A stretch of 64,000 nucleotides of DNA from positions 1 through 64,000 of the forward strand of contig JBIOZG010000005.1 of NCBI GenBank assembly GCA_044870765.1, in the 5' to 3' direction. The notes under the pieces are model-generated. The model made no database searches. It was not told the DNA's origin and saw only the letters and a list, made by a program, of their open reading frames with translations. Below, piece after piece: positions 1 to 64,000 of the stretch. Every line of letters starts with the position of its first letter. The stretch's first letter is position 1. The DNA comes from Nitrososphaeraceae archaeon. GTDB taxonomy: Archaea > Thermoproteota > Nitrososphaeria > Nitrososphaerales > Nitrososphaeraceae. The position numbers and the translations under genes are program-made.

Positions 1-85
1 TATCAAGCATAAGCATATTGATAATGGAAAATCGTTGAGAAATTTACACAACTCCGCTGAATTTCTGGCCTTTCGCAAGAAGTGA
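1..85 (+). CDS. possible 3' end of a gene entering from the left edge (..IKHKHIDNGKSLRNLHNSAEFLAFRKK*)
   Basis: Open frame from base 2 to TGA at 83-85; protein-like composition, no recognisable motif. Confidence 0.3.
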   Translation, partial: IKHKHIDNGKSLRNLHNSAEFLAFRKK

Positions 86-219
86 ATTTGTTGGCTTGGA
101 TACTGCAAGCCTCACCCATGCATTCAATCCTGACTTTATTCAATCCATTTATCATATCATATCATTCTCAAAACATATAGGCAAGCCATTCAATGTAGTA
201 TTGAGAGGTCGCATTTAGG

Positions 220-1647
220 TTGTCACTGGATTTTAAGAAGATGATTGAAATACTCCTTGAACAGAAACCAGATATCAAATTAGAACAGTTAAAAGAGCTA
301 ATAGAAGAAAAAAAGAGAAAGATAGGCGCTGGTTACTTGACTGACCAGGGCGCTCTCTTTCTTGTAGCAGCCGATTTAGGAGCATCATTTGATAATGTGC
401 AACGTACGAAACGAGGAATCAAAGATCTTTACATCGGCGCAAGGGATCTGGATTTGATAGTACGACTTCTTGGCGCTTATCCAATAAGAGCTTTTATGAA
501 AAAAGACACAAACGAGAGGATTGAAAATAGAACAATCTCAGTTTATGACGCAGGAGGAAGCATAAAGGTAAGGCTATGGGATAATCTGACCCATGTCATT
601 GAAGAGAATGGAATAAAGCCAGGGGATTTGATACAAATAAAAAACTGTTATGTAAAGAGTGCCCTCAATGGAAAACCAATAATTAATATTGGTGAAGGAG
701 GGGATATAATAGCTTATAGTGGTAACGATACTACTATCCCAGATCTAGAAGGAATCACATCAAATGTTGACAGTGTCCGATCAGAAAAAGAAAATGCAGT
801 TATATCAGGAATAGTGAGTTCTATTCCAAGAATAATTGAATTTTCTGACTCACGGGGGGAAAGGAAAAAATCATTACAAACAATGTTATCTAATGAAACT
901 GGCGACAGAAAGCTACGTGTTGCCCTTTGGAATATTGACGAAGATAATTTGCCCAAGTTTTTTCAAGTAAATATGCCAATTAGAATCATTGGGGCACGAA
1001 TAAAGGAAGGTAACCCACAGTACGGGAACGGAGATTTTGAGATTCATGGTGACGAAGGTACTGTCATTGAATTAAGGGAAAGTCCTCAGGATTATGAGGT
1101 GCATTCGATTCGAATTATCTCCGATGGAAGACCTGAAAATGAAAGCGTCAATTATATTGGAATAGATAAGAACAAAAACTTGGTTTATGTTACCTTGGAG
1201 GGACTAAAATCAGACAAGGTGGCTTCGAATTCTGTAATAGACTGTATCCCAAGCAGAATATTTGGAAATATGGTATTTCTTAAAGAAGACTCCTTTTTAG
1301 AACTCGTAGAAAATGATTCATTTCCTAGAGTCGAAGAATGTATTTCCAAAATAAGAGAAATTCAGATAGTTGGCAACTCCTACATAGTAGAATCAATTGT
1401 TTTACAACAGCCAAATAGTGCACAAGTGAATACGAAGAATGGTGAGCTGATTTCCGTTACTGATACTTTGATTGGGGATGATACGGGTGAAATTAGGCTA
1501 GTTGGTTGGAGGGATAGCAGCTATGAACTTGAAAAGTTGAAAGTTGGCGACAGAATAAGGGTTATGGGAGCTGTCCTAAATACTGGCAGGGAAGGAAAAC
1601 TAGAAATGACATTGAGAAAAGATTCGTCCATAAGTAACCTTTTGTAA
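220..1647 (+). CDS. rpa: Replication protein A / multi-OB-fold ssDNA-binding protein
   Basis: Repeated OB-fold motifs (YDAGGSIKVRLW, NETGDRKLRVALW, GDDTGEIRLVGW) and N-terminal helical segment GYLTDQGALFLVA typical of archaeal RPA. Confidence 0.88.
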   Translation: MSLDFKKMIEILLEQKPDIKLEQLKELIEEKKRKIGAGYLTDQGALFLVAADLGASFDNVQRTKRGIKDLYIGARDLDLIVRLLGAYPIRAFMKKDTNERIENRTISVYDAGGSIKVRLWDNLTHVIEENGIKPGDLIQIKNCYVKSALNGKPIINIGEGGDIIAYSGNDTTIPDLEGITSNVDSVRSEKENAVISGIVSSIPRIIEFSDSRGERKKSLQTMLSNETGDRKLRVALWNIDEDNLPKFFQVNMPIRIIGARIKEGNPQYGNGDFEIHGDEGTVIELRESPQDYEVHSIRIISDGRPENESVNYIGIDKNKNLVYVTLEGLKSDKVASNSVIDCIPSRIFGNMVFLKEDSFLELVENDSFPRVEECISKIREIQIVGNSYIVESIVLQQPNSAQVNTKNGELISVTDTLIGDDTGEIRLVGWRDSSYELEKLKVGDRIRVMGAVLNTGREGKLEMTLRKDSSISNLL

Positions 1648-1774
1648 CTGAATGCAACATCCGTCCAGTAGATTGATTACATACTTTGGATCATCGAATA
1701 AATTATTCCAATGACTTTGTTACTCATTGACCACGATGCTAACAAGTATTTACTAGATCATTTGAGTAGAATAT

Positions 1775-2512
1775 TTACCCTTCGCAACCCACGCCATCGC
1801 TATCAGAATCAAATCCGTGGGAATCTGGTGGCAGCACCTTAAAGTTTCTGAAGGGTATATCAGCACAGCTTAGCTTTTCAGAATAAGTTGTAATACAGAT
1901 ATCAGGGTACGATGGATCACATCCATCGCTGGAACCAACATCTGACTCAGAAGTCTGAGCTTTCCTTTCATCGTTGGTTTGATTTTGATTCTGATTTTGG
2001 TTTGTTTCATTCTGCTGATCCTGCTGACGCTGCTGCTCACTATTATTCTCTGCTAGCTGCAATTCTTTTTGTTGCACAGCTTCCTCAGAGCTACTTTGAT
2101 TTTGGTTTGTTTCATTCTGCCGATCCTGCTGACCTACATTTTCATTATTGCCATCAACATATTTTTCCTTAAAATAATTCGTATTCTCAAAGCACCTTAC
2201 GATTTCGTAATCTCCAAGTTTTTCTCCTACTTTGTCTGCCAGATCAATGCATCTTCTTAGGTCTTCTTTCGCGTTCTTGTAAACACTAGAATCTTTAAAT
2301 TTATCATAATTCATTTTGTCGTCATCTTTATCACCATTTCTTATGTCCTTAACCAACTCTTTCATGCTTTCATAATCTCTCCAAATCCCTTCTACAGCGT
2401 ATGCCTGGGAATTACTGACGAAAATAGAAATGATAGAAAAAGCAATGAACAGAATATAAAAGATGTGAAATTTCATTATATCTCCCGCTGCCATATTGTA
2501 TAATAGCACCAT
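1775..2512 (-). CDS. Secreted/membrane-anchored protein with Q/N-rich linker and C-terminal Excalibur-like Ca-binding domain
   Basis: Hydrophobic N-terminus ending AYA; QQQDQQNETNQNQ repeats; C-terminal CDPSYPDICI...C...DSHGFDSDSDGVGCE (DxDxDGxxCE). Confidence 0.75.
   Translation of the reverse strand: MVLLYNMAAGDIMKFHIFYILFIAFSIISIFVSNSQAYAVEGIWRDYESMKELVKDIRNGDKDDDKMNYDKFKDSSVYKNAKEDLRRCIDLADKVGEKLGDYEIVRCFENTNYFKEKYVDGNNENVGQQDRQNETNQNQSSSEEAVQQKELQLAENNSEQQRQQDQQNETNQNQNQNQTNDERKAQTSESDVGSSDGCDPSYPDICITTYSEKLSCADIPFRNFKVLPPDSHGFDSDSDGVGCEG
1992..2133. repeat. 37-bp direct repeat (1992-2028 and 2097-2133, one mismatch) inside the Q/N-rich linker
   Basis: tgattttggtttgtttcattctgc(t/c)gatcctgctgac occurs twice, 105 bp apart (in frame). 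Confidence 0.9.
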
Positions 2513-2885
2513 TACAAATAAAGATTTGAATCAAAGAATCTAAGTATTTCTCGATGGAAATCATATATATTATCGTGGTAGATTTGACAGCCACTAGATG
2601 TGTGAGATTCTATTTGAAGTGGAATCTCCTGATTGTGAGCGGTTCAAAGTAGATGAATGTGTTCTTTCAATATAGTTCAATGCGAATATCTTAACTAATC
2701 CATTTTTTTCCAGTTTTAAAATATTAATTGCATTTTACTGTGAAGTCCCTACCAACAAATAATTGTAATACCCGTTGTTACATACCGAAAGTCTAGTCTT
2801 CTATAACAATCTTAGAAAATATTGATATCTCCCAAATGTGTTGTATAAATAAATACGGGCTTGGCAAAATGAGGACTAGTATTGG

Positions 2886-2905
2886 TACAGTATCATGATA
2901 CTGTA
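2886..2905. promoter_or_regulatory. Perfect 20-bp palindrome, candidate operator
   Basis: tacagtatca|tgatactgta is its own reverse complement; it lies between two divergent paralogous genes. The regulatory role is inferred. Confidence 0.4.
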
Positions 2906-3120
2906 AATGATGACAGCGCGCACCATCTCCAAGACTCCTCCTTTACCCAAGTCCATTTCAAGTATTTTGCAATTTGTTGGACTTGGTAATGATCATACAG
3001 TCGAATCGGCTACCTGGATAGAACCAGGTCTCTCCCGATTAATCGCATTGACGGATCCACATAAGCCTTGCTTAAATTAGATCCTCAAATGTTAATAGTT
3101 GAGAGATAATCGGAATATCG

Positions 3121-3502
3121 ATGAATATGAAACAACAATCAACAACCAAATTCTTACAAGTGGTAGGGATTATTGCATCTGTTACCAACATTCCCTTACC
3201 TATACAAGGACTTCATAAAGAAACTGCACTGCTCAAAAAATATGATAAGCTGGAAGATTTAGTGAATGATATAAAACATGGTAAAGTGAATTTTAAGAAA
3301 TATAGGAATAATTATAGAATATCTCCTACGGTAATGAAGGATTCGCAGATATACAAAGGGGCCGACAAGAATGTACAAGACTGCATAAATTTTGCTGGAA
3401 GTATTGGAAATAATTTAAGGTGACCGTGAAGTAGTACATCGTTTTGATGATTCAAATTATTACAAAAACAAAAACTACAATGCTAACAATACAAGTTTTT
3501 AA
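3121..3502 (+). pseudogene. Frameshifted paralog of the N-terminal domain of 1775..2512
   Basis: YDKLEDLVNDIKHG..KDSQIYKGADKNVQDCINFAGSIGNNL aligns with YESMKELVKDIRNG..KDSSVYKNAKEDLRRCIDLADKVGEKL. Removing one A at 3417-3418 continues GDREVVHRFDDSNYYKNK (cf. GDYEIVRCFENTNYFKEK) to TAA 3500-3502. Confidence 0.8.
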
Positions 3503-3699
3503 TAATCCATTTACTTGCTGGTCTTGGATTGAAATACGATGGTTGCCAAGTTTTAGTAACATCTAAAGAAGATTAGAGTAATCGAAATACATAGTAAATC
3601 TTCATTGATAGTATATTCACATAATTTAGACTTATTCAATTGTACCCATCAGCTTTTCAATCGACTACAGATTAGCAAGTATATAAAACTCATCGTTGA

Positions 3700-6456
3700 T
3701 TATCTATCATTCCAAAATCCTCTAGTGGTAACGTATTGTCTTTCCGCATCGTAAATATTCTTGTAGAGGTTCTCATCGTCAACATAGTTGCGGAGTATCC
3801 GTGCAGCAGTTTCAACTCCTATTCCATACCCAGATAATACTGTTAACGCCTTCTTTCCAAAATTATTAATCAATGACGCAGTTTTCCACGCCCTTTCGAA
3901 TTTATGATTCTGTTCAGAATTAATCTGCGATCCTGATAATTTATTCAGTATTATTTTTGAAAGCTCATAATCGGAGGAAAATGTAGTCGTAATCAATCGT
4001 GAACCACATAATTTGCAGGAAATCGATCCGACCACCTCTCTTGTTTCAACCAGTCTTTCCCATTTGCCACATCTTATGCATATTAGACGATGTTTAGTCT
4101 TATCGAGTCTTTCCTTGATAAGTTCCAAGACTCCACGCTCAATACTTACTGGGGAGGACGACGCTTTTGAATGATGTTCTATAATACTCTGAGCCAATGG
4201 TGAGAATTGTTGTAAATCAAGCCAGTGTATTGAGATTTCTTTGTTTCTTATTTTTCCAAGAATTTCTTGTGTCCCTTTGATGTCAAACTTATCATGAGTT
4301 AATTCTCTTATTGACTCTTTACTAATTGGCGTCTTAGAGTATCTATCGTATATAAAACGCGCCAATCTTTTATCATAAATTGCGTTTTTGTCTATGAGAC
4401 CAAACTTCTTTGATACAGTCCAAACTCTCCAATTAAGATTATACGTATTAGTTAAAGAAGTAATGAGTATGGCTTCGACATCATACTCGTCGTACAATAT
4501 CTTTTCTATATTTGCTCTGGAAAGCCTAACAGAGGAGCTCAAGAGAATTCGATAGGGGTCTGACTTTGTTTCTACTAGGTGTCCAATATATGAGGCGAGG
4601 AACGTTGAAAAAAGAGAAGATAGGGTATTGTTGACTTTCGTACCAAAAGTTGAATGGACTACAACAGCATTTCTAGAGATTACGCCCTCTATTACTATAT
4701 TTTGGAAATCCGGAACTATGGGAATTTTTTGTAAGATGTCCTTTATATCTGATTGAAGCTTAAAGTTATTTTGATCAAGCGCTTTGTTTCTGAGATTTCC
4801 AACTTCCCTAGCGGTCTCTTGATCCACTGGTATCATTTCGCCAACCCAATGAGGTATATTTATTGGAGATCCAAAAACTTGTTCTACGTTAACCTGCAAT
4901 TTGTTCTCATCCACACTTATTATTCTCCACTGTGTTCCTTTCAAGATAAACACGTTTCCCCTTTCACCAAATTCGCCGATAAATTGTTGATCCAGAGTAC
5001 CGATTCTCTTTTTTCTTATTACATCGATAACTTCAAACTTTACTATGTTTGGTATAGTCGAAATATTTTCAAAATAATATTTGTATGATTTTATTCTTCT
5101 TGCGTATGTTTGACTTTTTGAATCATACTTGATAATTCTAAAGCTATCCAACAAAACAGCGCATTGTTCCACTTCCAAAAAAGTAAGGTCTTTAAAAGGA
5201 AACGCTCTTGAAATAGTTTGATAAACGTCGCCTAATTTTTTTGGTTCTGAAGATGATATTACAGATCCGACAAGATGATGTGATAGGACATCTAATGAGT
5301 TAGTATGAGGTTTCTGAATTTCTATTGATCTTTTCCTCATTCTATTGATAATAGATAAGGATTCAAGTTCATCATCTGCGCTATTTACTATTATTAATCC
5401 CTTGGCGGACTTATAATTGACATGTCTGCTTCTTCCTATCCTTTGAACTAGTTTTGAAACCTGTTTTGAAGATCCATAATGAATTACCAATTCTACAGAT
5501 CCAATGTCCAGACCTAATTCCAACGAAGATGTGCACACAACTATACCCGTTAGGCCATCCCTGAGTTTACTCTCAGTTTCTTCGCGTGTTTCCTTAGAGA
5601 GAGATCCATGATGTACTTCAACTGGGATATCGTTTTGATTTCTTATTGTTGTACCTATGTATTCAGCTTCATCTCTAGTATTTGTGAATAATAACACTGA
5701 TCCACAAATCTTGTTATCCTTGAGATAGTTTAGCACGAATTTGGCTACGTTGCTTATAGGGCCATTTAGATATTTTACATCAATGTCGTAATCTCTAATT
5801 GTATTATCTACAAGAATGGAGCATTTTCTATTCCTGCCGCTAATAAAATTTGCAGCATCCTTTAAGTTTCCAATAGTTGCAGACAGGCCTATCCTTACTA
5901 CATTGTGGGAACTTAGGTCCTGCAAACGTTCGAGGCTAACCGTCAAGTGGGTACCTCTTTCATTCCCTATTAGTTCGTGGACTTCGTCAACGATGACCCA
6001 TCTGAGGTGTTTGAGAAAAGATTTGAATTTATCCTGCGTTAGGATTATTCCTAATGATTCAGGCGTGGTTATGAGAATGTGAGGTGGTTTTTGTATTAAC
6101 TTCTGTTTTGCTGTTCTTGTTGTATCCCCATGTCTTATTCGAGCATCAAGATTCCTTTTTTTTGCATAGCTAATTATTCTTCGAAGTACATCGTTATTGA
6201 GGGCTCTTAGCGGGGTAATATAGAGTACAAGTATTGCATTATCATTTACAAAATCAACATTCTTTTTTCGTTCATTCTCTAGCTGAGAAAATATTGGAAT
6301 AATTGAGGCTTCTGTTTTTCCAGAGCCCGTCGGAGCAACAAGGAGACAATTTTGCTTATGAGTTATTACTGGGGCAGAAATTTTTTGGATCTTAGTTAAA
6401 TTTTGAAAACCCTCATTTCTGAAAGAATCAATTATATTTTCATCAATGACACTCAT
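3700..6456 (-). CDS. lhr: Lhr-family SF2 helicase
   Basis: APTGSGKT, ITPLRALNND, DEVH, IGLSAT, TSSLELGLDIG, QRIGRS; C-terminal CxxC..CxxC; 918 aa. Confidence 0.93.
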   Translation of the reverse strand: MSVIDENIIDSFRNEGFQNLTKIQKISAPVITHKQNCLLVAPTGSGKTEASIIPIFSQLENERKKNVDFVNDNAILVLYITPLRALNNDVLRRIISYAKKRNLDARIRHGDTTRTAKQKLIQKPPHILITTPESLGIILTQDKFKSFLKHLRWVIVDEVHELIGNERGTHLTVSLERLQDLSSHNVVRIGLSATIGNLKDAANFISGRNRKCSILVDNTIRDYDIDVKYLNGPISNVAKFVLNYLKDNKICGSVLLFTNTRDEAEYIGTTIRNQNDIPVEVHHGSLSKETREETESKLRDGLTGIVVCTSSLELGLDIGSVELVIHYGSSKQVSKLVQRIGRSRHVNYKSAKGLIIVNSADDELESLSIINRMRKRSIEIQKPHTNSLDVLSHHLVGSVISSSEPKKLGDVYQTISRAFPFKDLTFLEVEQCAVLLDSFRIIKYDSKSQTYARRIKSYKYYFENISTIPNIVKFEVIDVIRKKRIGTLDQQFIGEFGERGNVFILKGTQWRIISVDENKLQVNVEQVFGSPINIPHWVGEMIPVDQETAREVGNLRNKALDQNNFKLQSDIKDILQKIPIVPDFQNIVIEGVISRNAVVVHSTFGTKVNNTLSSLFSTFLASYIGHLVETKSDPYRILLSSSVRLSRANIEKILYDEYDVEAILITSLTNTYNLNWRVWTVSKKFGLIDKNAIYDKRLARFIYDRYSKTPISKESIRELTHDKFDIKGTQEILGKIRNKEISIHWLDLQQFSPLAQSIIEHHSKASSSPVSIERGVLELIKERLDKTKHRLICIRCGKWERLVETREVVGSISCKLCGSRLITTTFSSDYELSKIILNKLSGSQINSEQNHKFERAWKTASLINNFGKKALTVLSGYGIGVETAARILRNYVDDENLYKNIYDAERQYVTTRGFWNDR

Positions 6457-6585
6457 TCAGCTTCTCGATTTTTCTGCCTCTGCATCTTGATTCGTCTTTG
6501 TTCTCATTTTTTCGTAGAATATAGTTGCAACCAACCCAACTATTAATAGTCCAACTGCGAGCTGAACTAAAGTATCAAAATTCAT
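6457..6585 (-). CDS. 42-aa single-TM small protein abutting the lhr start
   Basis: MNFDTLVQLAVGLLIVGLVATIFYEKMRTKTNQDAEAEKSRS*; its TGA is directly followed by the lhr ATG; TTTATAAA about 30 nt upstream. Confidence 0.65.
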   Translation of the reverse strand: MNFDTLVQLAVGLLIVGLVATIFYEKMRTKTNQDAEAEKSRS

Positions 6586-6677
6586 TGTTGTTTACTAAAA
6601 CACACATTTCTCATTTATAAATCGATTGTAATTTAATAGACCATTGCAGATTATGAGTCAGGTTCAGCACAAGACAA

Positions 6678-6870
6678 TGAATTAGTTTTATACTTTTCTG
6701 GCAGGACGGCCAATGATGTTATACTGATAGAAAAATACCATGGGGTCCTCTTATTATATAAAGTAGGTTATGTGAAAAATGCTTGAGTTTTGATAAACAA
6801 ATCATCTAGGGATGAAAAAAGAATGGCTTTAAAAAAATTATCTGCACATTTAGAAAGTCATTCTACCTGA
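6678..6870 (+). pseudogene. Degraded remnant of a small ClpX-type C4 zinc-finger protein
   Basis: Fragments in shifting frames: FYTF/SGRTANDVILIEKYHG, LCEKCL, LINKSSRDEKRMALKKLSAHLESHST*; resembles CxFCGR...ICxxC. Confidence 0.35.
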
Positions 6871-6978
6871 GTACGCCGACTAGATCTGAAACTAAAGAAG
6901 AATTCAAATTAGACATATTACGTTGACTGGGGAGCATTCAATATTTAAGTCTGAATTTCATCATATCATATAACAAGG

Positions 6979-7890
6979 TTGACCTTTTATGATAAAATCC
7001 ATAAAATAAACAGGACAGTTTTCCTTTGGTTCAGAGCAATAAGGATAAAGTTTCTTCTTGCATCCGTTATTGCGGTAACCAATGGTATCGCCATCAATTA
7101 TTGGAAGTCAGGTGGGTTTGAGTTTGGTTACGCTTTACTAACCTATTTCGGTATCCTGTGTTTGCATATCAGTGTAGATTTGTTAAACGATTATTCAGAC
7201 TTTAAAAGAGGAATTGATACTAATACAAAAAGAACAAAATTCAGCGGCGGTACCGGTGTTATTCCCGAAAATCTGATAAATTCAAAATTGATATACTTGG
7301 CCGGGATAATTTTCTTAATTCTAGGGGGATTAATAGGACTATATTTTGTTACTATCAAAGGTATATTAATTGTAATTCTGTTAACCTTTGCAATCATTTC
7401 TATTTATTTTTATTCAACAAATATAGTGAACGCAGGTCTAGGAGAACTATTCGTCGCAATTAAGGGGTGCATGATAGTATTAGGTTCATATTATATTCAA
7501 AGCGACACAATTAATTTTACATCTGTCTTTGTTGGTATTATAGTGGGCCTATTATCGGCAGCGATACTCTTGGTAACGTCATTTCCTGATTATAATGCAG
7601 ATAAAAATAGCGGAAGACGCACATTAGTTATCCTCATAGGAAAAGAAAATTCGGTAAAACTCTTTGGCTTTATCATTGCTTTAACATATTCAATGATAGT
7701 TGGAGGCTCTATCATCGGCATAATCCCCATTTTTTCAGTTATGGGACTTTTGTCTATGCCATTTGCAATTAAGGCAGTATACAAATTGAGAAAATTTAAT
7801 GAATCAACTCAATTAGTTTCAAGCATGGGAAATTCAATAATTTATTCACGGCTTTGCGGGATCCTACTGGCATTGAGCTTTTTTATATGA
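6979..7890 (+). CDS. menA: UbiA-family prenyltransferase (MenA-like)
   Basis: NDYSDFKRGID and DYNADKNSGRRTL Asp-rich motifs; multiple TM helices. Confidence 0.8.
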   Translation: MTFYDKIHKINRTVFLWFRAIRIKFLLASVIAVTNGIAINYWKSGGFEFGYALLTYFGILCLHISVDLLNDYSDFKRGIDTNTKRTKFSGGTGVIPENLINSKLIYLAGIIFLILGGLIGLYFVTIKGILIVILLTFAIISIYFYSTNIVNAGLGELFVAIKGCMIVLGSYYIQSDTINFTSVFVGIIVGLLSAAILLVTSFPDYNADKNSGRRTLVILIGKENSVKLFGFIIALTYSMIVGGSIIGIIPIFSVMGLLSMPFAIKAVYKLRKFNESTQLVSSMGNSIIYSRLCGILLALSFFI

Positions 7891-7966
7891 AAATAAATGA
7901 AACCCTTTAGATCGTACTGTGAACCTGAACGTTACTATATGAGAAATGATATAATCAATTCAATGA

Positions 7967-8782
7967 GTGATAAAAATGGAACTTTCAGGTGAATCTGTCT
8001 TCAAAACCAGGTTAACGAAATTGCTGTCTACAAGTAAATTAGTAAAATCAATTTATTTCTTTGAAAATCTGGATTCGACGCAGGATTATGCAAACTTATT
8101 ACCGAATAACGATTCCCTTCATGGTACTTTAATAATTGCTAGGAGCCAAAAAATGGGTAAGGGTAGAATAGGCAGGCCCTGGATTTCACCACGTGGTGGA
8201 TTATGGATGTCGATTGCTCTTGTACCTGATTTTAGTATTGATAATCTTCTTTTCACTCAGTTTATTGGTGCACTGGCAGTTGCAGAAGCCATAAAGGAGA
8301 CGACAAAAATTAATTGCAGACTAAAGTGGCCCAATGATGTACTGATAAATGGAAAAAAAGTCTGCGGGATACTAGTAGACGTTAACCTAGAAAGTGAAAA
8401 AAAGAAAATAATCATGGGAATAGGATTGAATGCAAATGTTGAGATCTCTTTGATAAATAATTCAATAAATGTCAATTCCAAGGCAACTAGCCTCAAAGCG
8501 GAATATGGTAACGATATTGATCTTGCTTATATTACCAACTCTGTTGTTCACAAAATTGAATACTATTACGATAATTTACTTAGGACTGGAAAAACTATGG
8601 AAATTTTGGATAGATGGAAACAAGAGTCCGATATTTTTGGAAAAAGAGCTATTGTTTACGATGGAACTCAAAAATTTTCAGGAGAAGTTATTGACCTAGA
8701 CAATAACGGATCTTTAATTATGAGATTAGACGATTCTTCAATAAAGAAAATAATCTATTATAGTAATGTTTCTTTTTTCTAA
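7967..8782 (+). CDS. birA: Biotin--protein ligase
   Basis: STQD, QKMGKGRIGRPWISP, LKWPNDVLINGKKVCGIL, GIGLN. Confidence 0.95.
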   Translation: MIKMELSGESVFKTRLTKLLSTSKLVKSIYFFENLDSTQDYANLLPNNDSLHGTLIIARSQKMGKGRIGRPWISPRGGLWMSIALVPDFSIDNLLFTQFIGALAVAEAIKETTKINCRLKWPNDVLINGKKVCGILVDVNLESEKKKIIMGIGLNANVEISLINNSINVNSKATSLKAEYGNDIDLAYITNSVVHKIEYYYDNLLRTGKTMEILDRWKQESDIFGKRAIVYDGTQKFSGEVIDLDNNGSLIMRLDDSSIKKIIYYSNVSFF

Positions 8783-8934
8783 ATACTTGCTAATATGACA
8801 ACTATCCAAAGTAATCTATGCGCGAAATTTCATTCTAATAATAGAAACTATATTAAATCAAATTTTTCACAGAATAATTCTGAATTTGGGAAAATGTTTC
8901 ATGCAAAGATTAACTATAGATAAAGTGAAAATCT

Positions 8935-9099
8935 CTAGTTTTTTTCTTCCAGTGTCATTTCCGTTGTCCTTCTCTCATCCTTTACGTATTTTTCACATCG
9001 ACAGGCATCCATCTCTGCAATGTGATGAACACATCTTCCTTTTCTATGCATATCCATCCAATGACAACTCACATCATGTCCGCAAATACAATTTGTCAT
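8935..9099 (-). CDS. 54-aa Cys/His-rich putative metal-binding micro-protein
   Basis: MTNCICGHDVSCHWMDMHRKGRCVHHIAEMDACRCEKYVKDERRTTEMTLEEKN*; CxCGHx4H..C..CxC pattern. Below the ORF-track cut-off. Confidence 0.65.
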   Translation of the reverse strand: MTNCICGHDVSCHWMDMHRKGRCVHHIAEMDACRCEKYVKDERRTTEMTLEEKN

Positions 9100-9290
9100 T
9101 CTATAAAATTTAATTTGAGAATCTTATCCATCTTTGTCAAATTTGTTAGTCTATTTGATACATTTTTGTCATACGAGTTATTGTTGAAACGCTTCTATGC
9201 ATACTTGAATAAACTTAGTATAAACTATGCTAGAATAATCTTTAGCGCTAATTTATCTACTAGAACTTTAATAATATTTATTGTACCTTA

Positions 9291-11129
9291 TTGCTGGGCG
9301 CGACTTTTTCTAGAAACAATGTCATTATTCTTCTTATCATTGCGATAATTGGTATTGGGCTTTCGATACTGTCATATCAGTATTCTTCTTTTACTGCAAA
9401 TGAAATTGCCAACATTTCATCCCAAGATGTACGATCCAATGCAAAAATAGAAGTATACCAACTATCACGCATTCTTGTCAGGAGCATGGAGTCTATTTCT
9501 AACAATTTACAGAGCTTGAGCAATTCCATTTCACTATTGGACAACAAAACCGACAATATTCAGAGATTATTTGATTCGGCTCAGACATCGACTAAGGACT
9601 TAACAAATGGATATTATATGTTTGATATGAATGGAGAAATTATTTCTGATACAAGCAATAAATCTAATAAATCTATTCCTGCTGATTATACCGGTATCAG
9701 AACAAATTCAACAGAACTATTATCGTCCAAAACGAGTAACAGCACATATTATAGTAGCATCATTGATGTTAATAACCAATTTCCGTTACTCTTTATGTCA
9801 TACCCGGTACTTGAAACTAACGTTACTCAAGGTAATGTCACGATTCAATCCAATATGTCAAAGTTTGAAGGGATAGTGTTCACGACAATTGATTTAGCGA
9901 AACTAGGCGATTTTTTACAGAAGGAACTTTCACCCGAGTTTGCAAGCAATGTAGGATTAATAGATAAGAACGGTGTGATTTTATATTCAAAAAATAGAAA
10001 TGTAGTTGGTAAAAATTACCTAAACCCAGAATTTCAAGATCTCATTCCTCCAGAAATCAAAAATGAGTACAATGATATCCTGGGTACCTCTCTGACAGGA
10101 GGATCAGGACTAAGAGATATCTCTTTTAACGATAATATGACTACAATTGCTTACCAACCTATAACTTTAGCCGGCGAATTTCTATGGTCACTGTACATTA
10201 GTACCCCGCATAGTCTGGCTTCAAATGTCGGCTATTTAATAAATCAACAAAAGAATTTCAGTACTATTGTAATTATTGTTGTTGGTTCTATGGCTTTTGG
10301 CATTGCATTTTTGATATTATCTTGGAATAAGCGATTAGAGGGGGCAGTCGAATCCAGAACAGTGCAAATAAAGAAAACAAATGAATCTCTGACAGAATCA
10401 AATAGTCTTCTTGCTTCGGCAAATAAACAACTAGAGATACATGATAACATGCAAAAGGAGTTTATCAATGTCGCAGCTCACGAATTAAGAACCCCGATAA
10501 TGCCAATTTTAGGCGAAGCAGAATTAATAGAAAATGATATCAGCGACAGTGACTACGCAAAAGTTAGCAAAGAACAAATTTCTTCGATAATTCGCAATGC
10601 AAAAAGATTGGATAGATTGGCAGCAGACATATTGGATGTCACCAATATTGAAGGAAAATCACTAAAACTGAATAAAGCTTCCTTTGATATTGATGAAATT
10701 TTATCAGAATTAGTTACGGAATATTCAAGACAGATTGAAAGCGATTTTGCGAAAAATAAAAAACTCAAGATTTCTTATGAACCAATCCACGTAAAAATAT
10801 TTGCAGATAAATATAGAATCACACAGGTCGTTTCAAATATTATCAACAATGCAATTAAATTCACAGACGAAGGAATCATAACTATAGTTGGTAACGTCAA
10901 TAGCACTGAGTTATCTGTTCAAATTAGCGATACTGGTAAGGGAATAGATCGCGAGATAATTAGTAGATTATTCGACAAATTTGTATCAAGATCAGAACAG
11001 GGGACTGGCCTGGGTCTCTTCATCTCTAAGAACATAATCGAGTCTCATGGGGGGACAATAACCGGATTTAATCAAGAAAAAGGAACTGGGGCAACATTTA
11101 TTTTTACTTTACCGTTGAATTCAAAATAA
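9291..11129 (+). CDS. Membrane sensor histidine kinase with extracellular Cache-like domain
   Basis: Two TM helices around a ~300-aa sensor; H-box AAHELRTP, N-box NIINNAIKFT, G-boxes DTGKG and GTGLGL. Confidence 0.93.
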   Translation: MLGATFSRNNVIILLIIAIIGIGLSILSYQYSSFTANEIANISSQDVRSNAKIEVYQLSRILVRSMESISNNLQSLSNSISLLDNKTDNIQRLFDSAQTSTKDLTNGYYMFDMNGEIISDTSNKSNKSIPADYTGIRTNSTELLSSKTSNSTYYSSIIDVNNQFPLLFMSYPVLETNVTQGNVTIQSNMSKFEGIVFTTIDLAKLGDFLQKELSPEFASNVGLIDKNGVILYSKNRNVVGKNYLNPEFQDLIPPEIKNEYNDILGTSLTGGSGLRDISFNDNMTTIAYQPITLAGEFLWSLYISTPHSLASNVGYLINQQKNFSTIVIIVVGSMAFGIAFLILSWNKRLEGAVESRTVQIKKTNESLTESNSLLASANKQLEIHDNMQKEFINVAAHELRTPIMPILGEAELIENDISDSDYAKVSKEQISSIIRNAKRLDRLAADILDVTNIEGKSLKLNKASFDIDEILSELVTEYSRQIESDFAKNKKLKISYEPIHVKIFADKYRITQVVSNIINNAIKFTDEGIITIVGNVNSTELSVQISDTGKGIDREIISRLFDKFVSRSEQGTGLGLFISKNIIESHGGTITGFNQEKGTGATFIFTLPLNSK

Positions 11130-11169
11130 ATTAAGATTGTATGTTAGTAACAATTCACACATTTCTATC

Positions 11170-12576
11170 CTATCGTAATCTACACACAACACATACATCA
11201 TTTACATTGGTCCCCGTAATTTTCGTGCACAGTGCCCCATTTACTTTATTAAATAATACGTTACTATCATGGTTTTTGAGAACGTCTAATATTTTCAATT
11301 TCTTTTGTCTTAATTTAGATAGTACCTTTGGATTTAATATAGCGCCTGCATCAAGGGAATTTCCATCAATTCCATCTGTTCCAAAACTAGCAATTGTAAA
11401 ATCCATATTGTCGCCTAGGTCTTCAAAATGGGCTGCAGCTGAGAGTACTGTTTCTTGATTTCTGCCTCCAACACCATTAGTTCTATTTTTCAACTCAACA
11501 GTCGTTTCCCCACCAAGAACAAAAGCATATGGGGTTGAGACAGATGGAAAATCATCAACAAGTTTGAATAGAAACTTTCCTAGTGATCTGGAACTTCCTG
11601 TAAACTTTGAACCCAGATACATTGTTTTTATACCTTTTCCTTCTAAAAATAGTTTGATGCTATTGCAAGGTATATTGTTATTCCCAATGATAACATTTTG
11701 AATATTGGTAAATATAGTATTTCCAGGTTTTGGTGTATCCCTGATTCTTCCCAACACACCAGCAGTGATTAAATCTTTGAGTTTTCTAGAAATCACTTTT
11801 TGATTGTTCCACAGTTTGTATTTTATCAGTACGTTTTTTGTATCGCTGAATGTGGTCGTGTCCGGAACAGTAGGCCCTGATGCTATTACGTCAATTTTAT
11901 CTTCAACTACATCGGATAGAATGAGGGTTATTAAAGGAAATTTTTTATTAATCATTGCAGCAAGTCTGCCACCTTTGATGTTAGATACGTGTTTTCTTAC
12001 AGTATTCATTTCTTCAATTGATGCACCTGATGATAGGAGCCTTGTAGTTATTTTCTGTTTATCTGCAAGACTCATAATATCTAAGGGTAAAGGCATTAGT
12101 GCTGATGCTCCTCCTGATAGGAACATTACCACTAGGTCATTTCTATTTGCCTTTTCTAATAGTTTTACAATTCTTTTTGTTCCGACAACTCCATTGGAAT
12201 CTGGTACTGGATGGCCAGCATTTGTCACCAAACACAATTTGCTTTTCATATTTATTCCATAGGGAATTGTAACGCAACCTTCCTTGACTCTCCTACTGTT
12301 AACTATGCTTATGAAGGAATCTGCCATTGCGGCAGTTGCCTTGCCGGCTCCAACCAGGTAAATTGAGCCAATTAACCTAGTATCATACTCCACACTCATT
12401 CCTTTGTAATCAAAAATCCTCAGACAATCATGCCTGAATTTTACCGAATTTTTCATTAACGATACGGGGTTCACGGATTTTAGGCCCACCTCAATGGCCT
12501 CCAGGGTTAAGCTTAAGGAATCAGAGTAATTACTTTTTAAAATCTGCGATTTGTTTCTAACAGTCAAATTGGGCAT
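11170..12576 (-). CDS. Glycerate 2-kinase (TtuD/MOFRL family)
   Basis: VGAGKA, SGGASAL, NTVRKHVSNIKGG, GGETTV, GGRNQE, GTDGIDG, TGTNVND. Confidence 0.92.
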   Translation of the reverse strand: MPNLTVRNKSQILKSNYSDSLSLTLEAIEVGLKSVNPVSLMKNSVKFRHDCLRIFDYKGMSVEYDTRLIGSIYLVGAGKATAAMADSFISIVNSRRVKEGCVTIPYGINMKSKLCLVTNAGHPVPDSNGVVGTKRIVKLLEKANRNDLVVMFLSGGASALMPLPLDIMSLADKQKITTRLLSSGASIEEMNTVRKHVSNIKGGRLAAMINKKFPLITLILSDVVEDKIDVIASGPTVPDTTTFSDTKNVLIKYKLWNNQKVISRKLKDLITAGVLGRIRDTPKPGNTIFTNIQNVIIGNNNIPCNSIKLFLEGKGIKTMYLGSKFTGSSRSLGKFLFKLVDDFPSVSTPYAFVLGGETTVELKNRTNGVGGRNQETVLSAAAHFEDLGDNMDFTIASFGTDGIDGNSLDAGAILNPKVLSKLRQKKLKILDVLKNHDSNVLFNKVNGALCTKITGTNVNDVCVVCRLR

Positions 12577-12820
12577 AGAATCACAATTGCTTCCTTGTTC
12601 TAAAAGAATATAATGTCCAAGCTCACCTTACAAGTAAATAAATTTTTTGAATACACTTGTCAATTTCTAAATATGATAATTTCTTCAATTATGTGAGCAT
12701 TTCTTGATAATTTTCTTATGGTCCAGAACCATATGATTATATTCTTATTTCGATATTTAAAACGACCCAAAGAGAAAAAGTCTCTAAACATTAATTATAT
12801 TATTGGATTAATATGAGAAG

Positions 12821-13159
12821 ATGGTTGCGGATCTTCGTTTACGCGGAATGGTGGGTAGAAGGGGTTTGATGTTTGTATCTTACTATGGCAAGTCAAAGGC
12901 CTTTATTTCAAATTATCGATCTTGGCGGGAATATGATTCAATGGGCAAGACGGCCGAAGTTGCCTCCTCTATTATAAGCCATGAATCAATTCACCTTGCG
13001 TTGAATAAATTCTCAGTTAACGCTTCTGACAAATTGGATAATCTGTTTGGCAGATCCAATTCATGGGAAATCTATCCGCATGGATTGGGGGATTTAAATA
13101 AAGGAAGAAAAGACAGACGTAGAAATAGAAAAATACGAACCCTTTCTACGAATTTCTGA
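12821..13159 (+). CDS. Hypothetical protein with HExxH (mini-zincin-like) motif
   Basis: SIISHESIHLAL; TATA-like ttatata about 25 nt upstream. Confidence 0.55.
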   Translation: MVADLRLRGMVGRRGLMFVSYYGKSKAFISNYRSWREYDSMGKTAEVASSIISHESIHLALNKFSVNASDKLDNLFGRSNSWEIYPHGLGDLNKGRKDRRRNRKIRTLSTNF

Positions 13160-13227
13160 GATTTCTGGGAAACTTGTATTAGAAGCGTACATTACAATAA
13201 TAATGATTAAATTGGCTTTTATAATTT

Positions 13228-13638
13228 TTGGAGAGTATGCCTGTTTACTTCACACCACAAGAGGCTAATAGGATCTTGCCCGAAGTAAAGAAATTATTTT
13301 CAAGCATAACACTTCAAAAAAATAAGGTAATCAAACTTCAAGAAGAATTGCAAAGGATGGTTGGCGACGGTGCAAAATTTGCAGCCTTTATAAGCAAAAA
13401 ACAGGAGCTAAATAGAGCAGTCTTTAAATTGTATGAAACAATAGCAGAGCTGGAGAACAAAGGAGTCATGATAAAAAGCGTTGATGAGGGTCTCTTAGAT
13501 TTTCCATCATTAAGATTTGATGAAGAGGTATGGCTTTGTTGGAAAGAAGGCGAGAATGAAATAAAATTTTGGCATAGAAAAGATGAAGGTTTCATGGGCA
13601 GAAAACCATTAGCAACTACCAACATTATAGATCGGTAG
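13228..13638 (+). CDS. DUF2203-family protein
   Basis: FTPQEAN..LP, GLLDFP, VWLCWKEGE, WH..DEGFMGRKPL. Confidence 0.85.
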   Translation: MESMPVYFTPQEANRILPEVKKLFSSITLQKNKVIKLQEELQRMVGDGAKFAAFISKKQELNRAVFKLYETIAELENKGVMIKSVDEGLLDFPSLRFDEEVWLCWKEGENEIKFWHRKDEGFMGRKPLATTNIIDR

Positions 13639-13800
13639 TAAAACGCCTAATTCGTAATATAGTGTTACTATAGAAAAGGAACATTATATTCATATTCTAT
13701 ATAATTACCAGATTTACTTAACTGATTTAATCTATACATAAAGTGATCACATAAGATTTAAATCATGTCATAAAGCACCTTTTTATGGTAACTGTCATAA

Positions 13801-15192
13801 ATGCTTAAGGACTTCTCCAAAATACATGCCTTTAACAAGAAAAAAGTCAATACTCGCATGAATGCATTTGAGATCTTTAAGCAGATCTACATGAATTATG
13901 ACAATGTATTTATTCTAGAATCTTTAACCGGACCCAGGGAACTTTCGGAATTTTCGGTAATTGGATTTGATCCGGAATTTACGGTAAAGTGTGACAGATC
14001 TAGATTTCAAGTTTTTCGAAAGGAAAAAATGATTTGTGACAAACAAGTAGTTGATCCACTTGTAGAATTAAGGAAAATAATGCCAATTATTAACGAAAGG
14101 AAACTACGATATATCGGAGGTGCAGTAGGATACGTTAGCTACGAAGCCATCAAATTTTGGGAACAGTTACCATCTAAGAAAACTAACAATATGTTTCCAT
14201 TAATGGAATTTGGGATCTATACTGATGGTTTAATCCATGACAAGAAGGATAACGAAATTTACTATTTCCACATTGGTAAAAAATCTAGATTTAATCAATT
14301 AGAGAAAATCATAAAGTCTAAAAAACAAGCCAGAGCAAATAGTCTTTCCTATTCAAAGCCAATATCGGAAACTTCTAGGAGCAATTTTATTGACAACGTT
14401 AAGAAGGCGAAGGATTACGTATATCAGGGAGATGTCTTTCAGGTAGTAATATCAAGAAGAATCAATTTTGTCATAAAAGGGGATCCATTGTATATATATG
14501 AGAATTTACGAAAATTGAATCCATCTCCATATATGTATTTTTTTAAACGAAAAAAGCGATTAATAATTGGATCCAGTCCTGAAATGCTACTTCGCGTGAT
14601 TGACAACAAGATCGATACATTTCCTATTGCAGGAACACGAGCTATTACCAATAACGAAAATCAGAATAGAAAGTTGAAAAACGAGCTCTTAAGGGATAAA
14701 AAGGAGCTGGCAGAACATACCATGCTTGTCGATTTAGCAAGAAACGATCTTGGTAGAGTATGTAAGTTTGGGTCGGTTCGCCCAAAGGAATTGATGATAG
14801 TAAAGAGATTCAGTCATGTTCAGCATATAGTGTCTCAGATAACTGGGGATCTCTACAAGAATTACGACTGCTTTGATGCTTTTAGGTCATTATTTCCTGC
14901 TGGAACCGTATCTGGAGCGCCGAAGGTCAGAGCGATGGAGGTAATATCAGAACTAGAAAAAACGTCAAGGGGGCCTTATGCAGGGGCCTTAGGATACTTT
15001 TCCTTCAATAGATGCTGCGATTTTGCAATAATTATAAGATCCTTATTTATAAATGGGGAAAACGCTTATGTTCAATCAGGAGCTGGAATAGTTATGGATT
15101 CCGTTCCTACTAATGAATACTTGGAAACCAAGCAAAAAGCTGGAGCATTATTTTCTGCACTGCAGGCAGCAAAGAGAAATAATTCAAAATAA
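13801..15192 (+). CDS. trpE: Anthranilate synthase component I
   Basis: ILES, NPSPYM, GSSPE, PIAGT (not the PabB PIKGT), EHTMLVDLARND, FPAGTVSGAPK. Confidence 0.88.
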   Translation: MLKDFSKIHAFNKKKVNTRMNAFEIFKQIYMNYDNVFILESLTGPRELSEFSVIGFDPEFTVKCDRSRFQVFRKEKMICDKQVVDPLVELRKIMPIINERKLRYIGGAVGYVSYEAIKFWEQLPSKKTNNMFPLMEFGIYTDGLIHDKKDNEIYYFHIGKKSRFNQLEKIIKSKKQARANSLSYSKPISETSRSNFIDNVKKAKDYVYQGDVFQVVISRRINFVIKGDPLYIYENLRKLNPSPYMYFFKRKKRLIIGSSPEMLLRVIDNKIDTFPIAGTRAITNNENQNRKLKNELLRDKKELAEHTMLVDLARNDLGRVCKFGSVRPKELMIVKRFSHVQHIVSQITGDLYKNYDCFDAFRSLFPAGTVSGAPKVRAMEVISELEKTSRGPYAGALGYFSFNRCCDFAIIIRSLFINGENAYVQSGAGIVMDSVPTNEYLETKQKAGALFSALQAAKRNNSK

Positions 15193-15246
15193 TTACCAAG
15201 TAACTCCACCAATTCTTACTAAATTTATTGAAAGATCTGACATTTA

Positions 15247-16113
15247 TTATACTTCCCTAAGTTTAGTATTGTCAAAGGGCTTTGATCGTAGCCAACAATA
15301 TCTAAAGTAATCCAAACACCACTCATGAAATAGCATATTATTCTTCTCATTATCATCGTTCCTGTTTACGCTACCGAGAAAAGCACCATTCATATCGGTT
15401 TCACCCTTAATTGATGGAAACATAACCAGCGCTTTTTTTTCATTTAGCAATACTGAGACTTTAACTTGTTCTACCATTTTTCTTTCAACTAATCCATTTT
15501 TCAGCAAATCGTGAAAATTCATCTCATTTAGAAAATCTTTGCCTTTTTTTGGTATTACTGCATTTTTTGGTAATATGTAGTTAAAACTAATCTTTCGATC
15601 CTTTACTACCTTTGCAGCAACTTCCATAAGATCTAGAGGAACCTGAGGGATCATGCCATAAATAAACTCCTCGGAGTGTCTGTACATTTCTTTAATTTCC
15701 TCAATTACTGCGACCAGACCTTGGACAAAGGTACTATTATCCAGTGATCCTATTCTCTGAACAAACTTCATTGGAAGATCCGCGAAATAATGATCTGAGA
15801 AATAAGCCTTGTTTTTTGATAGAAAATTAATGGAAGGTATTTGGGTAACTATTGTATTCCCGAATGTCGTCAGAGAGTAGGCGCCATTTGAATCCTTACT
15901 TACAATACCTGCTTCCATGAGCCTATTAAAATTTCTATGAGCCTCTTGCATCGTTATCCCAAGATGTTTTGCTATTAATGTCAGATTCATCTTGGAATTT
16001 ATAAGAGCATTTATTATCTGAAGCCTTTGAGAGTTAGATAACTCTATGAATGTCTTTTCGGAATCTTCAAAGACAGTCTCAGTACCTTCCATGCCTATTA
16101 CAATTGCATTCAT
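15247..16113 (-). CDS. ArsR-type wHTH transcriptional regulator with C-terminal FilR1/DUF1724-like domain
   Basis: ELSNSQRLQII..EAHRNFNRLMEAGIVSK..YSLTTFG; H..ADLPMKFVQRIGSL; FHEWCLDYF. Confidence 0.75.
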   Translation of the reverse strand: MNAIVIGMEGTETVFEDSEKTFIELSNSQRLQIINALINSKMNLTLIAKHLGITMQEAHRNFNRLMEAGIVSKDSNGAYSLTTFGNTIVTQIPSINFLSKNKAYFSDHYFADLPMKFVQRIGSLDNSTFVQGLVAVIEEIKEMYRHSEEFIYGMIPQVPLDLMEVAAKVVKDRKISFNYILPKNAVIPKKGKDFLNEMNFHDLLKNGLVERKMVEQVKVSVLLNEKKALVMFPSIKGETDMNGAFLGSVNRNDDNEKNNMLFHEWCLDYFRYCWLRSKPFDNTKLREV

Positions 16114-16192
16114 GTTTATAAGTTAATTTTCTATTCGGATATCGACACATAATAGTCAGGATATTTTATTTATAATACGTATTGTAACATCT

Positions 16193-17260
16193 ATGACACC
16201 TATGTGGAGTTACTCTAAAGCAGGGGTTGACATAAAGAAAATTCGTGAGATACAAGATGAAATCCGCCTACTTGTATCGAAAACTCATTCTGGTTATGAA
16301 AATAAGGATTGGAAAATTATATCTGGATTTGGGCACTATGCAGGACTTATTGAATTTGATTCCAAAGTCATTGCATTGCATACTGATGGAGTCGGGACTA
16401 AAATAATAATTGCTCAATTAATGAAGAAATTCGATACTTTAGGCATAGATTGTGTTGCTATGAACGTTAATGATATAATATGTGTGGGTGCTGTTCCAAT
16501 AGGTTTCCTGGATTACATAGCATTGAGGAAACCCGATCATTACCTTGTAAGAGAACTATTGAAAGGATTGACAAAAGGAGCTAAAGAATCAAGGGTTGCA
16601 ATCGTAGGTGGGGAGACCGCGATACTTCCTGATCTTCTAAATGATACTGAGGAAAATACATTTGATCTTGTAGGCTCTGTTTTTGGGGCATGTGATAAAA
16701 AAAGATTAATCATGGGCAATAAAATAGTAGAAGGAGACATTATTATTGGGTTGGAAAGCAACGGATTGCATTCAAACGGATACTCCCTTGCTCGAAAAGT
16801 CCTACTTCCCAAATTCGATTTGCAAGATTCTTCCGCATTTCTTGACCATTCAATCGGTGAAGAACTACTGAAGCCGACAAGGATATACGTAAAGCCTATT
16901 CTTGATTTACTTGAAACAGAACCAACCTCAATTCATGGTCTTGCTCACATAACCGGAGGTTCGTTTAGCAAATTATCAAGACTAAATAGTAAAATTGATT
17001 TTAATCTAGATACTCTTCCACAACCAAGAGGCATATACAAGCTCATTCAGAAGACCGGCAAGATCTCCTATGAGGAAATGTATTCTACATTTAACATGGG
17101 TATTGGGTTTTGCATAGTAGTTTCAAAATCTGGAGTGGATAAAATAACGGACGTATTGGATAAGGACAAGCTAAAATATCATAAAGTAGGCCATGTCACG
17201 AAAGGACATGGCAGTGTACTCATATCCGTAATGGGAAAAAAATATCTCCTCAATGATTAA
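16193..17260 (+). CDS. purM: Phosphoribosylformylglycinamidine cyclo-ligase
   Basis: YSKAGVD, TDGVGTK, GGETA, SNGLHSNGYSL, HITGG, TFNMGIG. Confidence 0.96.
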   Translation: MTPMWSYSKAGVDIKKIREIQDEIRLLVSKTHSGYENKDWKIISGFGHYAGLIEFDSKVIALHTDGVGTKIIIAQLMKKFDTLGIDCVAMNVNDIICVGAVPIGFLDYIALRKPDHYLVRELLKGLTKGAKESRVAIVGGETAILPDLLNDTEENTFDLVGSVFGACDKKRLIMGNKIVEGDIIIGLESNGLHSNGYSLARKVLLPKFDLQDSSAFLDHSIGEELLKPTRIYVKPILDLLETEPTSIHGLAHITGGSFSKLSRLNSKIDFNLDTLPQPRGIYKLIQKTGKISYEEMYSTFNMGIGFCIVVSKSGVDKITDVLDKDKLKYHKVGHVTKGHGSVLISVMGKKYLLND

Positions 17261-17315
17261 TAATTCGCGAAACTTTACTTATTTGATACCAACAAAGAGT
17301 ATTGGAAGAATACTG

Positions 17316-18578
17316 TCACGAAGCAACACCCGACCCTATTAACCTCCATCTGTCTGCAATTCTTCTACTAATAGCAACTCTGCTTTGATTAACCATGCAT
17401 ACTGGTTTCTTCAATTTAATTTCTACGGCATGATCTTTTACATGAGTAACTGTACCAAGCGTTGCAGCAGTGCCAATATTTAGTCGCAATGATTCTTTTA
17501 TTTTGATTGGGTCAACTTTTACCAATTCTTGTGTCCCAACAGCTGTTTCAAATAAATTAAGTTCAATTCTAACATCATATACATCGGGAGGAAGCGAGTT
17601 GGGAAGTCCTACCAGTGAGCCTATCAGTGAGTCACTTTTTACTAAATATGGATCCAGTGTTGTTCCAAGTGCAACCAGACCACCTGGTTTTACGACCTCT
17701 ACGATTCCTGCACCAGTACCTAATGAGGAAATCTTTGACATTATAGGTTCGTATTTACCCTTTTTCTCATCATGGATTCCAGGTCGTATTTCAATTTCGT
17801 CACCTGTCTCAAAATCTCCCTGGATTAATGAACCACCAATAACCCCTCCTTTAACATCACCTATAGGAAGACCTGGTTTATTGATATCAAATGATCTTAA
17901 GACATGCATTAGGGGTTCAGAGTTCTTGGATCTTTCCGGAGTTTTAATATTCGTTTCTATAGCCTCAATTAGCGCATCAATATTTAATTTGTGTTGAGCA
18001 GAAACTGGAATAATTGGAGCGGCATCCGCAACACTTCCTTTAACAAAGTTCTTTATTTGTTTATAATTTTCTATTGTTTCTTCATATGATATCAAATCAA
18101 TTTTATTCTGAACTACTACAATTTGCTTTATGCCTAGAGTCTGCAGGGCCAATAAATGTTCTCTAGTTTGAGGTTGGGGCACTTTTTCATTTGCTGCAGT
18201 CACCAAGATTGCGCCATCCATCAAAGCAGCTCCTGAAAGCATATTTGCCATTAAACTTTCATGTCCTGGAGAATCTACAAAGCTTACTACGCGTTCGAAT
18301 TCAGATTCCTGGCCACAATTAGCGCATTCAGGTTTTGTCGAATAGCATGTTGGTGGAGGACAATTTTTACATTTGTAAAAAGCAGCATCAGCGTATCCTA
18401 CTTTTATTGTAATTCCTCTTCTTAATTCCTCACTATGGCCACTGGTCCAAACTCCAGTTATGGATTCAACTAATGTAGTTTTTCCGTGGTCGACATGACC
18501 AGATGTTCCAATATTCACGCAAGGTTGATAACCGTATTGTTTGACGTACCAGTCGGGTAAAGTTTCTTTCCAATGCAA
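17316..18578 (-). CDS. eif2g: Translation initiation factor 2 gamma subunit
   Basis: GHVDHGKTT, EELRRGITIKVGYAD, Zn-ribbon, DSPGHE, QNKID, WRLIG. Confidence 0.97.
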   Translation of the reverse strand: MHWKETLPDWYVKQYGYQPCVNIGTSGHVDHGKTTLVESITGVWTSGHSEELRRGITIKVGYADAAFYKCKNCPPPTCYSTKPECANCGQESEFERVVSFVDSPGHESLMANMLSGAALMDGAILVTAANEKVPQPQTREHLLALQTLGIKQIVVVQNKIDLISYEETIENYKQIKNFVKGSVADAAPIIPVSAQHKLNIDALIEAIETNIKTPERSKNSEPLMHVLRSFDINKPGLPIGDVKGGVIGGSLIQGDFETGDEIEIRPGIHDEKKGKYEPIMSKISSLGTGAGIVEVVKPGGLVALGTTLDPYLVKSDSLIGSLVGLPNSLPPDVYDVRIELNLFETAVGTQELVKVDPIKIKESLRLNIGTAATLGTVTHVKDHAVEIKLKKPVCMVNQSRVAISRRIADRWRLIGSGVAS

Positions 18579-18666
18579 TAAGTATAGTGAAATTTTACAG
18601 AGATATTAATTTAATTGAAAGTATTTCTTTCGATGTTATAATTATCCAAAAATATGCGGGAAATAA

Positions 18667-19065
18667 CTATTGTTCGGCTTTTTCGGATTCAGTCGTCGAG
18701 GTTTCAACCGGAGTTGGCAAGTTTCCTTCCAAGAGTAAACAATTTATCTGATATATTTCCTCCGTAATCATATTTCCCCTGACCAGTTTTCTCTTTCTTA
18801 TGCCTTCTCGATCATCTCTCATGCCTGCACCTTTGGACAACAGCACGTATTTTTTTACACCCCCGTGAACATCACTTCGGATAGGGGTTCCAGATTTATC
18901 ACTACCACCTTTTAATTGGATCTTTCCAGGAGTTATACCAACAACGGAAGCATCTACAATTTCTCCTACCCTTAGACCCACCAGGGGTTGAGCTTCTTTG
19001 TCCTTTAGTTCCTTGCTAACGCTTTTACCATTCTTATCAGAAACTATTATCTTGAACTGAGTCAA
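18667..19065 (-). CDS. rps6e: 30S ribosomal protein S6e
   Basis: GGSDKSGTPIRSDVHG, RKRKLVRGN, YQIN. Confidence 0.95.
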   Translation of the reverse strand: MTQFKIIVSDKNGKSVSKELKDKEAQPLVGLRVGEIVDASVVGITPGKIQLKGGSDKSGTPIRSDVHGGVKKYVLLSKGAGMRDDREGIRKRKLVRGNMITEEIYQINCLLLEGNLPTPVETSTTESEKAEQ

Positions 19066-19152
19066 TATGGATTCAAACAGATATCACATTTAATTAATCT
19101 TTGCAGAATAAACGCTAAATCCTTAATAAGTACCAATCCGATTACCTGAAAA

Positions 19153-19299
19153 GTGCATATAGAGGAAAAAAAAGAGGATGGAAATGAAAGAAAATGCTTA
19201 CGTTGTGGATACTCCATGTCTAGTATTCAAAGCTGCCATCTGCGATGTCAAAATTGTGGATCCGAATTAACCTGTTCTGACAAAGGATATGTTTGGTAA
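19153..19299 (+). CDS. 48-aa zinc-finger micro-protein (HVO_2523-like pattern)
   Basis: GTG start; (M)HIEEKKEDGNERKCLRCGYSMSSIQSCHLRCQNCGSELTCSDKGYVW*; ttaataa TATA about 25-30 nt upstream. Confidence 0.75.
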   Translation: MHIEEKKEDGNERKCLRCGYSMSSIQSCHLRCQNCGSELTCSDKGYVW

Positions 19300-19488
19300 A
19301 GCACTTGGACTGGGCAACAGACGTAAGAAAAACAAATACGAGAAAATACTTGAAGAAATAGAGTAAAAGAAAGACTCAGATATTAGAGGATAACTAAATA
19401 AGGGGAATATTGTGAATATATTATACGATACTAGTCGTTAGGAAGAATGGGAAACGTAAGGAAGAAATAAATGAAGTGATTAATTTTA

Positions 19489-19870
19489 TCAGGGTCTAAG
19501 CACTGCTACCATTATCATTCTACCTGTCACAAGAGCAAGAATAGAAAGACCTACATTTCCAATTAAATTCAAACCAAATAGTACAAAATGTTTGGAATCA
19601 ATAAGACTGACAGATTGAAGTGCAAATGAAGACATGGTTGTAAAAGATCCACAAAACCCTATGGCCAAAAAGACAGAATACTTTGGATCGAGATCAAAAT
19701 GCATGGATATAACCACGAACATTCCTAGAATGAAACTTCCGATGACATTGATAATTAAAATATTAATTGGTAACACGCCTAGGAGGATAGGAGACTCTGC
19801 TATCTTATACCTCAAAAAAAGCACCTGCTAGAGCACCTAACCCTAATATCAGAAATTCAATTCCTTTCAA
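19489..19870 (-). pseudogene. crcB: Fluoride channel Fluc/CrcB, interrupted by one extra base in a T7 run (19814-19820)
   Basis: TTG at 19870 gives MKGIEFLILGLGALAGAF then a stop; with T6 instead of T7 it continues LRYKI..INVIGSFILG..GFCGSFTTMSSF as a 126-aa Fluc. Confidence 0.88.
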
Positions 19871-19894
19871 TTTTTGCCCACCATTTTTTTAATT

Positions 19895-19957
19895 GGTAGG
19901 CATTATCAGCATTTAAAAATGCGGTTTTGGTAATTCCAAGGCTAATGCCATAGCCCA
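19895..19957 (-). ncRNA. Fluoride riboswitch (crcB motif)
   Basis: Minus strand GGGCTATGGCATTAGCC..AAAACCGC..GCTGATAATGCCTAC: P1 GGCTA/TAGCC, pseudoknot GGCATT/AATGCC, conserved AACCGC and GCTGAT..CCTAC; 25 nt upstream of crcB. Confidence 0.92.
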
Positions 19958-19975
19958 GGTAGGTTTTATGACTCT

Positions 19976-19988
19976 AGATATATTAATT
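19976..19988 (-). promoter_or_regulatory. TATA box for the riboswitch-crcB transcript
   Basis: Minus-strand aattaatatatct about 20-30 nt upstream of riboswitch P1. Confidence 0.55.
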
Positions 19989-20023
19989 GTTTACTGATTT
20001 CCTTCGATAGAGCAGTTTGAGAA

Positions 20024-21244
20024 TTAAGAGATTGTGTCAGCAACTTCTGCCTTAGAATATGCTTTCCTTAACCATATTGGAGTAATTAGTGTGGTTACAG
20101 CAACCATAATGATAACGGTCGTGTAGATGTTTGATGACAAAACACCAGACGTTACCCCAATCCCTGCAACTATGAGACCAACTTCTCCTCTTGATATCAT
20201 ACCAATACCTACTATCATAGCCTTTGATTTATTCTTCAAAAATAACAGGGATGGCAATCCACATCCTAGCAATTTACTGACAATTGCAACAACAATTACT
20301 ATAGCGGATAAGACTACGACTTCCATATTCACTCCAGTAAGATTTACTTGTGCGCCAATTATTGCGAAAAATAAAGGACCGAAAATTATCTCTAATTTAT
20401 CGACGTATTCTTCAACTCGTTTTAGTATTTTTGTGCTGGCAATGGCCATTCCTACGGAAAATGATCCTACTATGGGGGATAGTCCTACTGCCGCGGCTAT
20501 TGCTGACGCTCCAAAGAATGAAGCAGTAACTATACCCTCAACACTACCTCTTGCCTTCCATAATCTTTCGGTGTTTACTATTCTTGGTATTATGAGTATG
20601 GCTCCGATAAGTAAGCCAGCAAATATACCTAATATTTTTAGAATTAGAATTATGATATCGATAACGTTTGGCGCCATGTTGTCAGTTTGAACCATTGTCA
20701 CTACAACGGATAGAACTGCTATAGCAAGAATATCATCTACTATAGCCGCTCCTAGAATAATTTTGGCTTCTTTTGTTTGCATCTTTCCAAATTCTGTTAA
20801 CACGCTCACTGATATTGCAATACTGGTTGCAGTAAGTGCGGTTGCAATGAGAACGGATTCCAAAGCGTCTAGTCCATACAGAGTAAATACATAATATCCC
20901 AAGAGGAAAGGAACAATAACTCCACATGCACCGATTGTAAAAGACGCCGCTCCTCCTCTCACGAATTCTTTCGGAGTGATGGTAAGCCCCGCAATGAATA
21001 ATATGACAATTCCGGCGATTTGACCTATTTGCAGAACTGTCTCATTTAAGATCACAAGCGGTTTGCCATCAAATATAGGTATTGAACCCAACGCGAAAGG
21101 ACCTACAATAATACCAGCAATCAACTCGCCTAAAACAGCCGGAAGTCTTAATTTATTGAAAATTTCTGCAAATATTTTTGCGGCAAAAAGCAAGACGGCA
21201 AGGGAAATTAAAACATGTATTATTGCTTCTTGCTCTGCTGCCAA
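20024..21244 (-). CDS. Cation:proton antiporter (CPA2, NapA-like)
   Basis: LPAVLGELIAG, ATSIAIS, GAAIVDDI, KLLGC, GMISRGEVGL; many TM helices. Confidence 0.93.
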   Translation of the reverse strand: MAAEQEAIIHVLISLAVLLFAAKIFAEIFNKLRLPAVLGELIAGIIVGPFALGSIPIFDGKPLVILNETVLQIGQIAGIVILFIAGLTITPKEFVRGGAASFTIGACGVIVPFLLGYYVFTLYGLDALESVLIATALTATSIAISVSVLTEFGKMQTKEAKIILGAAIVDDILAIAVLSVVVTMVQTDNMAPNVIDIIILILKILGIFAGLLIGAILIIPRIVNTERLWKARGSVEGIVTASFFGASAIAAAVGLSPIVGSFSVGMAIASTKILKRVEEYVDKLEIIFGPLFFAIIGAQVNLTGVNMEVVVLSAIVIVVAIVSKLLGCGLPSLLFLKNKSKAMIVGIGMISRGEVGLIVAGIGVTSGVLSSNIYTTVIIMVAVTTLITPIWLRKAYSKAEVADTIS

Positions 21245-21528
21245 CCTTTATCATTACGTTTATGATATTGATTTAATAAAATTTATGATTGCGTCGACTT
21301 TTCCTTATTTAAGTTAGTTTATCCTGTATTATGTAATGGGCTTGTTGACTAATACAAACTTGATAGAATATCCAATCCAGAATTCTTAATTCACTATCCA
21401 ATGGATCGGCTTCAAAAATAGAATCTGATGGGGGATTGTTTTACCAAGTTATGCAGCAGATAAACCAATTGTCCCATCAGATTGATAAGGAACGTAATAT
21501 GTTGAAATTAAAGATAATAAATAATTAA

Positions 21529-21633
21529 CTAATGCGCATAGGCGATAGCGGTTACGACTAACCCCATAACCATAACAGTTAGTGCAGTTGCAACAATTTG
21601 CAATATCAATAATACAATAGTTAAAAAATCCAA
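21529..21633 (-). CDS. 34-aa hydrophobic peptide
   Basis: TTG start; MDFLTIVLLILQIVATALTVMVMGLVVTAIAYAH*; one uninterrupted hydrophobic stretch. Confidence 0.45.
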   Translation of the reverse strand: MDFLTIVLLILQIVATALTVMVMGLVVTAIAYAH

Positions 21634-21919
21634 TTAAAACCTAATGCAAGAAAATTCTGAAAGTTGTTCTATAAATAAAATCGTACTTATATTTCATCAT
21701 CGATTACATCAGAGACTACATATTTCGGATCCCGTTAAGAAGGACCATGCTATTAAAAATTAACTAATTGTAATATAAGACTGAGTAGACAAGATGGAGA
21801 ATAAGAAATTCCTAAAACAATAAAAATAGATGGATATAACAAAATTGTACGCCCTCTAGAAAAGAGACCAGAGAACATTAAAAAAGAATGGTGTGCTTAT
21901 ATTTTCCAATATTAAAGAA

Positions 21920-22015
21920 ATGAAATCATGCTGTTGTGTTTGTCCATGCACTGTTGAATGTCCTTGCAAATGTCCTTGTGATTGTAGCAAATGTATTTGG
22001 GAGAATATGAATTAA
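21920..22015 (+). CDS. 31-aa metallothionein-like Cys-rich peptide
   Basis: MKSCCCVCPCTVECPCKCPCDCSKCIWENMN*; 11 Cys in a 22-residue core, encoded by mixed TGT/TGC codons. Confidence 0.6.
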   Translation: MKSCCCVCPCTVECPCKCPCDCSKCIWENMN

Positions 22016-22417
22016 ATCTAAAAAAGGATATAACTTCTTATTATGATTACTTGATGCAACCAGGCTTTCCTTGAAGGCTTACAACATAAAATAAAAGTTG
22101 TTACTGATTCAACCCATGATTATTCATAAATTCTATTAATTCTTTATCAACATCTATACAAGTTTTGATGTTAAACCAAGATGGAATGAAACCGGTCTTG
22201 ACAAGATCCATTACAACATTTTCATCCTTCGCAACTCGATCAGCAAGTTAAATTGATTGTATAAGCAAAACAAAGGATATTTTTGGTAAGATCATCATCA
22301 ATTTATGCAATCCTAGTTATGTAAGAGGAGGTTCACACATACAAAACATACATGCTTACGCATACTCATGATTACCTAGTTTGATAATTTTGATTATTAA
22401 TTTGATTTACTTTAAAT

Positions 22418-22591
22418 TTACAGATTGCCTTTAAACTGATAATTATCAGCCATATTTTCAGCCTTTGATTTCATCGTTTCTATATAATTTTCATAATTAT
22501 CTGTATAACCGCAATTTTTGCACTCAACTCTTGTAACGTCATCATCAACTTGTGCTCTATTATCACATTTGGGGCATTTTGCGTCAAGCAA
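22418..22591 (-). CDS. 57-aa zinc-ribbon protein
   Basis: MLDAKCPKCDNRAQVDDDVTRVECKNCGYTDNYENYIETMKSKAENMADNYQFKGNL*; TATA-like AT box about 30 nt upstream; resembles 37224..37406. Confidence 0.8.
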   Translation of the reverse strand: MLDAKCPKCDNRAQVDDDVTRVECKNCGYTDNYENYIETMKSKAENMADNYQFKGNL

Positions 22592-22634
22592 TACTTCTTT
22601 AATTTACGTATTCTGGTTATTATATTTTGGTAGT

Positions 22635-23813
22635 TTAAGCCTGAAGGTTGGATTGTCCTAATAGTGGAGTTGCCTTGAGAATAATAATCTCTGAATTAGG
22701 ATTATTTTTAGTTAGTTTTTGAAAATCTGTCTTTGAACATGAAACTACTATGAGTTTTTTTTCACTTGAATAAAAGTCAAACATCGAATCTTGTCTTTCA
22801 ACATCACCCACATAATCTTTCAATCTTGATTCCAATCTGGATATTATTTCCAATCTATCACCTCTCATTTCATTTGGATCACACGTCCATGAAATTATCG
22901 CTTTTGTTTTGCTTGCTTTCAATTCGTATTTCTTTAGAATAATTTTTATCTGTTCGGTCAAGTGTTTTATGTAGTTCTCTACTGTGGCAATATTGCCCTT
23001 AAGCAAGAGAGTCAACGGAGAAATTCCAGTCAGAGATGACAATATAGTATTCAAATCAAATAACCCTCCTACTAGGTCGTCAAGATACATCTCATCAAAT
23101 GATTCGGTTTCAGTATTCTGATGTTGAAAATTATTATCTGCGAATTTGCAAATTTCAAATATTGGCGACATCAAGCCATAATGTCTCAATATTCTAATGC
23201 AATAAATGTACTCTGCAGATTCAATATCTACCATCTTCATTGTTTTGTCGGAATAAAGTCCACTTAACATGCTTGCAAAGTTAGAATTCAGCTCAGTTCT
23301 AGTTCCGATTATTGCATCAAACAAGTTTGACGAAATGGAGCTAATAGGCATATAGTGATAGAATATATTTTTGCCAACACTCAGACCTGTTCGATGTTCT
23401 ATCAAAGTTATGTTTTCATTGTTTACTCCAAAGCCTGCAGGAACGGTGTAGATTATTGAACTATCTTTGCTCACGTGTTTTATCACATCCTGAAACTTGG
23501 ACACAATATGGTTCCTTGCATCAGGCCATGATTTTCTGATTCTTGGACTAAAGAAAATAAATGATGCATTATTGATGGCTACATCAAAAGGTTCAAAATC
23601 CAAGAGAGTTTCGTCTTGAATAAATGAAGTTACACTAGAATAGGTCTTGGCGATATCTGGTTTAAGGGTAATCGCCATTCCAGAAGAATCATCGATAATT
23701 GAAACTGGTATACCTTTAGTAGAAATATGAGAGGCAATTCTATATCCTTCAGTACTTAATCCATAGACAGCTACCTTCGATGATTCAACAGTCAATGGCA
23801 ATATCGACCCCAA
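22635..23813 (-). CDS. Degenerate nucleotide-sugar dehydrogenase-like protein
   Basis: Rossmann-like start KVAVYGLSTEGY, IIYTVPAG, DIESAEY, late DPNEMRGDR; lacks the GGHC catalytic motif. Confidence 0.55.
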   Translation of the reverse strand: MGSILPLTVESSKVAVYGLSTEGYRIASHISTKGIPVSIIDDSSGMAITLKPDIAKTYSSVTSFIQDETLLDFEPFDVAINNASFIFFSPRIRKSWPDARNHIVSKFQDVIKHVSKDSSIIYTVPAGFGVNNENITLIEHRTGLSVGKNIFYHYMPISSISSNLFDAIIGTRTELNSNFASMLSGLYSDKTMKMVDIESAEYIYCIRILRHYGLMSPIFEICKFADNNFQHQNTETESFDEMYLDDLVGGLFDLNTILSSLTGISPLTLLLKGNIATVENYIKHLTEQIKIILKKYELKASKTKAIISWTCDPNEMRGDRLEIISRLESRLKDYVGDVERQDSMFDFYSSEKKLIVVSCSKTDFQKLTKNNPNSEIIILKATPLLGQSNLQA

Positions 23814-23851
23814 TTAGCATATGTGTGTTCCTGAACCAAAATTAAAATTGG

Positions 23852-24964
23852 TTGAAGAAAAGTTTTTTCTATGAGGATACTTATACATGGTGCTTGAGAA
23901 TCTGGTTTGACGTTTTAACCCCAAAACAGGTTATGTTCTTCAAATATGCAGTGGAACTCCTAAGACAAAGAGATTACAAAGTCTTGTGTACGGCAAGAAA
24001 CTATCGAGAATGTGTAAAGTTGGCAAGATTAAAGAAATTTGAACTGAGATTGGTGGGGGAGCATGGGGGTTCCTCAAAATATGACAAATTAAGAGCAAGT
24101 TCTAGCAGGATTTTTGATTTGGCGAAAGAGATTGAGAGATTTAATCCCGATCTATGTATTAGCTTTTCCTCGCCAGAAGCGGCAAGAGTGGCGTTTGGTT
24201 TGGGAATACCTCACATCACCTTTAGTGATTCCCCACATGCTCAGGCTGTTCAAAAGTTGACAGTTCCATTTGTTAATTATCTTTTGTGTCCTTGGATTAT
24301 TCCATATTCAGCATGGGACAATTTGGGTATCTCGAGAAATCAAATTGTTCGTTATCGGGCATTAGATCCGGTTGCGTGGATAAGAAAGGATACAAAAAAT
24401 ATTGACTCGGCTAAATTAATGAAAAAATATCAACTTTCAAAAAGCAATACGTTTGTGATTAGGCCTGAAGAAAGTAAGGCGTCATATTTGATAGACAAGG
24501 CTAATAATGATGTGAATAATATCTTAAAATCTATAGTTCAGAACTTTCATGATACAACAAATATCCTGGTCCTATGCAGATATCAGGACCAAATAAGACA
24601 ATTCAAGGAAAAATATGACGACAAAATCAGGGTATTGGAAAATGTAGTCGACGGCTTGGAGCTTATATCGGTTGCCGATATCTTTATTGGCGGTGGTGGA
24701 ACCATGACTGCCGAATCAGCACTCCTTGGAAAACCAACTATTTCAATTTCTCCGATAAAATTCTATGTAGATGACTACCTGGTAAAAACCAGTCTCATTT
24801 ATAAAATTAAAAATCCAGCCCAGATTGTAAAAACACTACGCCGCATTCAATCTGATAATTTATTTAGGCTTAGGCAGAAAAATAGAGCTCAGCATATACT
24901 GAACCGAATGGAAGATCCAGCGAACAAATTGCTAAAAATTGTTGGTAAATTCGTATCTTTATAA
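23852..24964 (+). CDS. DUF354-family GT-B-fold protein (true start probably TTG about 23894)
   Basis: IWFDVLTPKQV, VGEHGG, SPEAARVAFGLGIP, IRPEE..ASY, GGGGTMTAESALLGKP. Confidence 0.85.
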   Translation: MKKSFFYEDTYTWCLRIWFDVLTPKQVMFFKYAVELLRQRDYKVLCTARNYRECVKLARLKKFELRLVGEHGGSSKYDKLRASSSRIFDLAKEIERFNPDLCISFSSPEAARVAFGLGIPHITFSDSPHAQAVQKLTVPFVNYLLCPWIIPYSAWDNLGISRNQIVRYRALDPVAWIRKDTKNIDSAKLMKKYQLSKSNTFVIRPEESKASYLIDKANNDVNNILKSIVQNFHDTTNILVLCRYQDQIRQFKEKYDDKIRVLENVVDGLELISVADIFIGGGGTMTAESALLGKPTISISPIKFYVDDYLVKTSLIYKIKNPAQIVKTLRRIQSDNLFRLRQKNRAQHILNRMEDPANKLLKIVGKFVSL

Positions 24965-24994
24965 ATCAGGTGTTCCATAAAAAAATCGTCCGGC

Positions 24995-25087
24995 AGCCCG
25001 GTAGAGAATTTATAATTCGCTGAATGTAGTGGCCAAGCATAGAGGCCTTTGGAGCCTTTGACCCCAGTTCGAATCTGGGCCGGGCTA
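24995..25087 (+). tRNA. tRNA-Gln(TTG) with 20-nt non-canonical intron at 10/11 (25005-25024)
   Basis: Exon1 AGCCCGGTAG plus exon2 TGTAGTGGCCAAGCATAGAGGCCTTTGGAGCCTTTGACCCCAGTTCGAATCTGGGCCGGGCTA gives a 73-nt cloverleaf; BHB-like pairing at the junctions. Confidence 0.92.
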
Positions 25088-25349
25088 ATTTAATTTTCTC
25101 GTATTTTAATAATCGTAGTAGTTGAAAGTAGTAACAGTATACATACAAAAACGCTCGTCGCGCATACACACCGAACATAGTATGCTCATGAAATTTAATT
25201 AATACACTAGTAAGATGCTATTCTTAATGAATGTCATTTATTGTATGTCATCATACATTCGGGCAACTTTACACTATATCATTCAAGTCGCATTATACTC
25301 TTTGGGATTGACGAAAAACACTTTACCTTTTATGAGATAATACCGACAT

Positions 25350-25619
25350 TTAGGTATTATATTCTTTCGTAGTATCAATAAGTTCGTTAATATTTGTGAA
25401 AAGCTGCAAAAATCTTAAACCTTTTTCCGTAATCTTATACAAATGTTCATCCTCTTCAACCTTTATTAAATCATTTTCGAGCATTATGGAAAGATATTTT
25501 TTGAGCTGATAATGAGAGAGAAAGGATTTGTACATTATTGTTGTTATTCCGACTCCCTTTGGATTATTTGCGGATTGCAAAATTGAGGCAAAGATATCCG
25601 TGCGGCTTCTGTATTTCAT
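25350..25619 (-). CDS. Winged-HTH transcriptional regulator (archaeal 'YRSRxDI' type)
   Basis: MKYRSRTDIFASIL..TTIMYKSFLSHYQLKKYL..YKITEKGLRFL. Confidence 0.85.
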   Translation of the reverse strand: MKYRSRTDIFASILQSANNPKGVGITTIMYKSFLSHYQLKKYLSIMLENDLIKVEEDEHLYKITEKGLRFLQLFTNINELIDTTKEYNT

Positions 25620-25787
25620 GATTTATACTTTCTGAATACTCAATCAATTTTAATATATCTTGTGGATGTCACGACACCTTTTTGGGACCTAAAACATGCG
25701 AACAAAAGCAAAGAGGTAAAAATAAAAAATAAAAAATAAAAAGTAAAAAGTAAAGAGTAATAAGGAAATAAGATTACTTACGACAAG

Positions 25788-26120
25788 TTGGAAGAAACAC
25801 AATTTAGATACAAAATAACACAGCTTTCCGATAATGGTACTAACATTACTTTGTCCCTAATTGAAGATATCGAATTAGAATCTATATCACAGCAGCAGTT
25901 AATGTTGGAGGCCATTGACAGATCGATATCTGATGACGAGGTAAAGAAGCAAATAAAGCCAATCCTTGAAGCTATACTCCGGTCCCAACCACAAACCGTA
26001 ATCAAGACATATCCAAAGACGCTAGTTCAGATTAATATGCCTAGGCAAAAATACGAAAAAATAGGAAGTCCAGGAGTGGGAAGTGGCATTATCATTGATA
26101 TCAAGGCCGATACCAAGTAG
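25788..26120 (+). CDS. Hypothetical protein, arcadin-1-like
   Basis: Pattern LSLIEDIEL..KPILEAILRSQP..YPKTLVQINM...YEKIGSPGVGSGIIIDI recalls crenarchaeal arcadin-1 (from memory). Confidence 0.5.
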   Translation: MEETQFRYKITQLSDNGTNITLSLIEDIELESISQQQLMLEAIDRSISDDEVKKQIKPILEAILRSQPQTVIKTYPKTLVQINMPRQKYEKIGSPGVGSGIIIDIKADTK

Positions 26121-26232
26121 AACTATTCTGATATCTTAAATGACAATTTTAATTTCTTGGACAAATCTCTAGTAGATTAGATATGCAACTCAAAACAGGT
26201 CTAAGGTAATAGTGCAAATATAAAATAAGATA

Positions 26233-26535
26233 CTAGACGGTATACATTATGCCGCCAGATACAATGGGCACTGAGTCCACATTTGCAATTTCCTTTATCC
26301 TGGCTATTAGAGCATTGAACCAGAGACTATCAATTCCCTGGCTCCAGATGGTTATCTTCTTGTAATCTCTCTTGACTCCATCACTAAAAAAACCGTTACA
26401 ATCTTCTACAGTGATGTTGTTATATTTTTGACTAATTTCATCAATCAAATCTTTAGCCTGAGTCACTAGATATACGATTGTTAGTGTAGGAAAAGGTATA
26501 GTATTAGAAGCTGTTGAGGAGATATCTTCCGCCAT
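26233..26535 (-). CDS. Hypothetical protein (possible PII/ferredoxin-like fold)
   Basis: 100-aa ORF with ATG and upstream AT box; alternating beta/alpha pattern, ITVEDCNGFF. Confidence 0.6.
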   Translation of the reverse strand: MAEDISSTASNTIPFPTLTIVYLVTQAKDLIDEISQKYNNITVEDCNGFFSDGVKRDYKKITIWSQGIDSLWFNALIARIKEIANVDSVPIVSGGIMYTV

Positions 26536-26697
26536 ACTATCTCATCTATTTATTTCATTTAGATAAATATCTTGTTTTTGTAATCACTATGATATTTTTT
26601 GTCTCTTGAAAAATTTAATCTCAAGACTGATAACATGAACGGTAATACATAAACACATAAAGACAGATATAGTTCTGGAGCATTAGATATTGTTCAC

Positions 26698-27222
26698 ATG
26701 AATGACCTTGAGTTCTTGAATGCTCTATTGGCAAGCAACCCATCTTTGAGGTTTTCGGGATTAGTTGAAAAATCAGGACACCTTTGCGCCAGTGTGTTCC
26801 GGCAGGGGCTAAACGAGCACCTTAAAGGACGAAATCCAGAAATAAGCTATACTCAATCTGCGTACATAGTTGAACTGAGGAAAATATTTGAATCTGAATT
26901 GGGGAATCTGCACTCAGTTATTTACGTTTATGAAAAGGTAATTATGTTTAGCATTCCAATAAAAAATCATGTTGTCGTTATTTCCACAGAAAGAAATATC
27001 GACATTAATTCTGTTTTCGAACAAGTACAGTCCTTCATAAAGAATTCTGAATCAGAGTTAGACATACAACTCGATGTAAAAAATATTAGTCTAGATAAGA
27101 AAGAAAGTGTCAGGAATTTATACGATTCTGGGATATCCGAAGAAATGATTGCAGAACAGGTCGACTTGAATTTGGCGACAGTCAAAAATCTGGTAAAAAT
27201 CATCGCTACAAAGACAGACTAG
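26698..27222 (+). CDS. DUF6659/roadblock-like domain fused to C-terminal HTH
   Basis: LRFSGLVEKSG..ELGNLHSVIYVYEKVIMFSIP..VISTE; tail VRNLYDSGISEEMIAEQVDLNLATV. Confidence 0.7.
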   Translation: MNDLEFLNALLASNPSLRFSGLVEKSGHLCASVFRQGLNEHLKGRNPEISYTQSAYIVELRKIFESELGNLHSVIYVYEKVIMFSIPIKNHVVVISTERNIDINSVFEQVQSFIKNSESELDIQLDVKNISLDKKESVRNLYDSGISEEMIAEQVDLNLATVKNLVKIIATKTD

Positions 27223-27319
27223 TGCAAATTATTTTGTTTTACCCATGAGATTTAGATACCAAATCAAATAACTGACTGAGTAACTGACACTTGCAAGCCA
27301 GTCGACGTCTGATTTAGTC

Positions 27320-28060
27320 CTAACCATACGCATCCATCTCACTTTCTGTGCCCTGTGTTTTTATTTTGGTTATCTCTTTTTCAATCTTTTCAGCTTCCTG
27401 TAATAGTAATGGGATGTTGCATGATACACCCGGAACAAGATTGCTTATTGTTGTGGATAACTCTGCTGCCGCTCTAAAATCTGGAATTCCTTCAATAATT
27501 TTTACCAACAAGATGATTACATCAATACCCAACACTGAACTCTGATTTAATAATACTGCCGGAATTCCTCCTATAGTACCATTATTCAGTAACGCTATTT
27601 TTGAATCTTTTAACCTGTTCCTTGCTCGCAATGTATTGCCAATTGCTGCAATTGAATATTCATTTGGATTAGAAGCGTTAATAGGTTGAGGATTTACACT
27701 GTTACTTGAGCTAATGATGAGGTCACATTCATTGTCCTTCGCCCAATTTAGCATAGTATTTCCAACGAGATAGTACAGTGATGGCTCAATACTTATTTCC
27801 GAGATAAAAATTGCTGTCTTTAATTCCTCATTTGCGTATATTCTTACTGGAAAATAAGGGATAGAGTTTCTAACTACAGATAACTGAGAAAAGTACGATG
27901 ATTCTATTGTTGCTATCAATTGTGTGTTGATTGAATGAAGTATACATTCAGATGCAATAGTATTTGTAATTCCAGTCGTTGCGAAACCATCAATCACTGT
28001 TCCACCTTTTAGATTCATTTTCTTTAAAGTCTTGATGACCAATGTCTGCGAGTTTGACAT
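27320..28060 (-). CDS. Proteasome assembly chaperone (PAC2/PbaA-B family)
   Basis: VIDGFATTG, PVRIY, ISEISI, GTIGGIPAVLL, PDFRAAA, LLQEAEKIE, C-terminal AYG (HbYX-like). Confidence 0.88.
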   Translation of the reverse strand: MSNSQTLVIKTLKKMNLKGGTVIDGFATTGITNTIASECILHSINTQLIATIESSYFSQLSVVRNSIPYFPVRIYANEELKTAIFISEISIEPSLYYLVGNTMLNWAKDNECDLIISSSNSVNPQPINASNPNEYSIAAIGNTLRARNRLKDSKIALLNNGTIGGIPAVLLNQSSVLGIDVIILLVKIIEGIPDFRAAAELSTTISNLVPGVSCNIPLLLQEAEKIEKEITKIKTQGTESEMDAYG

Positions 28061-28153
28061 TGATTTATCTTCAGGATACTGCTTTAAGAGTCTTAATACA
28101 CGAATTTGGAAAATTACTATCAGGTTGGATTTAATATTTCTAAAACCGAATCT

Positions 28154-28930
28154 CTATGATTCTAACAAATTTAGTATTTGTTGAAATTTTTCACGGTTCA
28201 TATGTTTTTTGTATTCTTTGATACTTTTGATAATTTCTCTCCTTTCCTTATTGATTGCATCTCCTAATTTCGCATGTATAGGTCCATGTAGAAAAATTGA
28301 TTGAGATACGCTAGTCACATTACTGCTCCTCCTTTTTGTACTTGATGTTTCAAAATCCAAAATTGTTGGCAAACCATCTAGCGACACTACTATGTGCCGG
28401 TCAAGTCTGCTCAGTTGGCCGTGGTCAAGTTTTATGCAGTCAAGAAGGAAAGATTGTTGAAGTATTGCATTAGTACAACGTAGCAACTTTTTGTTTGATG
28501 TTTGAGATTTGTACCAACTCTCGATGTTTGACCCTTTGATATACTCCATTAATATGAAATTTTCAGAAAAATTTACGAGAAAAGGACCAATCCCGATTGA
28601 GTTTGCAAGTGATTGATACAGTACTTCATCGTACATATTCACTCTATTAGCGTCAGTTCTTCTTATCTTCAACGCTAGAAGTTTATTTTTGTACTTTACC
28701 AGAGTTACCAAGCCCACAGATCCCTTACCTATTATTTGGGCCATTTTCAATTGTACATTACCAAATGAGAATACCGAGTTAATATCCATCGATAACAATT
28801 CTCTCATCCTACTATCAAAGGTCTTTTCATCAAATAAAGGATAAGTCAGTAAAAATTCTAGACTTTTCCTTTTATCTATGTCTAATAAATTCTCCATCAC
28901 GGACCATGTGATTAATGGCGGTGGAAACAA
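28154..28930 (-). CDS. Archaeal Ser/Thr protein kinase (RIO-related); likely start ATG 28897
   Basis: IGKGSVGLV, ALKIRRTD, LMEYIKG, LDHGQLSR, ILDFET. Confidence 0.85.
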   Translation of the reverse strand: MFPPPLITWSVMENLLDIDKRKSLEFLLTYPLFDEKTFDSRMRELLSMDINSVFSFGNVQLKMAQIIGKGSVGLVTLVKYKNKLLALKIRRTDANRVNMYDEVLYQSLANSIGIGPFLVNFSENFILMEYIKGSNIESWYKSQTSNKKLLRCTNAILQQSFLLDCIKLDHGQLSRLDRHIVVSLDGLPTILDFETSSTKRRSSNVTSVSQSIFLHGPIHAKLGDAINKERREIIKSIKEYKKHMNREKFQQILNLLES

Positions 28931-30230
28931 AATTATTCAACACTCTTTCATTTGCCAAATAGATAGAATATCCTTTTGAAAGATCTAAAGCAATTCCAGT
29001 TTTGGCACCAGAATTGATGTCCTTTTCAATTATTGCACTTGTGTGCTCCTTAATCGGTCTTTTCTCGGTTTCTTCAATGCTCATAATTCGTATACCTTCC
29101 GTGCACATAATAATTGATTTGCTCTTTCTTTTTTTGATAAATGCATCCGTTTCTGCTCCTAGGAATATTTCAGGGCCATCATTAACTGTTAATTTTGGCA
29201 ATTTTGCAACCTCTGACATAAAGATAAATGCCGCACGTTCCTGCTCATCAGTAAAGCAAAATGTCTTAATTATTTCAAATCTTGCATTTTCAAGCTGCTT
29301 TGAAATGCTAGCCAGTTTTCTTTTTAGCTGTCCCCATATTATGTCAGGACTCCTTCTTTGAATCTTAAATTCCACTACAAGCAAATTTGATTTAATTTGG
29401 CTTATAGTTTTTGGATTGGGCTTGTGTGATATTTTGAAAAATTCAAAAGAAGGATCCTTCAAAAAGTGTCTTGATGCCAGCACAAATTTTGCAACACAGT
29501 CAGCTGATATGGCAGCACCAAGATTTCTATTTGCATCAATAGGATCAATTATTATAATGGGACTCTTAAATTTGGAGATTATTTTTTCATCCGGTGTATC
29601 TATCGAAATGACGTAATTTGGCACAAGTTCAGCAAATGTTTGCAGAACATTCCTGAAAGAACCATATTTTAAGATGAGTACCTCAGTTACATAACCACTA
29701 AAACCTGAAATGGATATTTGCGAACCATATGTTCCTATTGACTTTAAGAATAGTTTGAGGACTCTTACCTGACTTTTCAAAAATTCATTTAACATCTTTT
29801 GCATAAAATCAGTATGATACGGCGATCTATCTGCTGCACTTTTCCATCTATTTTTTTCAACTTTGTAACAAGGTACTATGTTTACTCTTATTCCGTCAAC
29901 TTTGCCCTCAACGTACGGATGTTCAGAGTATCGTAAGTAAGGTTTGTATTTTTTTAAAGCATGGTAACCAACTTTTTTGCCCAGATCTTCGAATTCCTTT
30001 CGATCTACCGTTTTTTCTATCATTACAAAAAAGTCAATGTCAGTATCGTTATCAAGCCAGGTACCTTTCGCAAACGATCCACCTAAAGTGACTTTTAAAA
30101 TTCTTTTATCTTTAAAATTCAAAATTTCATTTTTTATATCATTTGATATTTTTGCTAATTTCTTCTGCCCTGATTTTGATGGAGCTGAAGACTCTGATAT
30201 TTTTTGTATCGCCTTTTCTGTAGAATTCAT
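28872..30230 (-). CDS. cca: CCA-adding enzyme (class I)
   Basis: GGSFAKGTWL..DIDFF, YSEHPY, SAADRSPYH, GFSGY, IDPIDANRN. Confidence 0.95.
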   Translation of the reverse strand: MNSTEKAIQKISESSAPSKSGQKKLAKISNDIKNEILNFKDKRILKVTLGGSFAKGTWLDNDTDIDFFVMIEKTVDRKEFEDLGKKVGYHALKKYKPYLRYSEHPYVEGKVDGIRVNIVPCYKVEKNRWKSAADRSPYHTDFMQKMLNEFLKSQVRVLKLFLKSIGTYGSQISISGFSGYVTEVLILKYGSFRNVLQTFAELVPNYVISIDTPDEKIISKFKSPIIIIDPIDANRNLGAAISADCVAKFVLASRHFLKDPSFEFFKISHKPNPKTISQIKSNLLVVEFKIQRRSPDIIWGQLKRKLASISKQLENARFEIIKTFCFTDEQERAAFIFMSEVAKLPKLTVNDGPEIFLGAETDAFIKKRKSKSIIMCTEGIRIMSIEETEKRPIKEHTSAIIEKDINSGAKTGIALDLSKGYSIYLANERVLNNFVSTAINHMVRDGEFIRHR

Positions 30231-30787
30231 TTGCCCTTCACGGATATTATGTTCTCGTATGTAGGACCATTAGGGGTTATGAGGCTCTTTTTTACTGAAA
30301 TTGCATCGATTACATCATCAATTTTATTATCTGATTGGACTTGTTGTAGATTCAAACAAAGTGGCACCTTCCTTGCTCTAAATAGTGTTATGTGTGGTAT
30401 TATCTCTTTTTCCATCTCATTTTCTAACTTTAGATCCAGTTCCTTTAGTCTAGTTATGACAATATTGTACATTTGAGAGAAAGTGTGTTTTGTTTCCTCA
30501 TCCAATCCTATCCATATAACTTTAGCCCGCTTAATATCTGGAAAAGCGCCTATTGGGCCATAACTTATTTTAAATGACTGAAATTCTATTTCTGAAATTT
30601 TTGTAACTATCTTATCAAGTAATGAATCATTTATTTCGCCAAAAAATACTAGTGTAAAATGAAAATTTTCTGGCTTTACAAGTTTTAGATGTACATGTTC
30701 AAGTTTCAAACTAGATATCAGATTCTTTTGAATCTTTTCAAGTTCACCTTTTCTATGTATATCTGCGGCTACAAATACCCTTGGCAT
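30227..30787 (-). CDS. thpR: RNA 2',3'-cyclic phosphodiesterase
   Basis: Two HxT motifs (FHFTL, PHITL), GAFP, GPTY. Confidence 0.92.
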   Translation of the reverse strand: MPRVFVAADIHRKGELEKIQKNLISSLKLEHVHLKLVKPENFHFTLVFFGEINDSLLDKIVTKISEIEFQSFKISYGPIGAFPDIKRAKVIWIGLDEETKHTFSQMYNIVITRLKELDLKLENEMEKEIIPHITLFRARKVPLCLNLQQVQSDNKIDDVIDAISVKKSLITPNGPTYENIISVKGK

Positions 30788-30926
30788 AACAACAAAATAT
30801 CGAGTTTACTAATATTAAAATTTGAACGGGCAGGTTAGAAACAAGGTACTATAATGAGCGACACTCAATAAAACAGGCAATACTTTTATCGCAAGTATTA
30901 AATAATTTACTAAAACTCAATTTGAT

Positions 30927-31433
30927 ATGTTATTTGGAAAGCCCAAGATAAAAGAGGGAGATTACGTATTTCTTTCCCAGGATTACTCTGGAAAATTAAG
31001 ACTGGTCATAGGACGAATTACTTCATTAGCTGATTCTGTTGCAAGGGTAAGAGGTTCATATATCATTCCTGAAGGACTTATTGAAAAGGTAACTTCTGGA
31101 AGAGGTGAGGGCAGGCCAAAAGCTGTTCTTCAAGACCCTGATCCAAATAATTGTATATTCATGCTAATTGATTATGTTGAAACTGGCATTTTTGATGAAG
31201 ACATCGATATTGATTCGTCGAAAACAAAATGGATAAATGAAGAGCGATTTCACGTACTGGATGGATGGTTAAAAGAAAATCTAGCTGAACTTTTTGCTAA
31301 CGTGTTAAGGGCCAAGACTGAGGAGGATAGAATGCAAGCAAGAGCAATTCTGATAGAAAAAATGAATTCGCTCTATGAAAGAGATCTAAAGGACCATATG
31401 TACGCAGTTGCAAGAAGTACGAAAATACTTTGA
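30927..31433 (+). CDS. Hypothetical protein
   Basis: 168-aa ORF with ATG and normal composition; no motif recognised. Confidence 0.75.
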   Translation: MLFGKPKIKEGDYVFLSQDYSGKLRLVIGRITSLADSVARVRGSYIIPEGLIEKVTSGRGEGRPKAVLQDPDPNNCIFMLIDYVETGIFDEDIDIDSSKTKWINEERFHVLDGWLKENLAELFANVLRAKTEEDRMQARAILIEKMNSLYERDLKDHMYAVARSTKIL

Positions 31434-31476
31434 TTTTGAAAGTTTTATATTATGGTCATGAATAGGCATTCTTTAA

Positions 31477-31791
31477 ATGGAATACGTATATGCTGCATTA
31501 TTGCTACACAAATTAAACAAGGATATCACTGAAGATAATGTAAAAAATGTCATAAAAGCAACTGGTGCAAGCCCTGATGAAGTAAAGATAAAGGCTCTCG
31601 TAGCTGCCTTGAGCGAGGTAAACATTGAAGAATCTCTAAAGGCAACTCCTATGGCTATGGCCGTTCCTGCAACAGCAGCTGCGGCTGGTGATGCTGGAGC
31701 GACACAAGCAAAGGATGAGAAGAAAGAAGAGAAAAAGGACGAAAAGAAGGAAGAAGAAGCCTTGGAAGGATTATCTTCTTTATTCGGTTAG
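31477..31791 (+). CDS. rpl12: 50S ribosomal protein L12 (P1)
   Basis: [11 protein letters not shown], Ala-rich hinge, acidic tail, GLSSLFG. Confidence 0.97.
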
Positions 31792-31830
31792 ATTTCCTTT
31801 TTTCCTAATTTACTTAGTTTTTCTTTTCTA
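31792..31830 (+). terminator. Oligo-T terminator region after rpl12
   Basis: atttcctttttttcc..tttttcttttc directly after the stop codon. Confidence 0.5.
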
Positions 31831-32022
31831 GATCTAATTTCGTAATGTTCTTTTTATTTATTCATTGATCTTTTCATTACTATCGAATTGATAGGACTTT
31901 CCATTCATTCTCTTATCTTTGTATCAGAGTCATAATGCTCAAGTAAGCAACATTATTTTCTGGAACTAAATTTGTAATAAATTGGGAGCGATTACTTTTT
32001 GTCGAATCGCAATAAATTGAGA

Positions 32023-32913
32023 CTAACCTGGTGTATAACCCTTACTTTTTAGTTGAGCAGCCAAATTATTAGCTTTCATTGCTGATTTTGAAATTATTAG
32101 TCCTGCAGTCTCGTTTGTCAATATGTTTGATTCTATTGCAAGTGTTTGTGCGTTTCTAGATGCCTTGGACAATAAGTATCCGATTGTTTCCTTTGTAAAG
32201 TAACTAGATTCAATAGCAAGGGCAATAGATTCGTTGTGTGCTCTGCCTAATTCATTCTTAAATTCATTTAAATCAATTCTTAAATCATTTTCCTCAAATA
32301 CTAATTTGTCTGAAAGCGCATAGTTTACTACAATTCCTGCTTCAATAGGTTTTATGTTTAACTTTGAAAGTAGAGATGCAAGCTTTGTGGAAATCACATC
32401 TCCGGGCTTTGCGACGACAGTATCTTTACTAACCCATATTGTACCTTGATCTATCTTTGTAGGCACACTTGCTTCTTTGAATTCTGACAATACAGGCCCT
32501 GGGGTTATTCCTGTGTCACCAGATGCAATCATTATTTCAGTTCTTGTAACATCCCCACCCTTTGCAGCTAGGAATACCTTATTTTGATCAAAAATAAGGT
32601 TAAGCTTGAATGGACTTATGTTGGTAAACATTAGAGCACATTGTCCTTCTAGCTGGGAACTTAATTTCTCAATTCCATGTACTTCTGACAGTTTTTCAAA
32701 TGCCCTTTGTGTTACCCTATTTTTTATTACTTTGATGATGATGTCTTTGTGGAACTTCTTCCTTATCATCATTAACTGCGTAGCTCTAACCTTGTTTACC
32801 TTAGAGAGTGCTATGACATTATAAGACTTTGGAAGTTCGATCATTTTCTGATATAGCTCTTGCTTTCCTTTAGGATAAGTTGTTCTCGCGTGCTTGTTGT
32901 CAGTCATTATCAC
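32023..32913 (-). CDS. rpl10: 50S ribosomal protein L10 (P0)
   Basis: VIKN, LMFTNISPFKL, GDTGITPGP, LSKLNIKP. Confidence 0.95.
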   Translation of the reverse strand: MIMTDNKHARTTYPKGKQELYQKMIELPKSYNVIALSKVNKVRATQLMMIRKKFHKDIIIKVIKNRVTQRAFEKLSEVHGIEKLSSQLEGQCALMFTNISPFKLNLIFDQNKVFLAAKGGDVTRTEIMIASGDTGITPGPVLSEFKEASVPTKIDQGTIWVSKDTVVAKPGDVISTKLASLLSKLNIKPIEAGIVVNYALSDKLVFEENDLRIDLNEFKNELGRAHNESIALAIESSYFTKETIGYLLSKASRNAQTLAIESNILTNETAGLIISKSAMKANNLAAQLKSKGYTPG

Positions 32914-32923
32914 ATCTCGCCTT

Positions 32924-33592
32924 TTACTTTTTGTTTTTCTCCGGAGCTACTGCCGAAGCCTTGGAGGGTTTGCTCATTGTAAATTTTATGATAGCATTAT
33001 GAATATTTTTGTCGCCCTGTGGCAATTTCTTTTCAACTGCTGATATAATCGCCTGCGCATTGCTCGCAAGTTGCTCGTCTTGCATTTTTTCGTCACCTAT
33101 CTTGGCAGAAATATTGAGTTGATTCTTTGCTCTTGCTCTAACTGATCCCCTGAATCTATCTGCAATGTTCTCTATAGGCGCCCCATATGCAAGTGGAGAT
33201 GGCATTTTACCCTTAGGTCCCATGAATTGTCCCAACGAGCGACCTACTTTGGACATTAATGTAGTATCGGCCAGGAAGAAATCATAAGCCTTTACAACTT
33301 TTCTTGCGTCCTTTTTGTTAGTGCCAAGTCTGTCCAACTCATCAGGTTCTATTACTCTATCAACCTCAGCTTTTCTTGCTCTTGTTCCCATGTCACCTGA
33401 CGCAAATACACATATGGTCGAAGTTTTTGTGGACTTGTTTGGAAGATTTACCACCTCGTTAACGCTGAATCCCTTTTTAACATCAATATCTTTTAAAATC
33501 AGTGTTAATTCTGCAGATTGAGTGAAATTACGTTTTTTAATTCCATCACGAGCATTCTTTATAATGCCATTTAACTGATTATCATCAAACAT
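32924..33592 (-). CDS. rpl1: 50S ribosomal protein L1
   Basis: KRNFTQSAEL, YDFFLA, LGQFMGPKGKMP, KFTMS. Confidence 0.96.
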   Translation of the reverse strand: MFDDNQLNGIIKNARDGIKKRNFTQSAELTLILKDIDVKKGFSVNEVVNLPNKSTKTSTICVFASGDMGTRARKAEVDRVIEPDELDRLGTNKKDARKVVKAYDFFLADTTLMSKVGRSLGQFMGPKGKMPSPLAYGAPIENIADRFRGSVRARAKNQLNISAKIGDEKMQDEQLASNAQAIISAVEKKLPQGDKNIHNAIIKFTMSKPSKASAVAPEKNKK

Positions 33593-33741
33593 CGTTGAAA
33601 TTTTTAGAATTTAAGCCTCTTATAAACGTGAGTTGAAATTTGGAATCAAATTGATCTTGAAGGTGACGGTAAAATGCTATAATGACATCCACTTGACTGA
33701 CCGGCACTAATAACATTTGTATATTCTCCGAATTAGTGGCA

Positions 33742-33831
33742 CGGGCCCGGAGGGCTTCGATCCCTCGACTTCCGGCTCTCTTTGTTAAAACTTAGAAGGC
33801 AGGCGCTCTATCCAAGCTGAGCTACGAGCCC
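33742..33831 (-). tRNA. tRNA-Arg(TCT) with 15-nt canonical 37/38 intron (33778-33792)
   Basis: GGGCTCGTAGCTCAGCTTGGATAGAGCGCCTGCCTTCTA[agttttaacaaagag]AGCCGGAAGTCGAGGGATCGAAGCCCTCCGGGCCCG. Confidence 0.92.
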
Positions 33832-34054
33832 ATGAGGCATTGCTCATTTGCAAATCCTTTGCAAAAAGGAAATAAAATATTGACTTATAAACTGTTCAAA
33901 AGTTTCCGAGCAAAAAGAAATTACCAATAACTAGGTTTATGGATCCAGTTCTGGTTATGAAGTTGGCCTTAAGTGTGGAGGACATCAGTTCCAAAATAAT
34001 CATGTTTTGTTATAAAGCATTTAGCCAAATTTCACTTCATATTTCAGATAACTA

Positions 34055-34687
34055 CTACCATTTTGTGACTTTAACAACTTCGAATGCTTCAGCATATTTG
34101 GCATCTACTTGATATCCTCTATAAGAACATCTACCGATTACCGCAGGTATCCAAATCTCTCCGCAACGGTTAAATTGAGATTGAAAACATTCAAGTGCAT
34201 TTTTCTTTATATCTATTGTTTCAGTGATATCCACAAATAATTGTGGTCTAAATGAATTTTCAGTAATGCCTCCTGGTATCGTAGTTTCATACATGAACAA
34301 GTTATTCTGGTTTCTACAAGCTGAAATCACACTTCTAGTTAAAATTTGATGATCCTGATGAGAATCACCGTACCACTGAGTGAAAACCGAATCTGGTTTG
34401 TGTTCTGTAATCAAAGAATCAATCAAGGTAACCAATTTTCTACCAAACACCATTTGTTCAGGAGACAGGTCAAGAAATATTGGAGATTTACACCCCATTA
34501 CTTTAGCTGCCAAAATTGACTCTGACTTTCTTCCTTCTTTTGTATCTGACTTTATAAAATTTGGTAACGTAGCTATGATTGGCTGAACGATATAGCCCAT
34601 GGTGGAAAGTTTAGCAATGGTACCACCCATGCCAATTTCAAGGTCGTCTGGATGTGCTCCAAAAGCTATAATTGTTTTAGATTCCAT
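34055..34687 (-). CDS. PIG-L family deacetylase
   Basis: AHPDDLEIGMGGT, DSHQDH, KKNALECFQSQ, AEAF. Confidence 0.92.
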   Translation of the reverse strand: MESKTIIAFGAHPDDLEIGMGGTIAKLSTMGYIVQPIIATLPNFIKSDTKEGRKSESILAAKVMGCKSPIFLDLSPEQMVFGRKLVTLIDSLITEHKPDSVFTQWYGDSHQDHQILTRSVISACRNQNNLFMYETTIPGGITENSFRPQLFVDITETIDIKKNALECFQSQFNRCGEIWIPAVIGRCSYRGYQVDAKYAEAFEVVKVTKW

Positions 34688-34714
34688 ACAAACAGATCAA
34701 GATTGTTTTCCTAT

Positions 34715-35659
34715 TTATGAACTGTTAATGGCATGCGGAATCAACCTGGCACCTCTCAATTCTCTGAATCTTCGGTATTCCTTGTCGACTTCCATTGCGG
34801 ACATCAATATCTTACTTTTTATTGATTTTGACGACTGCAGGAACATCTTTGTGTCCTTGGGTAAACAATGTCCTCCGACTCCATCACGAGGTTCAAGAAT
34901 TTTTACATTCCATTTTGTGTTCAAGGAATCTCTCAGTTCTCCAAAGTTAACATTATTGGCCTGACAGTAGAGATACAAATCTTCGGAAAAGGCTATTTGC
35001 AGATACCTGTCGGCATTTTCGATTATTTTAGTCAGTTCTGCAATCTCTATTTCAGATACGGGGTGCATAGGAATACCAAGATCGACAGCTGTGGTTTGAG
35101 AGTCTCCGCTTGTATCTTCTTTATTAGTGATGTCGTTAAATTCAAGAGCTACATTATTCCTGTCGTAGAACTGAAGTGCTGTCTTTAGACAACAGTCACT
35201 TACTCCACCGATTACTCTGACTTGATTAACCCCGTGTATTTCTTCTTCAAGTGCATACCATCTGTGAGGAACATGTGCCACGTGAAGTCTGTGGTTTAGA
35301 ATTTCAAAAATTTTCTTTGAAGTTCCTTTTGGCACAGTACTTTCTATGGAAACAAGGGAACCGTTCTTTGCTTCTTTAGAGATTTTTCTTGCTAGCTCAA
35401 AAAGACCATCTACATATGGTGTATATTCGTCATCGGGATCGTGTGTAGAAACGCACAAAATAAAAACATCAATTTCATCAAATTGTTCAATACTCTTAAT
35501 TCCAAAGTTTTTCTCGGCCTGCTTCATTCTCTCCGAGTTCATATCATATCCAAATGTCTCGAAACCTCTTTGTTTCACATATTTTGCAACAGGCAAACCT
35601 AATTGCCCAAGACCTATAACTAAAACTTTATTGATTTGAAATCCTAATTCTGAGTGCAT
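34715..35659 (-). CDS. UDP-glucose/GDP-mannose dehydrogenase-family protein lacking the C-terminal domain
   Basis: GLGQLGLP, ESTVPKGT, AELTKIIENADR, GVGGHCLPKD; ends at 314 aa. Confidence 0.85.
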   Translation of the reverse strand: MHSELGFQINKVLVIGLGQLGLPVAKYVKQRGFETFGYDMNSERMKQAEKNFGIKSIEQFDEIDVFILCVSTHDPDDEYTPYVDGLFELARKISKEAKNGSLVSIESTVPKGTSKKIFEILNHRLHVAHVPHRWYALEEEIHGVNQVRVIGGVSDCCLKTALQFYDRNNVALEFNDITNKEDTSGDSQTTAVDLGIPMHPVSEIEIAELTKIIENADRYLQIAFSEDLYLYCQANNVNFGELRDSLNTKWNVKILEPRDGVGGHCLPKDTKMFLQSSKSIKSKILMSAMEVDKEYRRFRELRGARLIPHAINSS

Positions 35660-35882
35660 TTTTGCTGATATTAAAGATTCATAATATAATTATTAAAGGC
35701 TTGAGATGGAATAAAACTTAAGTTAATCACTAAAGAAATTTCTATTTTGTTCATATAGAACTATTTTTATAAACGTGTGATATCTTGATCAACATAAGGC
35801 TAATTTTGTCCCCTCTGATTTTTGCCGAGCTTTGATCAAATTACTTGCTAGATATAAATAATCAAGCTAGAATAATAGATAT

Positions 35883-37094
35883 GTGATAAGAATTGGTTTA
35901 ATAGGTAAAACAAATACTGGAAAAACTACTTTCTTTAACTCGGCTACTTTGGGAAATGAAGAAATTGCTAATTACCCATTTACAACAAAAAAACCAATTC
36001 ATGGAAATGCCCACGTAATTACCTTGTGTGTCCATAAGGAATTTGGAGTTGTTGACAATCCACGAAATTCTCTCTGTCATGACGGATGGCGATTTATTCC
36101 TGTAGAACTGATAGACCTTCCTGGACTCATAAAAGGTGCATGGGAAGGTAAAGGACTTGGTAACCAGTTTTTATCCGTTGCCGCACAATCTGATGTCTTA
36201 CTCCACATCGTAGATGCATCAGGAAGTATTGACGCATCTGGTAAAATCGCTGAAGCTGGCGTCGGAGACCCAATTGCCGATGTATCCGATATAGAAGAAG
36301 AACTCGTACTATGGTATTTGAAATTATTTGAGGGAAATCGAGAGAAAATATCTAGAATGACCAACACCGGCATGGACGTGGCTCGTGCTGTTACTGAAAT
36401 ATTTGGCGGTATTGGAGTGAAAGAATGGCACGTAAAAAAATCAATAGCTGAAAATAATCTTGCCGACAAGAATATACATGAGCTCGATTCGGATGAAAGT
36501 CGAAAATTTGTTTCTACCCTTAGGGAAATATCAAAACCTTCGCTAATCGTAGCAAACAAGATAGATCTTCATCCGGCTGCAGAAAATTTCAAGAGGCTTC
36601 GTGAACACAATAAGCATATGTTTGTAATTCCTTCGAGTGCGGATGCTGAGCTTACTCTGCGTCGAGCACAGAACAGGGGTTTGATAAAATATTCTCCAGG
36701 AGACGAAATATTTGATATATTTGAAAATACAGTTCTTAACGAAAAGCAAAAGTGGGCACTCAATTTCATCAGAAAAGATGTGTTAGGTGAGTATCTTAGA
36801 ACGGGAGTGCAGTTTGCATTAAACATTGCTGTTTTCAAGTTATTAAACATGAACGTAGTTTACCCTGTTTCCGATCCAAACAAGTTGTCAGATAAAAAGG
36901 GTAACGTACTTCCAGATGCCTTTCTTATGAAAAATGGTTCCTCTGTGCAGGATCTTGCAGGTGATATACACACAGAATTATCAAAAGGTATTGTTTATGC
37001 AGTCGATGTTAGAAACGGTTTAAGATTACCCGGTGACTATCAAATAAAAGACAGAGATGTATTGTCTATAGTTTCAACAATGATAAAAAAATAA
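35883..37094 (+). CDS. ychF: YchF/Obg-family ATPase/GTPase with TGS domain
   Basis: GKTNTGKTTFFN, YPFTT, DLPGL, GKGLGNQFL, NKID, LPDAFL..IHTEL. Confidence 0.92.
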   Translation: MIRIGLIGKTNTGKTTFFNSATLGNEEIANYPFTTKKPIHGNAHVITLCVHKEFGVVDNPRNSLCHDGWRFIPVELIDLPGLIKGAWEGKGLGNQFLSVAAQSDVLLHIVDASGSIDASGKIAEAGVGDPIADVSDIEEELVLWYLKLFEGNREKISRMTNTGMDVARAVTEIFGGIGVKEWHVKKSIAENNLADKNIHELDSDESRKFVSTLREISKPSLIVANKIDLHPAAENFKRLREHNKHMFVIPSSADAELTLRRAQNRGLIKYSPGDEIFDIFENTVLNEKQKWALNFIRKDVLGEYLRTGVQFALNIAVFKLLNMNVVYPVSDPNKLSDKKGNVLPDAFLMKNGSSVQDLAGDIHTELSKGIVYAVDVRNGLRLPGDYQIKDRDVLSIVSTMIKK

Positions 37095-37223
37095 GAGACG
37101 AGAGAAGAAATGAAAGAAATGAAAGAAAAGGAAACAGTGTACCAAATCAAATAATCTTGCAATTTAATCATGATAGTAATTGAAATTTATGATTCAACTG
37201 TCCAAAAATAACTAGATTAGGGA

Positions 37224-37406
37224 CTATTTTTTGTAGTCACTTAATACGTCTCTATATCTTACGTCCCTGTAGGCAATGTACTTTACATATTCACCATAAG
37301 TCATTTCTAGACTGCAGAATTGACACTTTACAAAGCTAAAATCATCTGAAAGCTCGGCAGGTTTCCTGCAATCAGGACAAACAATCTTCATAATATCTTT
37401 AACCAA
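37224..37406 (-). CDS. Small zinc-ribbon protein
   Basis: CPDC..AELSDD..VKCQFC..YGEYV; resembles 22418..22591. Confidence 0.75.
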   Translation of the reverse strand: MVKDIMKIVCPDCRKPAELSDDFSFVKCQFCSLEMTYGEYVKYIAYRDVRYRDVLSDYKK

Positions 37407-37445
37407 AAACTGGCAAATAAGCGTTGGCAGTCTGACTGAAATATG

Positions 37446-37652
37446 TTATATTGCTTTTACTTGCTTTACGATAGGCTGCCTTGCCTTTCGAAATACCCTA
37501 AATCCACAAATACACTTTATTTCAGGGAGTTTAGAGAGTTCTTCGTTAGAAACAGGAGTACCGCATCGCATGCATTCGTAAATAACATTTCCTACCGAGT
37601 TTTCACTTGGGATAGTGCTAGTGTCGCCTTCTCCCTTATTTTCGCTTGCCAC
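37446..37652 (-). CDS. rpoP: RNA polymerase subunit P (Rpo12); likely GTG start at 37652
   Basis: YECMRCG..IKCICGFRVFRKARQPIVKQVKAI. Confidence 0.92.
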   Translation of the reverse strand: MASENKGEGDTSTIPSENSVGNVIYECMRCGTPVSNEELSKLPEIKCICGFRVFRKARQPIVKQVKAI

Positions 37653-37751
37653 AAACACTCTCTTATTCCATTGAAATTTATTTGTTTTTCTCAATTTTTC
37701 AATAGGTTCTATATTTGAGTAGAATATGGACAATCAATACATTTGGCAGAT

Positions 37752-38708
37752 TCAGCTCGAGTTTAATGATCTCTTTATCGCCATCTGCATTTCTTTTATG
37801 CAGGCATTAGGATTTCTCGGGTCATTTTCCAATCTTCCACCAGAAGCAAATTCATGTCCGCCGCCTTCAACGAGAAACGACGCTACTTCATTACATGAAA
37901 TTTTTTTTGTATTCCTTCTGATGCTTACTTTTCCCTCCTTATTGAAGAGCATAACCAGGTCAATTTTCATTTTGGAGAATATTTCATTGGCAAAAAGGCT
38001 TGCCTGAACAAGTGGGTATGTGAAAACAAATGCCACGTCAAATGAGTTGACTTTCTTAATAACAAGTGTATTAAAGGACTTGCTTTTTTGAAAGTCGCTC
38101 AATTTGGCGAATTTTACGTAATCAAGCTGCATCTCATGGTCCCATAACACTCCTATCGATGCTTTTCGAACTAGAGATTCAAGTTTTTGTCTGGATCTTG
38201 AACTATTTCGGTAAAAATGGATTAATTCAGAGACTCTGGAATCATGATTCTTGACATCCGTCATAAAATCAGAGATATGTGCTATCAGTTTTAGCTGTCT
38301 TGCAATTTTGCTCTTGTTCAGGAGTCTATCATACATGATCTCAGTTGCACATTTCTTTCCAGTGGGGTCGTGATACAATTTAATCAATTTTCGAATTGAC
38401 GCAAGGCTTTGTCTGTGCCAGGGATGATGATCGACCCAAATTATCGACCACCGTCTCGTTTTCAGATATCGAATTGTATCTATGCATAACTGTGATACAC
38501 TATCATCATTTATGCCAAGATCAGAAATAATTACAAGTCCGCCTACTGCCTTTTTTGCTTCATCTTTCAGATAATCAAACATTTTTTTGAAATAATCTAG
38601 ACCGTAATTATAGAAAGAAACATGAGCATTAGGATATTTTATCAAGGCAACAGAAGCAGAATACATACCATCAATATCGGCTTCATGTGAGCATATTATT
38701 ACACGCAT
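37752..38708 (-). CDS. DHH/DHHA1-family phosphoesterase
   Basis: HEADIDG, ISDLG, WVDHH, SIRR, GGGHEFASG. Confidence 0.9.
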   Translation of the reverse strand: MRVIICSHEADIDGMYSASVALIKYPNAHVSFYNYGLDYFKKMFDYLKDEAKKAVGGLVIISDLGINDDSVSQLCIDTIRYLKTRRWSIIWVDHHPWHRQSLASIRKLIKLYHDPTGKKCATEIMYDRLLNKSKIARQLKLIAHISDFMTDVKNHDSRVSELIHFYRNSSRSRQKLESLVRKASIGVLWDHEMQLDYVKFAKLSDFQKSKSFNTLVIKKVNSFDVAFVFTYPLVQASLFANEIFSKMKIDLVMLFNKEGKVSIRRNTKKISCNEVASFLVEGGGHEFASGGRLENDPRNPNACIKEMQMAIKRSLNSS

Positions 38709-38903
38709 TATTCAAAGTGAGTTTGAACTGAATATGTATCTAGTGTCTCATCATTTTCTCAATTTGGCGTCTAGTAATACATGAAAATGATAATCGTTAA
38801 CGAGAGTTGCGCTAACGCCGAATTGGGTAAAATTCATAATGAAAAGAGCCCCCAAGAATAATTTTATATTTAATAGAATCTGTCAGATAATACATTACGG
38901 ATT

Positions 38904-39446
38904 ATGTACTACTCCATTGAAAAAAGAATATCTGCTAGAACTGTATATCTCATAGTTTTTTACATATCCGCTATTATGATGGCCGCTATTACGTTCTATG
39001 CGCTGTACCAGAGTATAATTGAATTTGCAGCCACAGGTAAAATAGTGATAGGAGAAATTCTCGTAAAAACAGAATTTCCATTTAAGGGACTTTCAAAGCT
39101 AGTTACCTACCTGATGATTGTTTCTGTAGTTTCATGGTATTGTGTTACCAAACTTGGTGGTGACAAAGTCAAGGAAGTCTCCCCAGCACTGCGTTCTATC
39201 TTCCAGCTTATCGTGTTAGCAATTGTTGTTATTTCGCTATACGAATTTGTCTATAATTTTGTTGTATGGAGTTCACTAATAACTATCAATGCACTTGGTG
39301 GAAGCATAAATTTGGACAGTATTAATATCCCGTATCCCAATCCTCAAACCCCTTGGAATTTGGTATTTGCTACCAAGATGTCGCTTGCAGCATTTTTAAT
39401 ATCTTCTCATGCGTTTTATATTATTTCAAAAAAGGGCAAGACGTAG
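38904..39446 (+). CDS. Hypothetical 4-TM membrane protein
   Basis: Four hydrophobic segments; YPNPQTPWNLVFATK. Confidence 0.75.
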   Translation: MYYSIEKRISARTVYLIVFYISAIMMAAITFYALYQSIIEFAATGKIVIGEILVKTEFPFKGLSKLVTYLMIVSVVSWYCVTKLGGDKVKEVSPALRSIFQLIVLAIVVISLYEFVYNFVVWSSLITINALGGSINLDSINIPYPNPQTPWNLVFATKMSLAAFLISSHAFYIISKKGKT

Positions 39447-39560
39447 CTCAAAAATACACCAATTATATACAGAATGAAAAGCAAAGCAATGAAAGCAATG
39501 GAGCACGGTAAACTTTAGGCAAAGTTATATGCCCGTTTTTTACTCACAGAATATAGCAAT

Positions 39561-40019
39561 ATGGCTTCTACTGATAATTCTAAAGACCAAGTCTCAGCTG
39601 AACAAAAAGTTAACGAGATGATTCAACAATCAAAAATTCTTGAAGCTTATATGAATGATATTTTAACAAAAGAATCGACAGTTAATAGACTAATTGCAGA
39701 AGCCCATCTGGCTTCTGAGGCAATTCAAGAATTATCGTCTTCCGCTAAGCAGGAAGAATCTCTTGTCCCAATTGGAATTGGTATTTATCTTAAAGTGTCT
39801 GTCCCTGCAGTAACTAATCTTCTAGTTAACGTAGGTTCGGGTGTTACTATTGAAAAGTCGAAAGAAAACACAAAGAATTATGTAGAGTCAAAAATCAAGG
39901 AATTTGAGCTTGCATCAAAACAATTACAATCACAGAAAGAACAGGTGGCGATTCGTATGAATCAACTCCAAAACGAAATAAATTCTGAAATTCAAAAATC
40001 ACAGCACACTCCAGCTTAG
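39561..40019 (+). CDS. pfdA: Prefoldin alpha subunit
   Basis: Coiled coils around LVPIGIGIY and LVNVGSGVTIEK; adjacent to ftsY. Confidence 0.93.
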   Translation: MASTDNSKDQVSAEQKVNEMIQQSKILEAYMNDILTKESTVNRLIAEAHLASEAIQELSSSAKQEESLVPIGIGIYLKVSVPAVTNLLVNVGSGVTIEKSKENTKNYVESKIKEFELASKQLQSQKEQVAIRMNQLQNEINSEIQKSQHTPA

Positions 40020-40041
40020 TTGGATTCAGGTTGTTCTCCGT

Positions 40042-41484
40042 TTGTTTGAAAAGTTAAAAAAAATATTCTCTGAAACCGCAAAGAGTCTTGGTCAAAAATC
40101 AATTTCTAAAAAAGAGATTGACAGTATCTTTGACAAATTGGAGATAAGTTTAATGGAAAATGATGTAGCTCAAGAAATTGTAGACAAGCTAACATCCAAA
40201 ACAAAAAATGAAATACAGAATTTGAAATTGGAACGGTCAGAAGATTCAGAGCAGGTAATAACAACAAAATTATATTCTTTTCTATCCGATTTATTTTTAT
40301 CAACAAATAACAAGACAGATATCATTCAATCCATACTGGAGAAGAAGAGATCCAAATCAGGACCATATTCTATTATCTTTCTTGGTATCAATGGAACAGG
40401 AAAGACTACTACTGTTGCAAAATTCTGTAAATTGTTGAGAGATCATGGTGTATCGGTCGCGCTGGCAGCTGCAGACACACATAGAGCTGGGGCTATTGAA
40501 CAGATAACTCATCATGGTGACAATCTCAATGTTAAAGTAATCACACAAAGATATGGGGCTGATCCATCTGCTGTCGCAAGGGATGCATTGGAGCACGCTC
40601 GAAAGAATTACATTGACGCTGTTTTAATAGACACAGCTGGCAGAATGCAGACTTCTAAGAACCTCATGGAGGAAGTCAGCAAGATAATTCGAGTTATAAA
40701 ACCTGATATGAAAATATTCGTTGGTGATTCCTTAGCAGGTAACGATACTGTTAACCAGGCAAGAGAATTCTTTGAGTACACTAATTACGACGGGTCCATA
40801 TTGACTAAAAGTGATGCTGATTCCAAAGGCGGGGCAGCTATTTCAATTGCTTATTTAACTCATAAACCCATTTTATATCTAGGAGTAGGACAAGGATATG
40901 ATGACCTGGCTGAATTTGATTACGACGCATTTCTTGATTCAATTTTCAAAGACAGATCATATGAAAAAAGCGGCGACAACCTGAAAGAATTAAAAGATGA
41001 TATTTTCGAACAAGAAACTTTTAACGATGTTCCCAAAACAGAATCACAAACTGATGAGAGTACTCTTGAAACATTAATCCCTGATACCAAAAAGTCTGTC
41101 GAATCTGATAAGTTGCTCGCGTCTTCTACAATAGCAGCGACAACTAATCCTATTGAGATTGACAAGGAGTTTGGTAGAAGCGAAATTACTAATGTTGGGA
41201 AGGAGGATCCAAATATTAGTAATAAAAAGGACAAAATCGATGATCGATTAGTAAAACAGAAAAATGAAATAAAAGCAAAAAAGGGTTCCTTTTTGAGATT
41301 TTTCAAAGAGAAAGATGACAAACAACAAGAAGTCCAAGATAATATCAACAAAGTTAAACAAAATGAAGATAAAGATATAAAAAGAAAAAAAGATAAAGAC
41401 ACAAGTAAGAAAGTCGCTGAAAGCAAAAGTGAGGATGAAGTAGTATATTTAACTGATGATGATATAGATGATCTTATTAAATAA
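40042..41484 (+). CDS. ftsY: SRP receptor FtsY with long charged C-terminal extension
   Basis: GINGTGKTTT, DTHRAGA, DTAGR, TKSD, KGG, GVGQGYDDL. Confidence 0.95.
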   Translation: MFEKLKKIFSETAKSLGQKSISKKEIDSIFDKLEISLMENDVAQEIVDKLTSKTKNEIQNLKLERSEDSEQVITTKLYSFLSDLFLSTNNKTDIIQSILEKKRSKSGPYSIIFLGINGTGKTTTVAKFCKLLRDHGVSVALAAADTHRAGAIEQITHHGDNLNVKVITQRYGADPSAVARDALEHARKNYIDAVLIDTAGRMQTSKNLMEEVSKIIRVIKPDMKIFVGDSLAGNDTVNQAREFFEYTNYDGSILTKSDADSKGGAAISIAYLTHKPILYLGVGQGYDDLAEFDYDAFLDSIFKDRSYEKSGDNLKELKDDIFEQETFNDVPKTESQTDESTLETLIPDTKKSVESDKLLASSTIAATTNPIEIDKEFGRSEITNVGKEDPNISNKKDKIDDRLVKQKNEIKAKKGSFLRFFKEKDDKQQEVQDNINKVKQNEDKDIKRKKDKDTSKKVAESKSEDEVVYLTDDDIDDLIK

Positions 41485-42412
41485 GAAATATCTAACCAGC
41501 ATTGCCGATTTAAGTGAGGAAGAGATCCTCAATCTAATTTCGTATGCAATTGAATTAAAAAAGAATCTTAATCATGGCAACAATAATGTGGAAAACCAAT
41601 CTTTGGCAGGGAAAAGTCTTGCATTGATGTTCGAAAAACCCTCAACTAGAACGCGCTTGAGCTTTGAAACTGCAATGTTTCAATTGGGTGGTAATACCAT
41701 TTATCTGAATTCTAATGATCTTCAGCTATCCAGAGGAGAATCAATCCAAGATACTGCCAAAACCATATCATTGTACGTTGACTGTTTGGTGGCAAGAGTT
41801 TATTCCCATAAAACAATTGTTGAATTGGCACAAAATTGTAAAATTCCCGTAATTAATGGATTATCTGATTTGTATCATCCATGCCAGATCTTGGCTGATC
41901 TGATGACAATATTGGAATATAAGAAGAGCTTCAGAGGATTAACGCTTTCATGGATAGGTGATGGAAATAATGTTTGTAATGATTTACTAATAGGATGCGC
42001 AAAAATGGGATTGAATATCAAAGCTGCAATTCCAGAAGGATACGATCCGCCATTAGAGATACTTAAAATAGTAACACGGGAATCTAAATTAAAGGCAACA
42101 GATTTTACTATTCTACGAGATCCAATAGAAGCAGTAAAAAACGCCGATATTGTCGTAACAGACACTTTTGTTTCTATCGGGAAAGAAAAAGAAGATGAAA
42201 AGAGAAGATCGACTTTTATTCCAAAATATCAAGTAAACGACAAACTAATGAGCTACTCGAAGGACGATGCAATTTTTATGCACTGTTTGCCTGCAAAAAG
42301 GGGTCAAGAAGTAACGTCAGAAGTGATAGATGGAAGCAAATCTGTTGTTTGGGATGAGGCAGAAAATAGATTGCATGTTCAAAAATCTCTGTTGCAAAGT
42401 TTTCTTAGCTAA
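41468..42412 (+). CDS. argF: Ornithine carbamoyltransferase
   Basis: STRTR, HPCQ, GDGNNV, HCLP, AENRLH. Confidence 0.96.
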   Translation: MILLNKKYLTSIADLSEEEILNLISYAIELKKNLNHGNNNVENQSLAGKSLALMFEKPSTRTRLSFETAMFQLGGNTIYLNSNDLQLSRGESIQDTAKTISLYVDCLVARVYSHKTIVELAQNCKIPVINGLSDLYHPCQILADLMTILEYKKSFRGLTLSWIGDGNNVCNDLLIGCAKMGLNIKAAIPEGYDPPLEILKIVTRESKLKATDFTILRDPIEAVKNADIVVTDTFVSIGKEKEDEKRRSTFIPKYQVNDKLMSYSKDDAIFMHCLPAKRGQEVTSEVIDGSKSVVWDEAENRLHVQKSLLQSFLS

Positions 42413-42625
42413 TTTAAAGTACAAAGTAAGAATAAAAATACATAAAATTATTATGATCAATTTTATAGGACTTATTGGAATTTCGTTGGCTAAATCAGGA
42501 CCATTAGCAATGCTGACTAATTTTGCTTCTTACAATAACTCTGATTAAAACTCATTTTTGAAAATAACCAATACTAATAGTTTATGATACTTGCGAATGT
42601 GAAAAGTCATCGCTCGTGTTTATTG

Positions 42626-44119
42626 CTATTTTAGATTTGAATGTGTCACAATATGCTTTATTGTATCTTGTATGTTCTCGTTTACGAGATCTATACTTTC
42701 TTTCTTTTTCTGAACATCATTTGAATATCTATGTAATAGTAACTTGCGTTTCCTTATTATTATAGTCTGCTCTTTAGGATTTGGAGAACCTTCAGAATGG
42801 CGGACTCTAATAGATCTCTTGGAGTCAATCTCTCTTATTGTTTTGAGTAGTTTATCTACAGTGATATCGGCTTTAACTTTCGACAGAATATCTTTAATTT
42901 CGCTACCTGATAAAGACCTGAAAGGTATCTCGTCATTGTTACTTATCGACCGATTAACTAGCGCTCCAACCAATTTATGAGCGGTTCTAAAAGGTACTTT
43001 GTATCTAGTAACCAATACTTCTGCGATATCTAGAGATATTGCATAACTTTCGTTTGACGCTCTTCTCATTACATCTTTTTTTACTATTAGATACTGAATG
43101 ATGTCATTCATGATATTTAGTGACGAGACTACTAATTCGACAGAGTTCCAAAAGGGAATCTTTGTATCCTGCAAGTCCCTGCTATAGCCCGAAGGCAGTG
43201 ATTTTAGTATCGTCAAAATGGTTGTGAGATTTCCAATCACAATTGCCGTTTTGGACCTTGTTATTTCAAGTGGATCAGGGTTTCTCTTCTGTGGCATGGC
43301 GCTTGATGTTGAAGCATGTCTATCACTGATTTCTATGAAACCGAACTCTTGGGAGGACCAAATAATAAAATCTTCCGAAATTCTACTCAACGTTATCATT
43401 ATTGAAGACATAATTGATACAAGCTCTACCATGAAATCTCTTGATGATGTTGCATCTATCGAATTAGATATTATATTATCAAAACCGAGCAGTTTTGCCG
43501 TCATATTTCTATCAAGTGGTAAAAGTGATCCTCCAATTGGGCCGGCACCTAATGGGGATTGATTTAACCTATCATACAGCGAAAACAACCTATCTATCTC
43601 TCGTATAAGGCCATCAGAATATGATAGCAGATAGTGGGCAAAGTTTCCTATCTGTGCTTGTTGCAAATGCGTATAAAGAGGCATTATTGAATCTAGATTG
43701 TCTTCAGACTTTGCTATTAGTACTTTTATTAAATTAATTAGGTGAACTATGACATTTATTGTATCATCCCTTGCCTTAATTCGGATATCTGTAACAATTT
43801 GATCATTTCGTGATCTGCCTGTCTGAACTTTACCCCCCACATTGATTCCTATCTTTCTTATCAAGTGGGTCTCAAGCGCCTCGTGAATATCTTCATATCC
43901 TTCTTTCGCAAGTTTTTCTGGGTAACGCAATACACTGTCCAACTCTCGTATCAAGCGTGCAACATCATCCTTGTCTAATATGTGAATATTGTAAAGCATT
44001 ATCACATGGACCTTGGTACATAAGATATCATAATAGAGAATCTTATCATCTATATCAATGGATGAAAGAAAATTTAATATGCGCTTATCTAGATCTTCTT
44101 TGTGCCTCGATCTATACAT
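42626..44119 (-). CDS. argH: Argininosuccinate lyase
   Basis: GRSRNDQ, YTHLQQAQ, SSAMPQKRNPD, PFRTAH. Confidence 0.96.
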   Translation of the reverse strand: MYRSRHKEDLDKRILNFLSSIDIDDKILYYDILCTKVHVIMLYNIHILDKDDVARLIRELDSVLRYPEKLAKEGYEDIHEALETHLIRKIGINVGGKVQTGRSRNDQIVTDIRIKARDDTINVIVHLINLIKVLIAKSEDNLDSIMPLYTHLQQAQIGNFAHYLLSYSDGLIREIDRLFSLYDRLNQSPLGAGPIGGSLLPLDRNMTAKLLGFDNIISNSIDATSSRDFMVELVSIMSSIMITLSRISEDFIIWSSQEFGFIEISDRHASTSSAMPQKRNPDPLEITRSKTAIVIGNLTTILTILKSLPSGYSRDLQDTKIPFWNSVELVVSSLNIMNDIIQYLIVKKDVMRRASNESYAISLDIAEVLVTRYKVPFRTAHKLVGALVNRSISNNDEIPFRSLSGSEIKDILSKVKADITVDKLLKTIREIDSKRSIRVRHSEGSPNPKEQTIIIRKRKLLLHRYSNDVQKKKESIDLVNENIQDTIKHIVTHSNLK

Positions 44120-44249
44120 GGTTAAAACAAACGCCTAGACTTATTTATTGATATTTATGACCTGGTTATTTATTTTCATTCCAGTTATCCAATTATTTTA
44201 ACAAAAAAAATCAATAGTTATATAGTATAAAAATAAATTCATTAAACAT

Positions 44250-44567
44250 ATGAGTCAGGAAATTCAGCAATTACGAAAATCAATATTTGATGAGCTCACA
44301 AAAATCGTAGATCCTGAAATTGGAGTTTCCATCATGGAACTTGAATTAATTGATAAGGTCGACATTGAAGAAGGGAAGGTAAAAATAGATTTACACTTGA
44401 CAAGTCCGTTTTGTCCTGCCATATTTGGTTTCAAAATAGCTCAAGACATTCGGGACAATGTCTACAAAATACAGGGTGTTACAGAATCAAAGGTAAATGT
44501 GAGTAATCACTTCATGGCTGACGCCATAAACAAACAAGTTAATGAAAGCAAATTACCTTCAAAATAG
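44250..44567 (+). CDS. Metal-sulfur cluster assembly factor (DUF59/MIP18)
   Basis: IVDPEIGVSIMELELI, LTSPFCP. Confidence 0.9.
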   Translation: MSQEIQQLRKSIFDELTKIVDPEIGVSIMELELIDKVDIEEGKVKIDLHLTSPFCPAIFGFKIAQDIRDNVYKIQGVTESKVNVSNHFMADAINKQVNESKLPSK

Positions 44568-44608
44568 TTTAGGGTTAAAAAGATTTTGAAATTTTGAATT
44601 GAACTATA

Positions 44609-45451
44609 TTAGCTATTGCTATCAATAGTGCCATCTTCCGTGTTTGCGTTATTGTTTATTTCAATTCTTTTTGCTGGGACCTTATCGTTCTTGGATATGC
44701 CTAGCATGTAGGATCTTAATAGCTGTATTCCTAGAGCAGGATCTACTCCTTTAGGACATACTTTGCTACATGAGCCAGCAAAATGACATCGCCATATTCC
44801 ATGTCTATCATCTACAATATCCAATCTATTCTTGGATTCATCCCTTGTGTCGGCAAAATATCGGTATTGTTGCGCCAAAGACTGTGGTCCGGGAAATTTC
44901 ATATCAGTTCCAACAGTAGGACATGCAGAATAACACAAACCGCATTTTATACAGTAAGAGAACTGTAGATACTTATCCACGTCTTCTGGCGATTGGTAAA
45001 ATGAAAAAGTCCCTTTCTTAGTATCAGTTTCTAAATTGTCTTTGGCTTGTAAATAAGGCTGCATGTCTTTATGATGAGTGAAGAATCGTGAAAAATCAGT
45101 AACAAGATCTCTTATAATTGGAAAATTTGACAGCGGTTCGCATTCAATAGTTGATGTTTCCAGTTCAGAGATTTTTGTATAACAGGCCAGTTTTGGGATC
45201 CCATTTATTTTCATTCCACAGGAACCACATGAGGCCATCCTACACGAGTATCTTATGGCAACGCTTGAATCTATGTAACTCTTTACATATAATAGAGCAT
45301 CAAGTACGGTTGTCCATTTTCTGTACGGGACTTTAAAAGTGTCATAATGGGACCCCGTTTTCTGTGACCTGTTTTCTCTATATACTTTTAATGTTATCCG
45401 CTGCTCATTTATGTTATTGTCATTGTTATTGTTGTCAGCCGTATTGCTCAA
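44609..45451 (-). CDS. sdhB: Succinate dehydrogenase Fe-S subunit
   Basis: SCRMASCGSC, CIKCGLCYSACP, CHFAGSCSKVCP. Confidence 0.95.
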   Translation of the reverse strand: MSNTADNNNNDNNINEQRITLKVYRENRSQKTGSHYDTFKVPYRKWTTVLDALLYVKSYIDSSVAIRYSCRMASCGSCGMKINGIPKLACYTKISELETSTIECEPLSNFPIIRDLVTDFSRFFTHHKDMQPYLQAKDNLETDTKKGTFSFYQSPEDVDKYLQFSYCIKCGLCYSACPTVGTDMKFPGPQSLAQQYRYFADTRDESKNRLDIVDDRHGIWRCHFAGSCSKVCPKGVDPALGIQLLRSYMLGISKNDKVPAKRIEINNNANTEDGTIDSNS

Positions 45452-45457
45452 TATCTA

Positions 45458-45817
45458 TTATCCCAATCCATTTGCCAATATTATTGTTCTAGTCCCATAT
45501 GCAATCAGTGCAATCATTGCTGAAATTGTCACAACAGTAACCATGTTTTCCCAGGCCCTGCTTTGTCTCAACTCTAATAATATTATTCTTACTCCGTTAA
45601 AACCATGCACAGAAATTAGGACAAGAATTGATTCTAAAATTAAAACATAGACTAAATTCTTGTAATTAGCGATAATGTAATCATATTCAAGACTCAGTTC
45701 AAATGGGACTACTAGTCTCATTAAGATATGAACTGCAACAACAAATATTGCAGCAATACCTGTAATGTAGTGAATTTTCATTATTTGGCTTTCTTTTAAT
45801 AGTGTGTGGCTTTCCAT
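45458..45817 (-). CDS. sdhD: Succinate dehydrogenase membrane anchor
   Basis: 3 TM; HYITG, HGFNGVRIIL; operon position. Confidence 0.85.
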   Translation of the reverse strand: MESHTLLKESQIMKIHYITGIAAIFVVAVHILMRLVVPFELSLEYDYIIANYKNLVYVLILESILVLISVHGFNGVRIILLELRQSRAWENMVTVVTISAMIALIAYGTRTIILANGLG

Positions 45818-45827
45818 GATTGATTGA

Positions 45828-46274
45828 TTACACTCCGAACAAGACGTTAAAGCCGTAGTACATTGCTACTGCAGACAAAATTAATGCTATCCATATTCCG
45901 GATTTTTGTCTGTAATTTAGTGATGCAGGGCTGTATGGGTAGTCTGGTCTTCCGGGAGTTCCCAGTCCGATACCTACATGGGTAAAGACGAGTCGAATCC
46001 CATTTGCAGAATGAAATGTACTAGCACCAATTACCATAATTAGAAACAGGTGTCCCCATACTGTTTGAGTTAATTCTAAAAATGATTCCCATGCATTCTG
46101 GCCATTAACTATAGTACTTGTTTCATACACATGTCCAATAAAGTAGATTAAAAGAAAAACTCCAGTTAATCTCTGAAACCAGTAGGAAATTCGCTCCCAA
46201 CCATACCTAGAAGGATTAAGCCATCCTCCTATTCCTTCCAAGTTGTTACGAGTCGGCTGTTCTATCTCTTTCAT
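45828..46274 (-). CDS. sdhC: Succinate dehydrogenase cytochrome b subunit (ATG 46274 overlaps sdhA TGA)
   Basis: QRLTG..GHV, FHSANGIR; TGATG coupling. Confidence 0.88.
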   Translation of the reverse strand: MKEIEQPTRNNLEGIGGWLNPSRYGWERISYWFQRLTGVFLLIYFIGHVYETSTIVNGQNAWESFLELTQTVWGHLFLIMVIGASTFHSANGIRLVFTHVGIGLGTPGRPDYPYSPASLNYRQKSGIWIALILSAVAMYYGFNVLFGV

Positions 46275-48001
46275 CAGTATTTTCTCTCTGCTGGAATATA
46301 TCTTGTCAAGGTTACAGAATGCCACGAAAAGTGCGGTTCATCTTCGCCTTTAAAGTATGCCAGTGTATGTTTTAGGAAATTAACATCATCTCTGTTAGGG
46401 TAGTCAGTCCTAGAATGCGCCCCGCGTGATTCCCTCCTATTCAAAGCTCCAACTAATATTATTTCTCCCACCCTCAATAATGAATCTATCTCCATTACAT
46501 TAATGAAATTTGTATTATATTCCTTGGCGCTATCATCAACATGCTTCCATGCTGAATTCTGAAGTTCTCTAACTTTTTTCAAGCCTTCAATGAGTTTGCT
46601 TTCATCTCGGAAAATATAGGCCTTGACGTCCATCATATCTGTAAACTCCTTTCTAATATCATATGGGTTGACTTGGCCTCTTCCACGGAAAATACCATCA
46701 AATATTCTCTTTTCTTCAGATTCAATCTTATTTTCTGCAATGGTTGTTGTTGTGCCTGCCTCTTTCTTCTTTTCAGCGTAATTTGCAGCCATTTTTCCTG
46801 TTATGCTTCCCCATACCAAGCATTCTGAAGTAGAGTTTGCTCCAAGCCTATTTGCCCCGTGCAGGCTATTGCAGGCTGCTTCACCTGCAGACCACAAGCC
46901 ATTCAATTCAGTTTGACCATCGATGTTAGTGTGAATGCCACCCATCATGTAATGACAAACAGGCCTAATTTCTATAGGCTCACTTATTATATCGACCCCT
47001 GAAAATTTGAAACCAATCTCTCTAATGCCTGCTAACTTTTCTTTTATGCGCTCTTCGCCCAAATGAGTGAGGTCTAACTTTAGACAGTCTACTCCAGTTT
47101 CGTGTTTAAAACCCCTTCCATTTTCAATTTCCTTTATCATTGATCTGGAAACAACGTCACGGGGAGCCAGCTCTAGTTTTTCTGGTGCGTAGTTTTTCAT
47201 GAATCTCTCGCCTAAATTATTTATCAAATATCCGCCTTCTCCTCTGGCGCCTTCTGTTATGAGAATACCTGATGGAAGAATCCCTGTTGGGTGAAATTGG
47301 ACAAATTCCATGTCCTTCAGGGCCAAACCTGCCCTATAACCCATATCCAGACCATCCGGAGTGGAGGAGTAGGCATAAGTTGAAAAGCTATAAAGTCTTC
47401 CTGCACCACCGGTGGCGATAATTCCAGAATTAGAGTCAAACACATAAAAGTTTCCACTTTTCATCTCTATAGCAGTAACACCGGAAAAGTTATTGTTACC
47501 ATCATCAAGTATTGATGTGCAAAACCATTCATTATAAAAATGGATGTTATCATATTTTAGACACGTATCGTACAGTGTTTGCATTTCATAAAAACCAACT
47601 TTGTCTTGCGCATAGGTAGCCCTTGGGAAAGAATATCCACCAAATTTTCTTTGATCGATTCTGCCATCATCCCTTCTTGACCAGGGCATTCCCCACTTGT
47701 CCATTTGGTATATCTCATTTGGTATTTCATGGGCTAGTTTTTCAGCTACATCTTGATCGCACAGGAAATCACTACCCCTTATGGTATCATATATGTGGGA
47801 CTCGATATTGTCTCCCTCATCAGAAAATAAGACCGCTGCCGTTCCACCTTCGGCAGAGACCGAATGTGATCGCATAACCTGGACCTTTGAAATTACTCCA
47901 ATATTCAACTTGTCATTTGTCACTGCAGCAGATATAGCGGCACGCAATCCTGCCAGGCCCGTGCCTATGATAAGCATATCGTGAGAAATATGGTCTGTCA
48001 A
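46274..48001 (-). CDS. sdhA: Succinate dehydrogenase flavoprotein
   Basis: GTGLAG, RSHSVSAEGG, QFHPT, ELAPRD, HYMMGG, HGANRLG, ESRGAH. Confidence 0.97.
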   Translation of the reverse strand: MTDHISHDMLIIGTGLAGLRAAISAAVTNDKLNIGVISKVQVMRSHSVSAEGGTAAVLFSDEGDNIESHIYDTIRGSDFLCDQDVAEKLAHEIPNEIYQMDKWGMPWSRRDDGRIDQRKFGGYSFPRATYAQDKVGFYEMQTLYDTCLKYDNIHFYNEWFCTSILDDGNNNFSGVTAIEMKSGNFYVFDSNSGIIATGGAGRLYSFSTYAYSSTPDGLDMGYRAGLALKDMEFVQFHPTGILPSGILITEGARGEGGYLINNLGERFMKNYAPEKLELAPRDVVSRSMIKEIENGRGFKHETGVDCLKLDLTHLGEERIKEKLAGIREIGFKFSGVDIISEPIEIRPVCHYMMGGIHTNIDGQTELNGLWSAGEAACNSLHGANRLGANSTSECLVWGSITGKMAANYAEKKKEAGTTTTIAENKIESEEKRIFDGIFRGRGQVNPYDIRKEFTDMMDVKAYIFRDESKLIEGLKKVRELQNSAWKHVDDSAKEYNTNFINVMEIDSLLRVGEIILVGALNRRESRGAHSRTDYPNRDDVNFLKHTLAYFKGEDEPHFSWHSVTLTRYIPAERKY

Positions 48002-48133
48002 ATAACTATTGCAACCTCATCCATCCATCCATTATCCTTTACGATGACCTCTATATTCAGCAGTAAATATATTATTCTTTTTCAGAGAAATAAAACCTAA
48101 TGCAGCAGGAATGATTGAAGATACACTTTAATT

Positions 48134-48415
48134 GTGAGAGCTATTTTTCCCAGTCAGATGAGCCTAAATTGCACTGGCAAGGTGCTCTTGACAACCAATA
48201 CTTCAGACGATGTCATAGCGCTAGCTGCCAAGAGGAAATTGATTGAAAACGGGATACAAGAATCACAGATAACATTGGGTCATGATATACAAATCCTGGA
48301 AAAAGACGATTTTTATGTTAGCTATGATCCGCCAGATTTGGTCATAAGAATTGTATATGATAAAAAGCCAAATGGTATGATAAAAATGAAGAATATAAAA
48401 ATGATTAAAATTTAA
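48134..48415 (+). CDS. Hypothetical protein (start may be ATG about 48158)
   Basis: Fills the gap between sdhA and hisS; protein-like composition. Confidence 0.6.
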   Translation: MRAIFPSQMSLNCTGKVLLTTNTSDDVIALAAKRKLIENGIQESQITLGHDIQILEKDDFYVSYDPPDLVIRIVYDKKPNGMIKMKNIKMIKI

Positions 48416-48470
48416 ACCAAAGGCTCACAGTATTAAATGAAACGAATAAGAAATTTTGAATTACATTTGT

Positions 48471-49742
48471 CTATATTATCTGGTCTAAATATTTGTCAAT
48501 TTCATTAATACTCTGCTTCTGTTCCTTTGATCCAGATTTTATAGTAACGATGTCTTTCTTGAATTCATCAAAGCTTATGATAATTATGGCAACTGCTTTT
48601 TTGAGGGCAGCTTCGTGAAACTGTTTGCTTACTGTTCTGCCATTTATGTCATAATCAGTTGCATACCCAAGATTCCTTAATTTTGAAACCACTTCAATTG
48701 CATGTTTTTTTTCTTCTCTGGAACTGTAAGTGACATAAATTAGGGGCCTTTGGATTGTCTTGTTTGATTTGTCTTTGATGGCTGTAAGAATCCTTTCCAC
48801 GCCACCTGCGGCACCGGTTGCAAACAAATCCTTTCTACCAAACGCTTCTGTCAATCTATCATATCTGCCGCCACCCACAAGCGATCCAATCTGCGATGTT
48901 TGATCTTTGGCTTCAAATACAATGCCCGAATAATAATCAAGTCCTCGGACTATCCTAAAATCTACCATCAAGTTGCTTACCTGTCTTGATTTTAAAGAGT
49001 CTACAAGTTCCACAAGGACTTTGGATGACTCAAATTCACTTACCTTACTGTTTTCTAGCATTTTCTCAGGTGTGCCGTTAAAGGAGACAAATTCAATAAA
49101 TTTTCGCAAACTGGCCGAGTCAAGCTTTTGCTTATATTCTTCAACTATGTGCTCACTACTTCTTTTGGCAAGTTTATCAATTGCCCTCATCATTTCATTT
49201 ACAGTGCTATTGTCTGTAATCCCAAGAGACCTTGTCAAGTATTCTTCTAAAATAGATCTATGGTTTAATGCAATGACAAAATCAATTCCCAATTTTTTCA
49301 AGAAGTGTGAAACAAACTCTATAGTTTCAGCATCAGCATCTACCTCTGGCGATCCGAATATTTCGATATCCCATTGATGAAAATATCTGTATCTGCCTAA
49401 CTGTGGTTCGTCATAACGCCAGACACCTCCAAATGATGATAGTTTTGCTGGGAGTTTAAGGTCTCTTCGCATAGAAACAAATCTAGACAATCCTATGGTA
49501 AGGTCAAAGCGTAATGCTATATTTCGTCCACCTTTATCCGTAAAGCTGTATGTTTCATCAATTATTGATGGCCCGCTTTTGGCTTCTAGAGTGGATAATA
49601 ATTCCAGCGTTGAAGGCTCTGTTTGCTTAAAGTCAAAGATTTCTGCAGTTTCTACGAATTTGTCTCTAATATGGGATATATTTCCTAATTCCTCATATTG
49701 CAAATCCCTCATTCCTCGCGGAAGGTCTAACTTCACAATCAT
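48471..49742 (-). CDS. hisS: Histidine--tRNA ligase
   Basis: PRGMRD, LRFDLT, WRYDEPQLGRYR, RGLDYY, GGGRYD, anticodon-binding tail. Confidence 0.96.
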   Translation of the reverse strand: MIVKLDLPRGMRDLQYEELGNISHIRDKFVETAEIFDFKQTEPSTLELLSTLEAKSGPSIIDETYSFTDKGGRNIALRFDLTIGLSRFVSMRRDLKLPAKLSSFGGVWRYDEPQLGRYRYFHQWDIEIFGSPEVDADAETIEFVSHFLKKLGIDFVIALNHRSILEEYLTRSLGITDNSTVNEMMRAIDKLAKRSSEHIVEEYKQKLDSASLRKFIEFVSFNGTPEKMLENSKVSEFESSKVLVELVDSLKSRQVSNLMVDFRIVRGLDYYSGIVFEAKDQTSQIGSLVGGGRYDRLTEAFGRKDLFATGAAGGVERILTAIKDKSNKTIQRPLIYVTYSSREEKKHAIEVVSKLRNLGYATDYDINGRTVSKQFHEAALKKAVAIIIISFDEFKKDIVTIKSGSKEQKQSINEIDKYLDQII

Positions 49743-49806
49743 GAGGATCGTGTATCATCATTTAGATTTTGCGATTAGTTATAATAATGCAGCAGAAAAA
49801 CAGACA

Positions 49807-50238
49807 TTGTTGGCCGGAGGTTACAGATATCTTGACCATGTCACCGATGCATATATTGAGGCGTACGGTGACAGCATGGAAGAAGCATTTTCGTACGCAG
49901 CCAAAGGAACAATCAATGTAATGTTTGATATTAACGAAATTCGGGGCAAAAGCAAATTAGAATTTGAAGTAGATGGACATGACCATCCCGAATTATTATT
50001 CAACTGGTTGGAAAGGATACTTTTACTTATTGCAATAGATAACAAGGTAATGTCAAATTTTGAGATAAAAATTTCTAAACTGGAATCCAAGTATCGACTG
50101 ACAGCATTGACAATGACAGATTTAATAGACTTGTCAAAACATGGCTATAGGACCGAAATAAAAGGGGTGACCTACCATGAAATGGAAGTTTTACAGGAAG
50201 GAGATTTGAATAAAGTAAGGTTCATACTTGATTTATAG
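49807..50238 (+). CDS. Archease (TTG start about 49807-49810)
   Basis: YRYLDHVTDAYIEAYG, EIKGVTYH, FILDL. Confidence 0.92.
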   Translation: MLAGGYRYLDHVTDAYIEAYGDSMEEAFSYAAKGTINVMFDINEIRGKSKLEFEVDGHDHPELLFNWLERILLLIAIDNKVMSNFEIKISKLESKYRLTALTMTDLIDLSKHGYRTEIKGVTYHEMEVLQEGDLNKVRFILDL

Positions 50239-50362
50239 TGAACCGAAAAGGCTCAAAACATTACGAGACCAACATTTTAGAAGGACTTACAATAGGTAGT
50301 GTAGAAATTTTTGTTGTTGCCTTACAAGATTTAAATATCAATTCAGATGATAAATTGTAACA

Positions 50363-50701
50363 ATGAGTTCTGATTCTAATAAGCCTGCGCTTGTTGAATT
50401 GTCCGAAAAAAACTTTGATGAAATAATAGGGGGCAATAAGCCCGTACTAGTAGATTTTTGGGCAACATGGTGTGGACCATGTCAGTTCATGCTTCCAATA
50501 TTTGACAAGCTTGCCAAAAAGTATGAAGAGAAAGTTATTTTTGGAAGACTGAATGTTGATGACAACCAGGGAGTGGCAATGAGGTTTGACGTCTACGCAA
50601 TTCCTACATTCATCGTATTTATGAATGGAAAGCTAGTCGAAAAAGCAGTCGGCGCTGTTGGCGAGAAGGGGCTAGAAGGTTTACTAGAAAAGTACCAGTA
50701 A
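50363..50701 (+). CDS. trxA: Thioredoxin
   Basis: VDFWATWCGPC, IPT. Confidence 0.96.
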   Translation: MSSDSNKPALVELSEKNFDEIIGGNKPVLVDFWATWCGPCQFMLPIFDKLAKKYEEKVIFGRLNVDDNQGVAMRFDVYAIPTFIVFMNGKLVEKAVGAVGEKGLEGLLEKYQ

Positions 50702-50721
50702 CAAAATTTTGAATCTTAATT

Positions 50722-52506
50722 TCACAGATATCCAAACGCAGGATCTGATTCACGTTTTTTTGATAATATAAAATTAAAAATTTCCTGCTCCTCTTCGCTG
50801 AGTTTGTCTGAAAATCTTTCCAGCAGTATTCTTGCTTGTCTGCTGTTAAGATCTGTATAAAAAACATCGCCTTCATTTATCTGTCTGCCAATCGTAGGTT
50901 CCTTTATGGAAAGAGCTACCTGTGTTCCTCTATCGGCGATATCTAGGTTTTTGCCTTCATTTTGTATTTGATGTACCACACCAATTTTCTTACCATCTTG
51001 ATTTATTACAGTAATCTTTTGCCTTAATTTACCGACTAGTATCTCGGCACCAAATACTGCGGGGTTGTTCCTTCTGAAAACATAACCTTTCATGAACTGA
51101 AATTTGCAGATAGGGGGTATTTCATTAAAAATAATTGAATCTTCGTGAACTTTTTCATAATCTACCCATTCAGAGTAACTTCTAACTAAATTGTAGATTA
51201 TTTTTTCGTTAAATATTTTTATTTTCCTTTCAAAGGCTTCCTTTTCTGCATCTTCAAAGACCTTTACATTGAATCCAAGAACCACTCCTAGGTAACGATC
51301 TTTCTCTCTAACGGCAGAGGCAGAGAGGATATCCCTGCGAGTAATAGTCCCTAGATCAGCGGATCTAATTGGTATGTTATCTTTTTTCAAAAGTTCAGTA
51401 ATAGCTTCAATTGATCCTATGGTATCGCATCGCAAAATTATGCCGTTGGTCTCTGTTTGTATTATCGCTGATCTAATCTCGGACTCTATACTTATTTTTA
51501 ATTTTTCTTCGTCCTCAGGCCGTTTAACAACATAGAGTGGACTTCCAGCAAGTACACCTTCAAGGTCAGGCGAGGTTATTTTCAGACCTGCAGCAGCAGT
51601 AACTTTATCGACATGTCTAAATTTATCCCTGGGATCTCTCATTTCATCCAGTGGTTTTGGAAGTAGTAGTGCCTTGATTTTAGTGGTGGTAACAGTATCT
51701 TTTTTACCGACAACAATTCTGTCTCCTTGCTTTAGGGTACCGTCTAAAAGTATAATATTTGCTGACGGTCCCAGTCCTATTTCATCATTAACTTCAAGCA
51801 CAAGACCTCTTGTTTCCGTTTCATGTCGCTCCAGCCTTTTGGACAAGTATTGTTGGGTCAATCCCACCAGTACGGCCAGTAGTTCTGGTATTCCAGTTCC
51901 TCTTACGGCACTTACAGGAACAATTGCCAGTTCCTTAGTAAAATCTTTAACCCGCCAGAATGCCTCAGAATTATATCCTAATCGAGAAAGGGCACCAACA
52001 ACAGTGTAAATTTTTTCATCTAGAAATGACACAATGGAGGTATCTTGAATCTTTAATTGTTCTGCAACCAGGATCGAATCATTTTTTTTCCAACCTGATA
52101 TTTGATCTATCTTATTGAGGGCTATGACAAATGGGACCTTTCTCTTTTTTAATATATCCAAACTTTCAATCGTTTGCGCCTCAAGTCCTTTGTTAACATC
52201 TACTACTACAATGGCAATATCCGCTGCTGAACCACCCCTCATGCGGAGATTTGCAAAAACTTCATGACCGGGAGTATCTATTACGAGTAGGCCTGGAACG
52301 GGATTTTCTGATTTGGACAGCTGGTCAAATAACTTGCCTGTAATATCTTTGATTGTTTCAATCGGAAAATAGCTTGCGCCAATGTGTTGGGTTATTCCTC
52401 CCTCTTCTCTGGATTGTACAGCCGTTCCACGAATTTTGTCAAGTAAGGAGGTTTTGCCGGAGTCTACATGACCTAATACAACTACAACAGGTTGGCGAAG
52501 TTCCAC
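50722..52506 (-). CDS. infB: Translation initiation factor aIF5B (IF-2)
   Basis: GHVDSGKT, GGITQHIGA, DTPGHE, NKID, PKPLDEMRDP. Confidence 0.97.
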   Translation of the reverse strand: MELRQPVVVVLGHVDSGKTSLLDKIRGTAVQSREEGGITQHIGASYFPIETIKDITGKLFDQLSKSENPVPGLLVIDTPGHEVFANLRMRGGSAADIAIVVVDVNKGLEAQTIESLDILKKRKVPFVIALNKIDQISGWKKNDSILVAEQLKIQDTSIVSFLDEKIYTVVGALSRLGYNSEAFWRVKDFTKELAIVPVSAVRGTGIPELLAVLVGLTQQYLSKRLERHETETRGLVLEVNDEIGLGPSANIILLDGTLKQGDRIVVGKKDTVTTTKIKALLLPKPLDEMRDPRDKFRHVDKVTAAAGLKITSPDLEGVLAGSPLYVVKRPEDEEKLKISIESEIRSAIIQTETNGIILRCDTIGSIEAITELLKKDNIPIRSADLGTITRRDILSASAVREKDRYLGVVLGFNVKVFEDAEKEAFERKIKIFNEKIIYNLVRSYSEWVDYEKVHEDSIIFNEIPPICKFQFMKGYVFRRNNPAVFGAEILVGKLRQKITVINQDGKKIGVVHQIQNEGKNLDIADRGTQVALSIKEPTIGRQINEGDVFYTDLNSRQARILLERFSDKLSEEEQEIFNFILSKKRESDPAFGYL

Positions 52507-52914
52507 TTAATTAAAAATGATTTTAGACTCTTTTATGAAGCTTTCAGCCGAATCGGAAGCATGTATTATATTATCAGTAAATCCAAGTCCAAAATCTCCC
52601 CTGATTGTCCCCGGTTGAGCTTCTGTTGACTTGGTGTTTCCAACCATTACCCTTACTGTTGAAATTGCATTATTTCCTTCTAAAATACACCCGACTGTCT
52701 TACCAGAACATATGAATGAAACTAGCTCGTTGAAAAAATACTTATCTTTATGTGCATCGTAGAATTTGCGTGCCGTATCTGTATCAAACTGAAAGGACCT
52801 GAGATTCACTATCTGAAAGCCCTTCTCTTCAAATCTGGAAATAATTTTTCCAACAATTCCCTTCTTGAAACCATCAGGTTTTACCACAATGAGGGTCTGC
52901 TCTAAATTAGACAT
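52507..52914 (-). CDS. ndk: Nucleoside diphosphate kinase
   Basis: KPDG, PGTIRGDF, NIIHASDS. Confidence 0.96.
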   Translation of the reverse strand: MSNLEQTLIVVKPDGFKKGIVGKIISRFEEKGFQIVNLRSFQFDTDTARKFYDAHKDKYFFNELVSFICSGKTVGCILEGNNAISTVRVMVGNTKSTEAQPGTIRGDFGLGFTDNIIHASDSAESFIKESKIIFN

Positions 52915-52924
52915 TTCCTAGCTC

Positions 52925-53134
52925 TTATTTTTTGACCTTAATTCCACCCTTAACGTACTTTCGAGTCCATTTCAGTTTTCTTGGATCTCGTTTTAATTTC
53001 ATGTTCTTTTTACATTTAGGTGAACATGTCCACTGAATAGAACCATCATTTTTTACTGACATCATTCCTGCATCAGTAGGAATATGTTTTCCACAAAAGA
53101 AACAATTTCGGAGAGACGCTGCTGCTTTGCTCAA
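52925..53134 (-). CDS. rpl24e: 50S ribosomal protein L24e
   Basis: CFFCG..CSPKC..PRKLKWT. Confidence 0.95.
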   Translation of the reverse strand: MSKAAASLRNCFFCGKHIPTDAGMMSVKNDGSIQWTCSPKCKKNMKLKRDPRKLKWTRKYVKGGIKVKK

Positions 53135-53143
53135 ACAATATCA

Positions 53144-53371
53144 CTACTTTATCTTTCTTGCCTCTCTCTCAGTTTCTCTCAACATCAGTATGTCTTTCAT
53201 CCTAACTGAGCCTTTAACATTTCTTGTGAGAATTCGACCCTTGTCCTTTCCTTCTAGTACCTTTACTCTAACTTGGATTACTTCGCCTGCAATACCGGTT
53301 CTGCCGACTATTTGAATAACTTCTGCGGGAGTTACCCTTACTTCTGCAGCTTTACTCACTAGTAAAATCAC
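53144..53371 (-). CDS. rps28e: 30S ribosomal protein S28e
   Basis: [19 protein letters not shown]. Confidence 0.96.
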
Positions 53372-53763
53372 TCCTTCTTATCTTTGATACTTGAAAGTGT
53401 TCCAATTACTTGGTCAACAATATGCTGACCTTCTCCTGCATCAATTATAGTTGCTGCAGCAGAGCCAACTTCAATTCCAAGTGATTCACCCAATTGTTGC
53501 TTGCTTGGTACAAAAATGTAGGGAGTATTCCTTTCATCGCAAATAATAGGAATATGAGCAACAACTTCTGGCGGTTGCACGTCTTCTGCTATTACAACCA
53601 ATTTGCCTATTCCTCTTTCTATCGCCTTTGTCGTTTCATTAGTCCCTTTTCTAACACTCCCACTCTGTTTGGCTACTCTGACCGCTTCATAGACAGCACT
53701 AACGAGATCTTTTGGAGTTTCAAATTTTACATAAAAAGGTTTACTCATTTTATAATTCATCAC
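53368..53763 (-). CDS. rpl7ae: 50S ribosomal protein L7Ae
   Basis: [21 protein letters not shown]. Confidence 0.96.
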
Positions 53764-53830
53764 CCATTGGGATCATCTTTAATCTACTGAATAGATGTGG
53801 AGGCGTATTAAAAATGTTGCCGAGCAAATA

Positions 53831-55204
53831 TTATTTTCCACCTAGCGTTTCGTTAACGAGCCGCGTGTATTCGTTAACTTTAGAATTAATCAATAACTCA
53901 TCAGTCGATTCTCCATACATTCTAATCAAAGGTTCAGTACCGCTGGGACGGAGCATTAACCAACTTTCTTCATCAAACCAAATCTTGATGCCATCAAGTG
54001 TTTCTATCTTCATAGGACTGCCATGAGTCTTTGCGTTTTCTATTACTTTTTGAACCACTGTCATATCAGAACAATGAAACTTTGATTTGTGCTGGTAAGC
54101 CATGGGAAGAGAGGATAGCAACTCTGAGAGCGTTTTTTCTTGTGATGCCATTAGGTCGAGCATTAGTGCTGTTGTAAGGGCACCATCTCTAACCTGATTC
54201 AAAATTCCGTACATGAAACCTCCGTTTTCCTCCATACCAATAATGGCGTTTTGTTTTACCATTTCGCGGGAAACCTCAACACTACCTACCTTTGTGTGAA
54301 TAACGCTAGAGCCATTATCCTGTGCAATTTTTGTCAATATGTTAGTTGTGTTTATCGGGCAAACTATTTTGGCTCCCTTGTGTTTTTCAGAAATCAAGTA
54401 TCTGGCCAATAATGTTCCGGTCTTATCACCCCAGTGAATACATCCTTTTTCGTCACAGAAGATGGATCTATCTCCATCACCATCATAAGCAGCGCCAATA
54501 TCGGAATTGGTTTCTTTTGAAATACTACACAGCAAATTGAGGTTAGAAGATGTTGGTTCTGAACCTCTACCTGGAAAATTCCCATCAACAGTTCCGTTAA
54601 GAGTAATTACCGTACATCCAAGTCGTTTTGCAAGTATTGGAGCAACTAGCGCTTGAACCCCATTTCCCAAATCCATTGTTATTTTGAATTTGCGTTGCTT
54701 GATTCTGTCCGTATCGACTAATTTCAGTACTTCCTCAATGTATCTTTCAATTATCATTTCTTCTTTGAAATTGTCCCCTATCTTTGTCGAATTAATGAAC
54801 GCCTTGTTCCTAAAAATCTGTTCCACGATGGTCTCATCGTTTCTTGAAAGCTCAACTCCATCTTTTGCAATAGGTTTTACACCATTATACTCTGGAGGAT
54901 TGTGGGAAGCAGTAATCATGATTCCGCCTTGAAAATGATTCTTTTTTATGGCATATTGAAGACACGGTGTAGGCAAAAGGCCGGCATCAACCGTGTTTAT
55001 ACCATTTGAATTAAGGACTGCGGTAACAATATTGAACATGATCTTGTTTGAATTACGGCCATCTCTACCGACAAGGATTGAACCTTCCTTGTAGTAAGAA
55101 GCCAGTGCATGAATTACATCGACCAAGAAATCTAGAGAGAGATCTTTTCCGAATACTCCTCTGATTCCGTTGGTGCCAAATAATGGCATATTCCTGTTCA
55201 ACAT
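53831..55204 (-). CDS. glmM: Phosphohexomutase (phosphoglucosamine/phosphomannomutase)
   Basis: FGTNGIRG, TASHNP, DGDGDR, GMEENGG, RPSGTEP. Confidence 0.88.
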   Translation of the reverse strand: MLNRNMPLFGTNGIRGVFGKDLSLDFLVDVIHALASYYKEGSILVGRDGRNSNKIMFNIVTAVLNSNGINTVDAGLLPTPCLQYAIKKNHFQGGIMITASHNPPEYNGVKPIAKDGVELSRNDETIVEQIFRNKAFINSTKIGDNFKEEMIIERYIEEVLKLVDTDRIKQRKFKITMDLGNGVQALVAPILAKRLGCTVITLNGTVDGNFPGRGSEPTSSNLNLLCSISKETNSDIGAAYDGDGDRSIFCDEKGCIHWGDKTGTLLARYLISEKHKGAKIVCPINTTNILTKIAQDNGSSVIHTKVGSVEVSREMVKQNAIIGMEENGGFMYGILNQVRDGALTTALMLDLMASQEKTLSELLSSLPMAYQHKSKFHCSDMTVVQKVIENAKTHGSPMKIETLDGIKIWFDEESWLMLRPSGTEPLIRMYGESTDELLINSKVNEYTRLVNETLGGK

Positions 55205-55274
55205 AACTAAACACCAATATATTCTAAATAATAGTTAAATTTGGCCGAATAACCTTCAATAGGCAGACTTCGAT

Positions 55275-55404
55275 GCGGGGGTTGCCAAGCTAGGTCAACG
55301 GCGCAGGTCTCGCTAATTGCGAGTGCGAAGCTTAGAATGGATGACATTCAATTCCTAGATCCCTGTTCCTTAGGGATTCGTGGGTTCAAATCCCACCCCC
55401 CGCA
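55275..55404 (+). tRNA. tRNA-Leu(TAG) with two introns (55308-55329 at 30/31; about 55338-55360 at 38/39)
   Basis: Removing both introns gives an 85-nt class II tRNA GCGGGGG..CAGGG-CTTAGAA-CCCTG..GTGGGTTCAAATCCCACCCCCCGCA. Confidence 0.9.
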
Positions 55405-55491
55405 CACAATTAAGGACCATTACTGGCAGTTGCTATTAGTCAAACTGGCTTCAGATTTAGAAAAAAAATTCACAGGTTGAATTGGATTCTA

Positions 55492-55683
55492 CTATACGCT
55501 ACATAATTTCTTGTGTCTTTCATCGTGAAAATGAATTTCACAAAAATCTGCATTGCATGTATAACAATGCCACCCTGATAGTGTATAGCATACTGAGCAT
55601 TTTCGTGTAGGATTATTATAATCAAAATCCTTTCTTGATTTTTTGAATATTTTTTGTCTTGCTTCAGGACTCATGTCTTGCAA
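55492..55683 (-). CDS. Small B-box-like zinc-finger protein
   Basis: CSVC-x7-CYTC-x4-CEIH-x5-H. Confidence 0.65.
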   Translation of the reverse strand: MQDMSPEARQKIFKKSRKDFDYNNPTRKCSVCYTLSGWHCYTCNADFCEIHFHDERHKKLCSV

Positions 55684-55868
55684 ACCAAATTGTAAAGATC
55701 AATAAAGGAGAACATTTCATTGCTAGTCTATTAGGTATGAATGTAAATGCACCAAATGTGTATTTATCATCGCTTTAGAATTGGTTTTAAGTTATTTAAG
55801 TATTAGTGTTGGATGCATAATTTTTAGAATCCTTTAATTTTGAGGTCTTTCTTTAATCCATTTTAATA

Positions 55869-56735
55869 ATGAACAGAAATGACAGACTCGTAGTCGAGGT
55901 AACAGTTGTTGGCAAAGATAGAAAAGGTGTAGTTGCAGATGTAACTAATTTTATTTTCAAAAATGATGGAAACATTGAGCAGATAAATCAAAGCGTTATC
56001 AACGGACTGTTTGGTATGCAATTGGAGGCGTCATTTCAACAACGCGAATTCAGAAAAGAACCGTTTGATACAGAGCTGAGGTCTCTCGCAAAAAAATTAA
56101 AAATGGAGGTAAAAGTCCATTATGAAGAGCCCAAAAGATTAAAGAATATTGCGATTTTTGTTAGCAAAGAGAGCCATTGCCTCATTAAATTGCTGGATGC
56201 AAAAGCGGCTGGGAAAATACGTGCAAATATTGCTGTAATCGTGGGAAGCGAAAAGACGACCAATTCTATCGCAGGAAAATACCAAATTCCATTTTATCAC
56301 ATAATGCATTCTCAGCAGACTGATGCGGAGATTGAAATTTTGGAGATAATGGATCGTTATAATGTAGATTTGATAGTTCTAGGAAGATACATGCGGATAT
56401 TGACGCCAAATTTTGTTTGGAGATATCCTGATAGGATTATTAATATTCATCCATCATTGTTGCCTGCTTTTCCTGGTGCATATGCATACATACAGGCATA
56501 CGAAAGAGGGGCAAAAATTGTTGGCTGCACAGCCCATTTTGTAACAGAAGATCTTGACCAGGGACCTATTATTTGTCAGGAATCATTTAGAGTTAGACAA
56601 CGAGATACTGTAGAGTCAATCAAAAGAAGGGGACAGAAACTAGAAGCAGTAACATTGCTAGAAGCAGTAACATTATACTTGGAAAACAGAATCCAAGTAA
56701 ATTGGGGACGGGTTGTGGTTAAGAACACGAAATGA
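55869..56735 (+). CDS. purU: Formyltetrahydrofolate deformylase
   Basis: N-terminal ACT domain, VSKESHCL, GRYMRIL, INIHPSLLP, LDQGPII. Confidence 0.95.
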   Translation: MNRNDRLVVEVTVVGKDRKGVVADVTNFIFKNDGNIEQINQSVINGLFGMQLEASFQQREFRKEPFDTELRSLAKKLKMEVKVHYEEPKRLKNIAIFVSKESHCLIKLLDAKAAGKIRANIAVIVGSEKTTNSIAGKYQIPFYHIMHSQQTDAEIEILEIMDRYNVDLIVLGRYMRILTPNFVWRYPDRIINIHPSLLPAFPGAYAYIQAYERGAKIVGCTAHFVTEDLDQGPIICQESFRVRQRDTVESIKRRGQKLEAVTLLEAVTLYLENRIQVNWGRVVVKNTK

Positions 56736-56820
56736 AACTAGGGAACCTATGCAGACACCACAGCGCAAACGTAAACTGTTTTGATTAGTTTAATAACTTA
56801 GTTAGACATTTCTACTGATA

Positions 56821-57519
56821 TTGTCAATAAACAACCTCAGTTTTAGCGATATAAAAAACAAAAAAAGTAGAGCAATAATCCCGCTGGGTTCCATAGAGCA
56901 GCATGGACCGCACCTCCCGGTAACTACTGATATATTGATTGCAGAATATACGGCGAACCAAATCTCAAAAAAAATTCCAGCTCATGTTCTACCCGGTATT
57001 CCTTACGGGGTATCATATGAACACAAACCATTTTTCAACATTTCAATAAATAACGATTTACTATCAGATCTCTTGACTCAGATTTGTGTTTCATTGGCAG
57101 AAAATGGCTTTAGCTCTGTAATCATATTAAATGGCCACCACGGAAACATGGGAGTATTACAATATGTTCCTCAAAAGGTAGCAAGCAAGAATCCAAATTT
57201 GAGTGTATTTGGAATTAACTATTGGAATTTGATAGAAAGGGAATTTGATCATGCAGGTTTTGTTGAAACTTCATTAATGCTGTCTATCAATCCTCAGCTG
57301 GTCCAGATGCATAAAGCCAAGCGCGGATATTCGGATACAAAGAGATTGCGTGCTACATATTCTACATTCCTGAATAATCCATCGTCATTTAAGATTACAA
57401 AAAATGGTGTTTGGGGCGATCCTACTAAAGCAAATAGGCAGGATGGCAGAAAAATAATGTCCATAGCAATTAAGAATATTATTAGGTCGATAAAGGAGCT
57501 GGATGAACTGAGTAGATGA
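56821..57519 (+). CDS. Creatininase-family amidohydrolase
   Basis: GSIEQHGPHLP..D, NGHHGN, DHAGFVETS, GVWGDP. Confidence 0.92.
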   Translation: MSINNLSFSDIKNKKSRAIIPLGSIEQHGPHLPVTTDILIAEYTANQISKKIPAHVLPGIPYGVSYEHKPFFNISINNDLLSDLLTQICVSLAENGFSSVIILNGHHGNMGVLQYVPQKVASKNPNLSVFGINYWNLIEREFDHAGFVETSLMLSINPQLVQMHKAKRGYSDTKRLRATYSTFLNNPSSFKITKNGVWGDPTKANRQDGRKIMSIAIKNIIRSIKELDELSR

Positions 57520-57686
57520 TTTCCACGGTTTTGTTTTGAATTTAGACTTTTTTATTTTAAATATTAGTTAATAGGAATTGAATTAGATCTAGTGATTCAT
57601 ACAATAGTCATTTCAAGACGGATATCAAAATTATTATTAACTTTAATATAGACCTTCATTAAGGAATACCATAGGTAGTGATATAG

Positions 57687-57917
57687 ATGTCCGTTGACAT
57701 GGCTGTAAAAGTACTTGATGAAAGCTTGGGTAAAATAGTTCTGATAAAACTAAAAGGAAGCAAAGTAATTCGTGGGAACCTGCACGGTTTTGACCAACAT
57801 ATGAATTTGCTTCTTGACAATTCTGTAGAATTACTTGACGAAGGAAAATCAAATGAAATTGGAACCATTGTTGTAAGGGGAGATAATGTTGTTATGATAT
57901 CTCCGCCGCCGGTCTAA
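57687..57917 (+). CDS. Sm-like (Lsm) RNA-binding protein
   Basis: GNLHGFDQHMNLLL, VRGDNV; followed by rpl37e as is usual in archaea. Confidence 0.95.
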   Translation: MSVDMAVKVLDESLGKIVLIKLKGSKVIRGNLHGFDQHMNLLLDNSVELLDEGKSNEIGTIVVRGDNVVMISPPPV

Positions 57918-57950
57918 CATCACTTGTCTAGAATATTTGGAGAAAATTGA

Positions 57951-58121
57951 ATGACCAAAGGAACAACTTCAATGGGAAAGTTTACCCGAAAGCGCACTCA
58001 TATAAGGTGCCGTAGATGCGGCCATAACGCATTTCATAAAAGAGACAAGAGATGTGGAAAATGCGGATATCCAGATCCAAAAACTCGAAAATACGATTGG
58101 ATTAAACGGCGAGTTACATAG
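57951..58121 (+). CDS. rpl37e: 50S ribosomal protein L37e (not in ORF track)
   Basis: [56 protein letters not shown]. Confidence 0.97.
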
Positions 58122-58168
58122 ACATTAAGGATAAGACTTAACAGTATGTTGTAATTTATTACAGTAAG

Positions 58169-58987
58169 TTGGATTTTGTTGTTGCATCATTTTCAATAGG
58201 ATTAGGTGCAATAGCCTCTGTGCTTTTTCGTCAAATTAGAAAGCAGAGAATTGCAAAAACCTACAATAACAAGAACAGTCCAAACCAAGCATACAGTTTC
58301 GATACATCCAAAAATAGCACTGATCTTGAGATGATGAAAAATGAGTTGGATTCATTACAGGTTGAAAGGTCTATCATTGCTAGTTCAGCTAGAAGGGTAG
58401 ATGAGACTTTTAGAGAAGGTAAACTAAGTCAATTAGAATTCGACAGATTAATGTTAAAGTACGGTGAAGATTTAAGAAAATGTGACGAAGAAATAGAGCA
58501 TGCGCGATCGGTTGTAGACCTTTACGATTTGAGCGCAATTAAAAACAATCTTGTTTCTATAGTAGAGAACAAAATCAAAGTTATAGATACAAGATTAACA
58601 GAGCTCTCTGAGAGGAATTTCAAATTGGCAACTACGCCAAAGCGGTCGCGACCTGATATCATAAAAGAGGATTTTGCTAATTCATCATTACGCCAAGAAA
58701 AACTAGATTATTCGTTACGTACGGAGGCAGAAAAAATAAAGAATCTGGAAATGGAAATTAATCAAGCACTTGAAAAACTTGATAGTTTCGAGTCTATAAA
58801 ATCAGGACCAGAATTACAGTCAAAACCAGGAGAAGAATTAGAACCAGAATCCAAACTAAAATCAAAAATAGCATTAGAATTAGGGAAAGAGGAAATACTG
58901 AAAAATAGTTTAGGGACAAGTGATAAACAGAATGTTGCTACCAAAAAGGATCCTCTTAGGAATTTTGCCCCATCAAAGTTGGTCTAA
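58169..58987 (+). CDS. Membrane-anchored coiled-coil hypothetical protein
   Basis: N-terminal hydrophobic anchor, heptad-rich body, FREGKLSQLEFDRL (SHOCT-like). Confidence 0.7.
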   Translation: MDFVVASFSIGLGAIASVLFRQIRKQRIAKTYNNKNSPNQAYSFDTSKNSTDLEMMKNELDSLQVERSIIASSARRVDETFREGKLSQLEFDRLMLKYGEDLRKCDEEIEHARSVVDLYDLSAIKNNLVSIVENKIKVIDTRLTELSERNFKLATTPKRSRPDIIKEDFANSSLRQEKLDYSLRTEAEKIKNLEMEINQALEKLDSFESIKSGPELQSKPGEELEPESKLKSKIALELGKEEILKNSLGTSDKQNVATKKDPLRNFAPSKLV

Positions 58988-59041
58988 AAAATAATTAGAT
59001 GGGGAACATTAATTTTTAAGGATCCATAAATTTCAGAAATA

Positions 59042-59179
59042 TTACTTTCCTATTCTGAACATTTTTGTACCGCAAGTCGAACATATTCCTTGTGTTGCTG
59101 GTTTTCCATTTTTCATAGTTATCTTTTTCTCATCATTCATAATCCTTTTTTGTTTACACTTTACACAGTATCCTTCCAT
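59042..59179 (-). CDS. 45-aa DUF5679-like zinc-binding basic protein
   Basis: MEGYCVKCKQKRIMNDEKKITMKNGKPATQGICSTCGTKMFRIGK*. Confidence 0.88.
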   Translation of the reverse strand: MEGYCVKCKQKRIMNDEKKITMKNGKPATQGICSTCGTKMFRIGK

Positions 59180-59457
59180 AAAAAATAGATTTCACGTGTA
59201 AATAAAAACATTGTGCATACGGGCTTTTTTTGGTCAAAAACATGAGGATTTTTGTTCCAATTAGGAAAACTATATTAATTTTGAACTCCTATTATACTTT
59301 TTAGCTAATACAAGCCAAATATGCTATCATAGAGTTTTGATTCATCATATTCTAATAACTTTCAATTGTTTGCAGTTTTTATGATAAATTGTAAGTGCTC
59401 AAATATGGGTAATATTTTGAAAATTTATAAGTAATCTCAAACTTCGTTCATTGTTAA

Positions 59458-60372
59458 ATGAAAATTACCGTAATCGGAGCCGGACGTGTAGGCTCTTCTG
59501 TGGCCATAAATTGCTCGATGAGAGAATTAGGTGATGTGATGCTTCTTGATATTGTCGAAGGTCTTCCTCAAGGCGAGGCAATGGATATTAACCATCAACT
59601 TGCTGAACGAGGAATAGATTTGACAGTTACTGGCTCTAATAACTATGAGGAAATGAAAGGATCCGAATTTGTAATAGTTGTAGCAGGTGTCGGTAGAAAG
59701 CCCGGTATGACGCGTATGGACCTGCTTAAAACAAACGCTGACATAGTAAAGGGAGTATGCAATAAAATCAAATCCTTTGCTCATGATTCAAAGATTATAG
59801 TAGTAACAAATCCGTTAGACCCATTAACATATCTTGTAATCAAATCACTGCAAGGACAACGAAACAAGATAATGGGGATGGGGGGAATGTTAGACCTGTC
59901 TAGATTTAAGGAGCACATCAGTACGGTAACCAGAATATCTCGAGAATCAATTCAGGCAATGGTCATAAGTGAACATGGTGAGAATATGCTGCCACTTGTT
60001 AGATTCTCAAGTATGGGTGGGATACCATTGCGTGAATTCATAACCCCAGAACAATCAGAAGATCTTGCCACAAAGACAAAAAAGATAGCAGCTGAAGTAA
60101 TTTCTTTAAAAGGCGCAACTGTTTATGCTCCAGGAAATGCTGTCTCAACTATGGTCGAGAGCATCGTAAAGAATAAAAGGACAATACTTCCTGTGTCAGC
60201 CCTGCTTGAAGGAGAATATGGATACAGTGACGTTTGCATTGGGGTACCATGTGTACTTGGAAATGAAGGTATTGAAAAAATAATCGAGTTAAAATTAAAT
60301 GAAAATGAACTAAAGATCTTTGACTTGGGAGTTCAGAGTGTAAAAGGCGCAATAAAGAGCCTTTCACTATGA
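59458..60372 (+). CDS. mdh: Malate dehydrogenase (LDH-like)
   Basis: GAGRVG, RKPGMTRMDL, VTNPLD, LDLSRF, EHGE. Confidence 0.95.
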   Translation: MKITVIGAGRVGSSVAINCSMRELGDVMLLDIVEGLPQGEAMDINHQLAERGIDLTVTGSNNYEEMKGSEFVIVVAGVGRKPGMTRMDLLKTNADIVKGVCNKIKSFAHDSKIIVVTNPLDPLTYLVIKSLQGQRNKIMGMGGMLDLSRFKEHISTVTRISRESIQAMVISEHGENMLPLVRFSSMGGIPLREFITPEQSEDLATKTKKIAAEVISLKGATVYAPGNAVSTMVESIVKNKRTILPVSALLEGEYGYSDVCIGVPCVLGNEGIEKIIELKLNENELKIFDLGVQSVKGAIKSLSL

Positions 60373-60421
60373 CTTCTTGTACCCTTAGAATCCCTGAAAA
60401 ATAAAATGAAATCGTGAGGAA

Positions 60422-61222
60422 ATGGAAATTAAGAAAATCTTAGAAAAATTAAGGCGAGGTGAAATAACAGTCGCAACGGCAGAACAGGAATTGCGACTAT
60501 ATTCAATTGAATACGTGGAAAATAACTTGGCTAAAATAGATCCACTGCGAGAGGCAAGAAGTGCAAAACCAGAAGTGATTCTTGCTCAAGGAAAACAGTA
60601 CAAAGACCTTCTCAAAATTATTAGAGCAACTGTATCAAGGAAAAAATTTGCTTTAGTAAGTAAAGTGAGTCCAGAGTACATGAAAAAGTTATGTAAAGAA
60701 TTTGAAAAACAAGAGTTCAAAATTTACAGAGGGATCAATACACTACTAGTTTCGAGCACACAACATAAATTTCCCAAAAGAAATGGCAGAGTGGGAGTAC
60801 TTTGTGCTGGAACTTCGGATATTAAAATTGCCGAAGAAGCGAAAATTATGGCAGAAGTGATGGGTAGCAAAACCATGATTGAATACGACGTCGGAATAGC
60901 TGGTATTCACAGAACAATAAATGCAGTTGCCCATATGATAAAGTCTAAGGTTCAGGTTATCGTGGTCGTAGCCGGTATGGAAGGTGCACTTGCTTCTTTT
61001 GTTTCTTCGGTTACCGATATACCAGTTATAGGGGTTCCAACCTCAATCGGGTATGGGTATGGCTCAGATGGAATTGCAGCACTGGCCTCGATGCTCCAAA
61101 CATGTTCTATGGGAATGACAGTTGTAAACATCGATAATGGGATAGGTGCTGGCGCTTTTGCAGCAATGGTAGCAAATAAGATGTCAAATGAATCCAAATA
61201 CAGCGATAATGAAGATTTATAA
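60422..61222 (+). CDS. larB: Nickel-pincer cofactor biosynthesis protein LarB (PurE-like)
   Basis: AGTSD, DVGIAGIHR, AGMEGAL, VPTSIGYG, VVNIDNG. Confidence 0.9.
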   Translation: MEIKKILEKLRRGEITVATAEQELRLYSIEYVENNLAKIDPLREARSAKPEVILAQGKQYKDLLKIIRATVSRKKFALVSKVSPEYMKKLCKEFEKQEFKIYRGINTLLVSSTQHKFPKRNGRVGVLCAGTSDIKIAEEAKIMAEVMGSKTMIEYDVGIAGIHRTINAVAHMIKSKVQVIVVVAGMEGALASFVSSVTDIPVIGVPTSIGYGYGSDGIAALASMLQTCSMGMTVVNIDNGIGAGAFAAMVANKMSNESKYSDNEDL

Positions 61223-61282
61223 GTAATTCATATAATTGTCAATTTTATAAATAGGATAGATAGATAGGTGAGTTTTTAGTTT

Positions 61283-61945
61283 ATGGTTTATACTTCGACA
61301 TTTAGGAGAATAAGAGAGAGAAAAACTAACTACAGGAAAAGGGAGAAATTACTTGTAGGTAAAAAGGATTTTGTAACTGTTAATGTCAGTGATCAAAACA
61401 TCTCAGCGCAGTTAATTAGACCAGAACTTCTGGGAGATAAAGTGATGGCCTCTGTACATAGTAACGAACTTCTATCATACGGATGGAAAGGTTCACGTAA
61501 AAATATTCCCTCATGTTATCTGGTCGGTCTCTTATTAGGTAAAAAATGTCTTCAAAAGAAAATTTCTAGTGCAATTTTGTATATTGGCAAGAGACATTTT
61601 ACGACGAAAATTGCGGCATGCTTGAAGGGATTATCAGAAGCTGGCCTGGAACTACCTTTTTCAGAAAGTATTCTTCCTTCTGAAGATAGAATTCAGGGAA
61701 ATCACATAGCTGATTACGCTAAAAAACTAAAAGCAAATGATGACATGTACAAATCAAGATTTTCATCCAACTTGGGTTCAGGACTGGAACCAGAAAAATA
61801 TCCTAGTCATTTTTCAGAAGTAAAGGATAAAATAGTTCACGATAAGGCTGAAAAAGAAAAGGAATCTGAAAAAACAATGAAAACTACCACTAAATCTAAA
61901 ACAAAATCTAAATTGTCCAAGAAAAAGGAGATTCAAAATGAGTAG
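61283..61945 (+). CDS. rpl18: 50S ribosomal protein L18
   Basis: RRIRERKTNYRKR, NIPSCYLVG, RIQGNHIADYA. Confidence 0.95.
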   Translation: MVYTSTFRRIRERKTNYRKREKLLVGKKDFVTVNVSDQNISAQLIRPELLGDKVMASVHSNELLSYGWKGSRKNIPSCYLVGLLLGKKCLQKKISSAILYIGKRHFTTKIAACLKGLSEAGLELPFSESILPSEDRIQGNHIADYAKKLKANDDMYKSRFSSNLGSGLEPEKYPSHFSEVKDKIVHDKAEKEKESEKTMKTTTKSKTKSKLSKKKEIQNE

Positions 61946-62552
61946 CTCAAGAAATGAACAGGCTACAGTATGGAAACCTCGTACGACTCTAGGACAGATG
62001 GTAATTGAAAATAAAATAAGTTCAATGGAACAGATTTACGAAAATGGTATGCGTATTCAGGAATCTGAAATAGTAAAACACTTGCTTCCGGACATTAAGA
62101 GTCAAGTTGTACACGTTGGAATAGTCCAGAAACAAACTGACGCTGGTGAGATGACCAGATTTAGTGCCCTTGTTGCTGTAGGCAATGAAGCAGGATGGTT
62201 TGGAATAGGAATGGGCAAGGCTTCACAAATGAGAATTGCTATTGACAAGGCAACAATTAATTCATATCTTCATATAATTCCGGTGAAACTTGGTTGTGGC
62301 AGTTGGGAATGCCGATGTACACAGCCACATTCTATACCCTTCAATGTTAGAGGAAGAGGCGGAAGTGTAAAAGTAGAAATTCTGCCAGGACCAAGAGGAC
62401 TTGGACTCGTTGCAGGAGAAAATATCAAAAATCTATTAAAGCTTGCCGGAATTAAGGATGCATGGACAAAATCATTCGGATCCACGAATACAATGACTTC
62501 TACTGCGATGGCAATTTTTAACGCATTAAACTCGACGTATATTACAGGATGA
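61938..62552 (+). CDS. rps5: 30S ribosomal protein S5
   Basis: WKPRTTLG, QKQTDAGE, GCGSWEC, PGPRGLG. Confidence 0.96.
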   Translation: MSSSRNEQATVWKPRTTLGQMVIENKISSMEQIYENGMRIQESEIVKHLLPDIKSQVVHVGIVQKQTDAGEMTRFSALVAVGNEAGWFGIGMGKASQMRIAIDKATINSYLHIIPVKLGCGSWECRCTQPHSIPFNVRGRGGSVKVEILPGPRGLGLVAGENIKNLLKLAGIKDAWTKSFGSTNTMTSTAMAIFNALNSTYITG

Positions 62553-62555
62553 AAA

Positions 62556-63020
62556 ATGGCATTTTTAGTAGTTAGAATGAGAGGAACAGTAAATGTCCCG
62601 TTTTGGGCATTGACCACCTTAAAAAATCTCTATTTGAACAAAAAGTTTTCGGCTACTCTAGTACCCGAAACTTCGGATTACTTGGGAATGTTAAGGAAAA
62701 TAAATCAATGGGTGGCATGGTCAAAGGCAGATTCAGAAATCGTAAAAACGCTGATTGAGAAAAGGGGCAAAAAGAAAACTCCAAAATTAGATACAAAGAA
62801 AGAAAGTGGGAGAAAAGATGAATACAAGGGAATTGATGAATTAGTTGATGTTATTGTAAATGACAAAATAAAATTTTCAGACCAAAATAATATAAAACCT
62901 TGGTTTAGTTTGAATCCCCCCAAGGGCGGTTTTAAAAGGAAAAGCAAAAAACAATTCTCAGATGGCGGTATCCTCGGGAATAACAAAAATTTGCTTGAAA
63001 TTGTAAAAAGAATGGTATAG
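62556..63020 (+). CDS. rpl30: 50S ribosomal protein L30
   Basis: VVRMRG, GMLRKI..VAW, FSLNPPKGG. Confidence 0.94.
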   Translation: MAFLVVRMRGTVNVPFWALTTLKNLYLNKKFSATLVPETSDYLGMLRKINQWVAWSKADSEIVKTLIEKRGKKKTPKLDTKKESGRKDEYKGIDELVDVIVNDKIKFSDQNNIKPWFSLNPPKGGFKRKSKKQFSDGGILGNNKNLLEIVKRMV

Positions 63021-63090
63021 GTTGATTGAACAACATATGAGTTTTACATTTATATTTACACCTTCTCTTATTCAATAAGGTATATCGCAT

Positions 63091-63525
63091 ATGGCAACTA
63101 GGTTTAGAAAAAGCAGAAAACAGCGAGGTACAAGGTATTGCGGTTGGGGTCAGATAGGTCAACATCGACAATCTGGTAGCCGGGGAGGAATTGGCGGCGG
63201 TGGAAAACATAAGCATTTTTGGATACGGACGGTAATCGAAGAACCAGACCATTTTGGACATGATACTCTTAATTCATATAGTCGATTTTTGGTTAAAAAA
63301 TGGATAAATCTAAGAGACTTGAAGAATCTGTCTTTGAGACAGCCTCATAAAAAAGACGAAAAACCTGTTCTAGATCTTAGGTCATTGGGAATTCAAAAAC
63401 TCTTGGGCGGCGGAAATATCAGTGAAAGTTATGTTATTAAAGTAGCACAAGTATCTGCTAGTGCTAAAAAGAAAATAGAATCCGCAGGAGGGAGCATAAT
63501 TTCAAATGAGCACAGTGCACAATGA
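63091..63525 (+). CDS. rpl15: 50S ribosomal protein L15
   Basis: RGTRYCGWG, GSRGG, KLLGGG, AKKKIESAGG. Confidence 0.95.
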   Translation: MATRFRKSRKQRGTRYCGWGQIGQHRQSGSRGGIGGGGKHKHFWIRTVIEEPDHFGHDTLNSYSRFLVKKWINLRDLKNLSLRQPHKKDEKPVLDLRSLGIQKLLGGGNISESYVIKVAQVSASAKKKIESAGGSIISNEHSAQ

Positions 63526-64000
63526 AAGCATAATAAGATCGGTAATCAAAAAAGTCTCAGCTTATATTCCTCAAGTAGAGAAACCTAAAAAGAAAATTGG
63601 GCTTAGTGAAAAATTCATTTGGTGTGGTATTGCACTATTCGCGTATCTTGTAATGGGTCAAATCCCACTATATGGAGTAACAGACTCTCCAAAATTTGAT
63701 TTTTTGGCGTTTGCTAGGGTTATTTTCGCTGCACAACAAGGAACGTTACTGGAATTAGGTATTGGACCAATTGTAACTGCTGGTCTGTTGATGCAGTTAT
63801 TAAAAGGCTCAGAATTAATAAAATTAAATTTTAAGGATCCTGACGATAGATCTCTATTTACTTCTGCAACAAAGATAGTTACCATTATAGTTATCATTGC
63901 AGAAGGGACCTTGTATGGTGTCAGTGTATATGGAGGACTGCTTTCGCATCCCAGCTTAATCCCAGTGTTAATTGCTCAACTTGTAGGAGCTAGTATTGTT
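63506..64000 (+). CDS. secY: Preprotein translocase SecY (5' part, runs off window)
   Basis: MSTVHNESIIRSVIKKVSAYIPQVEKP..MGQIPLYG..QGTLLELGIGPIVTAG. Confidence 0.96.
   Translation, partial: MSTVHNESIIRSVIKKVSAYIPQVEKPKKKIGLSEKFIWCGIALFAYLVMGQIPLYGVTDSPKFDFLAFARVIFAAQQGTLLELGIGPIVTAGLLMQLLKGSELIKLNFKDPDDRSLFTSATKIVTIIVIIAEGTLYGVSVYGGLLSHPSLIPVLIAQLVGASIV

What the first reader, a model, noticed from the sequence alone, without database searches (positions are those of the whole stretch)
21920..22015. Candidate archaeal metallothionein: 31 aa, 11 Cys
Seen: MKSCCCVCPCTVECPCKCPCDCSKCIWENMN*, with CCC and repeated CxC/CPC motifs and no aromatic residue in the core. Mixed TGT/TGC codons argue against a simple DNA repeat. 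Known: CxC-dense tiny peptides typify metallothioneins, which to my knowledge are not well characterised in archaea, and ammonia-oxidising archaea depend heavily on copper. Inference: an unannotated Cu/Zn/Cd-buffering peptide. Caveat: the nearest TATA-like box (about 21897) is closer to the ATG than in neighbouring genes, and an in-frame GTG exists at 21893.
Basis: partly seen in the sequence, partly recalled or inferred. Interest (0 to 1): 0.78.

Follow-up and report, generated by a model that had tools for sequence, protein, structure and literature searches.

The report
Mobile metallothionein-like mini-gene in soil archaea
A real 31-codon gene for a peptide that is one-third cysteine sits on a small piece of mobile DNA in a soil ammonia-oxidising archaeon; it looks like a metal-binding metallothionein, but nobody has tested whether it binds metal.

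Summary
The ORF is exactly as described (window 21920-22015, 31 aa, 11 Cys). It is the only such ORF in the 2.0-Mb genome. The same 28-codon core occurs in 6 of 40 species genomes of one Nitrososphaeraceae genus and on 38 metagenome contigs, and nowhere else in 1.84 billion representative proteins.

The core has no stop and no indel in 24 unique sequences, while the flanks carry 17 indels. Cys codons change about five times less often than the neighbouring codons or the upstream DNA. This argues that a Cys-rich peptide is translated and selected.

It matches no Pfam metallothionein family, solved structure or Rfam family, so it is metallothionein-like by composition only. Metal binding is untested.

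The setting is new:
- The gene lies in a 2,990-bp insertion flanked by 20-bp direct repeats. A relative with 95-96% identical flanking DNA has the empty site and carries its own copy in a different 4.7-kb insertion.
- The variable "tail" after the core is a relic of the 3' end of a proviral terminase gene.

Verdict: a real, accessory, horizontally moving Cys-rich mini-gene. Metallothionein function is plausible but unproven.

The parts
21920..22015 (+). Cys-rich ORF: 31 codons plus TAA. Codons 1-28 are the conserved core; codons 29-31 (NMN) and the stop already lie in terminase-derived DNA.
   Evidence: The frame is open in all 44 loci (one ends at codon 27). Cys codons are selected.
21855..21919 (+). 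Conserved upstream block (-65..-1): promoter and/or 5' UTR of the ORF. It includes the TTATAT box at 21897-21902 and the in-frame GTG at 21893.
   Evidence: Column identity is 0.89-0.97 over 22 unique sequences. In the genus it is found only together with the core. It carries 1-nt indels, so it is non-coding.
21834..21841 (+). Second, distal A/T box (ATATAACA). It is an alternative promoter that would give a 5' UTR of roughly 55 nt. It is present in only about half of the unique relatives.
   Evidence: column identity 0.65-0.72. Its role is inferred, not shown.
22015..22094 (+). Decayed relic of the 3' end of a proviral terminase large-subunit gene. It reads NLKKDITSYYDY... in frame +2, then LLDATRLSLKAYNIK* in frame +1, relative to the Cys ORF.
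   Evidence: window 22009-22046 matches the C28 terL fragment at 86.8%.
19280..19299 (.). Left 20-bp direct repeat (ACAAAGGATATGTTTGGTAA) bounding the insertion.
22270..22289 (.). Right 20-bp direct repeat (ACAAAGGATATTTTTGGTAA). The relative G012 has a single copy at its empty site.
19300..22269 (.). Inserted accessory segment, absent from relative G012. It carries crcB (19489-19824, -), a Na+/H+ exchanger (20024-21244, -), a 78-nt dispersed repeat (21350-21427), the Cys gene and the terminase relic.

Best explanation
The window encodes a genuine 31-residue peptide whose only selected feature is its array of 10-11 cysteines (CCC, C-x-C and CPC motifs).

Most likely mechanism (inferred): the peptide is unfolded on its own and wraps its thiolates around a small cluster of soft metal ions, as metallothioneins do. 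By analogy with known metallothioneins, 11 thiolates could hold about four Zn(II)/Cd(II) or six to eight Cu(I). It would then buffer or detoxify metal in the cytoplasm of a copper-dependent ammonia oxidiser.

The gene is not part of the core genome. It travels as a compact unit of about 150 nt of conserved upstream DNA plus the core. This unit is fused to a fragment of the 3' end of a proviral terminase gene and sits inside small insertions that differ between close relatives.

Shown here: the ORF, its conservation, selection on the Cys codons, the insertion with its empty site, and the terminase origin of the tail.

Inferred: translation, metal binding, which metal, and how the unit moves.
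For: 1. Rarity. It is the only ORF of 9,733 in the genome with at least 30% Cys.

2. Conservation.
- The same core is in 6 of 40 species genomes of the genus and in 38 usable metagenome contigs of the 43 fetched.
- Only 9 hits, all the same family, appear among 1.84 billion representative proteins.

3. Reading frame.
- Frame 0 has 0 stops in 20 unique cores. The two other plus-strand frames have 20 and 55 stops.
- There are 0 indels in the 84-nt core, against 7 in the 70 nt upstream and 10 in the 76 nt downstream (24 unique sequences).
- The one insertion seen is 6 nt, in frame, and adds Gly-Cys (L046).

4. Selection on Cys, from Fitch counts on a tree of 24 unique sequences (seed codons excluded).
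- Cys codons change 0.375, 0 and 0.5 times per site at positions 1, 2 and 3.
- Non-Cys codons change 1.17, 1.0 and 1.23 times per site. The upstream DNA changes 1.06 times per site.
- Cys positions 1+2 against either background give p = 1.4e-4 to 4.7e-4.
- pN/pS in frame 0 is 0.37 overall and 0.20-0.21 within classes.
- Ten Cys are invariant in 19 distinct peptides.

5. Composition meets the operational metallothionein criteria. AlphaFold gives no autonomous fold (mean pLDDT 56). That is compatible with metal-dependent folding but is not evidence for it.

6. Mobility.
- Empty site with a 20-bp direct repeat in G012, and a reciprocal 4.7-kb insertion in G012.
- No shared neighbours among species.
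- The island's identity is out of step with the eIF2-gamma gene.

7. Weak hint of transcription. Two contigs of 151-152 nt from metatranscriptome libraries of two studies cover 21869-22019 and 21898-22048. DNA carry-over is not excluded.
Against: - No test of metal binding, translation or metal-responsive expression was possible.
- No match to any Pfam metallothionein model at E<=10, nor to any solved metallothionein by sequence or profile. The protein-atlas lead to a metallothionein cluster scored only 0.76, which is within chance range.
- The upstream non-coding block is as conserved as the core. Codon-position periodicity over the whole core is weak (0.81, 0.57 and 0.91 changes per site). 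Much of the conservation therefore reflects recent spread, not selection.
- No metal-homeostasis gene recurs next to it. The 57 neighbouring ORFs examined in 16 loci are heterogeneous.
- One Cys (C18) is replaced by Ser in the whole long-form clade.
- 41 of the 43 metagenome loci carry the core, but all were retrieved with an exact 20-mer inside it. Codons 20-26 are therefore invariant by construction in those loci and were left out of the counts.
- The transcription start is unknown, and the nearest TATA-like box is too close to the ATG.
Confidence: 0.45

Rival explanations
1. It is a real Cys-rich peptide, but with another role. It could be a small Zn- or Fe-S-binding structural or regulatory protein, a thiol/redox buffer, or a cargo gene ('moron') that serves the mobile element or provirus, for example in exclusion or counter-defence, rather than metal buffering for the host.
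For: The selection and frame evidence is the same as for the main reading. It always sits in mobile or accessory DNA next to terminase 3' fragments and sometimes next to integrases. No metal-homeostasis genes recur nearby.
Against: Eleven Cys in 28 residues with nearly neutral spacer residues is the metallothionein pattern. Structural zinc ribbons and Fe-S proteins normally also conserve non-Cys residues and fold in prediction, but here mean pLDDT is 56 with no secondary structure. No PADLOC or PHROG test of the peptide was run.
Confidence: 0.3
2. It is not a protein gene. The roughly 150-nt block (-65..+84) would be a conserved DNA or RNA element of a mobile element, such as recombination arm sites, a small RNA or a promoter. 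The open, Cys-rich frame would be a by-product of TGT/CCT-rich repeats such as TGTCCTTGT.
For: The upstream non-coding part is as conserved as the ORF. Three copies of TGTCC(C/T)TG(C/T) lie in the core. Synonymous sites of the core are far less diverged than those of the adjacent tail (pS 0.22 against 0.90 in the same four sequences). There is no direct proof of translation.
Against: Conservation inside the core is codon-specific. TG of the Cys codons is kept, while P9, position 7 and positions 11-13, 17 and 27-28 vary freely. There are no indels in the core but 17 in the flanks. No Rfam family matched. The consensus fold is weak, -12.7 kcal/mol over 210 columns. The low synonymous divergence is explained by recent horizontal spread.
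Confidence: 0.12
3. It is a precursor of a ribosomally made, post-translationally modified or secreted Cys-rich peptide (RiPP).
For: It is small and Cys-dense, with variable residues between the Cys.
Against: None of the 57 neighbouring ORFs in 16 locus types matches a radical-SAM, YcaO, lanthipeptide or other maturase family, or an export family. There is no leader: Cys starts at residue 4. There is no signal peptide. The neighbourhood is not conserved.
Confidence: 0.05
4. The core and the terminase-derived tail are joined into one protein by programmed ribosomal frameshifting in the lineages where the tail is out of frame. The window's lineage is one of these.
For: In four out-of-frame (+2) lineages the tail shows a strong coding signature (pN/pS 0.12, pS 0.90) although it has no start codon of its own. 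Two of them have stops just upstream in that frame.
Against: - The tail lies in frame 0, +1 or +2, or is absent, in different lineages. No shared slippery site exists.
- Where the tail is in frame it evolves neutrally (pN/pS 1.2).
- The coding signature is what isolated terminase 3' fragments show anyway. Out-of-frame tails are no closer to each other (75-78% nt identity) than to free terminase fragments (72-77%).
- The window's own tail is broken by a further frameshift.
Confidence: 0.03

Closest known systems
Metallothioneins as an operational class: small all-Cys types such as fungal Cu-thioneins and the 11-Cys alpha-domain of vertebrate MTs (both recalled from general knowledge), and mycobacterial MymT (read in PMC7558416, section 4.3)
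   Same: Very small size; 35% Cys in CC, C-x-C and CPC motifs; almost no aromatic residues and no His; only the Cys are conserved; no fold predicted without metal.
   Different: No sequence or profile similarity to any Pfam MT family or solved MT. It is archaeal, accessory and mobile. Metal binding is untested.
Bacterial SmtA/BmtA metallothioneins (described in PMC7558416, section 4.3)
   Same: A prokaryotic Cys-rich metal-sequestering protein with patchy distribution.
   Different: SmtA has a zinc-finger-like fold and His ligands. This peptide has neither, and it did not match any Pfam model.
Other archaeal metallothionein-like micro-ORFs noted earlier in this scan (e1-3845275, e1-2523665, e1-2635229 in marine ammonia oxidisers; e1-3815467 in a soil archaeon)
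   Same: Unstudied Cys9-Cys11 peptides of 39-48 aa in archaea, with MT-like composition.
   Different: Those notes describe families conserved across whole families of organisms, or tied to an operon. This one is confined to part of one genus and rides on insertions. No sequence link appeared: the sequence look-up was empty, and the profile search found only its own family. I did not see their sequences.
Phage and prophage 'morons': small cargo genes with their own promoter carried by mobile elements
   Same: A compact unit of promoter plus ORF, embedded in mobile DNA beside viral gene remnants, with patchy and incongruent distribution.
   Different: It was not found on any contig of the viral collection by its 20-mer. 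No intact provirus lies next to it in the window.

Membership tests
Metallothionein (operational class) | Low molecular mass (under about 10 kDa) | tested here: met
   31 aa. Relatives are 27-33 aa, or 55-70 aa with the tail.
Metallothionein (operational class) | High Cys content in CC, C-x-C and C-x-x-C motifs | tested here: met
   11 of 31 residues are Cys. Ten Cys are invariant in 19 distinct peptides.
Metallothionein (operational class) | Few or no aromatic residues and His | tested here: met
   One Trp (W27, itself variable: C or R in some relatives). No His, Phe or Tyr.
Metallothionein (operational class) | Binds several metal ions in metal-thiolate clusters | not testable with these tools
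   This needs ESI-MS, UV or NMR titration of the peptide.
Metallothionein (operational class) | Expression responds to metal | not tested
   Only two short contigs in metatranscriptome libraries cover it. There are no condition data.
Known MT sequence families (Pfam metallothionein models, solved MT chains) | Significant profile or sequence match | tested here: not met
   0 Pfam families at E<=10. 0 PDB sequences by phmmer at E<=10. The profile search found one unrelated chain at E=0.36.
RiPP precursor | Conserved neighbouring maturase or transporter genes | tested here: not met
   57 neighbouring ORFs in 16 locus types include no maturase-type family and no recurrent partner.
Terminase large subunit (applies to the tail only) | Homology to the C-terminus of a TerL protein | tested here: met
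   The tail aligns with the last 25-30 residues of a 486-aa protein (L084). That protein hits phrog_2, terminase large subunit, at E=5.5e-19.
Site-specific integrative element (applies to the 2,990-bp segment) | Direct repeats at both ends, and an empty site with one repeat in a relative | tested here: met
   A 20-bp repeat lies at 19280-19299 and 22270-22289, and once in G012.
Site-specific integrative element (applies to the 2,990-bp segment) | Own integrase or recombinase gene | tested here: not met
   No integrase lies in the segment. Integrase homologues lie beside the island only in other loci (L024 type; a frameshifted one in L016).

The most novel reading that the evidence does not exclude
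A self-contained metallothionein cassette (promoter plus 28-codon Cys core) moves horizontally among soil ammonia-oxidising archaea. It would do so by recombining through fragments of proviral terminase 3' ends that act as portable attachment or homology sites. That would make it the first mobile metal-tolerance micro-gene, and the first functional metallothionein, described in Archaea.
Probability: 0.2. Interest if true: 0.78.

Novelty: new variant of a known kind. Interest (0 to 1): 0.55.

Why it matters
Ammonia-oxidising archaea depend on copper enzymes and are sensitive to metal availability, yet no archaeal metallothionein has been characterised. My searches of the held library found none. 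Reviews I recall call the class absent from Archaea.

A 31-residue peptide is cheap to synthesise, so the metal-binding question can be tested directly.

The setting is also informative. The gene is an accessory cassette that differs between genomes whose flanking DNA is 94-96% identical. It could therefore mark local adaptation of soil nitrifiers to metal load. Its fusion to terminase 3' fragments points to an undescribed way in which small genes are shuffled in Nitrososphaeraceae.

Tried and rejected
- **Pfam** on the 31-aa and 40-aa forms: 0 families at E<=10.
- **PDB by sequence and by profile:** nothing relevant.
- **Rfam** on 21300-22700 at E<=1: two chance snoRNA-type hits far below threshold, neither on the ORF.
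- **Protein atlas with a long-form relative:** best score 0.80; a metallothionein cluster ranked 7th at 0.76. Both are within the range that shuffled sequences reach.
- **AlphaFold2 on a 19-sequence alignment:** mean pLDDT 56, no fold, so no fold search was run.
- **Consensus RNA fold of -110..+100:** weak (-12.7 kcal/mol), with too little variation to test covariation.
- **Viral contig collection, exact 20-mer:** 0 hits.
- **Upstream block as a shared operator of another operon:** in the 40 genus genomes it occurs only with the core. Other hits are AT-rich matches of about 20 nt.
- **Sequencing runs:** only two RNA-library runs held a small share (0.05) of the words. When laid, each gave one contig of 151-152 nt over the ORF region, unstranded, at depth about 3. 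This neither proves transcription nor gives a start site.
- **Weak hits outside the genus (E 0.013-0.55):** I inspected L006. Its hit overlaps a longer open frame in another frame, so it is chance.
- **Alternative frames:** frame +1 of the core is a hydrophobic peptide with pN/pS 1.19 and no conserved start. The antisense frames give pN/pS 0.68-1.48. All were rejected as coding.
- **GTG at 21893 as the start:** rejected.
- **A shared AAAGGATAT string** in the 20-bp repeat and at the core-tail junction: not conserved in other terminase fragments, so I make no claim from it.
- **First protein search:** I repeated it with the window's own 40-aa GTG-start ORF.

Full report
**1. The observation**

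Window 21920-22015 (+) reads MKSCCCVCPCTVECPCKCPCDCSKCIWENMN followed by a stop. That is 31 aa with 11 Cys (3 TGC, 8 TGT), one Trp, and no His, Phe or Tyr.

I scanned all six frames of the organism's 2,015,293-bp assembly (36% G+C). Of 9,733 ATG-ORFs of 25-120 aa, only this one has at least 30% Cys; the runner-up has 8 Cys in 37 aa. It is single-copy. The genome carries archaeal amoA. Related MAG records are titled Nitrososphaeraceae archaeon, so this is a soil-type ammonia oxidiser.

**2. Distribution**

- *Relatives in the order.* A protein search of 41 relatives found strong matches (E <= 1.6e-7) in four other genomes of the same genus. The 16 other families of the order gave only weak hits (E 0.013-0.55). 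The weak hit I inspected is an out-of-frame stretch inside a longer open frame.
- *The genus.* A profile search of all 40 genus genomes found the gene in 6: G000, G008, G012, G015, G024 and G043. A seventh 12-residue match at E=0.3 is discounted.
- *Protein databases.* The word-indexed database gave 5 proteins. An exhaustive HMMER search of 1.84 billion representatives gave 9 at E<=0.001. All carry the same core, and none has a name or a Pfam domain.
- *Species-representative genome collection.* A scan returned four Nitrososphaeraceae MAGs and one 12-residue chance match in an Acidimicrobiales MAG.
- *Metagenome contigs.* An exact 20-mer from the core found 43 contigs. Two are chance matches without the ORF (L021, L047). 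Three are cut before the ATG (L036, L043, L052).

This leaves 44 distinct loci: the window, 5 species genomes and 38 contigs. They give 28 unique DNA sequences.

The genus tallies include two genomes flagged unpublished (G020, G045). Both lack the gene, and no conclusion rests on them. One terminase fragment used for comparison (L075) comes from G020 and can be dropped without effect.

**3. Is it coding?**

- *Frame.* Frame 0 of codons 1-19 has no stop in 20 unique sequences. Frames +1 and +2 have 20 and 55 stops.
- *Indels.* Across 24 unique sequences there are 7 distinct indels in the 70 nt upstream, 10 in the 76 nt downstream and none in the 84-nt core. The only length change seen in a core is a 6-nt in-frame insertion that adds Gly-Cys (L046).
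- *pN/pS.* In frame 0 it is 0.37 over all sequences and 0.20-0.21 within the two main classes. It is about 1 or undefined in frame +1 and the antisense frames.
- *Where the changes fall.* Fitch counts on a tree of 24 unique sequences, with the 20-mer seed codons left out, are in the table.

| Sites | Changes per site |
|---|---|
| Non-coding block -65..-1 | 1.06 |
| Non-Cys codons, positions 1 / 2 / 3 | 1.17 / 1.0 / 1.23 |
| Cys codons, positions 1 / 2 / 3 | 0.375 / 0 / 0.5 |

Cys positions 1+2 are lower than either background, with p = 1.4e-4 and 4.7e-4. Non-Cys codons do not differ from the upstream DNA (p = 0.91).

So only the cysteines, plus M1, K2, P15, P19 and the DCSK stretch, are held. 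Ten Cys are invariant in 19 distinct peptides. This is how metallothioneins evolve, and a DNA- or RNA-level element would not produce it easily.

Caveats:
- The numbers are small.
- The sequences are related to one another.
- The metagenome set was retrieved with a seed inside the core. However, proteins found without the seed show the same invariant CPCDCSKC.

**4. Start codon and promoter**

The GTG at 21893 is out of frame or missing in 4 of 28 unique relatives, so the ATG is the conserved start.

The 65 nt before the ATG are as conserved as the core, with column identity 0.89-0.97. Within the genus they occur only with the core.

The TTATAT box is centred only about 20 nt before the ATG. 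That is closer than the usual archaeal spacing of about 26 nt, which I state from general knowledge. A second box (ATATAACA, 21834-21841) would start transcription near 21862-21866, but only about half of the relatives have it. I could not settle the start site.

Two metatranscriptome libraries from two studies each hold one contig of 151-152 nt, covering 21869-22019 and 21898-22048. If these are RNA, the first one favours an upstream start. They are unstranded, and DNA carry-over is not excluded.

**5. The tail, and what it really is**

After codon 28 the relatives diverge into classes.

| Class | Loci | What follows the core |
|---|---|---|
| A | 15 | Runs on in frame 0, e.g. ...EIKIKSKKDITTYDYLLDGLLVSLKAKISNDGVRDSEYIRKKL; proteins of 55-70 aa; C18 replaced by Ser |
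| B | 13, including the window | Stops after 3-5 more codons; the same tail follows in frame +2 |
| C | 3 | Tail in frame +1 |
| D | 9 | No tail |
| Other | 4 | 2 have a diverged 39-aa form; 2 are cut by contig ends |

The in-frame tail evolves neutrally (pN/pS 1.2). The out-of-frame tail of four class-B lineages looks strongly coding (pS 0.90, pN/pS 0.12).

The explanation came from searching the tail alone. It matches the C-terminus of a 486-aa protein (L084). That protein ends ...LRTAYANELSLDKDQTSYSDLLDGLRLGLKAYQISN and hits PHROG phrog_2, terminase large subunit, at E=5.5e-19.

Further observations on these terminase fragments:
- The window's own genome holds five isolated 3'-terminal fragments of this gene (last 27-72 codons) and one N-terminal pseudogene.
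- Further fragments lie within 0.25-1.3 kb of the Cys gene, in the same orientation, in five other locus types.
- Class-B tails are no more similar to each other (75-78% nt identity) than to free terminase fragments (72-77%).

I therefore read the tail as terminase-derived DNA that carries the coding signature of viral terL genes. It was probably renewed by recombination with them. I do not read it as part of the peptide's function.

In the window the relic (22015-22094) is further broken by a frameshift. Programmed frameshifting that joins core and tail is not excluded, but I find it unlikely.

**6. Genomic setting**

Around the ORF the window carries housekeeping genes: anthranilate synthase, eIF2-gamma, ribosomal proteins S6e, L10 and L1, and the CCA-adding enzyme. 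There is no provirus and no integrase.

*The empty site in G012.*
- G012's eIF2-gamma gene is 96% identical to the window's.
- In G012, the equivalent of window 18600-19299 joins directly to the equivalent of 22270-24900.
- The 20-bp sequence ACAAAGGATAT(G/T)TTTGGTAA lies at both ends of the extra DNA in the window (19280-19299 and 22270-22289). It occurs once at G012's empty site.

*What the 2,990-bp insertion carries.*
- crcB and a Na+/H+ exchanger. An 88.9%-identical second copy of this pair lies on contig C4.
- A 78-nt dispersed repeat.
- The Cys gene.
- The terminase relic.

*The reciprocal case.* G012's own Cys gene (class A) lies in a segment of about 4.7 kb that is absent from G000 contig C22. 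That segment is bounded by a different AT-rich repeat of about 15 bp.

*Incongruent identities.*
- No neighbour is shared among the species.
- The island is less similar between G000 and G012 (90-93%) than eIF2-gamma (96%).
- It is more similar to G008, G015, G024 and G043 (82-91%) than eIF2-gamma is (71-81%).

Together these show an accessory gene that spreads horizontally within the genus. This also explains why the non-coding block looks highly conserved: it is young, not constrained.

*Integrases.* A tyrosine integrase lies directly beside the tail in one locus type (six contigs). A frameshifted integrase lies 3 kb away in G015.

**7. Function**

Nothing computational gives a function beyond composition:
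- No Pfam, PDB or Rfam match.
- Atlas leads within chance range.
- AlphaFold2 mean pLDDT 56 with no secondary structure.
- No recurrent partner gene, and no maturase that would suggest a modified peptide.

The best-supported mechanism is therefore by analogy. A small peptide in which only the Cys are conserved, and whose Cys sit in CCC, C-x-C and CPC motifs, most likely forms a metal-thiolate cluster.

The review I read (PMC7558416, section 4.3) describes metallothioneins in just these terms. It describes bacterial examples as rare: SmtA, and the 4.9-kDa MymT that is predicted to bind up to six Cu(I). That the vertebrate alpha-domain uses 11 Cys for four divalent ions is my recollection.

The company of crcB and a cation/proton exchanger on the same insertion hints at an ion-stress islet. 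This holds only for the window and its nearest relatives.

**8. Novelty**

- Four full-text searches found no paper on an archaeal or thaumarchaeal metallothionein. 'Archaeal metallothionein' gave 0 papers. The other three searches returned only unrelated soil-ecology and review papers, judged from listings and abstracts.
- One passage search of PMC9781358 showed its only 'archaea' mention is in a reference title.
- Earlier notes of this scan describe other Cys9-Cys11 micro-ORFs in marine ammonia oxidisers, Micrarchaeota and a soil archaeon. The general idea of unstudied MT-like peptides in Archaea is therefore no longer singular. I found no sequence link to them.

What is particular here is a new sequence family that is accessory, rides on insertions and is welded to terminase 3' fragments.

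**Verdict**

The gene is real and selected, and it is metallothionein-like by composition only.
- Interest is moderate (0.55). It is a cheap, direct experimental target with an unusual mobile setting, but its function is unproven and its range is narrow.

Noticed in passing
window 19280-22289: A 2,990-bp insertion flanked by 20-bp direct repeats. It carries crcB, a Na+/H+ exchanger, a dispersed repeat, the Cys gene and a terminase relic. Relative G012 has the empty site.
   Followed up: yes
window 19489-21301 and G000 contig C4:1369-3172: The crcB plus Na+/H+ exchanger pair on the insertion has a second copy in the same genome at 88.9% nucleotide identity over 1.8 kb. This suggests a copy acquired from a related organism.
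   Followed up: partly
window 21350-21427 (extending to about 21530): A repeat of about 78 nt with at least 12 partial or whole copies in the window's genome and many in G012. It often lies near integrases or terminase fragments, and it recurs near the Cys gene in other loci in varying position and orientation. The stretch just after it (about 21424-21484) holds an 11-nt inverted repeat. No Rfam match.
   Followed up: partly
G000 contigs C28:21480-21695, C30:19722-19880, C30:20625-20750, C21:8990-9094, C43:90026-90106; C41:4904-5755: Five isolated 3'-terminal fragments of a proviral terminase large-subunit gene, but only one N-terminal pseudogene. Tandem same-strand fragments also occur in metagenome loci. 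The 3' end of terL may act as an attachment or recombination site in these archaea.
   Followed up: partly
L039/L040 compared with window 20005-21318: The closest metagenome relatives (95-98% identity) lack the 1.3-kb stretch that holds the Na+/H+ exchanger gene. The insertion is therefore itself a mosaic of cassettes.
   Followed up: no
L018 (G012:C21) 1928-6600: A 4.7-kb insertion relative to G000:C22. It is made of pieces that are repeated on many G000 contigs, carries G012's Cys gene, and is bounded by an AT-rich repeat of about 15 bp.
   Followed up: partly
L024:3285-3800 and L024:278-1273: On a contig that carries the Cys gene, a 172-aa ORF matches the type VI secretion Hcp family (PF05638, E=8.8e-25). 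A tyrosine integrase lies directly beside the terminase-derived tail.
   Followed up: no
window 21856-21990 (-): A 44-aa His/Gln-rich antisense ORF overlaps the core and the upstream block. It shows no coding signature (pN/pS 0.68-1.48 in antisense frames) and is broken by the upstream indels in relatives, so it is a by-product of the TGY-rich sense strand.
   Followed up: partly
window 22418-22591 (-): A 57-aa ORF with two CxxC pairs and weak zinc-ribbon matches lies just outside the insertion. It is conserved in G012.
   Followed up: no
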